From Phycisphaeraceae bacterium (lineage in GTDB: Bacteria > Planctomycetota > Phycisphaerae > Phycisphaerales > Phycisphaeraceae), in NCBI GenBank assembly GCA_963674705.1, contig OY771506.1, positions 2,944,001 to 3,008,000 on the forward strand: 64,000 bases of DNA, read 5' to 3'. Of the stretch, positions 1 to 64,000 are shown piece after piece. A program made the position numbers and the translations under genes. The notes beneath the pieces were generated by a model. The model had not been told where the DNA came from. It worked only from the letters and a program-made list of their open reading frames with translations, and made no database searches. How positions within the stretch are numbered: position 1 is the first letter of the stretch; the number at the start of each line of letters is the position of its first letter.

Positions 1-663
1 CACGCATGTGCCGTCCGGCGTGTCGTAATCTTCACCGAACACGGTCACCTTCGGCACCTTGCCAAGCGCGACATTTAAGAGCACGGGTATGATGTGCGTT
101 TCAGGCGTGTGATCTTCGCCGATGCTGCCATCGCTTGCGCTGCCGGCGACGTTGAAGTAACGCAGGGCGGCGAAGGCGAAGTCTTTATTCGCATGGGCGT
201 AGTCTTTGAGCACGCGTTCGACGAAAAGTTTCGACCAGCCATACGGATTGATCGGGCTCTGCGGCATGGTTTCGACGATGGGCATGGATTCCGGCTCGCC
301 GTAGGTCGCGCATGTGCTGCTGAAGACGAGGCGGTTGACGCCGGCTTCGTTCATCGCCTGCAGGAGGCTGACGGTGCCGGCGGTGTTGTTGTCGTAGTAG
401 GTCAACGGCTCGGTCACGGATTCACCGACGTATGCCAGCGCGGCGAAGTGCATGACGCAATCGATCTGGTTGCCCTTGAGTGCGGCTTTGACCTTGTCGG
501 TTTCGCGCAGGTCGGCGTGGATGAAACTGACATTGTCAGGCACGGCCGCACGGTGTCCGCGGTACAGGTTGTCCAGCACGGCCACCTTGTGCCCGCCGGC
601 CAGAAGCCGACGCACCGCGTGCGAACCAATGTAACCTGCACCACCTGTCACCAGAACGTTCAT
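1..663 (-). CDS. galE: UDP-glucose 4-epimerase (5' part; runs off the window start)
   Basis: Not in the ORF track; translated by hand from the ATG at 663: MNVLVTGGAGYIGSH...HFAALAYVGES...FSSTCATYG...NPYGWSK...LRYFNVAG...DYDTPDGTC, i.e. the canonical GalE motifs. Confidence 0.93.
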   Translation of the reverse strand, partial: MNVLVTGGAGYIGSHAVRRLLAGGHKVAVLDNLYRGHRAAVPDNVSFIHADLRETDKVKAALKGNQIDCVMHFAALAYVGESVTEPLTYYDNNTAGTVSLLQAMNEAGVNRLVFSSTCATYGEPESMPIVETMPQSPINPYGWSKLFVERVLKDYAHANKDFAFAALRYFNVAGSASDGSIGEDHTPETHIIPVLLNVALGKVPKVTVFGEDYDTPDGTCV

Positions 664-694
664 CTACTACTCCTTCCGAAGCGAATTACTTCGG

Positions 695-1792
695 TTATAT
701 AGCCCGATTGTCCTCACCGGGTTCGGTATTTTTCTCGATTTTCTTCGACGAAGATTTGCCTCCGCCGACCTTGTCTACGAGCAGCGTAACGAAAAATCCG
801 ACAACTATCAGGCCAACTGACGAACCGGCCTGTACAACGGTCGGTGTGAAGACCTCGGTCGGGTAATCATCCGGCTCAACGAGTTTACCGGACTGCTCGA
901 ACATAAGTTCGCCCTCGCCGTCCATGAGCACGGTCTGGCCTTTTAACGTTGAGCCGACCTCAGGTGCAACCCCTTGCTGGAAAGGCCAGAGCCCGACAAC
1001 CGCGCCGAGCAAAAGACCCAGCAGAACGCCGAGCGTGGGTTTTTCACACTTCTTCAGCAGCAGCCGAAGCACGTTACTCACCGCAACCACGCCGACAACT
1101 ACACCGATACCGACGGGCAATACGACATGCAGGGCGGGGTCCATCAACGCGCCGACATCGCCTGCTTTGGCTGCGTCTTTGGCCATGGAGATACCGCCTA
1201 GGATCGGGACATACACGCCCAACACAAGCAGCAGGTACCCGCCGCTGACACCCGGCAGGATCATGGCGCTAGCGCCGGCGACGCCCGCGACGAACATCAT
1301 GATGACGCCGGCATTTTCTCCGCCGCCCCCGCCGCGCATCTGGAAGTAAGCAAGGATCGCCATGGCGATGAAGCCGAATACGGCCGCGAACCAGACACTT
1401 GCGCCGGCTTCTTTACATAAGCCGATCAGACGCATCACCACAGGCACGCCGCCGAGCGTCAGCCCGATGAACAGGCTGTACATGATCCAGCGGTGATGCA
1501 CGACCAGGTCCTTGACCGGTCCGGCCAGCAGCACGATCGCAAGCAGTGCCGTGCCGATGACGGAGGTCAGTAAGAGCAGCGATGATTTGCGGAATTTGAA
1601 TGTCGTGACTTCGCCGATGGCGTTGATGAATTTGGGGTACACCCCTGCGGCCAGCAGCATCGTTCCGCCGCTGATGCCGGGTACGAGGTTGGCAAGCCCC
1701 ATCAGGATGCCCCCGATCCCGCCTCGCACGGCCAGCAGGGGTAGGGCGGTGGTATCCGCATCGGTGGGCGGTTGTTGATCGGGTGTGTTCAT
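695..1792 (-). CDS. DUF368 family membrane protein (putative undecaprenyl-phosphate translocase)
   Basis: Repeated motifs MGLANLVPGISGGT and AMILPGVSGG, and many transmembrane segments. Confidence 0.88.
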   Translation of the reverse strand: MNTPDQQPPTDADTTALPLLAVRGGIGGILMGLANLVPGISGGTMLLAAGVYPKFINAIGEVTTFKFRKSSLLLLTSVIGTALLAIVLLAGPVKDLVVHHRWIMYSLFIGLTLGGVPVVMRLIGLCKEAGASVWFAAVFGFIAMAILAYFQMRGGGGGENAGVIMMFVAGVAGASAMILPGVSGGYLLLVLGVYVPILGGISMAKDAAKAGDVGALMDPALHVVLPVGIGVVVGVVAVSNVLRLLLKKCEKPTLGVLLGLLLGAVVGLWPFQQGVAPEVGSTLKGQTVLMDGEGELMFEQSGKLVEPDDYPTEVFTPTVVQAGSSVGLIVVGFFVTLLVDKVGGGKSSSKKIEKNTEPGEDNRAI

Positions 1793-1834
1793 ATAGGCTC
1801 TACATGGACGGCTCAGATGTCGGAGCGGCCTTGT

Positions 1835-4057
1835 TTAGCCGTCGATGATCCGGGCTTGGGGTTCATACGGCTTCATCTCCCCGGTGTTCAGCCGTTTAAT
1901 GTAATCCTTGGCAAGTCTGGAGACCTTCCCGGAGAGGAAGATCATACCGAGGATGTTTGGATATGCCATCGACAGGATCAGCAGGTCGGTGAAGTCGATC
2001 ACGTTTCCGAGGCTGACCATGGGCCCAAGGAAGACGAACATCAAGAAGACTGTCCGGAAGGGCCAGATGCCCCAGTGCCCGAAGAGGTACTCACTGGCCC
2101 GTTCGCCGTAATAACTCCAGGAGATCATGGTGGAGTAGGCGAAGATGAAGACGGCTGCCATGAGCAGGTAGGTAAGCCAGGGGGCGAGGGAACTGAACGC
2201 AGCGGCGGTGATCCCGACGCCTTCGTTTGCAAACTCGGCGCCGACTTCCTTGGTGTGAGCGTTGGTGATGAGGATCGCCAGGGCGGTCATGGTGCAGACG
2301 ATGATGGTGTCGATGAAGGGGCCGATCATGGCGACGACACCCTCGCGGATGGGCTCCTTGGTCTTTGCGGCCGAGTGCGCGATCGCGGCCGAACCGAGCC
2401 CCGCTTCATTGGAGAACGCGCCTCGCTTCACGCCGACGACTAACACGCCCATGATGCCGCCCCAACTGATCGCTTCCTTGGAGAATGCGCCGGCGAAGAT
2501 GTCGGTGAGTAATTGTGGCACAGCCGGCAAATTGGCTAGCACAATAATCATGCAGACCCCGACATAGAACAGACACATCGCTGGGACGAGTTTGCTGGTG
2601 ACCTCACCGATACGTTTGATGCCACCGACGATGACGATGCCGACGAGGATGGTCATGATAAGCCCGCCGACCCATGCGTAGGCATCTTTCTGCTCGGCCT
2701 TCAACTCACGAGCCGCCTGTCGGGCTTGCTTCAGCTCAGTTGCCGCAGCGGCATCGCCGACCTCGACACGATCCAGCAGTTGTTCCTCATTTTCAATCCG
2801 TTGCTCGAAGATGATGTCGCCGACGATGGCGAAGGTCTGGTTGCCCTGGAACATGTTGCCGCCGCCAAGTGAACCCATAATGGCGAAGAAGGCGAACGAG
2901 ATGGCGAGCACCTTGCCGAAGATGCCGCCGAAGAACTTGCCGAAGATCTCTTTCATGCCTTCGGTCAGGTAGACCATGGGGCCGCCGAGTACGTGTTCAC
3001 TTTTACCGGGCAGGGCGGCATGTGAATCGTCTGCCGAGCCGTGGTCCTTGGCTTCCGGGGTGATCCGTCGATAGAGCTGCGCGAGCGTGCAGGAACTGAA
3101 TTTGCTGCTCATGCCGAAGAAGGCGACAACCCACATCCAGAAAACAGCACCTGCGCCGCCTTGGCTGATCGCGATGGCAACACCGGCGATGTTACCCAGG
3201 CCGACGGTTGCGGATAGCGCGCTGGTCAGTGCCTGGAAGTGACTGATTTCACCGTGGTCGTCGGGGTTGTCGTATTTGCCGCGGATGACCTGTATCGAAT
3301 GTGCGAACAGTCGAAGGTTCACAAAGCCGTAGCGGAATGTGAAGAAGATGCCCCCTGCAAGCAGGAAGACGATGATCAGTGGAACCTTGTAGACGCGTTC
3401 GGAAGCTTTGGTGCTGATCGTGCCGTACGCCGCATTGAGTTTGTCGGTCAGTTTGTCGTTGCGTTGATCCCGCGGCAGGGCCTTGTAGTCCTTGAGCACG
3501 ACTTTGGCGCGGGGCAGATCGGTTTCGATGGCCTGCTGCTTGGCTTCGAGCAGATTGACCTGGTCTGTCAGGTTTTTGGCCGCTTTGGTTTTTAAGCGGA
3601 GTTCGCGTTTGTCGCGTCGATCCTCAGGCTCGGTATCGAGCTTCGCGAGGTCTGCCCGGGCTTTGGCAAGGTCGGCTTTCGCATCGTCAAGACTTGGGTC
3701 GAATATCCCGAACGCGGTGTCGTAGAACAGCACGGGCACCATGTACGCGTTGACTGTGCCGAAGATGGAGTCGATCTTTTTCTGGAACCGTTCATTCGCA
3801 GGAAGGGCGGAATCGTCTTCGGGCTTGGGTTCTTCGGGGGCCAAACTTGAGAGCCAAATCACCTCGGCTCGCAATGATTCGTCCTGAATTTTGAGTATCA
3901 CAGGATCGGCAGGTGTATCAGATACTTCTCCAACAGCTTGAGTAGCTGATTGTTCCGATTCGGATTGAGCAAGTGCGAGTTGGCTAAGTGGGCCGCACAG
4001 CAGTAGAAGTGAGAAAACAACGAGATAAGAGATCAGGTCATGACGCCGAATGCTCAA
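1835..4057 (-). CDS. Sodium:alanine/glycine symporter (AGCS family) with a long N-terminal extension
   Basis: Motifs SHFQALTSALSATVGLGNIAGVA, FSNEAGLGS and GPFIDTIIVCTMTAL. TTG start preceded by AGGAG. Confidence 0.92.
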   Translation of the reverse strand: MSIRRHDLISYLVVFSLLLLCGPLSQLALAQSESEQSATQAVGEVSDTPADPVILKIQDESLRAEVIWLSSLAPEEPKPEDDSALPANERFQKKIDSIFGTVNAYMVPVLFYDTAFGIFDPSLDDAKADLAKARADLAKLDTEPEDRRDKRELRLKTKAAKNLTDQVNLLEAKQQAIETDLPRAKVVLKDYKALPRDQRNDKLTDKLNAAYGTISTKASERVYKVPLIIVFLLAGGIFFTFRYGFVNLRLFAHSIQVIRGKYDNPDDHGEISHFQALTSALSATVGLGNIAGVAIAISQGGAGAVFWMWVVAFFGMSSKFSSCTLAQLYRRITPEAKDHGSADDSHAALPGKSEHVLGGPMVYLTEGMKEIFGKFFGGIFGKVLAISFAFFAIMGSLGGGNMFQGNQTFAIVGDIIFEQRIENEEQLLDRVEVGDAAAATELKQARQAARELKAEQKDAYAWVGGLIMTILVGIVIVGGIKRIGEVTSKLVPAMCLFYVGVCMIIVLANLPAVPQLLTDIFAGAFSKEAISWGGIMGVLVVGVKRGAFSNEAGLGSAAIAHSAAKTKEPIREGVVAMIGPFIDTIIVCTMTALAILITNAHTKEVGAEFANEGVGITAAAFSSLAPWLTYLLMAAVFIFAYSTMISWSYYGERASEYLFGHWGIWPFRTVFLMFVFLGPMVSLGNVIDFTDLLILSMAYPNILGMIFLSGKVSRLAKDYIKRLNTGEMKPYEPQARIIDG

Positions 4058-4145
4058 GGTCCGTCTCCTGCCAGAATGGATGTATCACAAGCCCGCCAGC
4101 CCCGGTTAGGCACATGCCCAGTAACGTTTTATACAACAAGCCTTG

Positions 4146-4760
4146 CTAATCCGCTCGAACAAATCGCGGCACCCCGAGGCTCTCACTGACCGCGATATTC
4201 ACCAGCCGGACCGCGTTGACGATTCCCTCTTCATCCCGGGTCGCTGTAAATTTGCCACGCAGGATCGATGAGCCCAGCGTGTCCTGGAAACCCTCACTCT
4301 TATCTGAAAGATTCAATGTGGCCTGCCAGAGATTTGCTTGCAGCGTCTGGCTGCCGAGGTCGTTTTCCGGATAAAGGAAGCCGCCGCCGGAGTAGATACC
4401 GACCGGTGGCGTGTCTGTCCCTCGATTAAACACGATGTATTGAACGGTCGCGTTGGTCGCGGTTTCATCCAGCGGCGTGGCGGCTGCTTTGGGTTTCCAG
4501 AACATCCGCACGATCAGGGCGCGGTTGGGCGCTTCGACCGGGCCATCGGTCAGCAGGATGGTCAATCGGCTCGGGCCGTCCATGCTGTAGATACCGCGAT
4601 CGAAACCGCCGACGGCGATGTCTTCGGGATTGGTTCGGCTCTGGATGGTCAGGGCCTTGTCCGGCGCGCCGCCCGTACCGGCACAGCCCAAGATGAGGGC
4701 GGTGAATACGACCAGTAGTACGAGTCCACCCAACCTGTTAAGCGATATGGCTGGCATCAT
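4146..4760 (-). CDS. Hypothetical lipoprotein
   Basis: Signal peptide with lipobox ILGC; 4-nt overlap with the upstream gene. Confidence 0.7.
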   Translation of the reverse strand: MMPAISLNRLGGLVLLVVFTALILGCAGTGGAPDKALTIQSRTNPEDIAVGGFDRGIYSMDGPSRLTILLTDGPVEAPNRALIVRMFWKPKAAATPLDETATNATVQYIVFNRGTDTPPVGIYSGGGFLYPENDLGSQTLQANLWQATLNLSDKSEGFQDTLGSSILRGKFTATRDEEGIVNAVRLVNIAVSESLGVPRFVRAD

Positions 4761-5689
4761 GCCGAGTCTGCGTCCTTGAGAGAATGGGCTGAGGGGATCT
4801 GCAGCGTTTCATGGGTTGATGATGATTCATCCTCGGCCGTGATGTCCGGTTGTGAGATGCCCAGGCATTGTAGGGCGTCCCGTTCGACGATCGACCGCAA
4901 CTGTTCACGCGGGATACTCGGCAGGGGGGTGCCTTGTGTGAACGTGTTGATCGAGTAGATCGAAACGATCGCTTTTTCAGGCCCACAGAACGGGAAGTTG
5001 CTTCCGAAGAGGATACGGCTGGTCGCGCTTTGTTGATGCGCGAGGATCAATGCGTTGTATAGCTGCCACGGCCTTACCGCGAGGTCGCTTAAATCTGCGT
5101 AGACGGTCGGGTGTTTTTCGATCAACGCCAGGCACTGATGGACCCACGGATCACCCAGCGAGGAAACAACGATCTTCAAGTCGGGGAACGAACGAGCGAC
5201 CTCGTCGAGCAGGTAAGGCTGAGCGAATTCGAGCTTGGCATCACGAGCCAGCAGCGTGGCGGACTCGAAAAGGATGGGCATGCCGGTCGCCTGGCACGCT
5301 TCGTAGAGCTCCATCGCGTTAGTGTTGCAGGGGTGGAATGCTTGAGCGGCGGGGCTGACGGTCACGCCGACCAGGCCCAACTCGCGGGCACGTTCGAGGC
5401 TGCGGACAGCATCACCGCGCATCGGATCGATCCCGGCAACACCGAGATACTTGGCCGGGTCTTTGCAGACGTAGCCTGCGACCTGTTCGTGGGTGATTTG
5501 GGCGTCGAGGTACTTGCTGTCGAAGCCGAGGATCAGGGCGTGGCGGACGGGGCTCATCGCCTCATGGTGGGCATCCGGGCAGGCGTCGGGCCTCTGCCAG
5601 GGTTCGACCGGCTTGCGGCGCAAAGTCTCCTCGGCCCGGCCGAGTTGGTTGGCACTTTCCCAAACCCGGGTATGCACATCAACGATCAT
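4757..5689 (-). CDS. Amidohydrolase-2 family TIM-barrel protein with degenerate metal ligands
   Basis: MIVDVHT start, GLVGV, LLDEVARSFPDLKIV, VYADLS, ILFGSNFP. Confidence 0.8.
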   Translation of the reverse strand: MIVDVHTRVWESANQLGRAEETLRRKPVEPWQRPDACPDAHHEAMSPVRHALILGFDSKYLDAQITHEQVAGYVCKDPAKYLGVAGIDPMRGDAVRSLERARELGLVGVTVSPAAQAFHPCNTNAMELYEACQATGMPILFESATLLARDAKLEFAQPYLLDEVARSFPDLKIVVSSLGDPWVHQCLALIEKHPTVYADLSDLAVRPWQLYNALILAHQQSATSRILFGSNFPFCGPEKAIVSIYSINTFTQGTPLPSIPREQLRSIVERDALQCLGISQPDITAEDESSSTHETLQIPSAHSLKDADSA

Positions 5690-5800
5690 AGGGTCTGCCT
5701 CCGGCAGGTATAGACAAGGCGCGTTCCCTCGGTGCCTTGTATGGGGTTCAAATCCATGCCATATCCTAACCGTTTGGCGGATTGAGCGCCAAGCGGGAGG

Positions 5801-6028
5801 GGAAAGCAGAAAAACAGGAAAGCAGGAAAGCAGAAAATGAAGACAATAGGGGGATATATAAGCCTTTAAAGATCAGTGACTAGCCGGATTTTACGATTGG
5901 ACATGGCACATCGAAGATTGAACATGAAAATACCCGGCCCTTCGCTGCGCTCAGAACCGGCGTTGGGGGAAAGCCATTAGCCTTTAGCGATTAGCCATTA
6001 GCAATACGATCCCCAGACCCTGGACCCA
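5801..6028. repeat. Composite intergenic repeat: 9-mer tract + 7-mer tract + 35-bp core + 7-mer tracts
   Basis: (GGAAAGCAG)-like units 5801-5836; (TTGAACA)-like 5897-5926; core 5932-5966; (AGCCATT)-like 5972-6003. Confidence 0.85.
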
Positions 6029-6406
6029 TCACGCCCCAATCTTCTGCTCGTAGTCAGCAGCAGACAGCAGTTCATCGAACTGGGCAGGGTCCGATGGGCG
6101 AATCTTCACGATCCAGCCGGCCTGGTAGCAGTCGCGGTTGATGATCGAAGGGTCGTCGATCACTTCCTGGTTGACCTCCACGACCTCGCCGGCGATGCCG
6201 GTGTACATCTCGCTGGTCGCCTTGACCGACTCGACCTCACCGAGCGTATCCCCCTTGCCGACCTCGCCCTCAGCGGTGATCTCGATGAACGTCAGGTCCG
6301 TCAGTTCATCGACCGCAAACCGGCTGATCCCGATGGCAACGAGGTCGCCCTCGAGCTTGTGCCATTCGTGGCTTTCCAAATAACGACGATCATCGGGTGC
6401 GGACAT
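6029..6406 (-). CDS. gcvH: Glycine cleavage system H protein
   Basis: YLESHEW; lipoyl-lysine motif GEVESVKATS; INRDCYQAGW. Confidence 0.95.
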   Translation of the reverse strand: MSAPDDRRYLESHEWHKLEGDLVAIGISRFAVDELTDLTFIEITAEGEVGKGDTLGEVESVKATSEMYTGIAGEVVEVNQEVIDDPSIINRDCYQAGWIVKIRPSDPAQFDELLSAADYEQKIGA

Positions 6407-6492
6407 CAGGTGTGTCTCCATACACAAGGATTGGGCGGACGAATGCCCGCATCATAGAGCGAGGTCCTTCGCGGTTCAAAATCCCCCAATTC

Positions 6493-6570
6493 CGTTTAGT
6501 GGGCGATCGCAGATCGCCGGGTTTGATTCCTAGCACGGTAACGCGCGGATCTTCGATCCGCCGCTAAACG
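6493..6570. repeat. REP-like inverted doublet
   Basis: CGTTTAG...CTAAACG termini, each followed inward by a hairpin (GCGATC-GCA-GATCGC; GCGGATC-TTC-GATCCGC). Confidence 0.65.
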
Positions 6571-6687
6571 AGATGCTAACTATCAAGCAAACAAAACCAC
6601 TGCCCTCATCGGATTGTCAATTGTGCTGAAGCATTACAACCTCTAAGATTAAATGAGATAAACACAATATGATTCCGAGGTGAAACA

Positions 6688-7242
6688 ATGGGTGTACTTA
6701 CTGACTTCTTTGCGGCAACCGAATCTCAGTTAGCTGAAGTGTTTGTAGGATGGCATACTGTTTCAAACACACCAATTCAGAGAGAAACAACTAATCCCTT
6801 TTCGGGAGAGGCGATAATTGTTAATGATTGGCAACCTGGGCCACTCATTCGGGAGGGGGAATTGGTAGATAGCCCCGCCATTGAAGCACTTCCCCATAGT
6901 CATTTTAAAGGCGTCGACCATGTCAAACTTGGAACTCTGTACAAGCTGGTTTCAGGTGATAAACACGAACACTTCATTGATACCCTCAGTAAACCCGCGC
7001 TGATATATCCAGAAGGTGAAGATATAGGGCTTCATCAAATCCCATCAGCACTCACAAGTGCATTGGCCACACTGAGTGAAAATAAGCATGCAGAAGTAGC
7101 TATGAAGTGGCAACTAACCGAAGAATGCCAACTTGATAGATTCACGGTTGATGACTGTGAAACCGTGGTGAAGGAACTTCATAGCCTTGCCCAGGAAGCA
7201 GTGAAATTACATGGATCGTTGTATTTTCTATGGTCTTTATAG
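6688..7242 (+). CDS. Hypothetical protein, AT-richer than its neighbours
   Basis: 184-aa ORF with a GAGGTG RBS. The N-terminus MGVLTDFFAA and C-terminus LYFLWSL are loosely YfbM/DUF1877-like. Confidence 0.7.
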   Translation: MGVLTDFFAATESQLAEVFVGWHTVSNTPIQRETTNPFSGEAIIVNDWQPGPLIREGELVDSPAIEALPHSHFKGVDHVKLGTLYKLVSGDKHEHFIDTLSKPALIYPEGEDIGLHQIPSALTSALATLSENKHAEVAMKWQLTEECQLDRFTVDDCETVVKELHSLAQEAVKLHGSLYFLWSL

Positions 7243-7287
7243 AGTTTGAAATCTCGCTGTAGCAGATTGATTGTCTTGAGCACAACG

Positions 7288-7325
7288 AAAACCGCCGACC
7301 CTTTCGGATCGGCGGTTGTTGTTTT
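7288..7325. terminator. Probable bidirectional intrinsic terminator
   Basis: AACCGCCGA...TCGGCGGTT stem between convergent genes. Confidence 0.75.
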
Positions 7326-7350
7326 AATCAGGTTGTTGCTTGCTCGAAGT

Positions 7351-8529
7351 TTACTTCGCGCTGGTGGCCCACTTGATGAGCACATCCGCGACTTCGGGGC
7401 GGCTGAACTCGGCGGGGGGGCGTTCGCCGTTGCCGAGCATTTCGCGGACCTTGGTGCCAGAGAGGAAGACCTGGTCGCCCTGGATCTTGGGGAAGGTCTT
7501 GCCGGAGACCATGCCCTGAGCCTTGTGGCTCCATGCGGCGTGCTCGAACTTCAGCAGCTCGATCTTGATCTCGCCATCCTCGAATTCATCGAAGATGTTC
7601 TGGGCATCGTAGGTGCCGTAGTAGTCGCCGACGCCTGCGTGGTCGCGGCCGACGATGAAGTGGCTGATGCCGTAGTTCTGGCGGGTCAGGGCGTGTTGCA
7701 CGGCTTCGCGCGGGCCGGCGTAACGCATCGCGGCGGGCATGACGGTCAGCATCGTGCGTTCGGGTACGAAGTAGTGCTTGATGATCGTTTCGTAGCATTC
7801 CATGCGTACATCGGCGGGGATGTCACCGGGCTTGGTCTCGCCAACCAGCGGGTGGATCAGGATACCGTCGGTGATTTCTTGGGCGCACTTGCACAGGTAT
7901 TCGTGGGCACGGTGGATGGGGTTACGCGTCTGGAACGCGCTGACGGTCTTCCAGCCGGCCTTGGTGAAGGCTTCGCGGGTCTGCGCGGGGGTCAGGCGGT
8001 ATTCGGTGAACTGTTCGCCCGGCTCTTTTTCGGGGGTGACGGTGATGACGTGGATGTCGCCGCCGACGCACCAGTCGCCTTCATCCATCACAGCCTTGAC
8101 GCCGGGGTGGGCTGGGTCTTCGGTGCGGAAGACGTTGGGGATTTCCAGCTTCTTGTCGTGAGCGTAGATTTCTTCGACATCGATGACGGCCAGCAGCGTG
8201 CCGTCGCTGTGATAGAGCGCGGCCTGGCCGCCTTCCTTAAGCGTGGCCTTGACATCGTCCTTGACGGCCAGCGTGATCGGGATGGGCCAGACGGTGCCGT
8301 CGGCCATGTGCATGTTCTTGCAGATGCCTTCAAAGTCGGCCTTCTTGACGAAGCCGGTCAACGGGCTGAACGCACCGATGGCGATCATTTCCAGGTCGCA
8401 GGCCTGTTTGGCGCTGAGGGTGATTTTCGGCAGGCTGGCTGCGGCAGCTTTCAACTGCTGGGCTTTGTCTGCGTCTACTATACGGTTGACGAGTGTGCCG
8501 CCATGCGGCTGAATCAGGTGACTGGACAT
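7351..8529 (-). CDS. sat: Sulfate adenylyltransferase (ATP sulfurylase, Sat type)
   Basis: PHGGTLV, AFQTRNPIHRAHEY, MRYAGPREA, HFIVGRDHAGVG, SGTKVREML, FSRPEV. Confidence 0.96.
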   Translation of the reverse strand: MSSHLIQPHGGTLVNRIVDADKAQQLKAAAASLPKITLSAKQACDLEMIAIGAFSPLTGFVKKADFEGICKNMHMADGTVWPIPITLAVKDDVKATLKEGGQAALYHSDGTLLAVIDVEEIYAHDKKLEIPNVFRTEDPAHPGVKAVMDEGDWCVGGDIHVITVTPEKEPGEQFTEYRLTPAQTREAFTKAGWKTVSAFQTRNPIHRAHEYLCKCAQEITDGILIHPLVGETKPGDIPADVRMECYETIIKHYFVPERTMLTVMPAAMRYAGPREAVQHALTRQNYGISHFIVGRDHAGVGDYYGTYDAQNIFDEFEDGEIKIELLKFEHAAWSHKAQGMVSGKTFPKIQGDQVFLSGTKVREMLGNGERPPAEFSRPEVADVLIKWATSAK

Positions 8530-8672
8530 CTTGGCTGAATCCTTGTCGAAACGGGGGTTAATAGGGAAAAGGATAGTAGTGACCCCAGCCCATGACTGCA
8601 AACGCCGGCAAAGGCGTGGACATAAACTGCGTATGATGGATAAGATAGGGACAACAAATCCGGAGTAATCTC

Positions 8673-9899
8673 ATGACTTCATTGCGTTTATCTACGTGCC
8701 TGTCGGCCATTTGGTTCGTATTACTTGGTCTGGTCTGTCAATCCGCGTTTGCCGCGCCGCCCCCTCCGGGCGGGCAGTTGATCGATCGTGTGCTCGATGC
8801 CTACCGCAAGACACAGCAGTACGACGCGACGCTCAAGCTCTCGATCGACCAGACGCTCGGGCGATGGACCAACAGCCAGCGGGGGGAGTTCTACATTGCG
8901 CTGGATCGGCCCAGCAACCGTCTGAGTATCGATGCGCCGGATTACCTGCTGGTCACCGATGGAGACAAATTCTATTTCCGCACAAACCGTATCCCCGGCA
9001 AGCACCTGGAGATCGACCTGGCAAAACCGCTGACCTGCGAATGGATCATCCAGCAGGCGCCGGACATGGTCTACCCCGCGACGCCGACGGACTTCGCGTT
9101 CCTGCTGGCGACCGATCCGCTGAAGTTTGTCAGTCAGGGGGCGGCGGGTGACCCGGCGATGCTGCCCGCCGATCCGGATGATCCACTCAAACGGCCTCGC
9201 ATCGAATGTGCGCTGCAGGCCGGGACGCTGACGATGACCATCAATCCGAAGACGTTCCTGATCGACAAGGTCGTGGTGGATGTCGATACGGTTCAGCTCA
9301 ATCTAGCCTTCGGCACGAAGATGAGCTACACGTACGACATCGAAGTACACAGCACAGATGTGCCTGTCGCAGACGATCGGTTTGCGTTCGACACGACGAA
9401 TTCAATACCGTCTCAAACGATGCAGCACATGATGGCAAGCGGGGCGAATCTACCGCACCGTTTGCAGGATAAGCCCGCGCCGCCGCTGAATCTGCCGACG
9501 ATTGACGGGATCGATCACGACATCGCGGTGGATGACAAGGACGCGAAGGTGATCGTGCTGGACTTCTGGGCGACGTGGTGCCCGCCTTGCCGTGCGGCGC
9601 TACCCGGGCTGCAAGAGCTGTACGCCTGGGTGCAGACCGACGGCAAACCCGTCGCGATCTATGCAGTCAATCAGGGCGAAACGGTGGAGGAGGTCAAGCA
9701 GTTCTGGGCGGACAACAAGCTGTCCATACCCGTATTGATGGATGAGAACTTCATCGCGGCCGAATCCTACGGCGTCAACGGCATCCCGCAAACCGTCATC
9801 ATCGCCAACGGCAAGGTTCGGCACGTTCACGAGGGCTATTCCAACGGACTGGAAGAACAGATCAAGGCGGAAGTCGAAGCGCTGCTGACTGAGCCTTAA
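8673..9899 (+). CDS. Exported TlpA-like thiol:disulfide oxidoreductase with an N-terminal LolA/DUF2092-like domain
   Basis: Signal peptide; C-terminal VLDFWATWCPPC and YGVNGIPQT; beta-rich N-terminal half. Confidence 0.82.
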   Translation: MTSLRLSTCLSAIWFVLLGLVCQSAFAAPPPPGGQLIDRVLDAYRKTQQYDATLKLSIDQTLGRWTNSQRGEFYIALDRPSNRLSIDAPDYLLVTDGDKFYFRTNRIPGKHLEIDLAKPLTCEWIIQQAPDMVYPATPTDFAFLLATDPLKFVSQGAAGDPAMLPADPDDPLKRPRIECALQAGTLTMTINPKTFLIDKVVVDVDTVQLNLAFGTKMSYTYDIEVHSTDVPVADDRFAFDTTNSIPSQTMQHMMASGANLPHRLQDKPAPPLNLPTIDGIDHDIAVDDKDAKVIVLDFWATWCPPCRAALPGLQELYAWVQTDGKPVAIYAVNQGETVEEVKQFWADNKLSIPVLMDENFIAAESYGVNGIPQTVIIANGKVRHVHEGYSNGLEEQIKAEVEALLTEP

Positions 9900-9905
9900 T
9901 TCTAC

Positions 9906-10454
9906 TCACGCTCGTCCGTAGTCGATCTCGAATGGTGAGAATTGTTGCCAGAGCGATAGTAAGTGCTGCTTAGTGAGTTCGGAGCTTTCGCGGATGCATA
10001 CTGGGGTGAAAGAGTCTTCGATCGTTTGAACAATTTGTTCGCATTGCCCGGGTGAGATTTGCACATAAAATGAGAATTCAAAAAGCCAAACCCGGGCTCG
10101 AAAATCTCTCACATAAAACCATAATACGCCGTCGTCCCAGAGCTTGACTTTAACTCTCGGATTGGTCAGAAACATCTCGGTGGTTACGGCTTCCTGACCA
10201 TTTGATTCATCATTGTGTGTAACTTCACATATCCAGACCTGTGTCCGGTATTTGATAGCTCTACTACGTTTGCGCAGAGCGTCCAGGAATGATGACAACA
10301 GGAGTGATTCGACATCCGGCCAATCTGGGACACGTTGTTTTGGCATGACGGCTGTGATTATATCTACACGAATGTCTGCTAGTATCCATTCGACTTCTTC
10401 ATCGATTAATCGGAAGACTTCATCGATTTGTCGATGGTTTGAGTTGCCTCTCAT
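9906..10454 (-). CDS. Hypothetical protein, AT-richer than its neighbours
   Basis: ORF of about 182 aa filling the gap; no recognisable motif. Confidence 0.5.
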   Translation of the reverse strand: MRGNSNHRQIDEVFRLIDEEVEWILADIRVDIITAVMPKQRVPDWPDVESLLLSSFLDALRKRSRAIKYRTQVWICEVTHNDESNGQEAVTTEMFLTNPRVKVKLWDDGVLWFYVRDFRARVWLFEFSFYVQISPGQCEQIVQTIEDSFTPVCIRESSELTKQHLLSLWQQFSPFEIDYGRA

Positions 10455-10490
10455 AAAAAAACGGCTGCCCGCGTGATTCACGGGCAGCCG
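10455..10490 (-). terminator. Intrinsic terminator of the PEP-CTERM gene
   Basis: CGGCTGCCCG...CGGGCAGCCG stem followed by a T7 run on the minus strand. Confidence 0.85.
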
Positions 10491-10528
10491 AGCAATGAAC
10501 AAGGCAATCTGTTTGTTGTCGCAGCGAA

Positions 10529-11227
10529 TCAGCGACGACGGATCAGCGCCAGGCCGCCGAGGCCCAGCAGCGCGAGGCTGGCGGGTTCGGGGACGTACGT
10601 GGCTCGCCAGCGGCCGTTGGACAGGTCGATTTCGAAGCGCCAGATATCGTTATCGTTGGCGACGTCGATGCTGTTATTGGCGGCGGCGTTGCCGGTGTCG
10701 TCACCGATCGAGAAGTCCCATGAGCCGACCGCGTGGAACTTGAATTCCTGCGTGCCGGCGGGCATGGCGAATTCGCCGACGTGCAGGCCGTTGCCCATGT
10801 CGGTTAGGATCAGCGAACCGGCGGTGGGCCAGCCGTTCATGGAGCCTGCCAGTTCCCAGTCGAAGTCGCCTGGGTCTTCCCAGCCAAGGCGTGGCTTGGC
10901 GTCGGGCATCCAGCCGTCCGACCAACTGGAGCTATCGAAGAAGTTGAGGTTGATTTCGCCATTGGCGTCGGCGGGGATCTTGGCGTTGCTGCCCGGGGCG
11001 GCATACGACCAGTCGTCCGTGGTGGCCTTGAGTTCATAGGCCTGGCCCGGGGTCAGCCCGGTGACGGTGTAGGTGTACATCCCGCCGCCGGCGTCGATCA
11101 TCGGGTCAGTCGAGTTGTTCCAGCCATTAAAGTCACCGCGGACGTAGTACGTCGGCGCCATCACAGCCATGGCCGACGATGCCGTCAGAACCACGGCAGC
11201 AATCGCTAACAAGCTTTTCATTCGCAT
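10529..11227 (-). CDS. PEP-CTERM surface protein with two putative alpha-glucan-binding Ig-like modules
   Basis: Signal peptide; tandem YYVRGDFNGW / WELAGSMNGW modules; C-terminus VPEPASLALLGLGGLALIRRR. Confidence 0.88.
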   Translation of the reverse strand: MRMKSLLAIAAVVLTASSAMAVMAPTYYVRGDFNGWNNSTDPMIDAGGGMYTYTVTGLTPGQAYELKATTDDWSYAAPGSNAKIPADANGEINLNFFDSSSWSDGWMPDAKPRLGWEDPGDFDWELAGSMNGWPTAGSLILTDMGNGLHVGEFAMPAGTQEFKFHAVGSWDFSIGDDTGNAAANNSIDVANDNDIWRFEIDLSNGRWRATYVPEPASLALLGLGGLALIRRR

Positions 11228-11289
11228 ATGTCTTCCTTCCTCTCCAAAGTGGTAATTCGAACAGGGCGCCCAGAGGCCCTCTGAGTCTA

Positions 11290-11350
11290 AATATAGCAGT
11301 GTAAAGGCCGAATACAAGACAAAACCGGCACTTGGTGAAGCGTTTTAACA
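11290..11350 (-). promoter_or_regulatory. Sigma-70-type promoter plus LacI-like operator upstream of the PEP-CTERM gene
   Basis: Minus strand TTGTAT-16nt-(TGc)TATATT; imperfect palindrome TGTTAAAACGCTTCACCA at 11333-11350. Confidence 0.45.
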
Positions 11351-11478
11351 GATTTTCTGGGGCTTCTTGGGCTAATAGGCAGACAAATCATGCTAAACCA
11401 TGGGGATGCAAGGGTTAAACGGTTATACGATGGAGGGGCATGCAAATTACCCAGTTTAACACTTCGGTTTTTTATTGA

Positions 11479-11826
11479 CTATTGACCACCCTTGGACTGC
11501 TTGGTTGTCTTTGCCTTTGCTTTGGGGGTCGAGGTGTCAGATTTGGTGGATTTACCCTCGCCGCCGGCTTTTTTCTCGTTCTTGGTTTCCTTCTTTGGCT
11601 TGGTTGATTCCTTCTCAGCCTTGGCGGCTTCTTTATAGCCTTCGGAGCGGTAGTCGGTTTCGTAGAAGCCGGAGCCTTTGAAGATGATGCCCGCGCCGGT
11701 GCCGATCAGGCGCGTGAGTTTGTTCTTGCCGCATTCGGGGCACTTCTTGAGCGGCTTGGCGGTGATGGACTGAAACTCTTCCATCTCGTGGCCGCAGGCT
11801 TCGCAACGGTATTCGTAGGTGGGCAT
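11479..11826 (-). CDS. FmdB-family zinc-ribbon protein
   Basis: MPTYEYRCEACGH...CPECG...FKGSGFYETDY with a Lys-rich tail. Confidence 0.92.
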   Translation of the reverse strand: MPTYEYRCEACGHEMEEFQSITAKPLKKCPECGKNKLTRLIGTGAGIIFKGSGFYETDYRSEGYKEAAKAEKESTKPKKETKNEKKAGGEGKSTKSDTSTPKAKAKTTKQSKGGQ

Positions 11827-11831
11827 GGTGG

Positions 11832-12022
11832 TCGGGTATCGTACTTCGGGTATCGGGTGTCGGTTTTATTACGCCGGTCCTGAGCGAAGCGAAGGGCCGG
11901 GTGGTTTTAATCACTAATCTGTAATTTCTAATCTCGAATGTTCGATCTTCAATGTTCCATCTGCCGCTTGCTGTCCGTGCTAAAAGCTAACGGCTAAAGG
12001 CTAATGGCTAAAGGCTAACGGC
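11832..12022. repeat. Composite intergenic repeat: four 7-mer tracts around the 35-bp core
   Basis: (TCGGGTA)n 11832-11863; core 11871-11902; (TAATCNN)n 11908-11939; (AATGTTC)n 11937-11961; (GCTAANG)x6 11979-12022. Confidence 0.87.
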
Positions 12023-12024
12023 TT

Positions 12025-12594
12025 CTACTCCGCAATACTCACCTTCGCGGGACGAATCGTTTTGTCTTCGATCACGTAGCCGGGCTGTAGCTGGGCGGTG
12101 ATGTGGTCGGATTCGATCTCGTCACTCGGTTGGCGCATCAGCGCTTCATGGCGGTTGGGATCGAACGGCTCGCCGGGTTCTACGTCGAGGCGCTGGATGC
12201 CGAAGTTACTCAGGACACGCAGCAGTTCTTCGTGCACGATGCTGACGCCTTTAAGCAGGTCCGCAGAAGAAGTCTTTTCCGGATCGGCGGCGAGCGCGTG
12301 GTCGAAGTGGTCCAGCACGCTGACAAGCTGCTTGGCAACATCCATCAACTGCTGCTGGCGTGCGACGACAACGTTCTGCTCGGCGCGGCGGGCGAAGTTC
12401 TGGTAGTCGGCCATGGTGCGGCGGAGCTTATCCTCCATCGCATCACGCTCGGCCTGCATCTCTAAAACGGGGTCTGACCCCGTTTCTTCGGCAGCGTCCA
12501 CATCAGGAAACTCGAGCGCTGCGTCGGCCTCATCCAGGTCGAACTCGCTGGGTTCGGTCACATCTTCGGGTTTTTCTTCGTACTCGCTCATCAT
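12025..12594 (-). CDS. grpE: Nucleotide exchange factor GrpE
   Basis: ADYQNFARR, FDPNRHEA, LQPGY...IRPAKVSI; lies downstream of dnaJ. Confidence 0.95.
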   Translation of the reverse strand: MMSEYEEKPEDVTEPSEFDLDEADAALEFPDVDAAEETGSDPVLEMQAERDAMEDKLRRTMADYQNFARRAEQNVVVARQQQLMDVAKQLVSVLDHFDHALAADPEKTSSADLLKGVSIVHEELLRVLSNFGIQRLDVEPGEPFDPNRHEALMRQPSDEIESDHITAQLQPGYVIEDKTIRPAKVSIAE

Positions 12595-12614
12595 CAATCT
12601 CTTCAGCAGGTTTT

Positions 12615-12715
12615 AACAGGGATGAACACAGATAAACACGGATTTGTAAAGGAGGTTAGGTTTAAACACACTTTTCATGCGTTTCTCTCTGTGTTAATCC
12701 GTATTCATCCCTGTT
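12615..12715. mobile_element. MITE-like element bounded by 28-bp inverted repeats of ~10-bp units
   Basis: 12615-12642 matches the reverse complement of 12688-12715 at 24/28 positions. Confidence 0.65.
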
Positions 12716-12728
12716 CCTGTATTTCTAA

Positions 12729-13862
12729 CTAACTGATATACGACTTAATCTTGTCCCAGAAGCCGCTTGTGTGTGGCATGACTTCACGGTCTTCGGTCTC
12801 GGCGTATTCACGCAGCAATTCTTCCTGCTTGTCTGTCAGCTTGGTCGGGACTTCGATCATGAGAATGATCGCCATGTCACCGGGTCGACCGTTCCGCAGG
12901 TTTGGCAATCCCTTTCCAGGTGCGCGGATGATGTCGCCGTGCTGCGAACCGGGCTTGATGGTGATCTCGTGTGTGCCATCGATGATCGGTACTTCAAGCG
13001 TCGCGCCGAGTGCGGCCTGCGTGAAGCTGATCGGCAGCTTGAGGATCAGGTGGTCATCCTCACGGGTGAACAGCTCGTGTTCCTGGACGCGGACGACGAC
13101 GTGCAGATCGCCGTGCGGTCCGCCGAGATGACCGGGTTCGCCCTCGCCGGGAACGCGGACGGCTTGGCCGTCATGGATGCCTTTGGGGATCTTGACGCTC
13201 AACACACGGCGTTTGGGTTGGCGACCATCACCGCCACAGGTTGTGCATTTTTCTTTAACGACTTTGCCGCTGCCGCCACAGTTGGGGCAGGTGGTGACCA
13301 TGCGGAACATCCCACCGAGGCCGCTCTGTGCGACCTGGCCCGCGCCGCCGCAGCTTACGCAGGTAATCGGTTGAGCGCCGGGGGCTGCGCCGCTGCCTTT
13401 GCAGCTTTCGCACAGGTCCTGGCGGGTGAACTCGATTTCTCGTTCGACACCGGACGCCACTTCTTCGAGCGTGATTTCGGTCTGTGTCTGCAGGTCGTAG
13501 CCACGTTGCGGGCCTTGACGTCCGCGACGACGTCGTGAACCACCGAACGGCCCGCCACCACCGCCGAAGATCTCCTCGAACATCGAGAAGATGTCGCCGG
13601 CATCCATGTGGTTGAAGTCGTGTCCCGCCTGGCCCTTGAGTCCGGCGTGGCCGAACTGGTCATAGCGGTTGCGTTTGTCGGCGTTGGACAAGACCTCGTA
13701 CGCCTCGGCCGCTTCCTTGAACTTGACTTCAGCTTCTGCATCACCCGGGTTGCGGTCCGGGTGGTACTTCATCGCGAGCTTGCGGTAAGCGCGCTTGACA
13801 TCATCCTCGCCCGCTTGGCGCTCGATCCCGAGTACCTCGTAGTAGTCGCGTTGTGTGGGCAT
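12729..13862 (-). CDS. dnaJ: Molecular chaperone DnaJ
   Basis: J-domain HPD, G/F-rich region, four CxxCxGxG repeats. Confidence 0.98.
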
Positions 13863-13869
13863 TGTTTAT

Positions 13870-14301
13870 ACCACAGAGGCACAGAGGCACAGAGAAGGCA
13901 GGAAGAAACTAAAGAACAAAGCGCTTGATGCCTTCCTTTAAAACAGGGACATTGAAGTTGATGAGGAGTCCTACGGGGTATTTGCCAAGTTTCATGTAGG
14001 TCAGCAACTGAGCTTCGTGAACCGGTAATATCTTTTCGATGGTCTTCAATTCGATGACCAGACGATCTTCTACCAGCACATCAATCCGTAGCCCCTCATC
14101 TAACTTCAATCCCTTATAACTTACAGGTAAATGCACTTGCCGTGCATACTTCAGGCCGGCTTGATCCAGTTCATAACAAAGGCAAGACTCATAGATCGAT
14201 TCCAGCAGGCCGGGGCCGAGTTGGCGATGCACTTCAATGGCCAGGCCGATGACCTACTGGGTTAATGGATCTCTCTGTGTCTCTGTACCTCTGTGGTTCA
14301 A
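13870..14301. mobile_element. GxxExxY cassette bounded by 26-bp terminal inverted repeats of 9-bp units
   Basis: ACCACAGAGGCACAGAGGCACAGAGA (13870-13895) matches the reverse complement of 14272-14297 at 24/26 positions; inserted between groEL and dnaJ. Confidence 0.7.
13909..14301 (-). pseudogene. GxxExxY protein (PD-(D/E)XK-like) interrupted by an in-frame TAG at codon 16
   Basis: From the TTG at 14301: [37 protein letters not shown]...RIDVLVE...IELK...QLLTYMK...GLLINF; TAG at 14254-14256. Confidence 0.85.
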
Positions 14302-14310
14302 ACCTTTTCC

Positions 14311-15924
14311 TTACGCCACCGCGCCGGGGACCGGCTCATCGTCGTCCTTGAGTTCGGTGATGAGGACGTTGGTTGTCAGCATCAGGCCGGCGACGCTGGC
14401 GCCGTTGAGCAGGGCGGTGCGTGGGACGAGTGCCGGGTCGATGATGCCGGCCTTGACCATGTCCACGTATTCACCGGTTGCGGCGTTGTAGCCCTTGTTG
14501 CCCTTGGCGTTCTTGACTTCTTCGACGACGACGTGGCCGTCAATACCAGCATTCGCCGCGATCTGCTGAAGCGGGGCTTCGCAGGCAATCGCTACAGCAT
14601 CGAAACCGAGCTTCTCATCGCCCTTGGCCTTGCTCTTTGCTTTTTCGATTGCTTCGATCGCACGGATCAGGGCGACACCGCCGCCGGGGACGTAGCCTTC
14701 CTGGGCCGCGGCTTTGGTGGCGTGCAGCGCATCGTCGACACGATCCTTACGTTCCTTCATGGCTGTCTCGGTCGCAGCACCGACGTTGATGATCGCGACG
14801 CCGCCGGTCAGTTTGGCAAGACGTTCCTGCAGCTTCTCCCGGTCATAGTCGCTGGTGGTTTTCTCGATTTGCATCTTGATCTGTTCGATGCGGGCGTTGA
14901 TGTCCTTCTTCTTGCCCGCGCCTTCGATGATCGTGGTGCTGTCCTTGTCGATGACGATCTTTTTTGCGGTGCCGAGGGCGTCGAGTTCGAGTGTTTCGAG
15001 CTGTATGCCCAGGTCTTCACTAATGAAAGTCGCGCCGGTGAGGGCGGCGATGTCACCGAGCATGGCTTTACGACGATCGCCGAAGCCCGGAGCCTTGACG
15101 GCAGCGATCTTCAGCACGCCACGCAGACGGTTGACGACCAGCGCGGCCAGCGCTTCGTTCTCAACATCTTCCGCGATAATCAGAAGCGGCTTCTGCGCCA
15201 TCGCGACCTTGTTCAGCAGCGGCAGCAGGTCCGGCAGGCTGCTGATCTTTTTCTCGTGCACGAGGATCAGGCAGTCTTCGAGGATGCACTCGGTTGTTGC
15301 CGGGTCGGTCATGAAGTAGGGGGAGAGGTAACCCTTGTCGAACTGCATGCCTTCGACGTAGTCGAGGGTGGTTTCAGCAGCCTTGCCTTCTTCGACTTCC
15401 ACGACGCCGTCCGCGCCGACCTTGTTGATCGCTTCGGCGATCAGTTCGCCGATTTCAACATCATGGTTGGCGGAAACAGTGGCGACCTTTTGCAGGTCGT
15501 CCTTGCCTTTGCACTTCTGGGCGGACGCCTTGATTGCTTCGCCGGCCGCATCGGCAGCGGCGAGGATGCCGCGCTGGATGGCGATCGGGTTAGCGCCGGC
15601 GGTCACGTGACGCAGGCCTTCGTTGAAGATGGCTTCGGCCAGGATGGTCGCGGTGGTCGTGCCGTCGCCGGCTTTGTCGGAGGTCTTCTTGGCGACCTCG
15701 ACGACCATCTTCGCGCCCATGTTCTGGAAGGGTGCTTCGATTTCGATTTCCTTGGCGACCGAGACGCCGTCCTTGGTGACGGCCGGGCCGCCGTAGGACT
15801 TCTGCAGCACGACGTTGCGGCCGGTGGGGCCGAGTGTGACTTTCACCGCCGCCGCGAGCTGCTCAAGCCCTTTTTTTAGTTCGACCGCCGCTTCGGCGCC
15901 GAAGATCATTTGTTTATGTGCCAT
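14311..15924 (-). CDS. groL: Chaperonin GroEL (second copy, no GGM tail)
   Basis: [35 protein letters not shown]. Confidence 0.97.
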
Positions 15925-16025
15925 CGGATGAACTCCGTTTATTTATCTGGTGTTGGGCCGGCCGCTGAAGCGACCTCGCCGCTGGTGTTTATTTAATGTA
16001 CTTACAAAACTTCCGGGGGCGGGGG

Positions 16026-16340
16026 TTACTTTTCGATGATGCCGAGCAGTTCGCTTTCGCGGACGATCATGTGTTCGACGCCGTCGATATCGACTTCGGT
16101 GCCGGCGTACTTGCCGTAGATCACGGTGTCACCCTTCTTGACGGCGAGGGCGGTGCGGCTGCCGTCGTCGTTGAGTTTGCCGGGCCCGACCGCCACGACC
16201 TTGCCGGTCATGGGCTTTTCGGCGGCACTCTCCGGCAGGTAGATACCGCTCTTGGTCTTGGTTTCAGCCTCGGTGGGCTTCAACAGCACGCGGTCTTCCA
16301 TCGGGCGAACAGTCGTCTTGCTCTTGGTTGCGGTTGCCAT
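16026..16340 (-). CDS. groS: Co-chaperonin GroES
   Basis: PMEDRVLLK, TKSGIYLP, VVAVGPG, KYAGTEV. Confidence 0.97.
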   Translation of the reverse strand: MATATKSKTTVRPMEDRVLLKPTEAETKTKSGIYLPESAAEKPMTGKVVAVGPGKLNDDGSRTALAVKKGDTVIYGKYAGTEVDIDGVEHMIVRESELLGIIEK

Positions 16341-16425
16341 CTCTATTTATCTCCAGGTTTATTGTTTAGGATTGTTTTATTCTTTTTATGTGATGAATCA
16401 CAGGGGAAACACTTCCGGGGGGGGA

Positions 16426-18108
<1,683 letters not shown>

Positions 18109-18239
18109 TTATCTCCAAAGTATTAAAGGTTGCCACTGGTTGTCTCGATCAACTTTCCCCGAGCCGCGAGAGCCTGGTCGCTATCACGGCTGCACCGCAA
18201 CACAGGCCTGAACCCATCGCGCGGTTGGCCTTACTGTAC

Positions 18240-18255
18240 GCAAGTCACGTACCGG
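18240..18255 (-). promoter_or_regulatory. Sigma-54 (-24/-12) promoter of the chaperone operon
   Basis: Minus strand CCGGTACGTGACTTGC: GG-N10-GC spacing with TTGC, ~140 bp upstream of groEL. Confidence 0.6.
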
Positions 18256-18361
18256 TCTGCCAGAATGTGCCATTTGGGAATTTTAGATTATAAGATGTTT
18301 ATTAACAGATAATTGTATTCATTATGACGTGTTTGGCTTTCAGCATGATCTCCCACGCACG

Positions 18362-18376
18362 CTGTCAACGTGACAG
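18362..18376. promoter_or_regulatory. Palindromic candidate enhancer (UAS)
   Basis: CTGTCA-ACG-TGACAG about 110 bp upstream of the -24 box; an extra TGACAG half-site near 18394. Confidence 0.45.
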
Positions 18377-18592
18377 TCCGCGGTCCGCACGCATGACAGT
18401 TTCGCCGGGATGTGGGTGGTCGATGAGCTTAAGGAATCTGAAAAAGGAGTAGATGGTTTTGTGTAAGTTATTGCTAATTCAATGATTTAGGGGTTGGATG
18501 TCGCCGTTTGCGTTGGTATATTGTCCGAAAATGATCAGGCGTCACCTGGTCATATGGGTGGATTTCACAAACATACTTGGAGGCGGGGAAGA

Positions 18593-19384
18593 ATGATCGT
18601 ATTCGGTAAGCAGTTTGTTGGCGTGGTTGCGACCGCATTAGTGATTGGTTGGTCTGCCTTAGCGTCGGCTGGGATTATTACCATCACCGAGCGAGAAAGC
18701 AGGGGGAACCTCAGTCTATTTGCAGGTTCCGGTGGCGCGGTTGACCAATATGCAAACGAAGATGTGAAAGCTGATTTAACCGGGGCTTTTGGCTTCGGCG
18801 ATTCCTGGGATGTTGCGATTGATGAAAGCCAGCCGTATTCGCTAGGCACTGCCGGTGCTATTGGTTCGATCAGCGTCAGTGACAACGTTACTCAAGTTTC
18901 ACCGGGTACGCTCGTGCTGACAGCGACGCGTTCAGCCAGTGGGGCGGCGTCCGTCATCAGCGGCGCCAGCAACGCCAGTTCCACACAGGGCCAGACCTTC
19001 CGCGTGCGATTTACCACCGGCGCAGATCCGGTTAACTACACGCTCACAGGTGACTTCGATCCGGGTGCCATTACTGGCGTCATCGGTGATGCTCGCACGA
19101 TCAGTCTTCGCCGGCCGTTCACTGCCAACCATCCTGTCCTGATCGAAACCGCGATGTCCGGCATTTACGAAACCGGCACACTGCCTGCGAACCAGACATG
19201 GGAATTTTTTGTGAAGATGACGGATATGACTATCGCTAACGCCGGCAGCCCTTATGCAGCCGATTCAAGCAGCCTTGATATCACACTCACACTCACATCG
19301 GTGCCCGAGCCTGCGTCCGTGTGCCTTCTGGCAGGCTCTTCATGGGTATTGTTAACCCGTAAGCCGCGACGGCCCGTGAAGTGA
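18593..19384 (+). CDS. PEP-CTERM surface protein
   Basis: Signal peptide (ASA-G); Ser/Thr/Gly-rich body; C-terminus VPEPASVCLLAGSSWVLLTRKPRR. Confidence 0.87.
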   Translation: MIVFGKQFVGVVATALVIGWSALASAGIITITERESRGNLSLFAGSGGAVDQYANEDVKADLTGAFGFGDSWDVAIDESQPYSLGTAGAIGSISVSDNVTQVSPGTLVLTATRSASGAASVISGASNASSTQGQTFRVRFTTGADPVNYTLTGDFDPGAITGVIGDARTISLRRPFTANHPVLIETAMSGIYETGTLPANQTWEFFVKMTDMTIANAGSPYAADSSSLDITLTLTSVPEPASVCLLAGSSWVLLTRKPRRPVK

Positions 19385-19427
19385 TGAATTTGTTGATGTA
19401 GGATTCGATTGTGTGTGATGGGTTTCA

Positions 19428-19826
19428 TCAGCCGGTCTCGGCCATCCGATCACCATGTAGTAGCCAATGAATCGCCTCTTGCTCATCCGTAAACAATCTG
19501 AAGTTATAGGCTGAGTTCTGCATGACGGTTTCGAAGAAGTTGAACGAGGTATCGCCGGGATCCCGGAGCATTGCGATACGCCAATCACGTGTCAGGCCTA
19601 GTGCTGCGGCTTTGGTATAGGCAAACTCGTACTTCTCGGTGACACTCACATTGCTCGTTGTGCCGCGGAAGTCGATCAGGCAGGCTTTGATGTTGTGCTC
19701 TGTGCCTAACGCCACGCATGCTTTGGTGATCTGGGCGGCGACCTCCGGCGTTGTCTTGACGCTCAGGTTGCGGAAGTAGACATATTTGCCATCGGGCGAT
19801 GTGCCTTTTTCAAAGGGCTCGAACAT
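19428..19826 (-). CDS. Hypothetical protein, SpoIIAA-like (STAS/SEC14-like) fold
   Basis: GGAAGGAG RBS; LIDFRG; FFETVMQN...FRLFTDEQEAIHWL. Confidence 0.7.
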   Translation of the reverse strand: MFEPFEKGTSPDGKYVYFRNLSVKTTPEVAAQITKACVALGTEHNIKACLIDFRGTTSNVSVTEKYEFAYTKAAALGLTRDWRIAMLRDPGDTSFNFFETVMQNSAYNFRLFTDEQEAIHWLLHGDRMAETG

Positions 19827-20460
19827 CTTACGGCTCCTTCCTGAAGTTGAGCCTCTGTGTAAGTACACTAGAGGTGTCAAACAACTGCGTTTGCAGCATG
19901 TCTGACTGTTCCACGCCACGCCGGCCCTAATAGTAAAGCCAAATGGCGTGGTAGGTATCGGGGTTTAAAACACATGCACCAGCCAACGTCACAGCCTTCG
20001 TTGTGAAGGTTGGAGGAGGACTACATGGCTGATGTTCTTTGACAGGCCGCACTGAAACTAAATAGCCTGTGCATCACGATGCCCTTGTTAAAAAAAATGC
20101 ATTGCGCATTGTAGGCATCGTGTTTGCCGCCGGGGCCCGATCATACGTGCTGAGTAACAAGCGGCGTGGGCGACTCACGCGGGGTACAGATATTGCTTGT
20201 TTGGATTGCACGTAAGTACGGCCGCAGCCGTTCGGGGGCGATCAGTATAGTTATTAGTGCTTAGCAGGCAAGTGGGTATTTTAAAATCTTGCTTAGGCCA
20301 TAAGGTGATGTGGGATGTAAGTTATTTGTAGATCAGATACTTGCCGGGATTGTTGCCTTTCTCAGAATTAACAAATCATTTTCCGCAAAGCTGTCCTATT
20401 GATAGTTCATCCACCATGACAAGCAGATTCTGGGCATAATGGGTGTGATCGGGAGGCCTT

Positions 20461-21054
20461 ATGCCCATCGGCTATGACTACAAGTGCAAGAAGTGTGGCA
20501 GCGAAAGTTGTGTGGAATGCTATCACCTGTCATTCAAATTTGATGGGCGCGATATCTTTTTGCCGCACACGACCGAATCGACAGTTCTGAAAAAGTACGA
20601 CTACACGCAGTTGCAGGCCGAGATGGAAGGGCGCTTGTTTCGCAATGAAGCCTATGCGTGTGATGCATGCAAACGGTTGTTCTTCATGCCGAGTCTGGAA
20701 TTGCCGAAGGACATGCCACCCAGTCGAAAATCGAATGTGATTTTTGGCATTATTATTTTTCCCGTGATCGGCTATATGACTTTTTGTAACTATGGAACCT
20801 TGCTAACGCTGGGGATCTGCTTGCCGATCGTTATCGCCTATGTCTTGATTGTTTCAAAGCTCGAAAAGCGGCGGCTTCATCGGCGGCTCATCGCTGAGCA
20901 CAGCCCGCCTGAAATTAATCATTGCCCGCATTGCGGATCGGATAAGATCGCACGGCTATCAAGTTTGCATCTGGATGAAGGGGATGCTTTCCCGGATAAG
21001 TGCTCGGAGTGTGGCGGGCATGAACTGGTGATTACTGGCGAATGGTTTTCCTGA
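20461..21054 (+). CDS. Hypothetical Cys-rich membrane protein (several CxxC motifs, two TM helices)
   Basis: GGGAGG RBS; CKKC, CDAC, CPHC, CSEC; central hydrophobic hairpin. Confidence 0.72.
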   Translation: MPIGYDYKCKKCGSESCVECYHLSFKFDGRDIFLPHTTESTVLKKYDYTQLQAEMEGRLFRNEAYACDACKRLFFMPSLELPKDMPPSRKSNVIFGIIIFPVIGYMTFCNYGTLLTLGICLPIVIAYVLIVSKLEKRRLHRRLIAEHSPPEINHCPHCGSDKIARLSSLHLDEGDAFPDKCSECGGHELVITGEWFS

Positions 21055-21066
21055 TTCACTTCAAAT

Positions 21067-21090
21067 AAAAACCGCGGCGATTTGCCGCGG
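21067..21090 (-). terminator. Intrinsic terminator after thiG
   Basis: CCGCGGC...GCCGCGG stem with a T tract on the minus strand. Confidence 0.7.
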
Positions 21091-21122
21091 CTCGTGAGTT
21101 GACGGTTTGGCTTGCGGGAAGC

Positions 21123-21974
21123 TTATTCACCAGGGATATAGCTGATTACGCCGGACCACGGGCTGCTGGCGGTGGCGTAGAGCTTCTTGGGGATGCGGCC
21201 GGACAGGTATGAGAGTCGACCGGCTTCTAGGGCGTGGCGCATCGCGTGGGCCATGCGGACGGCATCCTTGGCGTGGGCGATGCCTGTATTCAACAGCACC
21301 GCATCGGCGCCGAGTTCCATCGCCTGGGTGACATCGCTTGCAGCGCCGACGCCGGCATCGAGGATGACTGGGTAGTCCGGGTCGCCATCCTTCAGCAGTT
21401 CGAGGATGATGCGGATCGCATTGGGATTGAGCACACCTTGACCCGAGCCGATCGGCGAGCCGGCGGGCATCACGCTGGATGCGCCGGCCTCCTTGATTTT
21501 CACCGCCATGACCGGATCATCCGAGGTGTAGCAGAGCACCTTGAAGCCGTCCTTGACCAGTTCCTTGCAGGCCTCGAGCGTGCCGACGGGGTCAGGCAGC
21601 AGCGTCTTCTTGTCCGCCAGGACTTCGAGTTTGACCCAGTCTTTGCCGGGATTATCGAGCTGGTCGAGGATCTCCCGGCCGAGTCGAGCCACGCGCACCG
21701 CATCTTCAGCGGTGAAGCAGCCAGCGGTGTTGGGCAGGATCGTGTATCGGGACGTGTCAATGAAGTCCAGCAGCGACTCGCCTTTCTCGTTGACGAGCCG
21801 TTCACGACGGACAGCTACGGTGACCGCCTGGGTGCCGCTGGCGTCAAGCGCCTGCTGCATCGTGGGGTAGTCAGCATACTTGCCGGTGCCGACGATCAAG
21901 CGTGAACTGAGCGTTCGGCCGGCAACCTGGAAGGGGGAGTCAAGTGCTTCAACGGTATCGGTGGGAGGATTCAT
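21123..21974 (-). CDS. thiG: Thiazole synthase
   Basis: [37 protein letters not shown]. An alternative TTG start lies at 21992. Confidence 0.96.
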
Positions 21975-22008
21975 TTTTGGTGGTGTATTCAAGTTAGTGG
22001 TTGGTTAC

Positions 22009-22062
22009 TTAGCCCCACGTCGACGACGTGGGGCCTGCCCCGAGTCGTCAACTCGGGGCTAA
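22009..22062. repeat. REP-like inverted doublet between thiS and thiG
   Basis: TTAG-CCCCACGTC-GAC-GACGTGGGG and, inverted, TTAG-CCCCGAGT-TGACG-ACTCGGGG. Confidence 0.7.
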
Positions 22063-22075
22063 ATACAATTATGGT

Positions 22076-22279
22076 TCATCCACCTCCGACCAGCGTCACC
22101 AGTTCGATGGTGTCGCCGTCTTTGAGGGGGGTATCGCCATGCAGCCGTTTGGGGATCACCTCGCGGTTGACCTCCACGGCCACGGCCTGCTTCTCCAGGC
22201 CCATCATTACCAGCAGTTCGAGGACGGTCGTTGCCTCGGTTTGCTTCAATTCGCCGTTAACAGTGAGATTCCGGGTCAT
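22076..22279 (-). CDS. thiS: Sulfur carrier protein ThiS
   Basis: 67 aa; VAVEVNREVI; C-terminal VGGG; upstream of thiG. Confidence 0.95.
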   Translation of the reverse strand: MTRNLTVNGELKQTEATTVLELLVMMGLEKQAVAVEVNREVIPKRLHGDTPLKDGDTIELVTLVGGG

Positions 22280-22357
22280 AACTGCAATAAAGTGTACTGT
22301 ACTTGGGTGTTCTCATAAAAGAGACCAGCAACTGATCTGGTGTACATGATCCTAGGC

Positions 22358-22978
22358 ATGGCGGACAAGATGATGCAAAAATGGATGTTATTGTTTTTGA
22401 TGATTTTTGGTTTGGGGCTGGTGGGTTGCGATCAGCAGACTGCCGCGACCAATACGAATGAATCTGCTGTAACTGAGCAAAAGCCGGCTCCGGATGGTGG
22501 CGACTCTATGGCAGAGCCGGTCGATCATCTGCAAATTATTGATGCAGAGGGCATTAAAGCAATTGTCGCTGAGACGGCGGCTCAGGATAAGGTGCTGGTG
22601 ATCGACTTCTGGGCGACCTGGTGTGTGCCTTGCGTGCAGATGTTCCCGGGGATTCACGAGGGCTTGGTTGCTCGGGGGGAGAAGGTCCGAGCGGTGTCCG
22701 TCACGCTGGACGACCCCAGCCGGGAGGCCGCTGCCATCAAATTCCTGGCAAAACATGACGCATTGCATGATGCCTACATCATCAAGAACGATTCGGACGC
22801 CCAGCAGGAGCTGGTCGAGAAGATCGGAAAGAGGTGGGACTCACTGGTCGTCCCGGCGATCTTGGTTTACGATGCTAAGGGTAATCTGGTCGGTGAATTC
22901 CTGGAAGGAGGAATGACCGACGCGATACTCGAACAGGTAGATGACCTGCTCGCATCAGGCCAGGAACCGCAATCATGA
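22358..22978 (+). CDS. TlpA-like thioredoxin-fold lipoprotein
   Basis: Lipobox LVGC; VIDFWATWCVPC; VVPAILVYD. Confidence 0.85.
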   Translation: MADKMMQKWMLLFLMIFGLGLVGCDQQTAATNTNESAVTEQKPAPDGGDSMAEPVDHLQIIDAEGIKAIVAETAAQDKVLVIDFWATWCVPCVQMFPGIHEGLVARGEKVRAVSVTLDDPSREAAAIKFLAKHDALHDAYIIKNDSDAQQELVEKIGKRWDSLVVPAILVYDAKGNLVGEFLEGGMTDAILEQVDDLLASGQEPQS

Positions 22979-23691
22979 AAATGACTGAAGAGGTCACAAG
23001 CCCGCTCTATGACTTGTGGTCGAAGTTTTATGACTACACGTTTGGTGCGTTAGTGCATCAACGCCAGATCAAAGCCGTGCAACAGCTCAAGCCTAAGCCC
23101 GGCGAAACCATTCTGGATCTCGGTGTCGGCACAGGCATGACACTGAAGTATTACCCGCGCGATATCAATGTTGTGGGGATGGACCTCTCCGAGGGGATGC
23201 TTTCCAAGGCCGCCAAAAAAATCGAATCCGAAGGCTTGAAAAACTGCTTCCTGATACAGGGCGACGCGATGAACCCGCCTTTTGCGGAAAACAGTTTTGA
23301 CCATGTGATGATTACACATGTCGTGACTGTCGTCAGTGACCCGGCCAAACTCATGGCCTGGGCGAGGCGGATGGTTAAGCCCGGCGGGCGTATCGTCGTG
23401 CTGAATCATTTTTTGAGCACCAATCCCTTCATCGCCTGGTGGGAGCGTGTGACCAACCCGATCTTTGTGAAAATCGGCTGGCGCAGCGACCTGTCCCTGG
23501 AGGATTGTTTGAAAGACAGCGGCTTGACTGTGCAATACAACTTTAAACTCGCCCGGCTGGACCTCTGGCAGATCGTTGTACTGGGTGAGGAGGGTAACCA
23601 GCAGGGCAAGCCTTTTCAGCCCAGAACCGACGATGTTGTGACCGATGACGGACCCGCAGGCAAAAGCCATACGGCGCTGGCGATAGACTGA
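22975..23691 (+). CDS. Class I SAM methyltransferase, PmtA-like (phospholipid N-methyltransferase)
   Basis: YDLWSKFYDYTFG, ILDLGVGTG, VVTVVSDP, VKPGGRIVVLNHF. Confidence 0.78.
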   Translation: MKMTEEVTSPLYDLWSKFYDYTFGALVHQRQIKAVQQLKPKPGETILDLGVGTGMTLKYYPRDINVVGMDLSEGMLSKAAKKIESEGLKNCFLIQGDAMNPPFAENSFDHVMITHVVTVVSDPAKLMAWARRMVKPGGRIVVLNHFLSTNPFIAWWERVTNPIFVKIGWRSDLSLEDCLKDSGLTVQYNFKLARLDLWQIVVLGEEGNQQGKPFQPRTDDVVTDDGPAGKSHTALAID

Positions 23692-23800
23692 TTGTTGTCA
23701 CGTTTCAACTGCTTGTGAATCCAGATGATCCAGTGGTTTCTTGCCGCTGTCAGCACCTCGACGTATATTCGCGGCAACCTCGATTGGGGAGTGTGACCTT

Positions 23801-26800
23801 ATGGATCAACGCACGGATCGCGTCTTGGGTGACTACGCCCCGCGAGTCAGAAAAACACATCGTTACTTGCAGGCCCTATGCGCTTGTATCTGCGTGCTGC
23901 TGTTAGGCGGCATGTTCATGCAATCGACGGTACACGCAGCCGACGGGGATGTGTCTACCGCTATCAGCAATCCTATTGCTGACCCTATCGTTCATGGGGA
24001 GGCTGTATTCTTCGCCCGCAAGGTTTCGGCCTGGAAACAAGGCGATGAACAGTGGCTGTTACTTGAAGGCGATGCCGGTTTCTCGATCGGCGTGTATGGT
24101 TTCCGAGCGGACAACGCCGTAGTTCGTGTCGTGACCGATCCACAGCCAGGTCGGACGATCCGTCACCTTTCAGTTTATCTGGATAACGCCAAGCACCTGC
24201 GCGGCACGGGCCCCGTTTCCGCTGAGGCCAAGCGCCTGCTTGTCACCGCTTCAACCACAGGCAAGCTTCAGGTTCAAAACGACCTGTTCGTCGAGTTGGA
24301 TCAGCAACCCCGATCCGAACTGATCACGGATGCCCTCGCTCGGATGCAGCGCTACGAGCAGGCGCTGGCCCGTGTCACGATCGAGCCGCCGACCGAGCCG
24401 CTATACGATCCGCAGATGTTCGGCCCACGCTACGCGGCCAAATACACCCCCAGCGAAGACCGTCCCGTCGAACGCAAACCCGTCGAAGTCCATCCTGTAG
24501 ATACTGTAGCGACAGGCACGGCTGTCGCGAACGAAGCCAGCAATCTTCCTCAACCGGTCGCAACCCGCGCGCCTGAGCCGGATAAGGGCACCGTACTGCC
24601 GACGCAAGGCACGGTTCTGTTGAATGCGGACCGTGTGGTGTATGACCCGGGCGAAGATGAATCGAGCATCATGCTCATCGGCAACGTACGTGTGTTCTAC
24701 GACGACTTCAAAAACGACCGACAGGTGTCCTTGCGATCCGAACGTGTTGTTGTTTTCGTCGACAAAAAACAAGACGGCGCAGCCATCGCACCCGCTTCGG
24801 TTCAAGCAGATACGGTTCGAGGTATCTACCTCGAAGATAACGTCATCGTGGCCGATCGGGACTTTACGGTCAGGGCCCCGCGTGTGTATTACGACGTGCG
24901 TGAGAACAAGGCGATCCTGCTCGATGCTGTGATCTACAGCTACGACGCCTTGCGACAACTGCCGCTATACATGCGTGCCGAGACCATCCGTCAGACCTCG
25001 GCCACCAGCTTCAACGCTCAGAACGTGCAACTGACGACCAGCGAATTCGCCGAGCCACACTTCGCCATCGGCGCCGCTCGATTGACGCTCGACAAGGAAG
25101 ATGTCGAGTCCGCTAATGATACGTACAAGTTCACCGCGTCTGATACGACCTTGCGTGTCCGGGATACGCCGTTCTTCTACTGGCCGTACTTGGAAGGCAA
25201 GCCGACAGAGGTGCCGATCAAGCGTGTCAAGACCGGCTACGACAGCGATACAGGCTTCGAACTGGAAACGGTCTGGGATGTCTTCGCCCTGGCGGGTCGT
25301 GAAGCGCCGGACGGTGTGAGGCTATTGGGTAAAGCGGACTGGCGGGGGGATCACGGCCCGGCCGTCGGGGCCGACCTTGAGTACGGCCTGGAAAACATGT
25401 TCGGCCATGCCGAGACTTACCTGCTGCTTAACGACAACGGCACCGATACCGTCGGCGGACGGCGTGACATCGAACAAGACTCCGAAACTCGCGGCTACTA
25501 CCTGTGGCAACACCGCCATTACCTGCCCAACGGCTCCGAACTGTCGCTGGAAAGCGCGTATGTCTCTGATGAAACCTTCCTCGAAGAGTTTTTCCGGGAC
25601 GAGGCCTACCAGTCCAAGCCATACGAGACCTCGCTCTACTGGAAGAAGCAGAGCGAAGACCAGGCGCTGACATTCCTCACCCGTTACGACCTGACGGACT
25701 TCACGCCGCAACTGGCCCCGCTTCAAACGCCCGGCTACACGGTCGACAAGGCCCCGGAAGTCAGCTACTTCCGCACGGGAACGAGCCTCTGGGATGACAA
25801 GCTGACCTGGTTCAGCGAAAACCGCGCAGGATTCGTCCGGATCAGGCCGGGTGAAGACACGCCATTTGATCGCGGTTTCAGTAATCGGGCTTCGATGACT
25901 TTGTTCGGCATCCCCAACACAACCGCGTTTGATGATGCGGTGTTCGCAACGGGTGTACCGGACGAGTGGGTTTTCCGCGTGGATTCACGGCAGGAAGTCA
26001 ACATGCCGATCGAGGCTGGCGACTTCACGATCGTGCCTTACGCGGTCGGCCGGGTCACTGCTTACGACGAAGACTTCTCCGCCTATGCCGGTGAGGCCGA
26101 CCAGTACCGCCTCTGGGGTTCGCTGGGCACGCGCGTTTCTACGCAACTCAGCAGGACGTTTGATACCCAAAACGGAATGCTTGATGTCGACGGCATCCGC
26201 CACATTGTTGAGCCCAGCGTCGATGTATTCGTCTCCGGCTCAAGCCTCGATTCCGAAGATATTCCGGTGTATGACTACGATGTCGAATCGCTCCAGGAAG
26301 GGGAGGGCCTCCGGCTGGGCCTGACCAACACGTTCCAGACCCACCGCGGCAGCGGCGCCCAACGGCGTGCGGTCGACTGGATCGTCTGGCGGACAGACCT
26401 GGTCTTCAATAATTCCGATGCCGATGTGGATGATGAAATCGCTCGTTTCTTCGATTACCGCCCCGAGTACAGCACCGGTGGCGATCACCTGTACACCGAA
26501 CTGCTCTGGATGGTCACAGATACATTTGGCATCACCGGTGAGTTAACCCACAGCATGGAACACGACCGCATCGTGCAGTGGCGTGTCGGCGGGTCCCTGC
26601 AACACACGCCGCGTTTTACCTCATTCGTCCGCTATGACGAGATCGATCTGCTGGACAGCAGGCTGCTGTCCTTCGGCTTCACATACGTCCTGACAGTCAA
26701 GTACCAGATGGGCTTCCGGCAGAGGCTCGATTTTGAACGGGATGAGTCCCAGTCGGTCGACGTCTGGCTCGAACGCCGAGTACCCAAGTGGCGTATCCGC

Positions 26801-26899
26801 CTGACCGCCAGCGTCGACGAGATCGACAATGCCCAGGCCATCGGCATCGTCCTGATCCCCGAAGGCTTCGGTGGCGGGATCAACCCCCTGATGCAGTAA
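23801..26899 (+). CDS. lptD: LptD/OstA-like outer-membrane LPS-assembly protein (start uncertain)
   Basis: Beta-jellyroll-like middle, TTSEFAEPHF, PFFYWPY, YVSDETFLEEF, RHIVEP, beta-barrel-like C-terminal half. Confidence 0.7.
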   Translation: MDQRTDRVLGDYAPRVRKTHRYLQALCACICVLLLGGMFMQSTVHAADGDVSTAISNPIADPIVHGEAVFFARKVSAWKQGDEQWLLLEGDAGFSIGVYGFRADNAVVRVVTDPQPGRTIRHLSVYLDNAKHLRGTGPVSAEAKRLLVTASTTGKLQVQNDLFVELDQQPRSELITDALARMQRYEQALARVTIEPPTEPLYDPQMFGPRYAAKYTPSEDRPVERKPVEVHPVDTVATGTAVANEASNLPQPVATRAPEPDKGTVLPTQGTVLLNADRVVYDPGEDESSIMLIGNVRVFYDDFKNDRQVSLRSERVVVFVDKKQDGAAIAPASVQADTVRGIYLEDNVIVADRDFTVRAPRVYYDVRENKAILLDAVIYSYDALRQLPLYMRAETIRQTSATSFNAQNVQLTTSEFAEPHFAIGAARLTLDKEDVESANDTYKFTASDTTLRVRDTPFFYWPYLEGKPTEVPIKRVKTGYDSDTGFELETVWDVFALAGREAPDGVRLLGKADWRGDHGPAVGADLEYGLENMFGHAETYLLLNDNGTDTVGGRRDIEQDSETRGYYLWQHRHYLPNGSELSLESAYVSDETFLEEFFRDEAYQSKPYETSLYWKKQSEDQALTFLTRYDLTDFTPQLAPLQTPGYTVDKAPEVSYFRTGTSLWDDKLTWFSENRAGFVRIRPGEDTPFDRGFSNRASMTLFGIPNTTAFDDAVFATGVPDEWVFRVDSRQEVNMPIEAGDFTIVPYAVGRVTAYDEDFSAYAGEADQYRLWGSLGTRVSTQLSRTFDTQNGMLDVDGIRHIVEPSVDVFVSGSSLDSEDIPVYDYDVESLQEGEGLRLGLTNTFQTHRGSGAQRRAVDWIVWRTDLVFNNSDADVDDEIARFFDYRPEYSTGGDHLYTELLWMVTDTFGITGELTHSMEHDRIVQWRVGGSLQHTPRFTSFVRYDEIDLLDSRLLSFGFTYVLTVKYQMGFRQRLDFERDESQSVDVWLERRVPKWRIRLTASVDEIDNAQAIGIVLIPEGFGGGINPLMQ

Positions 26900-26900
26900 A

Positions 26901-27048
26901 AAAGCAGGAAAAATTGAAAAGCAGGAAAGCTGGAAAGCAGAAAAGCAGCAGATTAAGAACTTTTGGTTCTATGGCCGGCCCAATGGGCAGCCAAACCCGG
27001 GATCATCCATGTTTTCTGCTTTTCTGCTTTCCTGTTTTTCTGCTTTCC
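26901..27048. repeat. Inverted pair of 9-mer (GAAAGCAGR) tracts
   Basis: AAAGCAGGAAAGCTGGAAAGCAGAAAAGCAG (to 26948) versus TTTTCTGCTTTTCTGCTTTCCTGTTTTTCTGCTTTCC (27012-27048). Confidence 0.8.
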
Positions 27049-27123
27049 TCTCCCCCTGTATACTGATCGGCTTGCAATTGTTCCCCGGATTCCCGTATCG
27101 AATCCAACACGGAGACCCTCACG

Positions 27124-29148
27124 GTGCTCAAGTTCTTTAGAAAGTACAACAAGTGGATCCTCGCGGTCGGTGGCGGTCTGCTGATGATCGTGTTCCTGAT
27201 CCAGCCGGTCATGCAGATGTTCCAAAAAGACCCGAACACGGTCGTGATCGGTACCTTTGATGGCGGCGAGGTCACGCGCGGCGACATCATGGCCGCCGAC
27301 GGCCAGATCAGGATCGTTCGCCAGTTCGGCCTCTACCTCGACGGCGGACGCGGCAACGAAAGCGAAGACAACATCCGCTGGGCTCTGATCCTCAAGGATG
27401 CTGAGCGACTCGGGCTCAGCGCCAGCCTCGCGGAGGTGGAGCAGATCAAGCTCAACGCGGGCCGGTCCGCGGCGGATGTCGAAATGATGGCGTCCCAGAT
27501 GAACGCGACCACCGGCTATATCAATATGGCTATCCGCAACTGGTTGATCATCCAGCGATACAAGGAACTGACCGCCGGCCAGGCGCACTTGGCGGGGGTT
27601 CAACGCGCTGCGCTCGCGCAACAGAGTTTCGCCAACAAGGATGCCGCCGTGCTCCTGCAGGCGATGGCCTACGGTAACTCGCGGATGAGTAAGCCCCTGA
27701 TCGAGCACTTCATCCAGGACCAGGGCGCCAAGGTTATGGGTAAGGCCGTGCTGATCGACGCTGAATCACTGATGGATCAAACCCCCAAACCCAGTGAAGA
27801 AGACGTCAAGACGCTGTTTGATGAATACAAAGATGCACTGCCGGGGCAGGGTGAACCCTATGGCTTCGGCTATCGTGTGCCCAACCGTGTCAAAGTCGAA
27901 TACCTCGTCATCGCGTCTGACGAAGCGAAGCAACACGTCAAGATCAACGAGGCCGACGCTCTGGCTTACCACAGAAAGCATCCGGAGCTTTACAGCACTG
28001 CCGGCTCACAAAATCAACTGAAGCCTTACGAACAGGTACGCGATCAGGTTATCGAAGACCTGACTACCGAAAAAGCCTACGCCCTGGTCGAGAAAATGAC
28101 CAAAACAGCGTTCGGCCTGCTCTACGAAGACACACGCGGGATGGATAAGGTCGACGATTACCGCGTGATCGGCGATATCACCAAACTACGGTCGATGCGT
28201 GAGGTCGCCGACAAACTGGAGGATGAATACGGCTTTCGTCCCGAGGTGGTCAAAGGCAACAGCGGTGGCTGGGTGACGGAACAGGAACTGTGGATGTTGC
28301 CCGGCATTGGACAGACCGTCCTGGCGGATAACTACAACGTCACATTCGCCGAGTATGTTCTTAGCGCACGTGAGTTGAAGCCCGGTCCGGACAACCGGCT
28401 GTTGCCGCGCCGGCTACAGGTCGGCCTGGCGGGTGCGCCCATGATGGATATCAGCCGCACGCAGTACATCTTCCGCCTGACCGACGCCGAACCGACACGC
28501 GTCCCGGATTCTCTGGATGAGGTTCGCACTCAGGTCATGCAGGATGCCTGGCGTCTGGCGGCTTATAAGAAATTACTAAGCGCTTCTGATACCTGGCTCC
28601 AGGAAGCGGTTGATGGCGGCTTGGAAGCAGTGGCGAACACTGCCGACTCCACGGTACTCGAGTTACCCGCCACGTCACGACGCATCCAAGTGACTAACGG
28701 CAAATTGGTGATCCCGCCTTTGCCGGGTATTGGCCAGAGTGCCAAGTTCATCGATGCTTTCTTCGCCACCGCGAACAGCGTCAAAGCTACCGGTGATCTC
28801 AGCAACGCACCGGCTGAAGATGTCACCGGCGTCGTCGGCGTTGATAAAGAACTGGCCTTGGCGGTCTACCGCGTTGAAGACTACGAGCCGATCACCCAGC
28901 AGGCGTATCAGGCATTGTCCGCTGACATCCGTTTACCGGTCCTGATCGAGATGTCGATGCTTAGCTCGGTAAGCGTCCCGAGCCCGATTTCGTACGATGC
29001 GTTGGTCGAACGACTGAACTACGACAACGGTTCTACAGATCAGCAGCAGGAGGCCGAAGCCGCAGCGGGCGCTGCCGCGAGTCCTGCGGATGAGCAAAAT
29101 GGCGCAGCAGAAACCGAGACCGGCGAAAGCACCGACGGCGCATCCTGA
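27124..29148 (+). CDS. SurA_N/PpiD-like membrane-anchored periplasmic chaperone
   Basis: MLKFFRKYNKWIL plus N-terminal TM; PNRVKVEYLVI; KPYEQVRDQV; SLDEVRTQV. Confidence 0.65.
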   Translation: MLKFFRKYNKWILAVGGGLLMIVFLIQPVMQMFQKDPNTVVIGTFDGGEVTRGDIMAADGQIRIVRQFGLYLDGGRGNESEDNIRWALILKDAERLGLSASLAEVEQIKLNAGRSAADVEMMASQMNATTGYINMAIRNWLIIQRYKELTAGQAHLAGVQRAALAQQSFANKDAAVLLQAMAYGNSRMSKPLIEHFIQDQGAKVMGKAVLIDAESLMDQTPKPSEEDVKTLFDEYKDALPGQGEPYGFGYRVPNRVKVEYLVIASDEAKQHVKINEADALAYHRKHPELYSTAGSQNQLKPYEQVRDQVIEDLTTEKAYALVEKMTKTAFGLLYEDTRGMDKVDDYRVIGDITKLRSMREVADKLEDEYGFRPEVVKGNSGGWVTEQELWMLPGIGQTVLADNYNVTFAEYVLSARELKPGPDNRLLPRRLQVGLAGAPMMDISRTQYIFRLTDAEPTRVPDSLDEVRTQVMQDAWRLAAYKKLLSASDTWLQEAVDGGLEAVANTADSTVLELPATSRRIQVTNGKLVIPPLPGIGQSAKFIDAFFATANSVKATGDLSNAPAEDVTGVVGVDKELALAVYRVEDYEPITQQAYQALSADIRLPVLIEMSMLSSVSVPSPISYDALVERLNYDNGSTDQQQEAEAAAGAAASPADEQNGAAETETGESTDGAS

Positions 29149-29174
29149 GTACCTGGAAGTCCGGAATGCGTGAG

Positions 29175-29525
29175 TTAACCGACGGTCGAGCCCGGCGGGA
29201 CCGGTTTGGACGGGTTGATCACCACGACATCGGTCAGTTCGTCGCCATCTTTCGCGCTGGCGGCCAGCAGCATGCCGTTGGATATCTCGCCGCGGATCTT
29301 GCGCGGTTCGAGATTCGCCACGACCACAACCTGTTTGCCGATTAGCGTTTCCGGCTCATAGTATTGCTTGATCCCCGCACAGATCTGCCGTTGCTCAAAA
29401 CCCAGGTCGATCTGCAGTTTTACCAGGCGGTCGGCGTTGGGGTGGGGTTCCGCGGCGATGATGGTCGCGACCCGCAGGTCCAGTTTCAGGAAGTCGTCGA
29501 TTTGGATGGTCGGCTTCGGGTCCAT
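29175..29525 (-). CDS. Stand-alone tRNA-binding OB-fold protein (MetRS C-terminal/Trbp111/CsaA-like)
   Basis: IDDFLKLDLRVA, HPNADRL, RQICAGI, VANLEPRKIRGEISNGMLLAA. Confidence 0.9.
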   Translation of the reverse strand: MDPKPTIQIDDFLKLDLRVATIIAAEPHPNADRLVKLQIDLGFEQRQICAGIKQYYEPETLIGKQVVVVANLEPRKIRGEISNGMLLAASAKDGDELTDVVVINPSKPVPPGSTVG

Positions 29526-29725
29526 ATGATCCTCATACTTACTAGTTCGGTTGGCGTTGGGCCGAACGAAGAAGATAACGGATATGCCACGCCTTTGCCT
29601 GCGGATATACCCGGGCCGGGGCCCCGAGACACCGGATTGTCGGCCGAGAACGGGAGCACAACAGGACGGCTGTGCGAAACAACACCCAGACAAACCGAAG
29701 CTCATACAAACCCAAAGCCCCTCCC

Positions 29726-32700
29726 ATGAAGCGCTGGCTGCGGCGTTTTCTTTTCCTGTTTGGGTGCTTCCTGCTCCTGGTCGGCGTCGTGTCTTACTTC
29801 ACACGGCCGGCCAGGCTCAACCGCGTCCTGGTCGACATGATCGAGCAGTCGGTCGGCTGTGAGGCGACGGTCGGCAGGGCTCACCTGACATGGGACGGCC
29901 TGTTGACCGTGGATGGTATCGAGCTGACCGTGCCTAACACCGAGGGCGACTTCTCCAAACTCCTGCACACCGACCGCGTCGCCGTCCAACTGCGCCTTTT
30001 ACCGCTATTAATAGGCCAGGTGCGCGCCGCCTCAGTGGCATTGAATCAGCCCAAGCTCTATCTCACCGAGGACCTGGACAATAACAGGTCCAACTTTGAG
30101 ATGCTGCTGGCACTTTCTTCCGACGACAAGGCGAAGAACAAGCTCCCGGACGCATTGCCTGAACTGCGACTCAATGGCGGTCAACTGTGTTTCGGCCAAC
30201 AATCCAACGGGACTTACCGTGTCATTGAGTCGCTGCAATTCGATGGCAAACTCAATGCCGATCTCGATGACTGGGGCGTTTACGATTTTGAACTCCGTCA
30301 GCGAGAACCGGCCGCAGGCTCGAAACAGCTTGCCGGGCCGACCGTGCAGGGGCAGATCGATCTGAACCAGCCGATGGTTCACTTTGAGGTTCAGCGGTTT
30401 TCATTTGATGGGCCTTACAGCTACCTGTTACCCGAGCAGACGCGCCGCTGGTGGAAGCAGCTCTCGCCACGAGGTGATTTGCAGCGGGTTGAATTTCGCG
30501 CCCATCGGGACGAGAACCAGCAGGTTCTACTCGCTGTTGAGATGCAACTGGACCAGTTCGGACTATCTCTGCCGCTTGGTGCGGAGCGACCCTTGGAACT
30601 GACAGATGTCGACGGCACGGTTATCGTTACGGATAACGGCGTCAGCTTCAAACAGATCACCGGGCAAGTCGAAGGCATCAACTTCCAGGCGCACGGCGAG
30701 CTTCTCGGTTTCGTTCAAGACGCCCCGTTCCTGATCGGTCTAAGCACGGACCCGTTCGACGTGCCTGTCGAAGGTGGCATATGGGACAGCCTGCCGCAAG
30801 CCGTCAGTAAGTATCGTGAACGCTTCAATCCACAAGGTACCTATCAGACAAAGATCGAGCTTGAACGAGCGGTTGCCGACAGCGAGATCAAACTGCGCGG
30901 CCACCTCGACCTGATCGACACGAAGTTCATGTATTACCGCTTCAAGTATCCCGCCAATCAACTGACCGGCAGGATCTCATTTGAAGATGACAAGATCGTT
31001 CTTAATGATCTTGTCGGTGTTGCTCCATCCGGCGCTAAGGCCATTGTCAGTGGGACAATCGGTCCGCCGATCAAGGACGGCACCGTTGCGATCAAGATCC
31101 AGGGCGATGACATGCCTCTGGATGAACACCTCGTCAACGCACTGAAACCGAAACGCCGTGAAGTGCTGGATATGTTCTTCAGCCGGGAAGGCTACGAACA
31201 ACTGCTCGCTGGTGGCGTGATCCGTGCTCCGGGTGAAACCGTGAGAATCCTTGGTCAGGATGTCGTCGCCAAGGCCAATGACGCGGTATCGCTACAGGAC
31301 CCAGCCGATGTGCCTGTTTTCGAGCCCGGCGGCTCCGCCAGCATGACCGTGCACATCAACCGCCCGGAAGGCAAAGACCAGAAGTACAGCGTCACGACCG
31401 ACCTGCAGGCCAAGGGACTCAGCAGCCTGTTCAAGTTCTGGCATTACCCATTGGTTGCTGAAAGCGGACGAATCGTGATATCTCCCGACAATGTCGTGGT
31501 CGATCAGTTAAAGCTACGCGCACTTAACGGCGGGGGGGGCACGATCAATGGCAGACTCATCCTGCCGGACGGCGACGAACCGCTCAAACCCAATCTGCAA
31601 TTGACCAGCATCTACCTGCCGGTCGATTCGATCCTCATCGCTTCAATCCCCAAGCCCAAGGATCAGTGGGTCCGCTCGTTGAACCTGATCGGTGAGTTGT
31701 TCGGCACCGGCGAGGTATTCGCTGATGCGACAGGCGAGGTGCTGTTCAGCATCGATGCCCGCATGCGTGACGGCCGCGCTGTACCCAACGGTGGCCGATA
31801 CGTGCTGGACGATATCACCGGCTCGGTCACGATCGAACGCACACGCATCCAGTTCGAGGACTTCACCGGGCAGCACACCCACGGCGGCAAGATATCACTT
31901 AACGGCGAGGCGAATTACGGCGAGTCCGATGTGGGCGTCGACCTGACGTTCATTGCCGACCAATTAACACTCGAACCGGAGTTGATCGACCTTTTGCCGA
32001 TCGAGAACGAGGGGCGGCCGCTGCTTGAGCGGATGTTCAAGCAGTATAAACCCGAGGGGCACACGGATGCGGTCCTTGTCTATGAAGGCGGACGCAATGC
32101 ACCCGAGCATTTTTCGTTACAGGTCCAGCCCAAAGACCTGGACTTCGACTACCACAAACAGCGCATCGAGCTGACTGGCCTGTCCGGCATGGTCGAACTG
32201 ACGCCGGAGCTGGCAACGTTCCACGACCTGGCGGGTGGCTTTGCCGACGGCACGTTCAAAGTCAATGGTCAGGCGCGGCTGGCCGAGAACCCGGGTTTAT
32301 CATTGACATTCAAAGTGAATGCCGATCGCATCGACGCCCCGGTCCGTGCGGTCATGCCCGTTGCTGTGAGAAACCTGGTCGACCGTTTAGATGTTCAAGG
32401 CCCGTTCATCCTCGAAGATGCGAGGCTACTGACATGGCCCGAGGCCATGCAAGGCCCGACCGGCATCTTCGAAGGCCGTGTCGAATTGCATGGCGCTTCC
32501 GCTTCATTGGGTGTGCCTGTGACTGAGATGAACGCCCTGATGGATATGCGCGTCGTTAACTTCGTCGACCAGCCTTGGCCCCATACGGATATCCGGTTCA
32601 CCGCCGACAGCCTGCGTGCTCAGGACCGGCTCGTGCAACGCGTATCCATGCACGCCGAGACAGGCGACCAGCCCTGGCTGATCAACTTCAATAACCTCAA

Positions 32701-33418
32701 AGGCACGGTATACAACGGCACGATGGTCGGGCGCGGCCAAGTGGACATGTCGGACAGACCCGTGTTCGCCTTCGACCTGACACTCCAGGAGGCCGAACTC
32801 GAACCTTTCCTCATGCCGCTTGGCGAAAAAGCGTCGACCTATTCGGCTGAATCCGAATCAGATGCCGATGCGATGCCGATGCGCGATATGTCGTCGGGAT
32901 TATTGTCAGCAGGTTTATCCGTGCGTGTCCCATCTGACAAGAATGAGCCGATTCAGGGCAGGGGCACCGTCACGGTTCGGGATGCCAAACTTTATGACAG
33001 ACCGCTGACGCTCGCGTTATTGCAGGCCGTGAGTCTGAACCTGCCCAGCGAATCCTCCTTCGATCGTGCATCCGCGCGCTACCTGATCTACGGCAACAAC
33101 TTACTGTTCGACGACATCCGCCTGGAAGCCCCGGCGTTCATCATCTCGGGCACGGGGACCATGAGTTACCCATCGCTCGAACTGAACCTCCGGATGGTGA
33201 CACAGAATCCCGGTGCTTTGAATCTCGGTCCGGTCTCCGATCTCGTCCGTACATTCAAGGATGAACTGTTAGCGATCGAAGTTCGCGGTACACTTGGCAA
33301 TCCCAAGGCCAACGTCGTCCCCCTCGATACAGTCTTCCGCTCATGGGGCAGAATCTTCGGCAACACCCGAGCCCCCGGCGCTACCGTACACACCGAAGAA
33401 CCGGTAACGGAAGAATGA
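29726..33418 (+). CDS. AsmA-like (YhdP/TamB-type) protein
   Basis: N-terminal TM, long beta-rich body, C-terminal AsmA_2-like region (LLAIEVRGTLGNPK). Confidence 0.75.
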   Translation: MKRWLRRFLFLFGCFLLLVGVVSYFTRPARLNRVLVDMIEQSVGCEATVGRAHLTWDGLLTVDGIELTVPNTEGDFSKLLHTDRVAVQLRLLPLLIGQVRAASVALNQPKLYLTEDLDNNRSNFEMLLALSSDDKAKNKLPDALPELRLNGGQLCFGQQSNGTYRVIESLQFDGKLNADLDDWGVYDFELRQREPAAGSKQLAGPTVQGQIDLNQPMVHFEVQRFSFDGPYSYLLPEQTRRWWKQLSPRGDLQRVEFRAHRDENQQVLLAVEMQLDQFGLSLPLGAERPLELTDVDGTVIVTDNGVSFKQITGQVEGINFQAHGELLGFVQDAPFLIGLSTDPFDVPVEGGIWDSLPQAVSKYRERFNPQGTYQTKIELERAVADSEIKLRGHLDLIDTKFMYYRFKYPANQLTGRISFEDDKIVLNDLVGVAPSGAKAIVSGTIGPPIKDGTVAIKIQGDDMPLDEHLVNALKPKRREVLDMFFSREGYEQLLAGGVIRAPGETVRILGQDVVAKANDAVSLQDPADVPVFEPGGSASMTVHINRPEGKDQKYSVTTDLQAKGLSSLFKFWHYPLVAESGRIVISPDNVVVDQLKLRALNGGGGTINGRLILPDGDEPLKPNLQLTSIYLPVDSILIASIPKPKDQWVRSLNLIGELFGTGEVFADATGEVLFSIDARMRDGRAVPNGGRYVLDDITGSVTIERTRIQFEDFTGQHTHGGKISLNGEANYGESDVGVDLTFIADQLTLEPELIDLLPIENEGRPLLERMFKQYKPEGHTDAVLVYEGGRNAPEHFSLQVQPKDLDFDYHKQRIELTGLSGMVELTPELATFHDLAGGFADGTFKVNGQARLAENPGLSLTFKVNADRIDAPVRAVMPVAVRNLVDRLDVQGPFILEDARLLTWPEAMQGPTGIFEGRVELHGASASLGVPVTEMNALMDMRVVNFVDQPWPHTDIRFTADSLRAQDRLVQRVSMHAETGDQPWLINFNNLKGTVYNGTMVGRGQVDMSDRPVFAFDLTLQEAELEPFLMPLGEKASTYSAESESDADAMPMRDMSSGLLSAGLSVRVPSDKNEPIQGRGTVTVRDAKLYDRPLTLALLQAVSLNLPSESSFDRASARYLIYGNNLLFDDIRLEAPAFIISGTGTMSYPSLELNLRMVTQNPGALNLGPVSDLVRTFKDELLAIEVRGTLGNPKANVVPLDTVFRSWGRIFGNTRAPGATVHTEEPVTEE

Positions 33419-33420
33419 GA

Positions 33421-33550
33421 TCGGGTGTGTGGTGTGCAGCTTTTTAATTGCTAATCGTTAATCGCTAATGTTTCCATCCCAACACCGATCCTGAGCGAAG
33501 CGAAGGTCCGGGCTGTATCGATGTGAAATGTTCAATGTGCGATGTGCAAT
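33421..33550. repeat. Composite intergenic repeat: 7-mer tracts flanking the 35-bp core
   Basis: (TAATCGC)n 33445-33469; core 33479-33512; (RATGTNC)n 33520-33550. Confidence 0.85.
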
Positions 33551-33570
33551 CGGTTTCTAAACCCGAACAA

Positions 33571-34209
33571 TCACTCCGCTCCCACCAGCCGCTTCATCAC
33601 ATCTGAAATGCCGATCCGGTCCACTTCCGTCTGGGCTTGCTCGGTGATCGGTTCGTAGTCGCGCACGTCCGGACTGTTTGTTAAATCCACAGGATCGTTA
33701 CCCATTGAGCGTGCCAGACCCAGCGAGCCGTCACCTGTGACAGAGACAACCCATCGGCCCTCGCTCAGTTGACGGTAGACAGCCTTGCCATGCGTCGCAC
33801 CCTGGCTTTCCCAGTCGACTTCCGCCAGCTTCGGATCGATCACCACGCCCTGGCTCGGTGGGGTCTTGGCATCGAAGACTCGTCGCATCCACAGCCGGCC
33901 ATCCAATACCACGTAGTCGACATAGATTTCTCCCGACGGATCGAACGGCGTCGGGATCGACTTCACTTCACCTTCCGCGTTGCGGATCGATACGCATAGC
34001 TTGCCTTCATCGACAACCAGTTCCGTCACCGCGGTCCGGCGGACGGCCTTGTTGTAGGTGTCCCGCAACTGATCGAAGTCGCTTTCCAGCGCGATCAGTC
34101 GGTCGCGATAGATATCCGCCTTCAGGTTGGCTTCCAACAGCCGATACCCGACGAATCCCGCCACGAGTATGAACACAACCGACGCGATCCCGGTGATGCG
34201 ATTCAGCAT
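33571..34209 (-). CDS. Hypothetical protein (N-terminal TM plus coiled coil)
   Basis: 212-aa ORF with a GGGAG RBS and host-like codon usage. Confidence 0.75.
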   Translation of the reverse strand: MLNRITGIASVVFILVAGFVGYRLLEANLKADIYRDRLIALESDFDQLRDTYNKAVRRTAVTELVVDEGKLCVSIRNAEGEVKSIPTPFDPSGEIYVDYVVLDGRLWMRRVFDAKTPPSQGVVIDPKLAEVDWESQGATHGKAVYRQLSEGRWVVSVTGDGSLGLARSMGNDPVDLTNSPDVRDYEPITEQAQTEVDRIGISDVMKRLVGAE

Positions 34210-34359
34210 GTAAAAACTCCCAAACCTCAGTATCTGCCCCCGTTATAAATCGGCACACTTACTTGTTATCGGCTATCGGACCCTCCCCGATCCAGTAGCC
34301 GCCAAGTTCCGTCAGGGCATGAGATTGTAGGCGGCCCCTTCCTGCGGTAGAACAATGCC

Positions 34360-36426
34360 ATGCAAACCAAACACCTTTCTATCCGGCTTTCTCACTTCCG
34401 CACGTCTACCATCCTGAGCCTGCTGTTATTCACGTTGGGTATCCTGATGGGATCGGTCGCTGTGGCCGAGGTCAGCGTTCCCAGCATCTTCTCCGACCAC
34501 ATGGTGCTTCAGCGCAACGAGCCGCTACCGATCTGGGGCTTTGCCGATCCGGGTGAAAAGGTCAGCGTCGCGATCGCCGGCCAGCAGATCGCAACCATTG
34601 CTGATGATGCAGGCAACTGGCGTGTCGAACTTGATGCACTCAAGGCCGGCGGACCGCACCGGTTGAAGATCAAAGGCAACAACACCATCAGTATCGACGA
34701 TGTCTACGTCGGCGAGGTCTGGCTGTGCTCGGGTCAATCAAACATGGAATGGCAGGTTGCGTCTTCCAATGATGCCGAGGCGGAGATGGCGGCCGCCGAC
34801 TTGCCCATGATCCGGATGTACACCGCAAGCCACACACTATCCGCGACGCCGCAACCGGATGTCTCAGGCCAATGGCATGTCTGCACCCCGGACAACGTAG
34901 GCCGCTTCAGCGCGGTGGGCTACTTCTTTGGCAGGTCTCTACACAAAGAGCTTGATGTACCGATCGGCCTGATCCACAGCAGTTGGGGCGGCAGCCGCGC
35001 TGAACCTTGGACCCCGCGCGAAACACTACTCACCAACCCTCGCTACACCGAGCAGATCAAGGAAGTTGATCGACTGGTCGCCGCGATGCTCGAAAACAAA
35101 GATCAGGCTATCGCTGATTACGAAGAAGCGATGAAGGTTTACCGGAAGGCCTTGATCTTATGGGTGCACGACATCAATAACGGCGGCACCGGGCTGAATG
35201 AGAATTGGGCGTCGGCTGAGGGCGATGATAATGATTGGCATCCCGCCAAAGTCCCCGGGGCTTGGGAAGCCTGGTCCGATGGTGAGTTGACAAGTTTTGA
35301 TGGCGTCGTCTGGTTTACACGCACGGTTGATATTCCCGAAGCTTGGGCAGGTAAAAATCTTGCACTGCACCTCGGCGCGATCGACGATCTGGATAAGACG
35401 TTCTTCAACGGCGAAAAAGTCGGATCAACAGGATTGGATGTGCCTTGGCATTGGGCAACTGAACGTAAGTATGCCGTGCCCGGCGAATTGGTCCGCGCTG
35501 GTAAAGCAACGCTTACTGTTCGTGTCATCGATACAGGCGGTGCCGGTGGTTTCACCGGCCCGGCTGAGCAAATGACGCTGGCCCCGCTTGATGATGAAAA
35601 CGCACAACCGATTAAGCTGGATGGTGAAGGTTGGCGATATCGCGTTGACTTCTCAATGGCGAAGTCACCACGACCGACTGAGCCCGCCGATCCCAGCCAA
35701 GCTGGCGCAACATTCACAACACCCGCCGCCATGTACAACGCCATGCTGCATCCGCTGGTTCCCTACGGTCTGCGCGGCGCGATCTGGTACCAGGGCGAAT
35801 CCAACGCCGGGGAATCCGAAGCGTACCGTGAGTTGTTGCCGTTGATGATCCAAGGCTGGAGAGATGTCTGGCATAAGCCGGATATGCCCTTTGGTATTGT
35901 GCAACTTGCCAACTACATGCATGCGACCGACAAACCTAACGAGGGTGGCTGGGCTTTCCTGCGCGACGCACAGTTGCATACGTTCAAGACCGTTGACAAC
36001 ACCGGCCTCGCCGTAATCATCGACATCGGGCAAGCGGATGACATACACCCACGCAACAAACAAGACGTCGGCGATCGCCTCGCCCGCTGGGCGTTGTCGC
36101 AGGTCTACGGCAAGTCACTCGTCTGGTCCGGGCCGATCTACAAAACCATGCAGATCAAGGATGGCAAAATCTATCTTGACTTCGACCATGTAGGCGGTGG
36201 TTTAAAAACCAGCGACGGCAAGCCGGTAGGGGGCTTCGCGATTGCAGGCGCGGATGGTCAATTTGTCTGGGCCGATGCCAGAATCGAAGGCGATCAAGTC
36301 GTCGTCTGGTCCGAAAGTATCAAAGAACCTGTCTCGGTCCGATATGGCTGGGCGAATAATCCAGACCGGGTGAACCTGATCAACGCCGAAGGCCTGCCCG
36401 CCTCACCATTCCGTACAGATGAGTAA
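34360..36426 (+). CDS. Sialate O-acetylesterase (SASA/SGNH family), exported
   Basis: FSDHMVLQR, GEVWLCSGQSNM, WYQGESN, DIHPRNK, LPASPFRTD. Confidence 0.92.
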   Translation: MQTKHLSIRLSHFRTSTILSLLLFTLGILMGSVAVAEVSVPSIFSDHMVLQRNEPLPIWGFADPGEKVSVAIAGQQIATIADDAGNWRVELDALKAGGPHRLKIKGNNTISIDDVYVGEVWLCSGQSNMEWQVASSNDAEAEMAAADLPMIRMYTASHTLSATPQPDVSGQWHVCTPDNVGRFSAVGYFFGRSLHKELDVPIGLIHSSWGGSRAEPWTPRETLLTNPRYTEQIKEVDRLVAAMLENKDQAIADYEEAMKVYRKALILWVHDINNGGTGLNENWASAEGDDNDWHPAKVPGAWEAWSDGELTSFDGVVWFTRTVDIPEAWAGKNLALHLGAIDDLDKTFFNGEKVGSTGLDVPWHWATERKYAVPGELVRAGKATLTVRVIDTGGAGGFTGPAEQMTLAPLDDENAQPIKLDGEGWRYRVDFSMAKSPRPTEPADPSQAGATFTTPAAMYNAMLHPLVPYGLRGAIWYQGESNAGESEAYRELLPLMIQGWRDVWHKPDMPFGIVQLANYMHATDKPNEGGWAFLRDAQLHTFKTVDNTGLAVIIDIGQADDIHPRNKQDVGDRLARWALSQVYGKSLVWSGPIYKTMQIKDGKIYLDFDHVGGGLKTSDGKPVGGFAIAGADGQFVWADARIEGDQVVVWSESIKEPVSVRYGWANNPDRVNLINAEGLPASPFRTDE

Positions 36427-36623
36427 ATGGTTAAAAACCAGCTGCCGACCTGGATATGTCCCGAAACTGGGCAAGGTCTTTTAACATCAGATCGCATTTT
36501 CACCGCTGATCGTGCTTATTCGTTTGGCCTGATCGCTGATGGGTTTGTATCATGTTATTGCTAGTGGGGTCCGTGGGGACCATATTATGAATGAGCACCT
36601 ATTCTGGTGGAAAGGGCATTGAC

Positions 36624-37105
36624 ATGAAGGCATTTCTTTGGGTCGTTTTGATTTCGTTTCTCGGTTTATGTGGATACTACTACTTCAAAGCGTTCATCAT
36701 CCCGGATGAGACGCAGATGCTGTCCATCGCCTTCGGCAACACAACGGATGATGAAGTTGAACTGCACGTCGAAGTGACATTGGTCATGGCGCAATTGGAT
36801 GTCTTCCCCTATATGTCGATGAACGGCGGGACAGATTGGAAAGCCTGGGCGAACGACCATTACATCGTGAAGGATGATGCCGGCAACCAGGTCGAGTTTA
36901 CCAAGCGGATGAAAAGCAATGTCATCAGCGAACGTGATTCTCGCGTCGTGGCGGACGGCTACCTCATCGCGAAGCTAAGCCGGGCGCCGAATACACTTTT
37001 GAGTATATCCCCATCATCAGCGAACCTGAAAAGTTCCTCTATGAATTCAGCGCGCCGACCGAAGACGCCAGCCGAGTCTTTGTTACATTCCAACCGAACT
37101 TTTAA
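36624..37105 (+). pseudogene. Hypothetical membrane-anchored protein with an apparent 1-nt deletion near 36976
   Basis: After ...YLIAK the shifted frame reads KPGAEYTFEYIPIISEPEKFLYEFSAPTEDASRVFVTFQPNF* with host-like codons; the unshifted tail is Ser-rich and unnatural. Confidence 0.65.
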
Positions 37106-37138
37106 GTAACGCGACTTGATTTTTAACAGAGGCAAACC

Positions 37139-38824
37139 ATGGCCATCGAATTTTCATGCCAGTGCGGTAAGCAGATCAAGGTGTCTGAGAAGTTCGCCGG
37201 CCGACGCGCCAAGTGCCCCGGCTGTGGTCAACCCATCACGATCCCCGAAGTTGACGCGCCTCTGGATGATATCGACGGCAACCTGCTCTACGAAGCGATC
37301 GGCACGTCCAGCAACGAACCGGAGCAGGTTGCCTGCGCCAACTGCCATCAATCCATGTCGGCCACCGCTTCGGTCTGCCCGCACTGCGGCTACAACCGTG
37401 CCCAGCAATCGCACTACCAGATGGCGCAAGCCATGGCCGAACCTGAAAAACGCGAGGGCAGTCGGCCGCTCTTTTCGATCCTCGGCATCGACATGTCCAT
37501 TCTCAAGCTCCTGGTTGTGCTGGTGCCGCTGATTGGACTTCCCGGCTGGTATTACATGTTTCCCGGCAAATCGATGCACGTGCGCCAGATGCAGGTCGTC
37601 AGCCTTGTCGAAGCGGTGAAAAGTGGACAGGTGCAGAAGCCGGTCAGCACCAGCGGTACCCTTTTGAGCACGATGCTCGAGCACGTCAACAAGGATAGTA
37701 AACCCCCGACGTTTGAAGAAGCTCACGAGGCTTCATACACGCTGGGTTCCAGCGATTCGCTTGTGGTCAGTAAACCCGACGACGACGGCGATCACATCCT
37801 TCTGAAAGTCGGCCTGCGCCAGCAAACCATCAACGATAAAGGCAGCACCGCGCTCTACGACACCATCATCCGCGGCGACGACTTCAAACTCGAACCCGCT
37901 GCCGGCGGCCCCGATGTCGACGGCGCTCAGATTCTTTATTACCAGTTTGAAGGTAACAGCAAAGAGATCGACCTGTTCAGTTCCGATACCTCCAGCTTCC
38001 AATCGCTGTTCCCCTGCGAACCCACGCAGATCGATACCGAAAAAGCGGATGGCGTGATTGACGGAACAGCCGTCTGGAATCAACCCACCGCCAAGGGGCA
38101 GATCAAGTTCCGCTCCTATTATTCTACAGGTGACTACCCCTCGCAGACCGGCCTCAATGCAGAAGGCAAGCTCGAAGTCTTCAATGAGCAGGGCGCGACA
38201 GTCGATATGTTTTACACCGGTGGTTCGCTGGATGTGAAGTGGGATTCGGATTCGACCGGCTGGTGGACTCTCAAGCGTTACGATGAGACGTCCCACGATT
38301 GGCCCTGGTATCGCTATGAGTTCGGCCTGCTCTTCGAACGACCGCAGGCGGGTGGCAAATACAACATCACCTACCGCGATTCGAAAGTTGGCACGATCTA
38401 CCTGGAAGATAAGCCCGTGCCCAAGCCGCCGCCGGTCTCACCGATCAAGCGCGTTAAGAATCCGGGTTCGAACAATATCGATCCCAACAATCCCCTTGCT
38501 TACTTCGAGATCCTGGCCGATGCGCGTAAGTCGGCGCAAGGTATCGTTTCTGCCAACAACCTCCGCCAGATCGGTTTCGGCCTGCAACTGTATCTCGATC
38601 AGAACGCCCAGCAGTGGCCCGACAATATCGACCAACTCAAGGGTGTGATCAACGACTATGACCAGATCATGGTCAACCCGCGCACCAAGACACGCCCCGG
38701 CTTCATCTACATCAAACCCGATCGCGGCGCCGACCCCGCGACCACCGCCGTCGTCTACGAAAACTGGCAAGGCCAACCCGACCCCAACGGCGCCGTCCTC
38801 TACGCCGACGGACACATCGAGTAA
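37139..38824 (+). CDS. Zinc-ribbon + TM protein with a C-terminal DUF1559/H-X9-DG-like domain
   Basis: CQCG...CPGC and CANC...CPHC; one [16 protein letters not shown] and VLYADGHIE at the C-terminus. Confidence 0.78.
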
Positions 38825-38851
38825 ACACAGTCTACCGCGTTTTGGGCGGAT

Positions 38852-39307
38852 TCAGCCGCCCGCCCCAGCCGCTTCGTTCGTATCCTGCTTCTGCTGATAC
38901 AACATAATCACCGACTCGCGCACCAGTACGATGATGGTGAACACGCCCAGGATCGTGCCGAACGGCATCCACAAGCAGTTGATCCCCGCGATGACAAGGC
39001 TGAATATTCGTGCGCGTTTGCGCTGAATCATACGACCGGACACGATTGTCAGGATGCCGAACGTCCAGCCGAAGATCATCGGGCACGTTCCCATGATGGC
39101 AAACATCAAGCCGATCGCTCTGGGAGGTGCATCACCATCCGGCGGTTCAAAAGCTTGCGGATTGATCAGCATGACCAATCCAATCACCGCGTGGACGATG
39201 AAAATCGAACTGAAAAGCATCATCATCCCCGCGCAAACGTAGTGGAAGATGCCCAGCAGTTTCAGGTGCTCTTCATCGCGATTGTAGACAGGCCGATTGT
39301 CTTCCAT
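38852..39307 (-). CDS. Hypothetical membrane protein
   Basis: HLKLLGIFHYV...PFGTILGVFTIIVL; three to four TM segments. Confidence 0.8.
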   Translation of the reverse strand: MEDNRPVYNRDEEHLKLLGIFHYVCAGMMMLFSSIFIVHAVIGLVMLINPQAFEPPDGDAPPRAIGLMFAIMGTCPMIFGWTFGILTIVSGRMIQRKRARIFSLVIAGINCLWMPFGTILGVFTIIVLVRESVIMLYQQKQDTNEAAGAGG

Positions 39308-39334
39308 CTGTTCCCCCTTGACATGTTCAATAGA

Positions 39335-39994
39335 TCACAAACGTGACTTCAATCCAGCGATCAAGCGATCGAACACCACATCCGCTTCATCCCGTGCGTC
39401 GATCACCAAATAGTGTTCCGGATCATCCTTCGCCTGGTCAAGATACCCCTGTCGGACTTTCTTATGGAATGCGGCGCCTTTGATCTCCATGCGGTCGTGC
39501 CCGGCGTCGAATTCCTTTTCGCGCAGCAAGGGATTCATCCGCTGCTGCGCCGTCGCCAGATCGACATCGAAGACGACGACGAGGTCGGGCCAGGTCTCAC
39601 GCAGCGCGATACGTCCGACGCTCAGGATATGCTCGATCGGCACGCCCCCGGCTGCGCCCTGGTAGGCCAGCGTCGAGCTGATGAAGCGGTCGGCCAGCAC
39701 CAGTTTGCCCTCGCGGATCGCCGGATTGATCCGCTCGGAGACCAGTTGGGCACGGCTGGCCATGAAAAGCATCATCTCGCAGTAGACGTCGACCTCGTCG
39801 GTGTTCGAAGGATCCAGCAGCACCTGTCGGACCTGCTCGCCGATGTACGTCCCGCCGGGCTCCCGGACCTCGCAGACCTCGATCCCCGCGCTCTTGACCA
39901 ATTCATCCAGGCGGACGAACTGCGTGCTCTTACCGCTGCCGTCAGGCCCATCAAAGACGATGAACTTCCCACGCAACTTATCCAACCACTTCAT
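39335..39994 (-). CDS. tmk: Thymidylate kinase
   Basis: FIVFDGPDGSGKSTQ, REPGGT, ADRFISSTLAYQG. Confidence 0.95.
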   Translation of the reverse strand: MKWLDKLRGKFIVFDGPDGSGKSTQFVRLDELVKSAGIEVCEVREPGGTYIGEQVRQVLLDPSNTDEVDVYCEMMLFMASRAQLVSERINPAIREGKLVLADRFISSTLAYQGAAGGVPIEHILSVGRIALRETWPDLVVVFDVDLATAQQRMNPLLREKEFDAGHDRMEIKGAAFHKKVRQGYLDQAKDDPEHYLVIDARDEADVVFDRLIAGLKSRL

Positions 39995-40074
39995 ATCACC
40001 TGATCTCATGACTGCGAAGATACAAGATTCTTTTGCATCGCACACCTTACGCTTGAGTTGCCTAAGATATCCCC

Positions 40075-40692
40075 ATGTCCGACGAATACCTCGAACCCTA
40101 CCGCGATGCTCATGACGACTTCGGCAACGACTTCCGCGTGACCCTCTGGGCCAGCACACGCAGCCAGGAACAGCGATTCAAGGTCTTCACCCAGATGTGT
40201 TACCTGGCCGGTAAACGCCTGCTCGATGCCGGTTGCAGCAGGGGGGACCTGGCCGACTATCTTGTCCGCCACAAGATCGAATACAGCTACTACGTGGGCA
40301 TCGATGGCCTGCCGGAGGTGATCGACTTCGCCCAACGCCGGGGTCTGCCCGATTCCGAGTTCCACGCGGGCGACTTCGTGGCCGATCCCAAACTGCTGAA
40401 GATCGGCAAGCCACAGATCATCCTGATCTCCGGCACGCTCAACACCATGGATGACCAGACGGCCATGGGCTTGCTGGAGTCAGCCTGGAAAGCCTGCTCC
40501 GAGACACTGATATTCAACTTCCTGTCCAGTCGCAGTACGACCGAACGCAGAGAGGAACTGGGCCCGGCCCGTCGGCTTGACCCGCTGAAGTACTTGGACT
40601 GGGCCATGCAACACACCACCGCGGTCCAATTACGACAGGATTACTTCAAGAAGGGGCACGATGCCACCATCAAAATGGAGAAAATCGCTTAG
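40075..40692 (+). CDS. Class I SAM-dependent methyltransferase
   Basis: W...SQEQRF, LLDAGCSRGDL, YVGID, ISGTLN. Confidence 0.82.
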   Translation: MSDEYLEPYRDAHDDFGNDFRVTLWASTRSQEQRFKVFTQMCYLAGKRLLDAGCSRGDLADYLVRHKIEYSYYVGIDGLPEVIDFAQRRGLPDSEFHAGDFVADPKLLKIGKPQIILISGTLNTMDDQTAMGLLESAWKACSETLIFNFLSSRSTTERREELGPARRLDPLKYLDWAMQHTTAVQLRQDYFKKGHDATIKMEKIA

Positions 40693-40930
40693 AAATGGGT
40701 CTGCTTCAGCATGATTTATCTTTTTTATTTTCGTGTTGGTGCTGACTTCGGTGAGGTCTTTAGGATATTATTATGTTTGAATGGTTATAAACATGACTGC
40801 GGTTACTACCGCCTGTTGTTTTGTAACCGGGCGGGAAGTGGTACCAAGCGGCGGATTTTCCACAAACCAGCGAACCACGCACGCCATCATGGGGCCTGAG
40901 AGCCTGCAAGCAACCTTGGAGGGCGAGTTG

Positions 40931-41010
40931 TTGCGAACCAATCTCAATATGTTTGACGGGTGCTACACAGACGCTAAGCTGTTAACACTCCAATTGAGAC
41001 TGGGTATCAG
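40931..41010 (+). promoter_or_regulatory. Sigma-70-type promoter bracketed by two Fur-family-like boxes
   Basis: TTGCGA-N5-TCTCAA (40931-40947); TTGACG-16nt-TAAGCT (40953-40980); TTGAGA-N5-TATCAG (40994-41010). Confidence 0.5.
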
Positions 41011-41226
41011 CGTCGGTGCCCAGACGAAACTACGCAACTGTTGGTCAATTTTGATGAATTAGGAGCCAACGGTCATTAAACTTTACTGCTACACGTGATT
41101 GTTACCGGTAATTATTTGTCCCTGCTACCCGCCGGTTCTGACACGATCACCTGCCGCAGTTTTATTTGTTAAACATCACCGAGTTTTCGGAGGTGTTCAG
41201 GGCATGGGGACGAAAGGAGAGGTGAA

Positions 41227-41904
41227 ATGGTATTTGGGAAGGTTATGAACTCAATGTTAGCTTTGACTGCGTCGCTTGTGGCGGTATCTGCTGTGCATGC
41301 TGCCACGGTCCCCTTTACCGAGGACTTCGTTGCGACCAACGAAAACTGGAAAGACAACGCCAGCGCCGACCTGACCTACGTATCCTCCGGCGGCCCGGAC
41401 GGCAGCAGCTATGTCGCCACCGGCTTCAACTTCGCTTCGGCAGCAAGCGGTGACACGCCGGTTCTGTTCCGTGGCTACGACAGCTTCGATTCCAGTTCCG
41501 ACGCGTTCGTCGGCAACTACCTCAGTGAAGGTGTGAACCAGTTCAGCGCTTACGTCTACCACGAAGCTGCCATGCCGCTGACCTTCTTCGCGCGTTTCAG
41601 CAGCTCGGTCAATTATCCCGGCGCGACCGCGCTTCAGTTTGTCCCCGTGATGCCCTACACCTGGACGCAAATCGTTATCGATATCAGCCCGACGAGCCCT
41701 CAGTTTATCTCCTTTGAAGGCACGGACTTCAACGCCGTCTTCAGCGGTATCGGCAACATCCAGATCGGTGTCTCGGTCCCGGATCAGTTGGCCGGCGTTG
41801 ATTCTTCGATCGAGTTCGCATTAGACAAGCCGACGATCACGCCCGAGCCGGCGTCCTTGTCGCTGCTGGCGATGGGTGGCCTGGCGCTGCTGCGTCGTCG
41901 CTGA
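41227..41904 (+). CDS. PEP-CTERM surface protein
   Basis: Signal peptide (VHA-A); C-terminus TPEPASLSLLAMGGLALLRRR. Confidence 0.9.
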   Translation: MVFGKVMNSMLALTASLVAVSAVHAATVPFTEDFVATNENWKDNASADLTYVSSGGPDGSSYVATGFNFASAASGDTPVLFRGYDSFDSSSDAFVGNYLSEGVNQFSAYVYHEAAMPLTFFARFSSSVNYPGATALQFVPVMPYTWTQIVIDISPTSPQFISFEGTDFNAVFSGIGNIQIGVSVPDQLAGVDSSIEFALDKPTITPEPASLSLLAMGGLALLRRR

Positions 41905-41969
41905 GTTATTGTTACGGGCGGGGCCGTTAGAATCGTGTTTTTGTTTTTAAGTGAAAAGGACTCACTCGC

Positions 41970-42998
41970 ATGAAGCCTGATAGCACGAAGCTGGTTGCCG
42001 CGATCGCCTCGGTAGGTTTGTTGTGTATTGCTGCGACGGTAGACGCCGCGTTTGTCGAGCCGGATTCGACCCCCAGTGGTGCGGCCGCGTTCGCCAACTG
42101 GACGCGGGGTGATGCCGGTTCCACGTACCAGGAGTGGCGCGGTACTGCCAATGGCGGTTCGCCCTCCCTGGCCGGCGGCGGTGAAAACTTCACCACGCTC
42201 TACGGCCTCAACCAGCCCGACGATAACTACATCAACCCCAACGGGATCGCCACCGCCCAGTACCTGGACGGGACGCGTAATTCCACAGGCAGGACCTACG
42301 GCTTCCTCATCAGTGGTTCGCAGAACATCTACAGCTTTTTTGCTTCCGCTGACTGGGAACTGTTCGTGCCGGATTACAACCTCGGCAGTGGGGCGACCAC
42401 CACGGTCATCCTCCAGCTCGACGTCTCCGGCAACGAGATCCTCGTCGGTGACAGCACGTTCGGTCATCCGACCGCGCCCAACACCGTCAAGATCGATGGT
42501 TACGACTGGGTCGATCACGTCGAACTCGCCCGCGCGCCAAACTCCGTCGGCGGATTCGATCTTTACGACGTGACGCACTGGTTCCGTTTCGAGTTGCCTG
42601 CCAACATCGATACCCATCTTATCGAGTTCGACTCCTACGATCCGTCGCTGGGGGAATTCGATCCTGAGGGGATCAATTTCGGTCACGTGAGTATGATTGG
42701 GATCTCCGTTGACACGATCGTTGGTGCTTCCAGTATCCCGGGTGATCTGGACCACGACGGTTTCGTCGGCCTGGATGACCTGGATATCGTCCTCAGTAAC
42801 TGGAACCAGAACGTTCCCCCGGCTGATGCTGAGGCCGATCCTTCCGGCGACGGATTCGTCGGCCTGGACGATCTGGACATCGTGCTTGCCAACTGGAATG
42901 CAGGCACGCCCCCAGCTCAGGCGCTGGTTCCCGAGCCGAGCGCTGTGCTGATCTTTGGATTAGCCTGTGGCGCTGCCGGTATGTCACGGCGTCGATGA
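41970..42998 (+). CDS. PEP-CTERM surface protein with dockerin-like duplicated Ca-binding repeat
   Basis: Signal peptide; GDLDHDGFVGLDDLDIVLSNWN-type repeat twice; VPEPS plus TM plus RRR. Confidence 0.9.
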   Translation: MKPDSTKLVAAIASVGLLCIAATVDAAFVEPDSTPSGAAAFANWTRGDAGSTYQEWRGTANGGSPSLAGGGENFTTLYGLNQPDDNYINPNGIATAQYLDGTRNSTGRTYGFLISGSQNIYSFFASADWELFVPDYNLGSGATTTVILQLDVSGNEILVGDSTFGHPTAPNTVKIDGYDWVDHVELARAPNSVGGFDLYDVTHWFRFELPANIDTHLIEFDSYDPSLGEFDPEGINFGHVSMIGISVDTIVGASSIPGDLDHDGFVGLDDLDIVLSNWNQNVPPADAEADPSGDGFVGLDDLDIVLANWNAGTPPAQALVPEPSAVLIFGLACGAAGMSRRR

Positions 42999-43087
42999 TG
43001 CGATAAAATTCCCGGCTGCCCGTTTGACGACGGGTGGCCGGTTTTGCCGAAGTGCACGGAAAAGTTGGCGCGGAAAAATGGATTCGG

Positions 43088-43951
43088 ATGAAGCACAACG
43101 GACTCAATCATCGCCATGCCTTCACGCTCATCGAGCTGCTGGTTGTGATCAGCATCATCGCACTACTGATCGGCATCCTGCTGCCGGCCTTGAGCCATGC
43201 ACGTAAAACCGCCAGGGCCGTGAAGTCCAAGAGCGACCTTCGGCAGTTGATGATTGGGTACACCGCCTACCAGCACGACTACAACGGCCACTTGATGTTC
43301 GGTTACCCGCCGGATTCGCTGTTCGGCGAGCAGTTGACCGTTGAATTTGCCGGCCACGTATTCGTCCCACCGACCAGTCAACGCTACCCCTGGCGCCTGC
43401 TGCCTTACGTCGCCGGTGTGTGGGATATGATGCATAATCATGAAAACCCCCCGGATCTTCCCCTGACTACGGATTCGCCTACGGAAGCCGCCAAGAAAGC
43501 CTATTTATTGAGTGTCTTTCCAACCTACGGGTTGAATGACATCTACTACGGGGGCAACAAAGATTTTGGCGGATTCCAAAAGAATCAATCAAATCAGAAT
43601 GTACCCGTCTATAACGAACACGTCGTTTTTTATATCGACGAAGCACGGCGGCCATCCAGTTCGATCATCATGGGCGAGAGTCAGTTCAACTACGCCACCG
43701 AGCCGCTGCAAGGAGAGTTCCGACTGACCGCGCCCCGGGCAAGCGGCCAGAAGTGGGCAGTCGTCAACGGCGAAATCGAAGCCCAGGTTCAAACAGCGGT
43801 GGGTATGCCCAAGGGCCGATACAGTTCCAACACCCAGATCGCCTTCCTCGACGGCCACGTTGCCGACATGTCCCCCGAAGACCTGCTGGACATGCGATAC
43901 TGGGCGAACAAAGCGACGAGCGAAGACTACGACTTTGTCCTCAAGCCTTAG
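43088..43951 (+). CDS. Prepilin-type N-terminal cleavage/methylation protein (DUF1559 / H-X9-DG type)
   Basis: AFTLIELLVVISIIALLIGILLPAL...AR; SDLRQL; IAFLDGHV. Confidence 0.92.
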   Translation: MKHNGLNHRHAFTLIELLVVISIIALLIGILLPALSHARKTARAVKSKSDLRQLMIGYTAYQHDYNGHLMFGYPPDSLFGEQLTVEFAGHVFVPPTSQRYPWRLLPYVAGVWDMMHNHENPPDLPLTTDSPTEAAKKAYLLSVFPTYGLNDIYYGGNKDFGGFQKNQSNQNVPVYNEHVVFYIDEARRPSSSIIMGESQFNYATEPLQGEFRLTAPRASGQKWAVVNGEIEAQVQTAVGMPKGRYSSNTQIAFLDGHVADMSPEDLLDMRYWANKATSEDYDFVLKP

Positions 43952-43983
43952 TCTTTCCCGTATCCAACATTCGATACTGACGG

Positions 43984-45264
43984 TTAATAATGCCGGATCA
44001 CCGCGCCCGCGGTATGCCCGGCAAAACCCGCGGCAAACACAGCGTGTGTGCTGGTAGGCTTGAGGCTTGAGGCTTGAGGCTTGAGGGGCAGGGGGGTGTC
44101 GATCGGGTTTTCAAGCCAGGGCATTGGCGGCCGTTGCCGTGTTTTGGCGCATAAGCATGCAAGCACCAGTGCCGACAATCCCGCTGCGCCAAGGCCATGG
44201 CCGATCGCACCTTTGCAGGCGTACACATCCGGCATCGGTGCGCCGGTTTGTTTGATCGCTTCGGCGTAAACATTCAACTCCGCTGGATCGTGATCCAATG
44301 TCCCCGGCGCGTGCGGGTGGATCATGTCCACTTCTCTATCATTGAGCAATTGTCCTGTGATCCAGCGCAGTGCGGGCATATCGCTGCTGGGGCGGATCAG
44401 GTCGTACGCTTCGGCGGCGGTCGCTGTATCCAATAGTTCGCATTCACCGGGCATCGGTTCGTTTTCGATCGGCACGCGCTTGAGCACAACCGCAGCACCA
44501 CATTCACTTAACACGAAACCTTGCCGCGTTTCATCCATAGGTAATTCGCCGTAACCATCAGGCGTCTGCGGCGCAAGCACACCGAGGCGTCGGTAGCTGT
44601 GGATGAATAACGGCAGCAGGGAGGCTTCGCTGGTGGCGACGATGATGTAGTCGTTACTTCGGGTATCGGGTATCGGGTGTCGGGTATCGGAAGAACTGTA
44701 AGGCCGAGTAAGTAATTCAGTAAAGCCATAGTGCAGCGCGATCAGGCTGGAAGCGCAGGCGGCGACGTGGTGGTGCACCCGATTCAATCCCAAACGTTTT
44801 GTTAGATGATGGTTCAGATAGCCATGCGGGCCCAGTGCGACGGCGAGGTGTGCATCGATCGGCGGCGGGGGGCTGAGCGTCGGATGCCTCGCCCCCGGGT
44901 GCTGCGATTCATACGCGGCGCTCATCGCATGCACCGCCCCCTTGCTCGTTCCCACATAAGCATCCAGCCCGGCCGACTCGATCCCCGCCATCATCAACGC
45001 CTCACGCGCTGCCCGTTCCGCCAGATCGATGGCCGGGTCCGTCGCGGTGTGTTGAGCGTTGATCACCGCACCGGTCGCCCTCAGCAGATCGGTCACCGCG
45101 ATATCGCTGGGCAATTTTCGGGCTCGTTCGGCAAGTGTTCGGCCCTTCAATAGTGACGTAAATGTTTGCCAGGCCGAGCCTCCCAGGGGTGTAACGAGGC
45201 CAAAACCCGCGATCAGGACACGGAAACGCCGTTTTTTCGGATTAGGTTTTTTGTCGCTCTTCAT
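43984..45264 (-). CDS. Divergent beta-ketoacyl synthase (FabF-like)
   Basis: IAGFGLVTPLG, AACASS (catalytic Cys), GFVLSE, HAPGT, KGAIGH, GFAG. Confidence 0.83.
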   Translation of the reverse strand: MKSDKKPNPKKRRFRVLIAGFGLVTPLGGSAWQTFTSLLKGRTLAERARKLPSDIAVTDLLRATGAVINAQHTATDPAIDLAERAAREALMMAGIESAGLDAYVGTSKGAVHAMSAAYESQHPGARHPTLSPPPPIDAHLAVALGPHGYLNHHLTKRLGLNRVHHHVAACASSLIALHYGFTELLTRPYSSSDTRHPIPDTRSNDYIIVATSEASLLPLFIHSYRRLGVLAPQTPDGYGELPMDETRQGFVLSECGAAVVLKRVPIENEPMPGECELLDTATAAEAYDLIRPSSDMPALRWITGQLLNDREVDMIHPHAPGTLDHDPAELNVYAEAIKQTGAPMPDVYACKGAIGHGLGAAGLSALVLACLCAKTRQRPPMPWLENPIDTPLPLKPQASSLKPTSTHAVFAAGFAGHTAGAVIRHY

Positions 45265-45336
45265 CTGGGTAGGAAGTTATAGCCAATCCGGCCGGGTTAC
45301 GCGGCCTCAGCCCCCGGCTTGGGGGGTGGAAAATCT

Positions 45337-45366
45337 TTGCCCGACACCCCTGCTACGGCCTATAAT
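45337..45366 (+). promoter_or_regulatory. Sigma-70-type promoter upstream of the IOR gene
   Basis: TTGCCC-18nt-TATAAT. Confidence 0.55.
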
Positions 45367-45549
45367 GCCCGCCAATACGACCATGACCCAGAGGGCGGCG
45401 TTGGCACTTGAGATGCGTAACGCGGTACGGGCCCGGCTCGGTGTCAGTTACGGTCGAGCCCAGGATGGGCGATTCGAGCTAGGAGGCTATATGTTCGACC
45501 ACCGCGACCCGTTTCAAGAAGTCAACCCGTACCGGAAGCTGATGCTTTC

Positions 45550-48500
45550 ATGAGACCCATTGATCCACGCTTCACGCAGAAGGCAGGCCCCGCCGTCTTC
45601 AGCGGGAATGAACTGCTGGTTAAAGGCGCGCTAGAAACCGAGGGCGGCGTACACTTATTGACCGGCTATCCGGGCTCCCCCATCGCGCCGTTCTTCGATA
45701 CGTTGCAGGCGCTGGGGCCGCTGTTGCATGAGCACGGCATCGTCGCAAAACAGTCCAGCAACGAGGCGTTATCCGTTGCGATGGTGAACGGCGCCCAGAT
45801 GGTCGGATGCCGCGCGATCACCGCTTTCAAAAGTGTGGGCCTGCACGTCGCTTCCGATGCGCTCGCGCTCGGCGTCCTCGCCGGGACACGCGGCGACTCC
45901 GGCGGCCTGATCGTCATGGGCGATGACCCGTGGTCCGATTCCACGCAGGTCCCCGCCGACTCGCGCTTCCTCGCTGAACACGTTCGCCTGCCCGTGATCG
46001 AGCCGTCCACGCCCCAGCAGGTCAAGGACTGGATCAATCTCGGATTCAAACTCGGCCACGCCGGCGGGATCTACATCGGTTACATGCTCACGGTCGCCAA
46101 CGCCGACGGCGGCGGCACCGTCGAGTGCTACCCGAATCACTTCCCCAAGGTTAACGAACATCAGAAGGCGGCCCTGAGCTACGAGAAAGATATCGAGCCG
46201 ATGCTCGAGCAATCCGTGCTCCTGCCCCCACGAACCTGGCAACGCGAAATTGCACTGCCCACGCAGTTCGAAAAGCTCAAGACCGAAGCTCGCAAGCTCG
46301 GGATCAACCGCATCCAGGACAAGCCGCAGAAGGGCCTGGTTGCGCCGCTCGGTTTCGTCGCCGCAGGCACAGCCGCGTCTTATCTCGACCATGCGCTTGA
46401 AGAGATCGGCCTGACCGGACGCTTCCCGATCCTCAAGCTCGGGATGACCTACCCGGTCGATCAGGTGATCGTCACCGAGTTTGCCCAGCAGTGCCAGCAG
46501 ATCGTCATCGTCGAGGAACGCCGCAGTTTCGTCGAACGACAGATCGTCGAAATCCTCAACCCGATGCGCCAGTCCGGCGAACTGAAAACCGAGATCTTCG
46601 GCAAGAAGTTCCCGCGCGAATTGCCCGGCATCCCCGAATCGCGCGGCCTGAATCCATCGGTCCTGATTCAGCGATTGATCCCGCTGATCAAGGAGCACGC
46701 CACCCTCCCGATCGAGCTGACCAACGGCCACCTGACCGAACACCTGGAACTGATCCAGGGCACCGGCGACTACCAGATCGATATCCCGCTGCGCACGCCG
46801 ACGTTCTGCCCCGGCTGTCCGCACCGCGATTCGTCGAACGTCCTGCTCGAAATCCGCCGTGACCTGCTCGACGCCAATTACATGCTCGAGCATCACAAGC
46901 GCAAGCCCGTCGACATGATCGCGCACGGCGACACCGGCTGCTACACCATGCTCATGTTCGAGCCCAACAAGCCGCTCATGCACAACTACTCCGGCATGGG
47001 CCTCGGCGGCGGGACCGGCGCGGGTGTCGACCCCTTCGTCGAAAACAAGCAGATCGTCTTCATGGGTGACGGCACCTTCCACCACTCCGGGCAGGTCGCC
47101 ATCAGCCAGTCGATCTACAACGGCCAGGACATCACCTACATCATCCTGGATAACAAGACCACCGCGATGACCGGCCACCAGGGCCACTCCGGCGTCGAGT
47201 TCGACCTCACCGGCAACCCGATGAACGCGCTGGATATCGAACGCATCGTCATCGGCCTCGTGCCCAAGAAGATCAAGAAAGACGTGCGCATCGTGCGGAT
47301 CAACCCCGCCGATCGCGATCGCTACCGCAAGCTCATGGAGCAGACGATCCTCGCCGACGGCGTGAAGATCGTCATCGCCGACAAGGAATGCGGCATCACC
47401 TACAACCGCCGCGTCAAGTCCGGTGAACGCGCCCAGCTCAAGCAGCACGGCTACCTGCCCAAGAAGTCGCACATGAACGTCGCGACCGAGGTCTGCGAGT
47501 TCTGTCTTGAATGCACCAACCAGACCGGCTGCCCGGGCCTGAAGATGGTCGGCTCGGATTACGGGCCCAAGGTCCAGACCGACATGTCATGGTGCGTCAA
47601 CGACGGCGCATGTGAACGTATCCACGCCTGCCCGAGTTTTGAAGAAGTCACCATCACGCGCAAGCAGCCCAAGCGCATGGGTGATGAATACGTCGAACTC
47701 GGCGACCTGCCTGAACCCGAGCGACCGATCCATGCAGACCAGCCGACGTGGCGCGTCCACCTCGGCGGTGTTGGTGGTATGGGTATCGGCGTCGCGACCG
47801 CGATCCTCGTCAAGGCCGGACACGAGATGGGCTACCACGTCCGCTACCTCGACAAGAAGGGCCTTGCCATCCGTAACGGCGGCGTCTTCTCGCAGCTCAT
47901 CTATTCCCGCCCGCAAGCCAACGGCGAGCCCATGCCGATCACGCCGCAGATCCCCTACGGCACAGCCGACCTGCTCGTCGGTATCGACATGCTCGAAGCC
48001 GCACGCTCGATCGATCCGCGATTGCCTTACCGCGTCGCGTCACCCAAGCGCACCGCCGCTGTGGTCAATACCGCCAAGACGCCGACCATCCTTTCCTTGA
48101 TGGGTCGGGACGACTTCGACATCAACGACGTGCAGAACGCGATCAAGAAGTACACCGATGAAGAAAAGTTCTTCGGCTTCAACGTCGGCGATCTCTGCGA
48201 ACGCATCCTCGACACCAAGCTATACGCCAACATCATGATGCTCGGCATCGCCTTCCAGAAGGGGTACCTGCCCCTGACCCGCGAAGCCATCGAGCACGCG
48301 ATCATCGAAGTGACCCGTGGCGAAAAAGAACGCAACCTCCGTGCGTTCACCATCGGCAGAAAGATCGCCGTCCGCCCCGACCTCTTCGTCGTCGAGGCGC
48401 AGCACGAATACGAAACCGCACGCCAGGCGCTCCGCCGCAAGACCAACACGCTCGAAGCGTGGTACGGCAGCGAATGGGTCGGCCGGATCATCGACCGCAA

Positions 48501-49269
48501 CAAGGGCGAGCGCGTCGCCAAGCAGTTCCGCGTCCTCATGCGTCAGACCTTCCGGGCAACCCGCGGCATTCATGTCGACGATGAGCTGATGCGCGACGTC
48601 ATCATCCGCGCGTTCGACTGCTTCCTGTGGGGCGGTATCGAATACGCACGCACGTACTGCAACAAACTCGTCGAGGTTTTCCAGAAGGATGATCCCGAGA
48701 AGGGCTTCAAAGTCACGCGGGCCGTCGTCTGGAACCTCGCCAAGGTCATGCTCATCAAGGACGAGGTCTACGTCGCTTCGCTCTTAACGAGCCCCGAAAA
48801 ATACCGCCGCGATCGCAAACGCTACAACGTCATCCCCGAGCGTGGCGACAAGATCACCTACCGCCACCACAACCGCCCCGAGTTCGATATCTTCGGCAGG
48901 CGCGTCCGCTTCGAGTGGAAGAGCACCGACTGGCAGCTGCGCATCATGTCCAGTTGCGCCTTCCTGCGAAAGATCCTGCCCGGCTGGCACGAACGCGAAC
49001 GCAACTTCCGCGACTGGTATATGCAGCTCGTCGATACGATCGAATTCCAGGGCGACAACGACTATGCACGCTGGGCCGCGATCCTATCGACCCCGCAAAA
49101 CGTCACCGGCTACCGCGAAGTCCGCTACCCCAAACAGGACGCCGCCCGCAAACTCTCCGAACGCCTGCTCGCCATGGACCCGGAAGAATTCAAGGCCGCT
49201 GCCCCCGTCGTGCCGGACCTGGAGCCGGTGATCGTCAAGCTTCCGGTCGTGCAGCACAGCTCGATTTGA
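45550..49269 (+). CDS. Fused indolepyruvate/2-oxoacid:ferredoxin oxidoreductase family protein
   Basis: GYPGSP, RTPTFCPGCPH, GDGTFHHSG...DNKTTAMTG, Fe-S Cys motifs, GVGGMG, C-terminal IKDEVYVA (DUF6537-like). Confidence 0.9.
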   Translation: MRPIDPRFTQKAGPAVFSGNELLVKGALETEGGVHLLTGYPGSPIAPFFDTLQALGPLLHEHGIVAKQSSNEALSVAMVNGAQMVGCRAITAFKSVGLHVASDALALGVLAGTRGDSGGLIVMGDDPWSDSTQVPADSRFLAEHVRLPVIEPSTPQQVKDWINLGFKLGHAGGIYIGYMLTVANADGGGTVECYPNHFPKVNEHQKAALSYEKDIEPMLEQSVLLPPRTWQREIALPTQFEKLKTEARKLGINRIQDKPQKGLVAPLGFVAAGTAASYLDHALEEIGLTGRFPILKLGMTYPVDQVIVTEFAQQCQQIVIVEERRSFVERQIVEILNPMRQSGELKTEIFGKKFPRELPGIPESRGLNPSVLIQRLIPLIKEHATLPIELTNGHLTEHLELIQGTGDYQIDIPLRTPTFCPGCPHRDSSNVLLEIRRDLLDANYMLEHHKRKPVDMIAHGDTGCYTMLMFEPNKPLMHNYSGMGLGGGTGAGVDPFVENKQIVFMGDGTFHHSGQVAISQSIYNGQDITYIILDNKTTAMTGHQGHSGVEFDLTGNPMNALDIERIVIGLVPKKIKKDVRIVRINPADRDRYRKLMEQTILADGVKIVIADKECGITYNRRVKSGERAQLKQHGYLPKKSHMNVATEVCEFCLECTNQTGCPGLKMVGSDYGPKVQTDMSWCVNDGACERIHACPSFEEVTITRKQPKRMGDEYVELGDLPEPERPIHADQPTWRVHLGGVGGMGIGVATAILVKAGHEMGYHVRYLDKKGLAIRNGGVFSQLIYSRPQANGEPMPITPQIPYGTADLLVGIDMLEAARSIDPRLPYRVASPKRTAAVVNTAKTPTILSLMGRDDFDINDVQNAIKKYTDEEKFFGFNVGDLCERILDTKLYANIMMLGIAFQKGYLPLTREAIEHAIIEVTRGEKERNLRAFTIGRKIAVRPDLFVVEAQHEYETARQALRRKTNTLEAWYGSEWVGRIIDRNKGERVAKQFRVLMRQTFRATRGIHVDDELMRDVIIRAFDCFLWGGIEYARTYCNKLVEVFQKDDPEKGFKVTRAVVWNLAKVMLIKDEVYVASLLTSPEKYRRDRKRYNVIPERGDKITYRHHNRPEFDIFGRRVRFEWKSTDWQLRIMSSCAFLRKILPGWHERERNFRDWYMQLVDTIEFQGDNDYARWAAILSTPQNVTGYREVRYPKQDAARKLSERLLAMDPEEFKAAAPVVPDLEPVIVKLPVVQHSSI

Positions 49270-49349
49270 TGTTCAATGTTCGATGTGCAATGTTCAATCT
49301 GATGTCGATGCGCACGCCTTTTTTACACTGAACATCGAACATTGAACAT
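49269..49349. repeat. Inverted pair of 7-mer (ATGTTCR) tracts between convergent genes
   Basis: 49269-49289 matches the reverse complement of 49329-49349 at 20/21 positions. Confidence 0.85.
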
Positions 49350-49354
49350 GTAAA

Positions 49355-50782
49355 TCACGCCGCTTTGCTTCCGCCCGCGCACACATGCGCCAGCTTGTTC
49401 AAGCCGTTGTACGCCGCGACCTTGTACGCCTCGGTAAGCGTCGGGAAGTTGAAGACCGTATCAACAAAGAACTCGGCCGTTCCATCCAATGCCATCACCG
49501 TCTGGCCGATGTGGATCAGCTCCGTCGCGCCCGTTCCGATCGCGTGAACGCCGAGGATCTTCTTCGTGTCCTGGTGGATCAGCAGCTTGAGCATGCCGGT
49601 GTCGTCACCAAGCAAACGTCCGCGTGCGATTTCCTTGTAATGCGCGATACCAGCTTCGTAAGGGATCGCTTCTTCCGTGAGTTGTTCTTCGGTCTTGCCG
49701 ACCATCGAGATCTCCGGCACCGAGTAGATGCCGAAAGGAAATAGCTGGTTGAACCCTTCAATATTCACACCGAACGCGTGACACATCGCCCGCCGTCCCT
49801 GTTCCATGCTCGTGCTGGCAAGCGAGGGGAAACCGATCACATCACCCGCCGCGTACACATGCTCCGCCGATGTCTGGTAGTTTTCGTTGACATGCAGCCG
49901 GCCGCGATCGTCGTATTCAACACCGACATTTTCTAACGCCAGCTCGCCACACACACCCTGTCGGCCAACCGAGTAGAGCAGCGTCTGGGCGCGTAGCCGT
50001 TTGCCGGACTCGAGCGTCGCCTGCACCTGCGAGCCGTCAGCTTCATCGCCGTTCAGTGTTTCGATGCCTTCGACCTTCTCGCCCATGCGCAGCGTGATCC
50101 CGTTGTTACGCATGAAGTACTGGAACGCCTCCGCGATTTCCTGGTCCAGGAAACCCAGAACACTGTGCCGGCCCTCCACCAGCGTCACACGCACACCCAG
50201 CGTCGCCATGATGCACGCATACTCACAGCCGATCACGCCGCCGCCCACCACGATCATCGACTTCGGCAGCTTCTCAAGCTTCAACAACTGGTCCGAACAC
50301 AACACCGTCGAACCATTAAAAGGCACATGCTCCGGCCGCGCCGGCCGCGTCCCCACGCCCAACATGAACTTGTCGGCCGTGAGCATCTCCGTCTCATCTT
50401 CACGCTCAACCTGCAAAAGGTTAGGCCCTTCAAAGTGCGCCGCGCCCCAGATAAGATCGATCCCGTTGCGGTCAAACTGATCGCGTATCGTCTCCCACTC
50501 ATGCCTGATCACCTGCTGGCTGATCGACACAAGGTCCGCGATCGTGATGTCTTTCTTTACCCGGTACGACTGGCCTAACAGCCCGCGCTTCGATGCGCCT
50601 GTCAGGTGCAGCGCCGCTTCACGCAGCGCTTTAGAAGGGATGGTCCCGGTATTGATCTGCGCGCCGCCGAGCACCTGGTTGCGCTCGATGATCGCCACAC
50701 GCTTACCGAGCTTCGCCGCCTGGATCGCCGCCTTCTGCCCGGCAGGCCCCGTCCCGATCACAACACAATCGTAATGCTTCAT
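49355..50782 (-). CDS. sthA: Soluble pyridine nucleotide transhydrogenase
   Basis: VIGTGPAGQKAA, GTIPSKALRE without a redox disulfide, IGFPSLASTSMEQGR, FNFPTLTEAYKVAA. Confidence 0.92.
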   Translation of the reverse strand: MKHYDCVVIGTGPAGQKAAIQAAKLGKRVAIIERNQVLGGAQINTGTIPSKALREAALHLTGASKRGLLGQSYRVKKDITIADLVSISQQVIRHEWETIRDQFDRNGIDLIWGAAHFEGPNLLQVEREDETEMLTADKFMLGVGTRPARPEHVPFNGSTVLCSDQLLKLEKLPKSMIVVGGGVIGCEYACIMATLGVRVTLVEGRHSVLGFLDQEIAEAFQYFMRNNGITLRMGEKVEGIETLNGDEADGSQVQATLESGKRLRAQTLLYSVGRQGVCGELALENVGVEYDDRGRLHVNENYQTSAEHVYAAGDVIGFPSLASTSMEQGRRAMCHAFGVNIEGFNQLFPFGIYSVPEISMVGKTEEQLTEEAIPYEAGIAHYKEIARGRLLGDDTGMLKLLIHQDTKKILGVHAIGTGATELIHIGQTVMALDGTAEFFVDTVFNFPTLTEAYKVAAYNGLNKLAHVCAGGSKAA

Positions 50783-51035
50783 GCCGCCCTCGATTCATCC
50801 CTGGATTAACCCGCCCTGCAAGATGGCGCAACAACATCCATAACACTTGCAGTCTCATGTGCTGTATCGGTAAGTGGGACAGGACGGCTTAGTGCGTCGA
50901 TGGCCGATAACAACGGGTGGCGTAATCAAAGCAGAGAGCCATACGTGAAAACCAAGAGTTACTTTTTTCTTTGAATTCCTGCCTGGTAAATGGTAGCCTG
51001 ACACTATCAACCGGGCGGATAAAAGGAGCCGGGAA

Positions 51036-51593
51036 ATGAAGGGGATCACACATCAAATCATGAAACGCCACACAAAACTTTGGGGAGCATTGGTCGCGAT
51101 CGTTGTCGGCCTGGTCGTTGGCCAGCCGCCACTTTCGGCAGGGACTTTGGATGTCGATGTTTATTCACCGACCTTGCCCGCTACCGAGACAGACATCATC
51201 ACGCTCTGGGCGTTGACAAGCGATGAGGTTTTGCCGTCGACATCCTACCAGACCGTTACGATGGATCTCGTCGTAAATGGCTTTGATATTCAATGGGATA
51301 TCATCAGCAACGACACCGGGCTGGGAGGTGCTGCTGTTATGACTCGCGCTGGCATATTAGAAGATATTGGAACCTTGCCTGCCGGCACATACAACGTGAC
51401 CGCGACATGGGCCATGTACGACTTTGTATATTACGGACAACCTTCTCAAACAGAACTTGATTTCTGGCTGCTTACTCATGCGCCACAGGTCGGGCCACGC
51501 ACCGGGACATTCCAGTTCACCGTCGTGCCCGAACCCGCCACTTTCGCATTATTCGCCGCGGGCCTGGGTTTATGCGGCATCCGTCGACGCTGA
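51036..51593 (+). CDS. PEP-CTERM surface protein
   Basis: Signal peptide; C-terminus VPEPATFALFAAGLGLCGIRRR. Confidence 0.87.
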   Translation: MKGITHQIMKRHTKLWGALVAIVVGLVVGQPPLSAGTLDVDVYSPTLPATETDIITLWALTSDEVLPSTSYQTVTMDLVVNGFDIQWDIISNDTGLGGAAVMTRAGILEDIGTLPAGTYNVTATWAMYDFVYYGQPSQTELDFWLLTHAPQVGPRTGTFQFTVVPEPATFALFAAGLGLCGIRRR

Positions 51594-51612
51594 TAACTCA
51601 CCATGATCAAAC

Positions 51613-51648
51613 AAAAAAACCGGCACACCTATGCGTGCCGGTTTTTTT
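51613..51648. terminator. Bidirectional intrinsic terminator
   Basis: A7-CCGGCAC...GTGCCGG-T7 between convergent genes. Confidence 0.9.
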
Positions 51649-51671
51649 ATTTGTTTTTTGGATCAATCTTC

Positions 51672-52295
<624 letters not shown>

Positions 52296-52723
52296 TGTTT
52301 TATCTCCAATCAGGATCAAATGGTTAGCTGAACTCATTAAAGAGAACGTTAACTCTTATGCATCAAAGAGTTGTGTTGGTTTTGGGAGTGTAGGCAGGGG
52401 GATAGGGCTGGTCAATCTCACCCGGATCCGCCCGGCATGGGTGTGCATAAAGCACGTAAATATCTTTCATTAATTCATTTACGTTTAATGTCTGAGGAGA
52501 ATTGTAGGCATTTATTGTCAGTAAAGCCATCAATCCGCACAAAAAAAGTACGGAATTTGTTGGAAATGTTCTAAATACTTGAACCAAAATCGGACCTTCG
52601 TGCGTATATATGGGTAAGAACCACGACCACCGCTGTATACCAAACCAATCAGCGGCAGCATCAGGGCCCATCACAGGAAGACGGAGCCCGGTCGATCCAG
52701 GGGTTTGAAAAGTGAGGCGCACC

Positions 52724-53728
52724 ATGATGGAACTGACGCGTCCGGATTCACCATTAGCGCGAGCCAATGGCCGGCAGCGGGTCAAACTGACCCCCTCCAC
52801 AAGAGCACTCAGTAAGGAAGACCAGGCACGGGTCCACCGTGTACTCCATGAGAAGTACGAGTACGTGGACAACGAGTTGTTTCAACTGCCCGACGATGAA
52901 GCGATCGAGCAGATCATGATCCAGCCCGAGGCTATCCCGCGCCCGGATACAAGCTGGTATCAGCCGGTGATGAGTAGCTCAATCAGCACGGATTACAACC
53001 GAAACGTCGGCTCCGTCCTTCTGACTGCCGCCCAAGAACGTGTAATCTTCCTGCAGTACAATTACTGCCGGTTCCGCGTCTGCCTTCTGCGTGACGACCT
53101 GCTCTCCGAGCCCACGATCAACCCCGATCAGGCCCGCGAGATGCTCGCTTGGGACACCAAAGCCGGCGAACTGCGCGATCAGATCGCACAGATCAACCTC
53201 GCGCTCGTACTGGCCATGGCTAAGCGCACCCGCATGAGCGAGATGGACTTCGGCGACATGGTCAGCGAAGGGAATATGGCCCTGCTCCGCGCCATCGACA
53301 AGTTCGATGCCGGCCGAGGTTTCAAGTTCTCGACCTACGCCTGCCGCGCCATCCTCAAAGCTTTCAGCCGCGCCGGCGTGAAACTCAGCAAGTATCGGGG
53401 CCTGTTCCCGACGGACTTCGACACGGACATGGAACGCTCGGACTACTACGAAACCAAGCGTTCCGAACACGAATTGGACTGCGCCGACGAAGTTAAGATC
53501 ATTGTTACAAACAACATCGCCGACCTGACCGACATCGAGCGCGAGGTGATCGAGCACCGGTTCAATATCAGCAAGCCGCGCCCGGAAGGCACGCAGCCCG
53601 AACACAAACCGCTGACGCTCGAACAGGTCGGCAAAGTGATCGGCGTCACCAAGGAACGCGTCCGCCAGATCCAGAACAAGGCTCTGGAAAAGATCCGCTT
53701 AACTTTGGAAGAAGGTTATCTGGCGTAG
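52724..53728 (+). CDS. Sigma-70 family RNA polymerase sigma factor
   Basis: DMVSEGNMALLRAIDKFD..RGFKFSTYA; region 4 TLEQVGKVIGVTKERVRQIQNKALEKIR. Confidence 0.93.
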   Translation: MMELTRPDSPLARANGRQRVKLTPSTRALSKEDQARVHRVLHEKYEYVDNELFQLPDDEAIEQIMIQPEAIPRPDTSWYQPVMSSSISTDYNRNVGSVLLTAAQERVIFLQYNYCRFRVCLLRDDLLSEPTINPDQAREMLAWDTKAGELRDQIAQINLALVLAMAKRTRMSEMDFGDMVSEGNMALLRAIDKFDAGRGFKFSTYACRAILKAFSRAGVKLSKYRGLFPTDFDTDMERSDYYETKRSEHELDCADEVKIIVTNNIADLTDIEREVIEHRFNISKPRPEGTQPEHKPLTLEQVGKVIGVTKERVRQIQNKALEKIRLTLEEGYLA

Positions 53729-53752
53729 GAAGCTGGTAGACGTTAGCACACA

Positions 53753-53904
53753 GCCCGCATTGGGTCGCAATGCGGCTAGTAAAGAAGCTGTTAACCATTA
53801 GTTCAAAGAAGAAAACCCTCGACTCAACGCCGAGGGTTTTTTCATACACCTGTTGTGTTCTGTCTACCCACTCTTTATCAGCCGCATTGCGACGCAATGC
53901 GGGC
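53753..53904. repeat. Inverted REP-like pair around a terminator hairpin; 53812-53904 is repeated at 55556-55647
   Basis: GCCCGCATTG...CAATGCGGCTAGTAAAGA and its inverted copy; AAAACCCTCG...CGAGGGTTTT between them. Confidence 0.8.
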
Positions 53905-54124
53905 GTTTTCAGTAAAACAGCTTGTCGATCAAGGTCCGAAGCATATTAAATCCCAAGGCATCTTTTTATTGCCTGATTTACTGACAATATTCAACATGAA
54001 ATATTCTTCTTCATCTTGACCTCATGTTCAGTTTGTAACGTACAAGCGATAATTACGTTTAGTCTTCACCTACTTCATACGACGCGCAGCAGACGAAAGC
54101 TGCATAACCGGAGATCACTCCGTA

Positions 54125-55543
54125 ATGACATGCTTCTCAAGGTTGTCGCGGCGTTTATTCGCTTGCTGTGTGATCCTCATACTGATTGGCCTGTCGCCCG
54201 GTCGTGGTGTTGCATCAGCGACAGACAACAATCCTACTACCGAACCATCTGCCATCTGGCTGACATGGGCGGGTGATCCTTGCACCACGATGGTGATTGC
54301 CTGGCTGACTGACAATGATACTCACATCGCGGACGATTTGGCCTACCACGCTTCAGACGCTCCGAATACGTCCTGGACCGTCATGAACGCAACGACGCAC
54401 CCGATGCCCGGCAATGCGTACATCATTCATACCGCCAGACTTTCCAACCTGACGCCCGATACAGACTATACATTCAGACTCAAAGAAGCCGGAAAATTCC
54501 ATCGGTTCCGCACCATGCCGATGCATCTGGATCGACCTGTGAAAATGGTGGATGAGGGGGACCTTGAAAACGATATGCATTTGCTCCTCCCGTTATGCGA
54601 GCAGGTAGGGCGGGCAGACCCGGACTTCATCGTCCTGGGCGGCGACATCGCGTATGCCAGCGGTCATCCGGAAAACGCTAAGCGCTGGGTCGATCTGCTC
54701 ACGCTCTTTACTCAGAAGTTCGTCAGTCCGGATGGTCGCCTGATCCCGATCGTCCCTGTCATTGGGAACCACGAAGTGGCGAACGGCGGATACGATCGGA
54801 CCAATGACGATGCGCCTTTCTTCTACAGCCTCTTCGCTTATCCAGGCGATCGTGGTTACGGCGTCCTGGACTTCGGGGATTACTTATCACTCATAACACT
54901 CGACTCCGGGCATACGCATCCGGTTGAAGGCGAACAGTCGGCCTGGCTCGAACGGACATTGGCAAGCCGGCAAGACATACCCAACCTGGCGGTGTCTTAT
55001 CACGTTCCCGCCTGGCCCTCCGCGAGGCCGTTCAACCTCTCGATCAGCGAACAGATCCGAAGTTCTTGGGTTCCACTGTTCGAATCTTTCCATGTCGATG
55101 CCTGCTACGAGCATCACGACCACGCATACAAACGAACGTACCCCATCCGCAACGGCAAGGCCGACCCGCATGGTGTGCTCTACTTCGGCGACGGTGGCTG
55201 CTCCGAGCCAAAGGGCCGTATCCCCAAACCACCCGGTTCAATGCTGACCGGCGGTCGATGGTACCTCGCCGAATCAGGTAGCGTGAATCACTTCCACTTA
55301 CTCACCATCGTTGGCAACACCCGGCTGCACCAGGCGATCGACATGAACGGCCAGTTGTTTGACCAGATCATGGTCACCGACGGTGCACCCATCATGATGT
55401 TGAACGTCCCCTATGCCGTGACATGGTGGCAACTGACAACATTGCTGCTGGCCGTGCTCTTGATCGCAATCGTTACCCCCAAGCTGATCAAACGCATCCG
55501 ACATGCAGTCCTAAGAAAGCCACCTGCCCCGGTCAGCGCATAA
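54125..55543 (+). CDS. Purple acid phosphatase-like metallophosphoesterase (FN3-like N-domain, C-terminal TM)
   Basis: GD, GGDIAY, GNHE, YHVP, EHHDHAYKRT motifs; signal peptide. Confidence 0.88.
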   Translation: MTCFSRLSRRLFACCVILILIGLSPGRGVASATDNNPTTEPSAIWLTWAGDPCTTMVIAWLTDNDTHIADDLAYHASDAPNTSWTVMNATTHPMPGNAYIIHTARLSNLTPDTDYTFRLKEAGKFHRFRTMPMHLDRPVKMVDEGDLENDMHLLLPLCEQVGRADPDFIVLGGDIAYASGHPENAKRWVDLLTLFTQKFVSPDGRLIPIVPVIGNHEVANGGYDRTNDDAPFFYSLFAYPGDRGYGVLDFGDYLSLITLDSGHTHPVEGEQSAWLERTLASRQDIPNLAVSYHVPAWPSARPFNLSISEQIRSSWVPLFESFHVDACYEHHDHAYKRTYPIRNGKADPHGVLYFGDGGCSEPKGRIPKPPGSMLTGGRWYLAESGSVNHFHLLTIVGNTRLHQAIDMNGQLFDQIMVTDGAPIMMLNVPYAVTWWQLTTLLLAVLLIAIVTPKLIKRIRHAVLRKPPAPVSA

Positions 55544-55555
55544 CGTATATATATA

Positions 55556-55647
55556 AAAACCCTCGGCTCCACACCGAGGGTTTTTTATGCGTATTTTGTA
55601 TTCTTTTCGTCTTCTCTTTACTAGCCGCATTGCAACGCAATGCGGGC
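55556..55647. repeat. Second copy of the terminator + REP-like unit
   Basis: AAAACCCTCGG...CCGAGGGTTTTTT...CTCTTTACTAGCCGCATTGCAACGCAATGCGGGC. Confidence 0.8.
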
Positions 55648-55672
55648 AGCACACCCTATGCCGTCAGCTTCA

Positions 55673-56644
55673 CTACAACCGACTGAATCGCGACAGCAAG
55701 TCCGTGATCTTCGGCTGCTGCGGATTAAGCCGAATACTCTTGCGCCACGCGTTCAGCGCTTCATCGCGGATATCCGTATTCGTTCGTCCGCCCTGGATGT
55801 ATTGTGTCATCTGACAGGCCCCCAGGCCGTTCAGCGTTGCGGTGTCTTCCGGATCGAGTGCGATCGCCTGGCGGTACTGGAATAGCGCTTCCTCAAACTG
55901 CCGCATCTTGAACTTCACGTAACCCAGCCGTTCGTACGCCGTCACCGACGGGCTGCGGCGGATCAGTGCTTCCAGCACGTTCATCGCCTGCTGAAGGTTC
56001 CCAAGGTGGATGTGGGCATCCGCCAAACCCAGCAGCACCGGGTCGGCCAGGTCGCCAAGCTCCGCCGCCTGACGGTACGTGTCTACTGCTTCCTCATACC
56101 GACCGAGCAGGTTGTATGTCGCTGCAAGGTTGCACCACGCCGCCTGGCTTTCCGGATCGAGCTTTGTCGCGATCTGCACGAACGTCAGCGCCTCGCCGGG
56201 CCGGCCCATCTGAAGGTACGTCGAGCCCAGCTCGCGGTTGACCTTGAAGTCATCCGGGTTCAAACGCCACGCCGTCTTGTACGCCTGTAACGCCTCGCGG
56301 AGTCGACCCAGCAACTGCTTCATCAGGCCAAGGCTGTAATGGGCCTCGAACTTGTTCGGCTCGACGATCGTCGCCCGCTCGTAAGCTCGGCTGGCAAGCT
56401 CGTAGTCCCCGCGCTGCTGGTAGATGCTACCCATCCCCATGTGGGCGTCAGCGATGTTCGGGTTCACTTCCAGCGCCAGGCCGAACTCCGCCAGCGCCGA
56501 GTCCAGCAGGCCCATCTGCTCGTAGGAGGCTGCGCTATCCATGTGGGCCGTGGCGCGTTCGTTCGTGGAACGCGTACGGTCAACCGCACAGCCGATGATC
56601 ATGACGGCCACAGCCGCCCCAGCAATCAGGTGTGTTAATCGCAT
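55673..56644 (-). CDS. Tetratricopeptide-repeat lipoprotein
   Basis: Lipobox IIGC; multiple TPR repeats. Confidence 0.87.
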   Translation of the reverse strand: MRLTHLIAGAAVAVMIIGCAVDRTRSTNERATAHMDSAASYEQMGLLDSALAEFGLALEVNPNIADAHMGMGSIYQQRGDYELASRAYERATIVEPNKFEAHYSLGLMKQLLGRLREALQAYKTAWRLNPDDFKVNRELGSTYLQMGRPGEALTFVQIATKLDPESQAAWCNLAATYNLLGRYEEAVDTYRQAAELGDLADPVLLGLADAHIHLGNLQQAMNVLEALIRRSPSVTAYERLGYVKFKMRQFEEALFQYRQAIALDPEDTATLNGLGACQMTQYIQGGRTNTDIRDEALNAWRKSIRLNPQQPKITDLLSRFSRL

Positions 56645-56773
56645 GATGAAATATGATATCGGCTCTACACGCTCCGTGTTGAGAATTACAGGCATCTATA
56701 GGACGCGAACCTGCCTTCGCCATACAATCACCGGTTTATCCCGGATAATCCCCACCCATTTTTGGAACTTCCC

Positions 56774-58498
56774 ATGCGCGTCGCCCTGGCTCAGATCAAC
56801 CCAACCGTCGGTGATATCGAGGGCAACAGCCGGCTGGCTGTGGATGCGATCCGCCGCAGCCGCGAGCAGGGGGTCGAGCTGGTCATCTTTCCCGAGCTGT
56901 CGATCATCGGGTATCCGCCGAAGGACCTGCTTCTAAAGCCAGTTGTCATAGGGGCTTGCCGGAAAGCGTTGGAAGCGATCGCTGCCGAATGTAAAGGCAT
57001 CGCCGCTGTGGTTGGCCATCCGTGCCCGTCCGATAATCCGCGTGGCCGCCTGCTTTACAACGCCGCCACGCTCTGCTTCGACGGCAAGCCGCAACACCGC
57101 CGGGTCAAAAGCCTGCTGCCGACCTACGACGTCTTCGACGAGCACCGATACTTCGAGCCGGGTCCGGATGTGCAGATCACCGCGTTCAATAACCTCAAAC
57201 TCGGTATCAGCATCTGTGAAGACCTCTGGAACGACCGCCACGTCGTCTCCCGGCAGCTCTACCACGACAACCCGATCAACGAACTGGCTAAACGTGGGGC
57301 GGACCTGTTCATCAACTGCTCCGCCTCGCCGTTCACCATCGGCAAGCAGGCGTTCCGCATGGACCTGATCCGTAGCGCCGCCAAACGCCACAAACTCCCC
57401 GTCCTCTACTGCAACCAGGTCGGCGGCAACGATGAACTGGTATTCGATGGTGGTTCCTGCGTCGTCGACGCTAAAGGCGAAGTCATCGGTCAGGCTAAGG
57501 ATTTTGAAGAAGACTTATTGATCGTTGATGTGGCGGTAGGGCAGGGGGGCGGTAGCGGCAAAGCGCCCGCTCAACCGGCTCGCATGGAGTCGCTGCAAAC
57601 CGGGATCGCTTCAGCCTACCACGCGCTCGTGCTTGGTCTGCGTGACTACTGCCGAAAGTGTGGCTTCAAGTCCGTCGTGCTCGGGCTCAGCGGCGGGATC
57701 GACTCGGCCGTGTCCTGCGCCTTGGCTGTCGCAGCGCTAGGCAAGCAAAACGTGCGCGGCGTCACGATGCCCAGCCGATATTCCTCGTCCGGCTCCGAAT
57801 CCGATGCCGAAAAACTCGCCAATAACTTGCAGATCCAGTTCGACACGATCGCGATCGAACCCGCACACAACGCCTTCGAACAGATGCTCTCACAGGCCTT
57901 TGAAGGCACGGACCCCGGCGTCGCCGAGGAAAACATCCAGGCGCGCTCGCGCGGCGTCCTGCTCATGGCGATCAGCAATAAGTTCGGCTCCATGCTCGTC
58001 ACGACCGGCAACAAGAGCGAACTCGCCGTCGGCTACTGCACGCTCTACGGCGACATGGCCGGCGGCCTCGCCGTCCTCTCCGACGTGCCCAAAACCATGG
58101 TCTACGAACTCGCCAGGTGGATCAACGACGATCCCGAATCTCCCCTGCGCAAGCTCTACAACAAACCCGTCATCCCGATCGACTCCATCACCAAACCCCC
58201 CAGCGCCGAGCTGCGCGAAAACCAGACCGACCAGGATTCCCTGCCCGATTACGAAGTACTCGACGATATCATCGAACGCTTCGTTGAGGATGAACAATCC
58301 GCCCAAGAGATCATCGACCAGACCGGCTACGACCGCGACCTCGTCTTGAAAATGGTCCGCTTGATCGACCTGAACGAATACAAACGCAAACAAGCCGCCC
58401 CCGGTCTGAAAATCACCGGCCGCGCCTTTGGCTTCGGCCGTAGAATGCCCATCGCACAACGCTACCGCTGGGATAACGATGTGGATGGCGGGAAGTGA
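56774..58498 (+). CDS. nadE: Glutamine-dependent NAD+ synthetase
   Basis: Nitrilase domain (FPEL, ICEDLW) plus LGLSGGIDS, ENIQAR, TTGNKSE, PPSAEL, EYKRKQ. Confidence 0.96.
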   Translation: MRVALAQINPTVGDIEGNSRLAVDAIRRSREQGVELVIFPELSIIGYPPKDLLLKPVVIGACRKALEAIAAECKGIAAVVGHPCPSDNPRGRLLYNAATLCFDGKPQHRRVKSLLPTYDVFDEHRYFEPGPDVQITAFNNLKLGISICEDLWNDRHVVSRQLYHDNPINELAKRGADLFINCSASPFTIGKQAFRMDLIRSAAKRHKLPVLYCNQVGGNDELVFDGGSCVVDAKGEVIGQAKDFEEDLLIVDVAVGQGGGSGKAPAQPARMESLQTGIASAYHALVLGLRDYCRKCGFKSVVLGLSGGIDSAVSCALAVAALGKQNVRGVTMPSRYSSSGSESDAEKLANNLQIQFDTIAIEPAHNAFEQMLSQAFEGTDPGVAEENIQARSRGVLLMAISNKFGSMLVTTGNKSELAVGYCTLYGDMAGGLAVLSDVPKTMVYELARWINDDPESPLRKLYNKPVIPIDSITKPPSAELRENQTDQDSLPDYEVLDDIIERFVEDEQSAQEIIDQTGYDRDLVLKMVRLIDLNEYKRKQAAPGLKITGRAFGFGRRMPIAQRYRWDNDVDGGK

Positions 58499-59030
58499 TT
58501 GGGTAGGGTGTGGGGATTGTATTTATGATTTAGGATTGATGATTTAGGATTTGTGCAAATGACGTTCCTGATTTTCTGATTTTCAGTTTTCTAAATTTCC
58601 CGCTTTTCCCCACCCAACGCCGGTCCTGAGCGTAGCGAAGGGGCGGGTATCTTCATGTTTAATGTTCGATGTTGAATGTTCAATCTGAAAACTGCACACA
58701 CAGACTGTTCAGTTTCAGTTTTCACGTTCAAGTGTGATGCAATTCTACCCCCTCTCCCCGCGGGAGAGGGCCGGGGTGAGGGCCTGGTTCCCTGTGTGAT
58801 CTGTGTTGTATTGTTTACACAATCAACCCGGCCCTCATCCTTGCCTTCTCCCAAGAGCAGAAGGGATGAACGTAATCAGAATCTGTAATGTTTGGGGAAT
58901 CAGTCGATGTTTCGTCGATACAACCCGGCACTTCGCTGCGCTCAGAACCGGCGTTGGAAAATATTAGCGATTAACGATTAGAAATTAGCGATTATCATCG
59001 CTACACCCCACACCCTATCCAATCACATCC
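58491..59030. repeat. Nested inverted-repeat composite (three concentric IR pairs plus tandem tracts)
   Basis: Outer 25-bp IR 58491-58515/59006-59030 (23/25); cores 58614-58648/58923-58957; inner CCCTCTCCC-type pair 58748-58782/58832-58865. Confidence 0.85.
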
Positions 59031-60448
59031 GCCAGCGACTGCCCCTGTGCTTCGCGCATCTGGGCGGTGTGCAGTTGTGCGACGACGCTCGTGCCTGTCA
59101 GTGTTGCGCGGTTACGTTCGCGCATAGCGGCTTTTTCGGATAGGTCTAACAGTTCATCGATGCCGATGCTTTCAGGCGGTCTGGCGAGTGTGTAGGCGGG
59201 TACGCCCGGTTCGCCGTGCTCGACATGGTGGATGATTTTAGCCTGGGTCAGCATGTCGATGATGTTGGCGATCGCGCGGTTGGGCAAACCCGAGGCGGTT
59301 TGCAGCTCATTCATACGGATCGGTTCGCCCTTCTGGAAGCTGCGCCCGATCATCGCCGCAAGCGGGATCATCCAGCGCGGGTCGAACAGCACATCCCGGT
59401 CTTCGGAGTTGCGCAGGCTCTTGAAACGCCTGCCTTTCATGGATTGGATCGTGTAGGTGACTTCGACACCGAACAGGACGATCAACCATGTGAAGTACAA
59501 CCACAACAGGAACAACGGCAGCAGCGCCAGAGCGCCATACAACTTGGATGTCCCCAGGCCGCGCACGTAAATCTTGAAGACTTCGATCAACGCGATCCAG
59601 CCCACCGCCGCGACAAACGAGCCGATCGCCGAAGCCTTTGAACTGACTTTGGTGTTAGGCAGGAACCGGTAGAGCAATAGCAGCACCAACCACGTTGTTG
59701 CGAACGGCGTAAGCAGGGCGGTCAACTCACCCAGCCAGCCCACGCTCTGACCCGTTACGGTTGCAGCCTGCTCGATCCACCCGATGATCAAAGTCTGGGC
59801 GTACTGTCCCGCCAACACTAAAAGCGGTGCGAAGGTAATCGCTGTGTAATACAAAGGCAGCCTGACATACAACGGCCTGCCGTAAGGCGCATCGTAAATC
59901 CGGTTGAAGCTGTGTTCGATGGTTGATAACAGTTTTGTGGCGGCAAACAGGAAAAGGATCACACCCACAATACCGATGCTGCCGAAGCTGATATCTTCAA
60001 GTTTTGCGATCAGGTCCTGAATGTTCTGCGTTAATGCCAGGCGAGCGTTTTCAAATTCGGATTGTGCATCACCATCTGCGGGGCTGTATTCGCCAGGTGG
60101 CAACGGCCCCTGCCAATCTTCGGGCAGCTTGACCCTGTCACCTTCATCCGGTTGAATCCATTGAAGCGCAAAGTCGACAGCGTTCTGTTTCAGATCTTCT
60201 CGCTGTACCTCGCCGACAAACATCTTCATGACAACCAGCATCAGCACGATCGTCGGAAGCAGACTGAACAGCGTGTGATACGTCAGCGCCGCCGCCATTT
60301 CTCCCGCCCGGTCGACACGCAACTCACGCGCACAATACTTGCCCAGGTCCAGCATGTACCGCACCGAGCGCTGGGCGCGCGTCAGCTCCTCCATCGGCTG
60401 GGTCAGAAGCCGATGCGTCTTGTCTTGAATGTTATCGAGGAGTTTCAT
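59015..60448 (-). CDS. YihY/BrkB family membrane protein with a C-terminal Rrf2-like HTH
   Basis: AAALTYHTLFSLLP, IEHSFNRI, LYGALALLPLFLLWLY...IVLFGVE, YTLARPPESI. Confidence 0.9.
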   Translation of the reverse strand: MKLLDNIQDKTHRLLTQPMEELTRAQRSVRYMLDLGKYCARELRVDRAGEMAAALTYHTLFSLLPTIVLMLVVMKMFVGEVQREDLKQNAVDFALQWIQPDEGDRVKLPEDWQGPLPPGEYSPADGDAQSEFENARLALTQNIQDLIAKLEDISFGSIGIVGVILFLFAATKLLSTIEHSFNRIYDAPYGRPLYVRLPLYYTAITFAPLLVLAGQYAQTLIIGWIEQAATVTGQSVGWLGELTALLTPFATTWLVLLLLYRFLPNTKVSSKASAIGSFVAAVGWIALIEVFKIYVRGLGTSKLYGALALLPLFLLWLYFTWLIVLFGVEVTYTIQSMKGRRFKSLRNSEDRDVLFDPRWMIPLAAMIGRSFQKGEPIRMNELQTASGLPNRAIANIIDMLTQAKIIHHVEHGEPGVPAYTLARPPESIGIDELLDLSEKAAMRERNRATLTGTSVVAQLHTAQMREAQGQSLADVIG

Positions 60449-60516
60449 GCCCAAATACTCAAGCAGTCACGCAGGATTGTCAATAGACGCAGCCAATTAT
60501 CCAACCGATTTATCGG

Positions 60517-60747
60517 TCAGGCCGGGTCATACCCTGAGCCGCCGAACGGGTTACACCTTGCGATACGCTTGATGCCGCGCCACGTGCCCCTGATCGGCCC
60601 ATACTTGCGGATCGCTTCGATCATGTACTGGCTGCACGTCGGCTGGAACCGGCAGTGCCCGCCCATGAAGTAACCCAGCGTGCCTCGGTAAACATATACC
60701 AGGGCGATCAGCAGACCGCTCAGGATGTGGCTGATCCATCGGATCAT
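60517..60747 (-). CDS. yidD: Membrane protein insertion efficiency factor YidD
   Basis: CRFQPTCSQY...RIARCNPFGGSGYDP. Confidence 0.95.
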   Translation of the reverse strand: MIRWISHILSGLLIALVYVYRGTLGYFMGGHCRFQPTCSQYMIEAIRKYGPIRGTWRGIKRIARCNPFGGSGYDPA

Positions 60748-61160
60748 GATTCGCTTTTATCCTTTTCCGAACGTTCAGCACCCGAACGTTCAGCGCGGCG
60801 CTGCGCCAGCTCGTGTATCTGATCGAGCGCCTGGTATAGCTTAGCCCGGTATTCCGCCACGCTCAGCCTATCATGCGGCCGAACCACGACAACCAGATCG
60901 TAACCGACCGGCCCGTCATGTTGCCCTAACCGAAACGCCTCGCGCAGCCGTCGCTTGATCCCCGCTCGCACCACCGCCGTACCGACGCGCCTTGGCACGC
61001 TCAATCCAAACCGGTTGTAATCCAATCCGTTCGCACGTCCGCACACCGCGATCGGCCCCATCGACTTACGCATCTTCGCATCAAACACCGCTGCAAATGC
61101 GCGGTTGCCATGTAGCTTCTGGCGGTGTCGAAACAGGAATCGTTGTTGGTTTTCGCCCAT
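60744..61160 (-). CDS. rnpA: Ribonuclease P protein component
   Basis: RFGLSVPRRVGTAVVRAGIKRRLREAFR; YDLVVVVR; adjacent to yidD. Confidence 0.9.
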   Translation of the reverse strand: MGENQQRFLFRHRQKLHGNRAFAAVFDAKMRKSMGPIAVCGRANGLDYNRFGLSVPRRVGTAVVRAGIKRRLREAFRLGQHDGPVGYDLVVVVRPHDRLSVAEYRAKLYQALDQIHELAQRRAERSGAERSEKDKSES

Positions 61161-61180
61161 CGAACTGACTCGCCGCGGGG

Positions 61181-63037
61181 CTACTTCTTCTCTTCCAGAA
61201 GCCGTGCGTTGTACGTGGCCAGTAAATCCTGACGCCGCAGCAGCCCAAGCACCTTGCCCGGCTCGTTCTCATCTACCACCGGTAACTCTTCATACGATTC
61301 AAACACAAACCGGCTGATCGCGCTCGATAGATCCATCTGCAGCGTCAACGGCTCAACACCCGGCATCGCTAAATCCTGCGCAACCGCCAGGCTCCCCGCG
61401 TCCGATTCATACAAAAACTGCCGGATGTCGTGCAGGCCGAACAACCCGTAATACGAGCCGTCATCATTGATCACCGGAAACGACGCCTGCCGCGTCTGCG
61501 GGATCAGGTGTGCCATGTCATCCAACGGCATGTTCAACGGCACGTTCACAAAATCACGCGCCGCATCGTGCAGCGCATCCCGCACGCTCAGGCCCTGCAG
61601 GATATCGACGATAAAATCCCCGCGGTGCGCCGGCGATTCCAGACGGTTGGCGACCTGCTCCCGGTAGATCGTGTAGTTACGGTTTAAGAGGTACGCCAGT
61701 GCACAAACCCACATCGAAGGCAGCAGCAGCGTGTAGCTGGCGGTCATCTCCGACACCATGATGAGCGTACTTACGGGCGTGCACGCCGCCGCAGCAAAGA
61801 AGCTCGCCATCCCCAGCATCGCAAACACCGGCACCTGCTCCTGCGCAACAATACCGGGCATCCACTGATGAAACAATAGCCCGACCACCGCGCCCATCGA
61901 TCCGCCGATCACCATGCTCGGCCCGAACACGCCGCCCGATCCGCCTGACCCGATCGTCAACGACGTCGTCAGAATCTTGCCAAGTCCCACAGCGATCAGA
62001 ATCACCACCGTCAGGTTGTCCGGGTTCTCCAGAACATGCTGCAAGAAACCATAACCCGCAGATAAAACACTCAGGCTGTTATATGCTTCAGCATCTCGTC
62101 CGTACGCTACAAAAATGTAGTACAAGCACATCGCAAACAAGCCCGTCGCCCCGGCGCCGATCGCCGGCTTGAGCATGTTGGGGATCTTCAGCTTATGGAA
62201 CAACGCTGTGATCCCATAGAAGCACTTGATATACGCCCACGCCAACACCACCATCACCCCGGCCAACACCGTTAACGGCAACAGCAGCGACGGCTGATTG
62301 AACGGGATCGCCTCCACCGCGAATAACGGCTTGAATCCAAACGCCAGACAGAACACGCAATACGCAATCGACGTCGAGATAAACGATGGGATCAACGCCT
62401 CCGCCTCGAAGTCCGGGTCGCGGTACAACACTTCAACGGCAAAAATCGCCCCGGCCAGCGGCGCATGGAAGATCGCGCCGATGCCTGCCCCTAATCCCGC
62501 CGCCATCAAAACACGTCGCTCCGAGTCCGTCAGCTTCAACTTCGTTGCCAGGAACGAACCAAACCCCGCACCGATCTGCGCGATCGGTCCTTCTCGGCCG
62601 CCCGACCCGCCCGTGCCCATCGTGATCGCCGATGCGATCATTTTCACGATCGGCACACGACCACGCACCACACCGCCCTTGTTGTGATACGCATCGATCG
62701 CCGCATCCGTCCCGTGCCCCTCCGCCTCGGGGGCGTACTTGTACACGATAAACCCGCTGATCAGCCCGCCAACTGTTGGCACGATCAACAACATCCACGG
62801 CATCAAGCCGCGATGGTTCAAACCGCTGCCGAATACATCCAGGAACTCCATCTCGTTCCCGGCCCCGCCCTGGTGATATCCCACACCCCATTCCAGACTT
62901 ACGTGTGTGATCGTCAGACACATCAAATGAAAACCGATTGCCCCCAGCCCCGCCACGATACCCACCACCGGCGCAAGCATGATGCTGCGGTTGGTCCTCG
63001 GGATGAAGTTTCGTAATCGTTGAAGCAATGTAACCAT
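61181..63037 (-). CDS. ClC family chloride channel/transporter with a CBS pair
   Basis: AEGHGTD, GSGGREGP, GGVFGPS, YTIY; C-terminal CBS domains. Confidence 0.93.
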   Translation of the reverse strand: MVTLLQRLRNFIPRTNRSIMLAPVVGIVAGLGAIGFHLMCLTITHVSLEWGVGYHQGGAGNEMEFLDVFGSGLNHRGLMPWMLLIVPTVGGLISGFIVYKYAPEAEGHGTDAAIDAYHNKGGVVRGRVPIVKMIASAITMGTGGSGGREGPIAQIGAGFGSFLATKLKLTDSERRVLMAAGLGAGIGAIFHAPLAGAIFAVEVLYRDPDFEAEALIPSFISTSIAYCVFCLAFGFKPLFAVEAIPFNQPSLLLPLTVLAGVMVVLAWAYIKCFYGITALFHKLKIPNMLKPAIGAGATGLFAMCLYYIFVAYGRDAEAYNSLSVLSAGYGFLQHVLENPDNLTVVILIAVGLGKILTTSLTIGSGGSGGVFGPSMVIGGSMGAVVGLLFHQWMPGIVAQEQVPVFAMLGMASFFAAAACTPVSTLIMVSEMTASYTLLLPSMWVCALAYLLNRNYTIYREQVANRLESPAHRGDFIVDILQGLSVRDALHDAARDFVNVPLNMPLDDMAHLIPQTRQASFPVINDDGSYYGLFGLHDIRQFLYESDAGSLAVAQDLAMPGVEPLTLQMDLSSAISRFVFESYEELPVVDENEPGKVLGLLRRQDLLATYNARLLEEKK

Positions 63038-63247
63038 GACAAGCCACGTATCATAGCGGATTTATAGATTCGATCAGGGGCCGGCACAGCAATGGATTGC
63101 AACCCGAGCCATTTATCCACTGACCGTGAGAATCGTGCGGTTTTTTATGTGAAATACTTCCCCTCTCGCATTTTCGCTTGACGGCTGGCATGGGATGCTG
63201 TGAGAATGACATGACACATCTTTTGGGCGGGTAACCAGGAGGTCATC

Positions 63248-64000
63248 ATGTCCAAAACCCCAATCTTCTTAACCGCGCTTCTAGGCGCCAACACACTCTT
63301 TGCAGAAGTAACCATCGACTTTGCAGTCGTCGATACATCAGCCGTTCCTCAAATGGCCGGGTATGTCTCGCAGGACATACATGTACTGTCCACTCAGGAT
63401 TGGACCACCGCATCCATGTCCGTTTCGCTGACCAGCGGGTCCATCTACCAGGACACATCACCCTATGCAGGCGATACCGCGCCGCCCTCAATTATGATCC
63501 AGTACTTCCCGTTACTGGCATACGACACCTACGTCGGCATCATCGACGACACCACGATGCTCCTGCCCGGCGCTATCGACATCGGCGGCGCTGAGCACGC
63601 CACCTACCGATTTGATACCGAAGCCATCGATATCACCTGGCACAACGAAACCCCGACAGACTACGGTGAACTCGAGACCGGACGCCTGACACTTTCTGAC
63701 GATGCACAAGGCACGATGGGGTTCTCCGTCTCTGAGGGCGGTAAGTTTGTCGTCGTCTTCAACTTCAACATCGTCAACGGCGTAGTAGAAACCGACGTCT
63801 GTGCCGGCATCCCCGGCTGTAACATCATGGGCCTCGATGAACTGGATCGCGTGCTCACTCACTGGAACCAGAACGTGCCCGTCGGAAACGAACTCATGGG
63901 CGACTACCAGCATGACGGCTACGTCGGACTGGACGATCTTGATGCCGTCCTTCACTTCTGGAATATCCAAACCACCCGCCCGACCGTCGACCTGACTTAC
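63248..64000 (+). CDS. Secreted protein with a dockerin-like repeat (runs off the window end; probably PEP-CTERM-type)
   Basis: Not in the ORF track; AGGAGG RBS then MSKTPIFLTALLGANTLFAEV...GLDELDRVLTHWNQNVP...GDYQHDGYVGLDDLDAVLHFWN, similar to the repeat in 41970-42998. Confidence 0.85.
   Translation, partial: MSKTPIFLTALLGANTLFAEVTIDFAVVDTSAVPQMAGYVSQDIHVLSTQDWTTASMSVSLTSGSIYQDTSPYAGDTAPPSIMIQYFPLLAYDTYVGIIDDTTMLLPGAIDIGGAEHATYRFDTEAIDITWHNETPTDYGELETGRLTLSDDAQGTMGFSVSEGGKFVVVFNFNIVNGVVETDVCAGIPGCNIMGLDELDRVLTHWNQNVPVGNELMGDYQHDGYVGLDDLDAVLHFWNIQTTRPTVDLTY

Follow-up and report, generated by a model that had tools for sequence, protein, structure and literature searches.

The window (the whole 64,000-nt stretch analysed, from the Phycisphaeraceae genome G000) carries on its minus strand, in this order, groEL, groES, groEL, a small cassette, dnaJ, grpE and a zinc-ribbon gene. 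The cassette lies between the second groEL paralogue and dnaJ, as proposed in the initial annotation, and is formed by a gene of the GxxExxY family enclosed by two inverted arms (Table 1). The 26-bp inverted repeats reported at 24/26 identity are found exactly so for 13870-13895 against 14272-14297, and they extend to arms of 32 nt that are 88% complementary. Their repeat period is 8 according to TRF (unit CACAGAGR, about 3 copies per arm), which corrects the 9-bp unit first given. The gene starts with a TTG at 14301-14299, inside the upstream arm, so that this arm encodes the residues NHRGTETQR. The downstream arm has a core ending 7 nt ahead of the dnaJ ATG, a distance that shrinks to 1 nt for the extended arm; both of these features had been correctly noted. 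Judged from the sequence, the groEL stop codon, the purine run and the TTG may couple translation of the cassette gene to that of groEL. A general rule by which elements would separate the ribosome-binding site of dnaJ from its ATG was considered and rejected: a purine run is still present after the arm in G042, G051 and the G000 element at 2217401, and elements stay closer to stop codons than to start codons. The neighbouring hairpin between dnaJ and grpE is common to G000 and G004 and absent from G007 and G009.

Table 1. Features of the groEL-dnaJ region and other tandem tracts of the window
Feature	Position	Strand	Remark
groEL (second paralogue), upstream host gene	14311..15924	minus	
groEL stop codon, then purine run ahead of cassette TTG	14303..14313	minus	
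Upstream arm (class A8) with three 8-bp units (CACAGAGR) in tandem, holds TTG start	14272..14303	minus	
GxxExxY pseudogene (TIGR04256 / PF13366), 130 codons	13909..14301	minus	
Premature TAG, codon 16	14254..14256	minus	CAG in intact G009 copy
Downstream arm, inverted copy of upstream arm (28/32 complementary)	13864..13895	minus	
dnaJ, downstream host gene	12729..13862	minus	
Gene-less hairpin, sister 10-mer class (B10), between dnaJ and grpE	12615..12715	.	
7-mer and AAAAGCAG-type tandem tracts, in part arranged as inverted pairs	5801-6002, 11908-12023, 26893-27049, 33445-33550, 44056-44086, 44659-44690, 49269-49349, 58514-58994		

The cassette protein matches TIGR04256 (148.5 bits, cut-off 35, E 9e-44) and PF13366 (143.7 bits, cut-off 22); PDDEXK_3/GxxExxY is its sole match in Pfam and NCBIfam, in agreement with the family first assigned to it. 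The gene has a GC content of 47%, against 61% in the neighbouring genes. Its candidate catalytic residues (E, D, E-x-K and Q-x-x-x-Y) are intact, and its reading frame is interrupted by the in-frame TAG (read 14256-14254) that stands in place of the CAG of G009. The source contigs X1 and X3, which represent two samples of one study, one of them probably the source, cover this position with no other letters, and the near-identical X4 strain exhibits 3 differences across 13930-14295. Read-through of the codon as pyrrolysine was rejected, as no pyrrolysyl-tRNA synthetase (PylS) scores over the cut-off; TAG is the terminator of 504 of the 3,077 confident genes of our own gene calls. Some joints in run X4 bypass the cassette; they were also set aside, having sides of 23-25 letters and, as their probable source, gene-less A8 pairs of other organisms. 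The gene-plus-arms cassette is thus real, but the window copy is a decayed example of it: because the TAG at codon 16 breaks the frame, this copy is a recent pseudogene and not the autonomous member of a mobile family that it had been taken for. In another genome (G034:C49, locus L281), a further GxxExxY gene is likewise interrupted by a TAG, and its arms are intact.

The fold was analyzed on an intact homologue. The alignment-based AlphaFold model reaches a pLDDT of 93, as compared to 32 for single-sequence prediction. Its best structural matches are PD-(D/E)XK proteins with middling Z-scores: 3ijm (Z 8.4, rmsd 3.1, 97 aligned residues), Cas4 SSO0001 (Z 7.9, rmsd 4.3, 100 aligned residues), Hjc and lambda exonuclease. 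Foldseek returned no match at E <= 0.001 for this model, and no sequence match to the GxxExxY protein was found in the PDB. The E, D, E-x-K and Q residues (E28, D68, E78, K80) are invariant across 51 homologues. The modelled restriction-endonuclease-like fold, together with the acidic and E-x-K motifs, places the family in the PD-(D/E)XK superfamily as a putative nuclease. It shares fold and catalytic-type motifs with Cas4, Hjc and lambda exonuclease, but differs from them as a stand-alone protein of ~125 amino acids that is tied to repeat arms and has no solved relative by sequence. A PD-(D/E)XK domain cuts and is not known to join strands.

Flanking arms are a general property of the family. 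The 116 loci given correspond to 110 distinct GxxExxY genes, which were scored for flanking inverted repeats with a threshold of 14: 85 of the 110 possess inverted arms at or above this score, against 2 of 715 shifted control windows. In the related genomes, a set that overlaps the former, arms are found at 69 of 76 genes. Sixty of these 76 fall into the six arm classes defined in G000 and named here A8, B10, C9, D9, E89 and F10. On a protein tree built without the arm-encoded residues, arm class changes 11 times among the 60 classed genes, when shuffling yields a mean of 37 and a minimum of 31; host genus changes 31 times on the same tree, close to its shuffled mean of 32.4. Within the genus of the window, 6 class changes are counted for 16.8 upon shuffling. 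On these sequences, arm class follows the protein tree and not the host, hence arms and gene travel as a unit. Both the enrichment of inverted tandem arms around GxxExxY genes and the protein/repeat co-variation anticipated by the initial annotation are therefore borne out. Linkage alone is nonetheless sufficient to explain this co-inheritance, and recognition of the arms by the protein is an inference. The family is present in 38 of 61 genomes, with up to 8 matches per genome at different sites, and record titles place its carriers in Planctomycetota, Pseudomonadota, Bacteroidota and others. Plasmids contribute 8 of 72,556 records and phages 0 of 50,697. PDDEXK_3/PF13366 is listed with the function “Unknown” and with multiple transfers in the entry given by PMC3424549. 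A description of GxxExxY genes with repeat arms was not found in the literature searched, which covered few subscription journals and no supplements, and this nuclease-repeat family is apparently undescribed. To note, at three loci (L103, L123 and L269) the best inverted repeat around the gene has the opposite polarity, the pyrimidine arm coming first; these repeats are possibly flanking whole palindromes.

Among the 61 genomes searched, 58 possess dnaJ and 56 a linked groEL-dnaJ junction. A GxxExxY gene with A8 arms occupies this junction in 5 of the 56: G000, G009 and G003 of the genus, and G042 and G051 of another family. The cassette is hence not vertically conserved in all relatives, a pattern that would have spoken against mobility. 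G004, which at 92.6% identity over 351 kb is the closest relative, harbors a gene-less 10-mer hairpin instead. In G005, G007 and G010 of the genus, as well as in G015, a 9-mer hairpin stands beside remnants of A8 arms; in G022, A8 arms enclose unrelated DNA; in G046, 7-mer arms surround a frame that resembles the four-helix-bundle genes by eye. Many other relatives have only a short CCCAGGG-type hairpin. The alignment of these junctions, from which an empty site or a target duplication had been expected, yielded neither a precise empty site nor a duplication. In the arm-less relatives (L006, L010, L012, L056, L073 and others), the junction mostly carries a short CCCAGGG/CCCACGG inverted hairpin, in many cases with a T run behind it; this hairpin is missing where the cassette sits, yet it is enclosed by the A8 arms of G022 (L068). 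A 2.3-kb insert with coding DNA lies at the junction of G033 (L082). In G015, contig C12 (L005) displays a dnaJ that is 84% identical and a junction like those of the window's genus, the second dnaJ of G015 being at 66%; mis-binning or transfer of this contig is possible.

The three junction copies of the genus form one clade in a 76-row tree (support 100/97), but this grouping is lost in a tree of 37 rows that includes Flavobacterium. They differ by a pN of 0.16-0.20, with synonymous sites near saturation. The saturation suggested that the gene had reached the genus members independently, but this is not upheld at fourfold sites, where the distance between junction copies (d 1.4-1.55 over 35-37 sites) compares with 0.5-2.7 for host genes. 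On the simplest reading of these sequences, the gene has long resided here under purifying selection and has been replaced in 5 of the 8 genus members seen. The cassette has probably stood at the junction since the ancestor of the genus, which again speaks against an autonomous member. The tree test does not separate one from two insertions at the junction in the two families (p-AU 0.089). Between G000 and G004, the first 70 codons of dnaJ display a pS of 0.51, against 0.15 for groEL. The groEL-groES spacers of the two genomes are identical while the start of dnaJ has diverged, as in a mosaic operon.

Gene-bearing cassettes are a small minority of the elements in G000. This genome contains 1,325 tandem tracts of at least 20 nt. 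For 314 of them an inverted counterpart lies no more than 1.5 kb away, whereas displaced controls give 25-36; after merging, these tracts make up 215 pairs. GxxExxY matches number 3 in total. Gene-less pairs of classes C9, D9, E89 and F10 are present, and genes are found for A8 (broken) and B10 only, leaving four arm classes without a cognate gene. Class A8 comprises 22 arms, i.e., 7 pairs and 8 unpaired arms, with the gene in the window copy only. The proposal that these elements insert between genes holds genome-wide: the 86 GxxExxY-type elements that lie between genes are located at a median of 13 nt from a stop codon (own simple gene calls), and 6 of the 86 occupy divergent junctions, whereas in the background 519 of 2,418 junctions are divergent. 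Their loops are AT-rich, ~35 nt long and almost all unique. With only 1 near-identical pair among 105 loops, copying is rarely caught; a ~185-bp gene-less nested element found at G000:C1:4569689 and 4643968 is near-identical including its loop, between unrelated flanks. This element displays a further inner arm class (CTCGGAT-type), of which a gene-bearing form exists in G006 (L285). The loops were also considered as captured pieces of the genome, an origin that found no support (1 of 47).

The arms themselves are conserved. At 13 junctions conserved between G000 and G004 they differ at 3.1% of sites, as compared to ~13% at synonymous sites. In 5 of the 6 classes, an arm resembles its partner in the same element no more closely than it resembles arms from other elements; B10, with its two subtypes, is the exception. 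The arms, which also display no G-U bias, behave as independent matches to a class consensus, as expected of DNA binding sites. Reading the flanks of 57 elements by eye revealed no target duplication, a mark that old sites may have lost, and no clean filled/empty pair was seen among the junctions compared.

Arms of different classes are nested in a fixed order. When the two sides of an element are counted separately, 79 of 79 outer-to-inner adjacencies in G000 and 17 of 17 in 1.6 Mb of G004 fit a single order, with E89, D9 and A8 outermost, then F10 and B10, and C9 innermost; none is reversed. Exact-pattern searches give the same order in 5 further genomes of the genus and in one genome of another family. 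Among 11 genus genomes, A8 lies outside C9 in 5 and B10 outside C9 in 2, the reverse in 0; among 251 genomes of the class, A8 lies outside B10 in 2 and the reverse in 0. Nesting with a second class concerns 0 of 60 gene-bearing cassettes against 21 of 54 gene-less pairs of G000, as measured with profiles trained on G000, for which 9 of the 60 cassettes fall below threshold. The layers that invade existing elements are thus gene-less. At G000 1758792, a C9 hairpin stands within B10 arms that, at the same site in G004, enclose an intact GxxExxY gene. At another orthologous site, G000, G001 and G003 retain the outer A8 arm around different interiors. Successive waves of spread could have produced the fixed order without any targeting. 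A composite common to loci L288 and L289 of G003 was discarded, being part of a longer duplication. Another locus of G003 (L295) exhibits a hybrid interior within A8 arms, with a C9 left arm and a B10 right arm.

Junctions that bear arms are also swapped more often between relatives: 9 of 26, against 57 of 502 arm-less ones. The excess comes from junctions of 150-300 nt (6 of 11 against 10 of 169), the other length bins being small or without excess. Co-conversion of the homing type was examined over 831 junctions and rejected. The rise in divergence beside 47 swapped arm junctions does not exceed that beside 71 diverged arm-less ones, and consequently there is no specific homing signature.

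A second system of the same general build coexists in this genome. Six matches to TIGR02436 four-helix-bundle genes were found; the arms around 5 of these are built of 7- or 8-mers and belong to other classes. The 7-mer and AAAAGCAG-type tract classes of the window enclose such genes elsewhere in the genome, and they mostly nest among themselves. The suggestion that the gene-less tracts of the window are relatives of the cassette is accordingly right only for the 10-mer hairpin at 12615-12715, which is of a GxxExxY-type class, and wrong for 26918-27046 and the 7-mer tracts, which belong to four-helix-bundle classes. At 2916600 and 2292107, the comparison of G000 with G004 sets the 7-mer/four-helix-bundle system against the GxxExxY system. 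The four-helix-bundle genes have no nuclease motif, and arms plus a gene therefore need not mean a nuclease mechanism.

Three known systems resemble the cassette. REPINs are extragenic inverted doublets of about 100-200 bp with unique spacers, whose groups are tied to cognate enzyme genes, as outlined in PMC3337134 and bioRxiv 10.1101/2021.07.10.451892; the account of SBW25 in PMC3337134 reports no hybrid REPINs. The elements analyzed here share with the REPIN-RAYT partnership the extragenic inverted doublets with unique, variable spacers, the many gene-less copies in groups tied to cognate genes, a small cognate enzyme gene with the same repeats in its flanks, and a gene copy that has long been resident. 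They differ from it in several respects: the partner is a PD-(D/E)XK protein and not an HUH/Y1 tyrosine transposase; the arms are purine-rich tandem units (8-10-mers) and not short palindromes; an arm encodes the N-terminus of the GxxExxY protein; the genes are multi-copy, with a tree that ignores the host; and the classes nest in order. The 23S intervening sequence (IVS) of Coxiella, as summarized in PMC4990558, has 428-444 nt, a 28-bp stem, tandem heptamers and a four-helix-bundle ORF, and is cleaved by RNase III. With this IVS and the TIGR02436 cassettes, the window cassette has in common a size of ~440 nt, inverted tandem-unit arms forming a ~30-bp stem and one small ORF, and the sister 7-mer system, IVS/TIGR02436-like, uses the same junctions in this genome. 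Conversely, the cassette lies in an mRNA junction and not in rRNA, its cargo has a nuclease fold, and no RNA-level signature was found. Insertion sequences and MITEs likewise end in inverted repeats and exist with or without a gene, but here no match to a transposase family, target duplication or precise empty site was seen and, in contrast to MITEs, the loops are not copies of a master element.

We put forward that the cassette family is a selfish partnership of the REPIN-RAYT kind, run by a predicted PD-(D/E)XK nuclease, and give this reading an even chance. In its favor are the enrichment of arms, the inheritance of each arm class with its protein subfamily, the fold, the ordered nesting of gene-less pairs, the hairpin that takes the place of a gene between B10 arms, the duplicated element, the location next to stop codons and the low divergence of the arms. 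Against it weigh the lack of a known strand-joining activity, the middling structural scores, the four arm classes devoid of a cognate gene in G000, the rarity of near-identical loops, the missing filled/empty pair and homing signature, and the parallel four-helix-bundle system. The nuclease would bind its cognate arms as sequence-specific DNA sites and cut; host repair or recombination would then copy gene-less arm pairs into junctions, the preferred target of a new pair being the interior of the arms of another class. Whole junction alleles would likely move between strains through homologous recombination in the flanking conserved genes. The window copy would have occupied the groEL-dnaJ junction for a long time and lost its frame only recently, the interior having been replaced in several relatives. 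A bolder version, which we hold only tentatively and find rather doubtful, is that GxxExxY proteins serve a so far undescribed class of miniature selfish DNA as its enzymes: each subfamily reads its own arms and sends gene-less pairs into rival arms in a fixed hierarchy, evicting the gene, the whole being transposase-free and having as sister the four-helix-bundle/7-mer system, ORF-bearing rRNA IVSs included.

The nuclease-run partnership has to be weighed against four other explanations. The cassette could be an autonomous minimal insertion element that moves by its terminal repeats, with the gene-less pairs as deletion derivatives. The several matches per genome at different sites, a protein tree that ignores host genus, the multiple transfers given for PF13366 (PMC3424549) and the presence of the gene at the same junction in two families all point that way. 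We nevertheless find it unlikely: the window copy is broken, the flanks read by eye hold no target duplication, the tree contains no near-identical gene copies within one genome, the inner layers are gene-less, and phage and plasmid records are nearly devoid of the family. Neither do the loops look like pieces of the gene, an origin from gene remnants being unsupported with 2 of 47 above the shuffled 95th percentile. An RNA element similar to an IVS is a somewhat weaker candidate. Its arms would pair in the transcript and be cut by RNase III, so that the element would persist in operons as a processing or stabilizing stem, the protein being a passenger or acting on RNA. The transcript strand does fold with its arms paired (-182 kcal/mol, z -6.7), the elements favor transcribed junctions, and the Coxiella 23S IVS is of the same build (PMC4990558). 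Yet selection on an RNA stem was rejected: arm mismatches of 74 cassettes display no sense-strand G-U excess (67 versus 84, p 0.19), a compensatory change is seen in 1 of 25 changed pairs, and arms within an element are no more alike than between elements in 5 of the 6 classes. The spread and the nesting order would also be left unexplained.

The arms could also be moved in trans by a RAYT/IS200-type Y1 transposase or a reverse transcriptase, GxxExxY and four-helix-bundle genes being interchangeable cargo. It had been stated that no transposase or integrase in the window explains the tracts; the genome holds 14 Y1_Tnp matches and 1 reverse transcriptase outside the window, and the absence of a transposase within it therefore does not decide the question. 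Two unrelated cargo families at the same junctions and the unrelated DNA within the A8 arms of G022 agree with such an enzyme. It is improbable all the same, given that GxxExxY-type arms lie within 500 nt of 0 of the 14 Y1 genes and that cargo is not interchangeable between classes, arm class tracking the GxxExxY tree and the four-helix-bundle genes having 7/8-mer classes of their own. An integron cassette finds no counterpart either, with 0 of 7 matches to the integron integrase TIGR02249 over the cut-off in the genome. Least probable to us is a domesticated, non-mobile host feature, in which the arms would be binding or structural sites maintained at gene ends and turnover would come from ordinary recombination or slippage. 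The low arm divergence, junction swaps resembling ordinary allele exchange, and a long-resident gene under purifying selection are what it predicts; the patchy distribution of the family, the element duplicated between unrelated flanks, the nesting order, together with the inner layers that differ between genomes at an orthologous site, and the more frequent swapping of arm junctions are not.

If the nuclease-run partnership is correct, an orphan nuclease family of many phyla gains a concrete candidate substrate, and the six arm classes matched to protein subfamilies provide a built-in specificity panel, in which the nesting direction predicts protein-arm pairs. It would also explain intergenic hairpins that number well over a hundred in each genome, which would remodel core-operon junctions between close relatives, and would tie these hairpins to the old question of the origin of ORF-bearing 23S intervening sequences.

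Two observations concern other repeats and RNA motifs of the region. No Rfam family reaches threshold in the window between 11300 and 18500. A palindromic repeat of the CCCTCTCCC...GGGAGAGG type occurs inside the loops of several arm pairs, at G000:C1:622190, 784412 and 2416443 and at 58762-58784 of the window.
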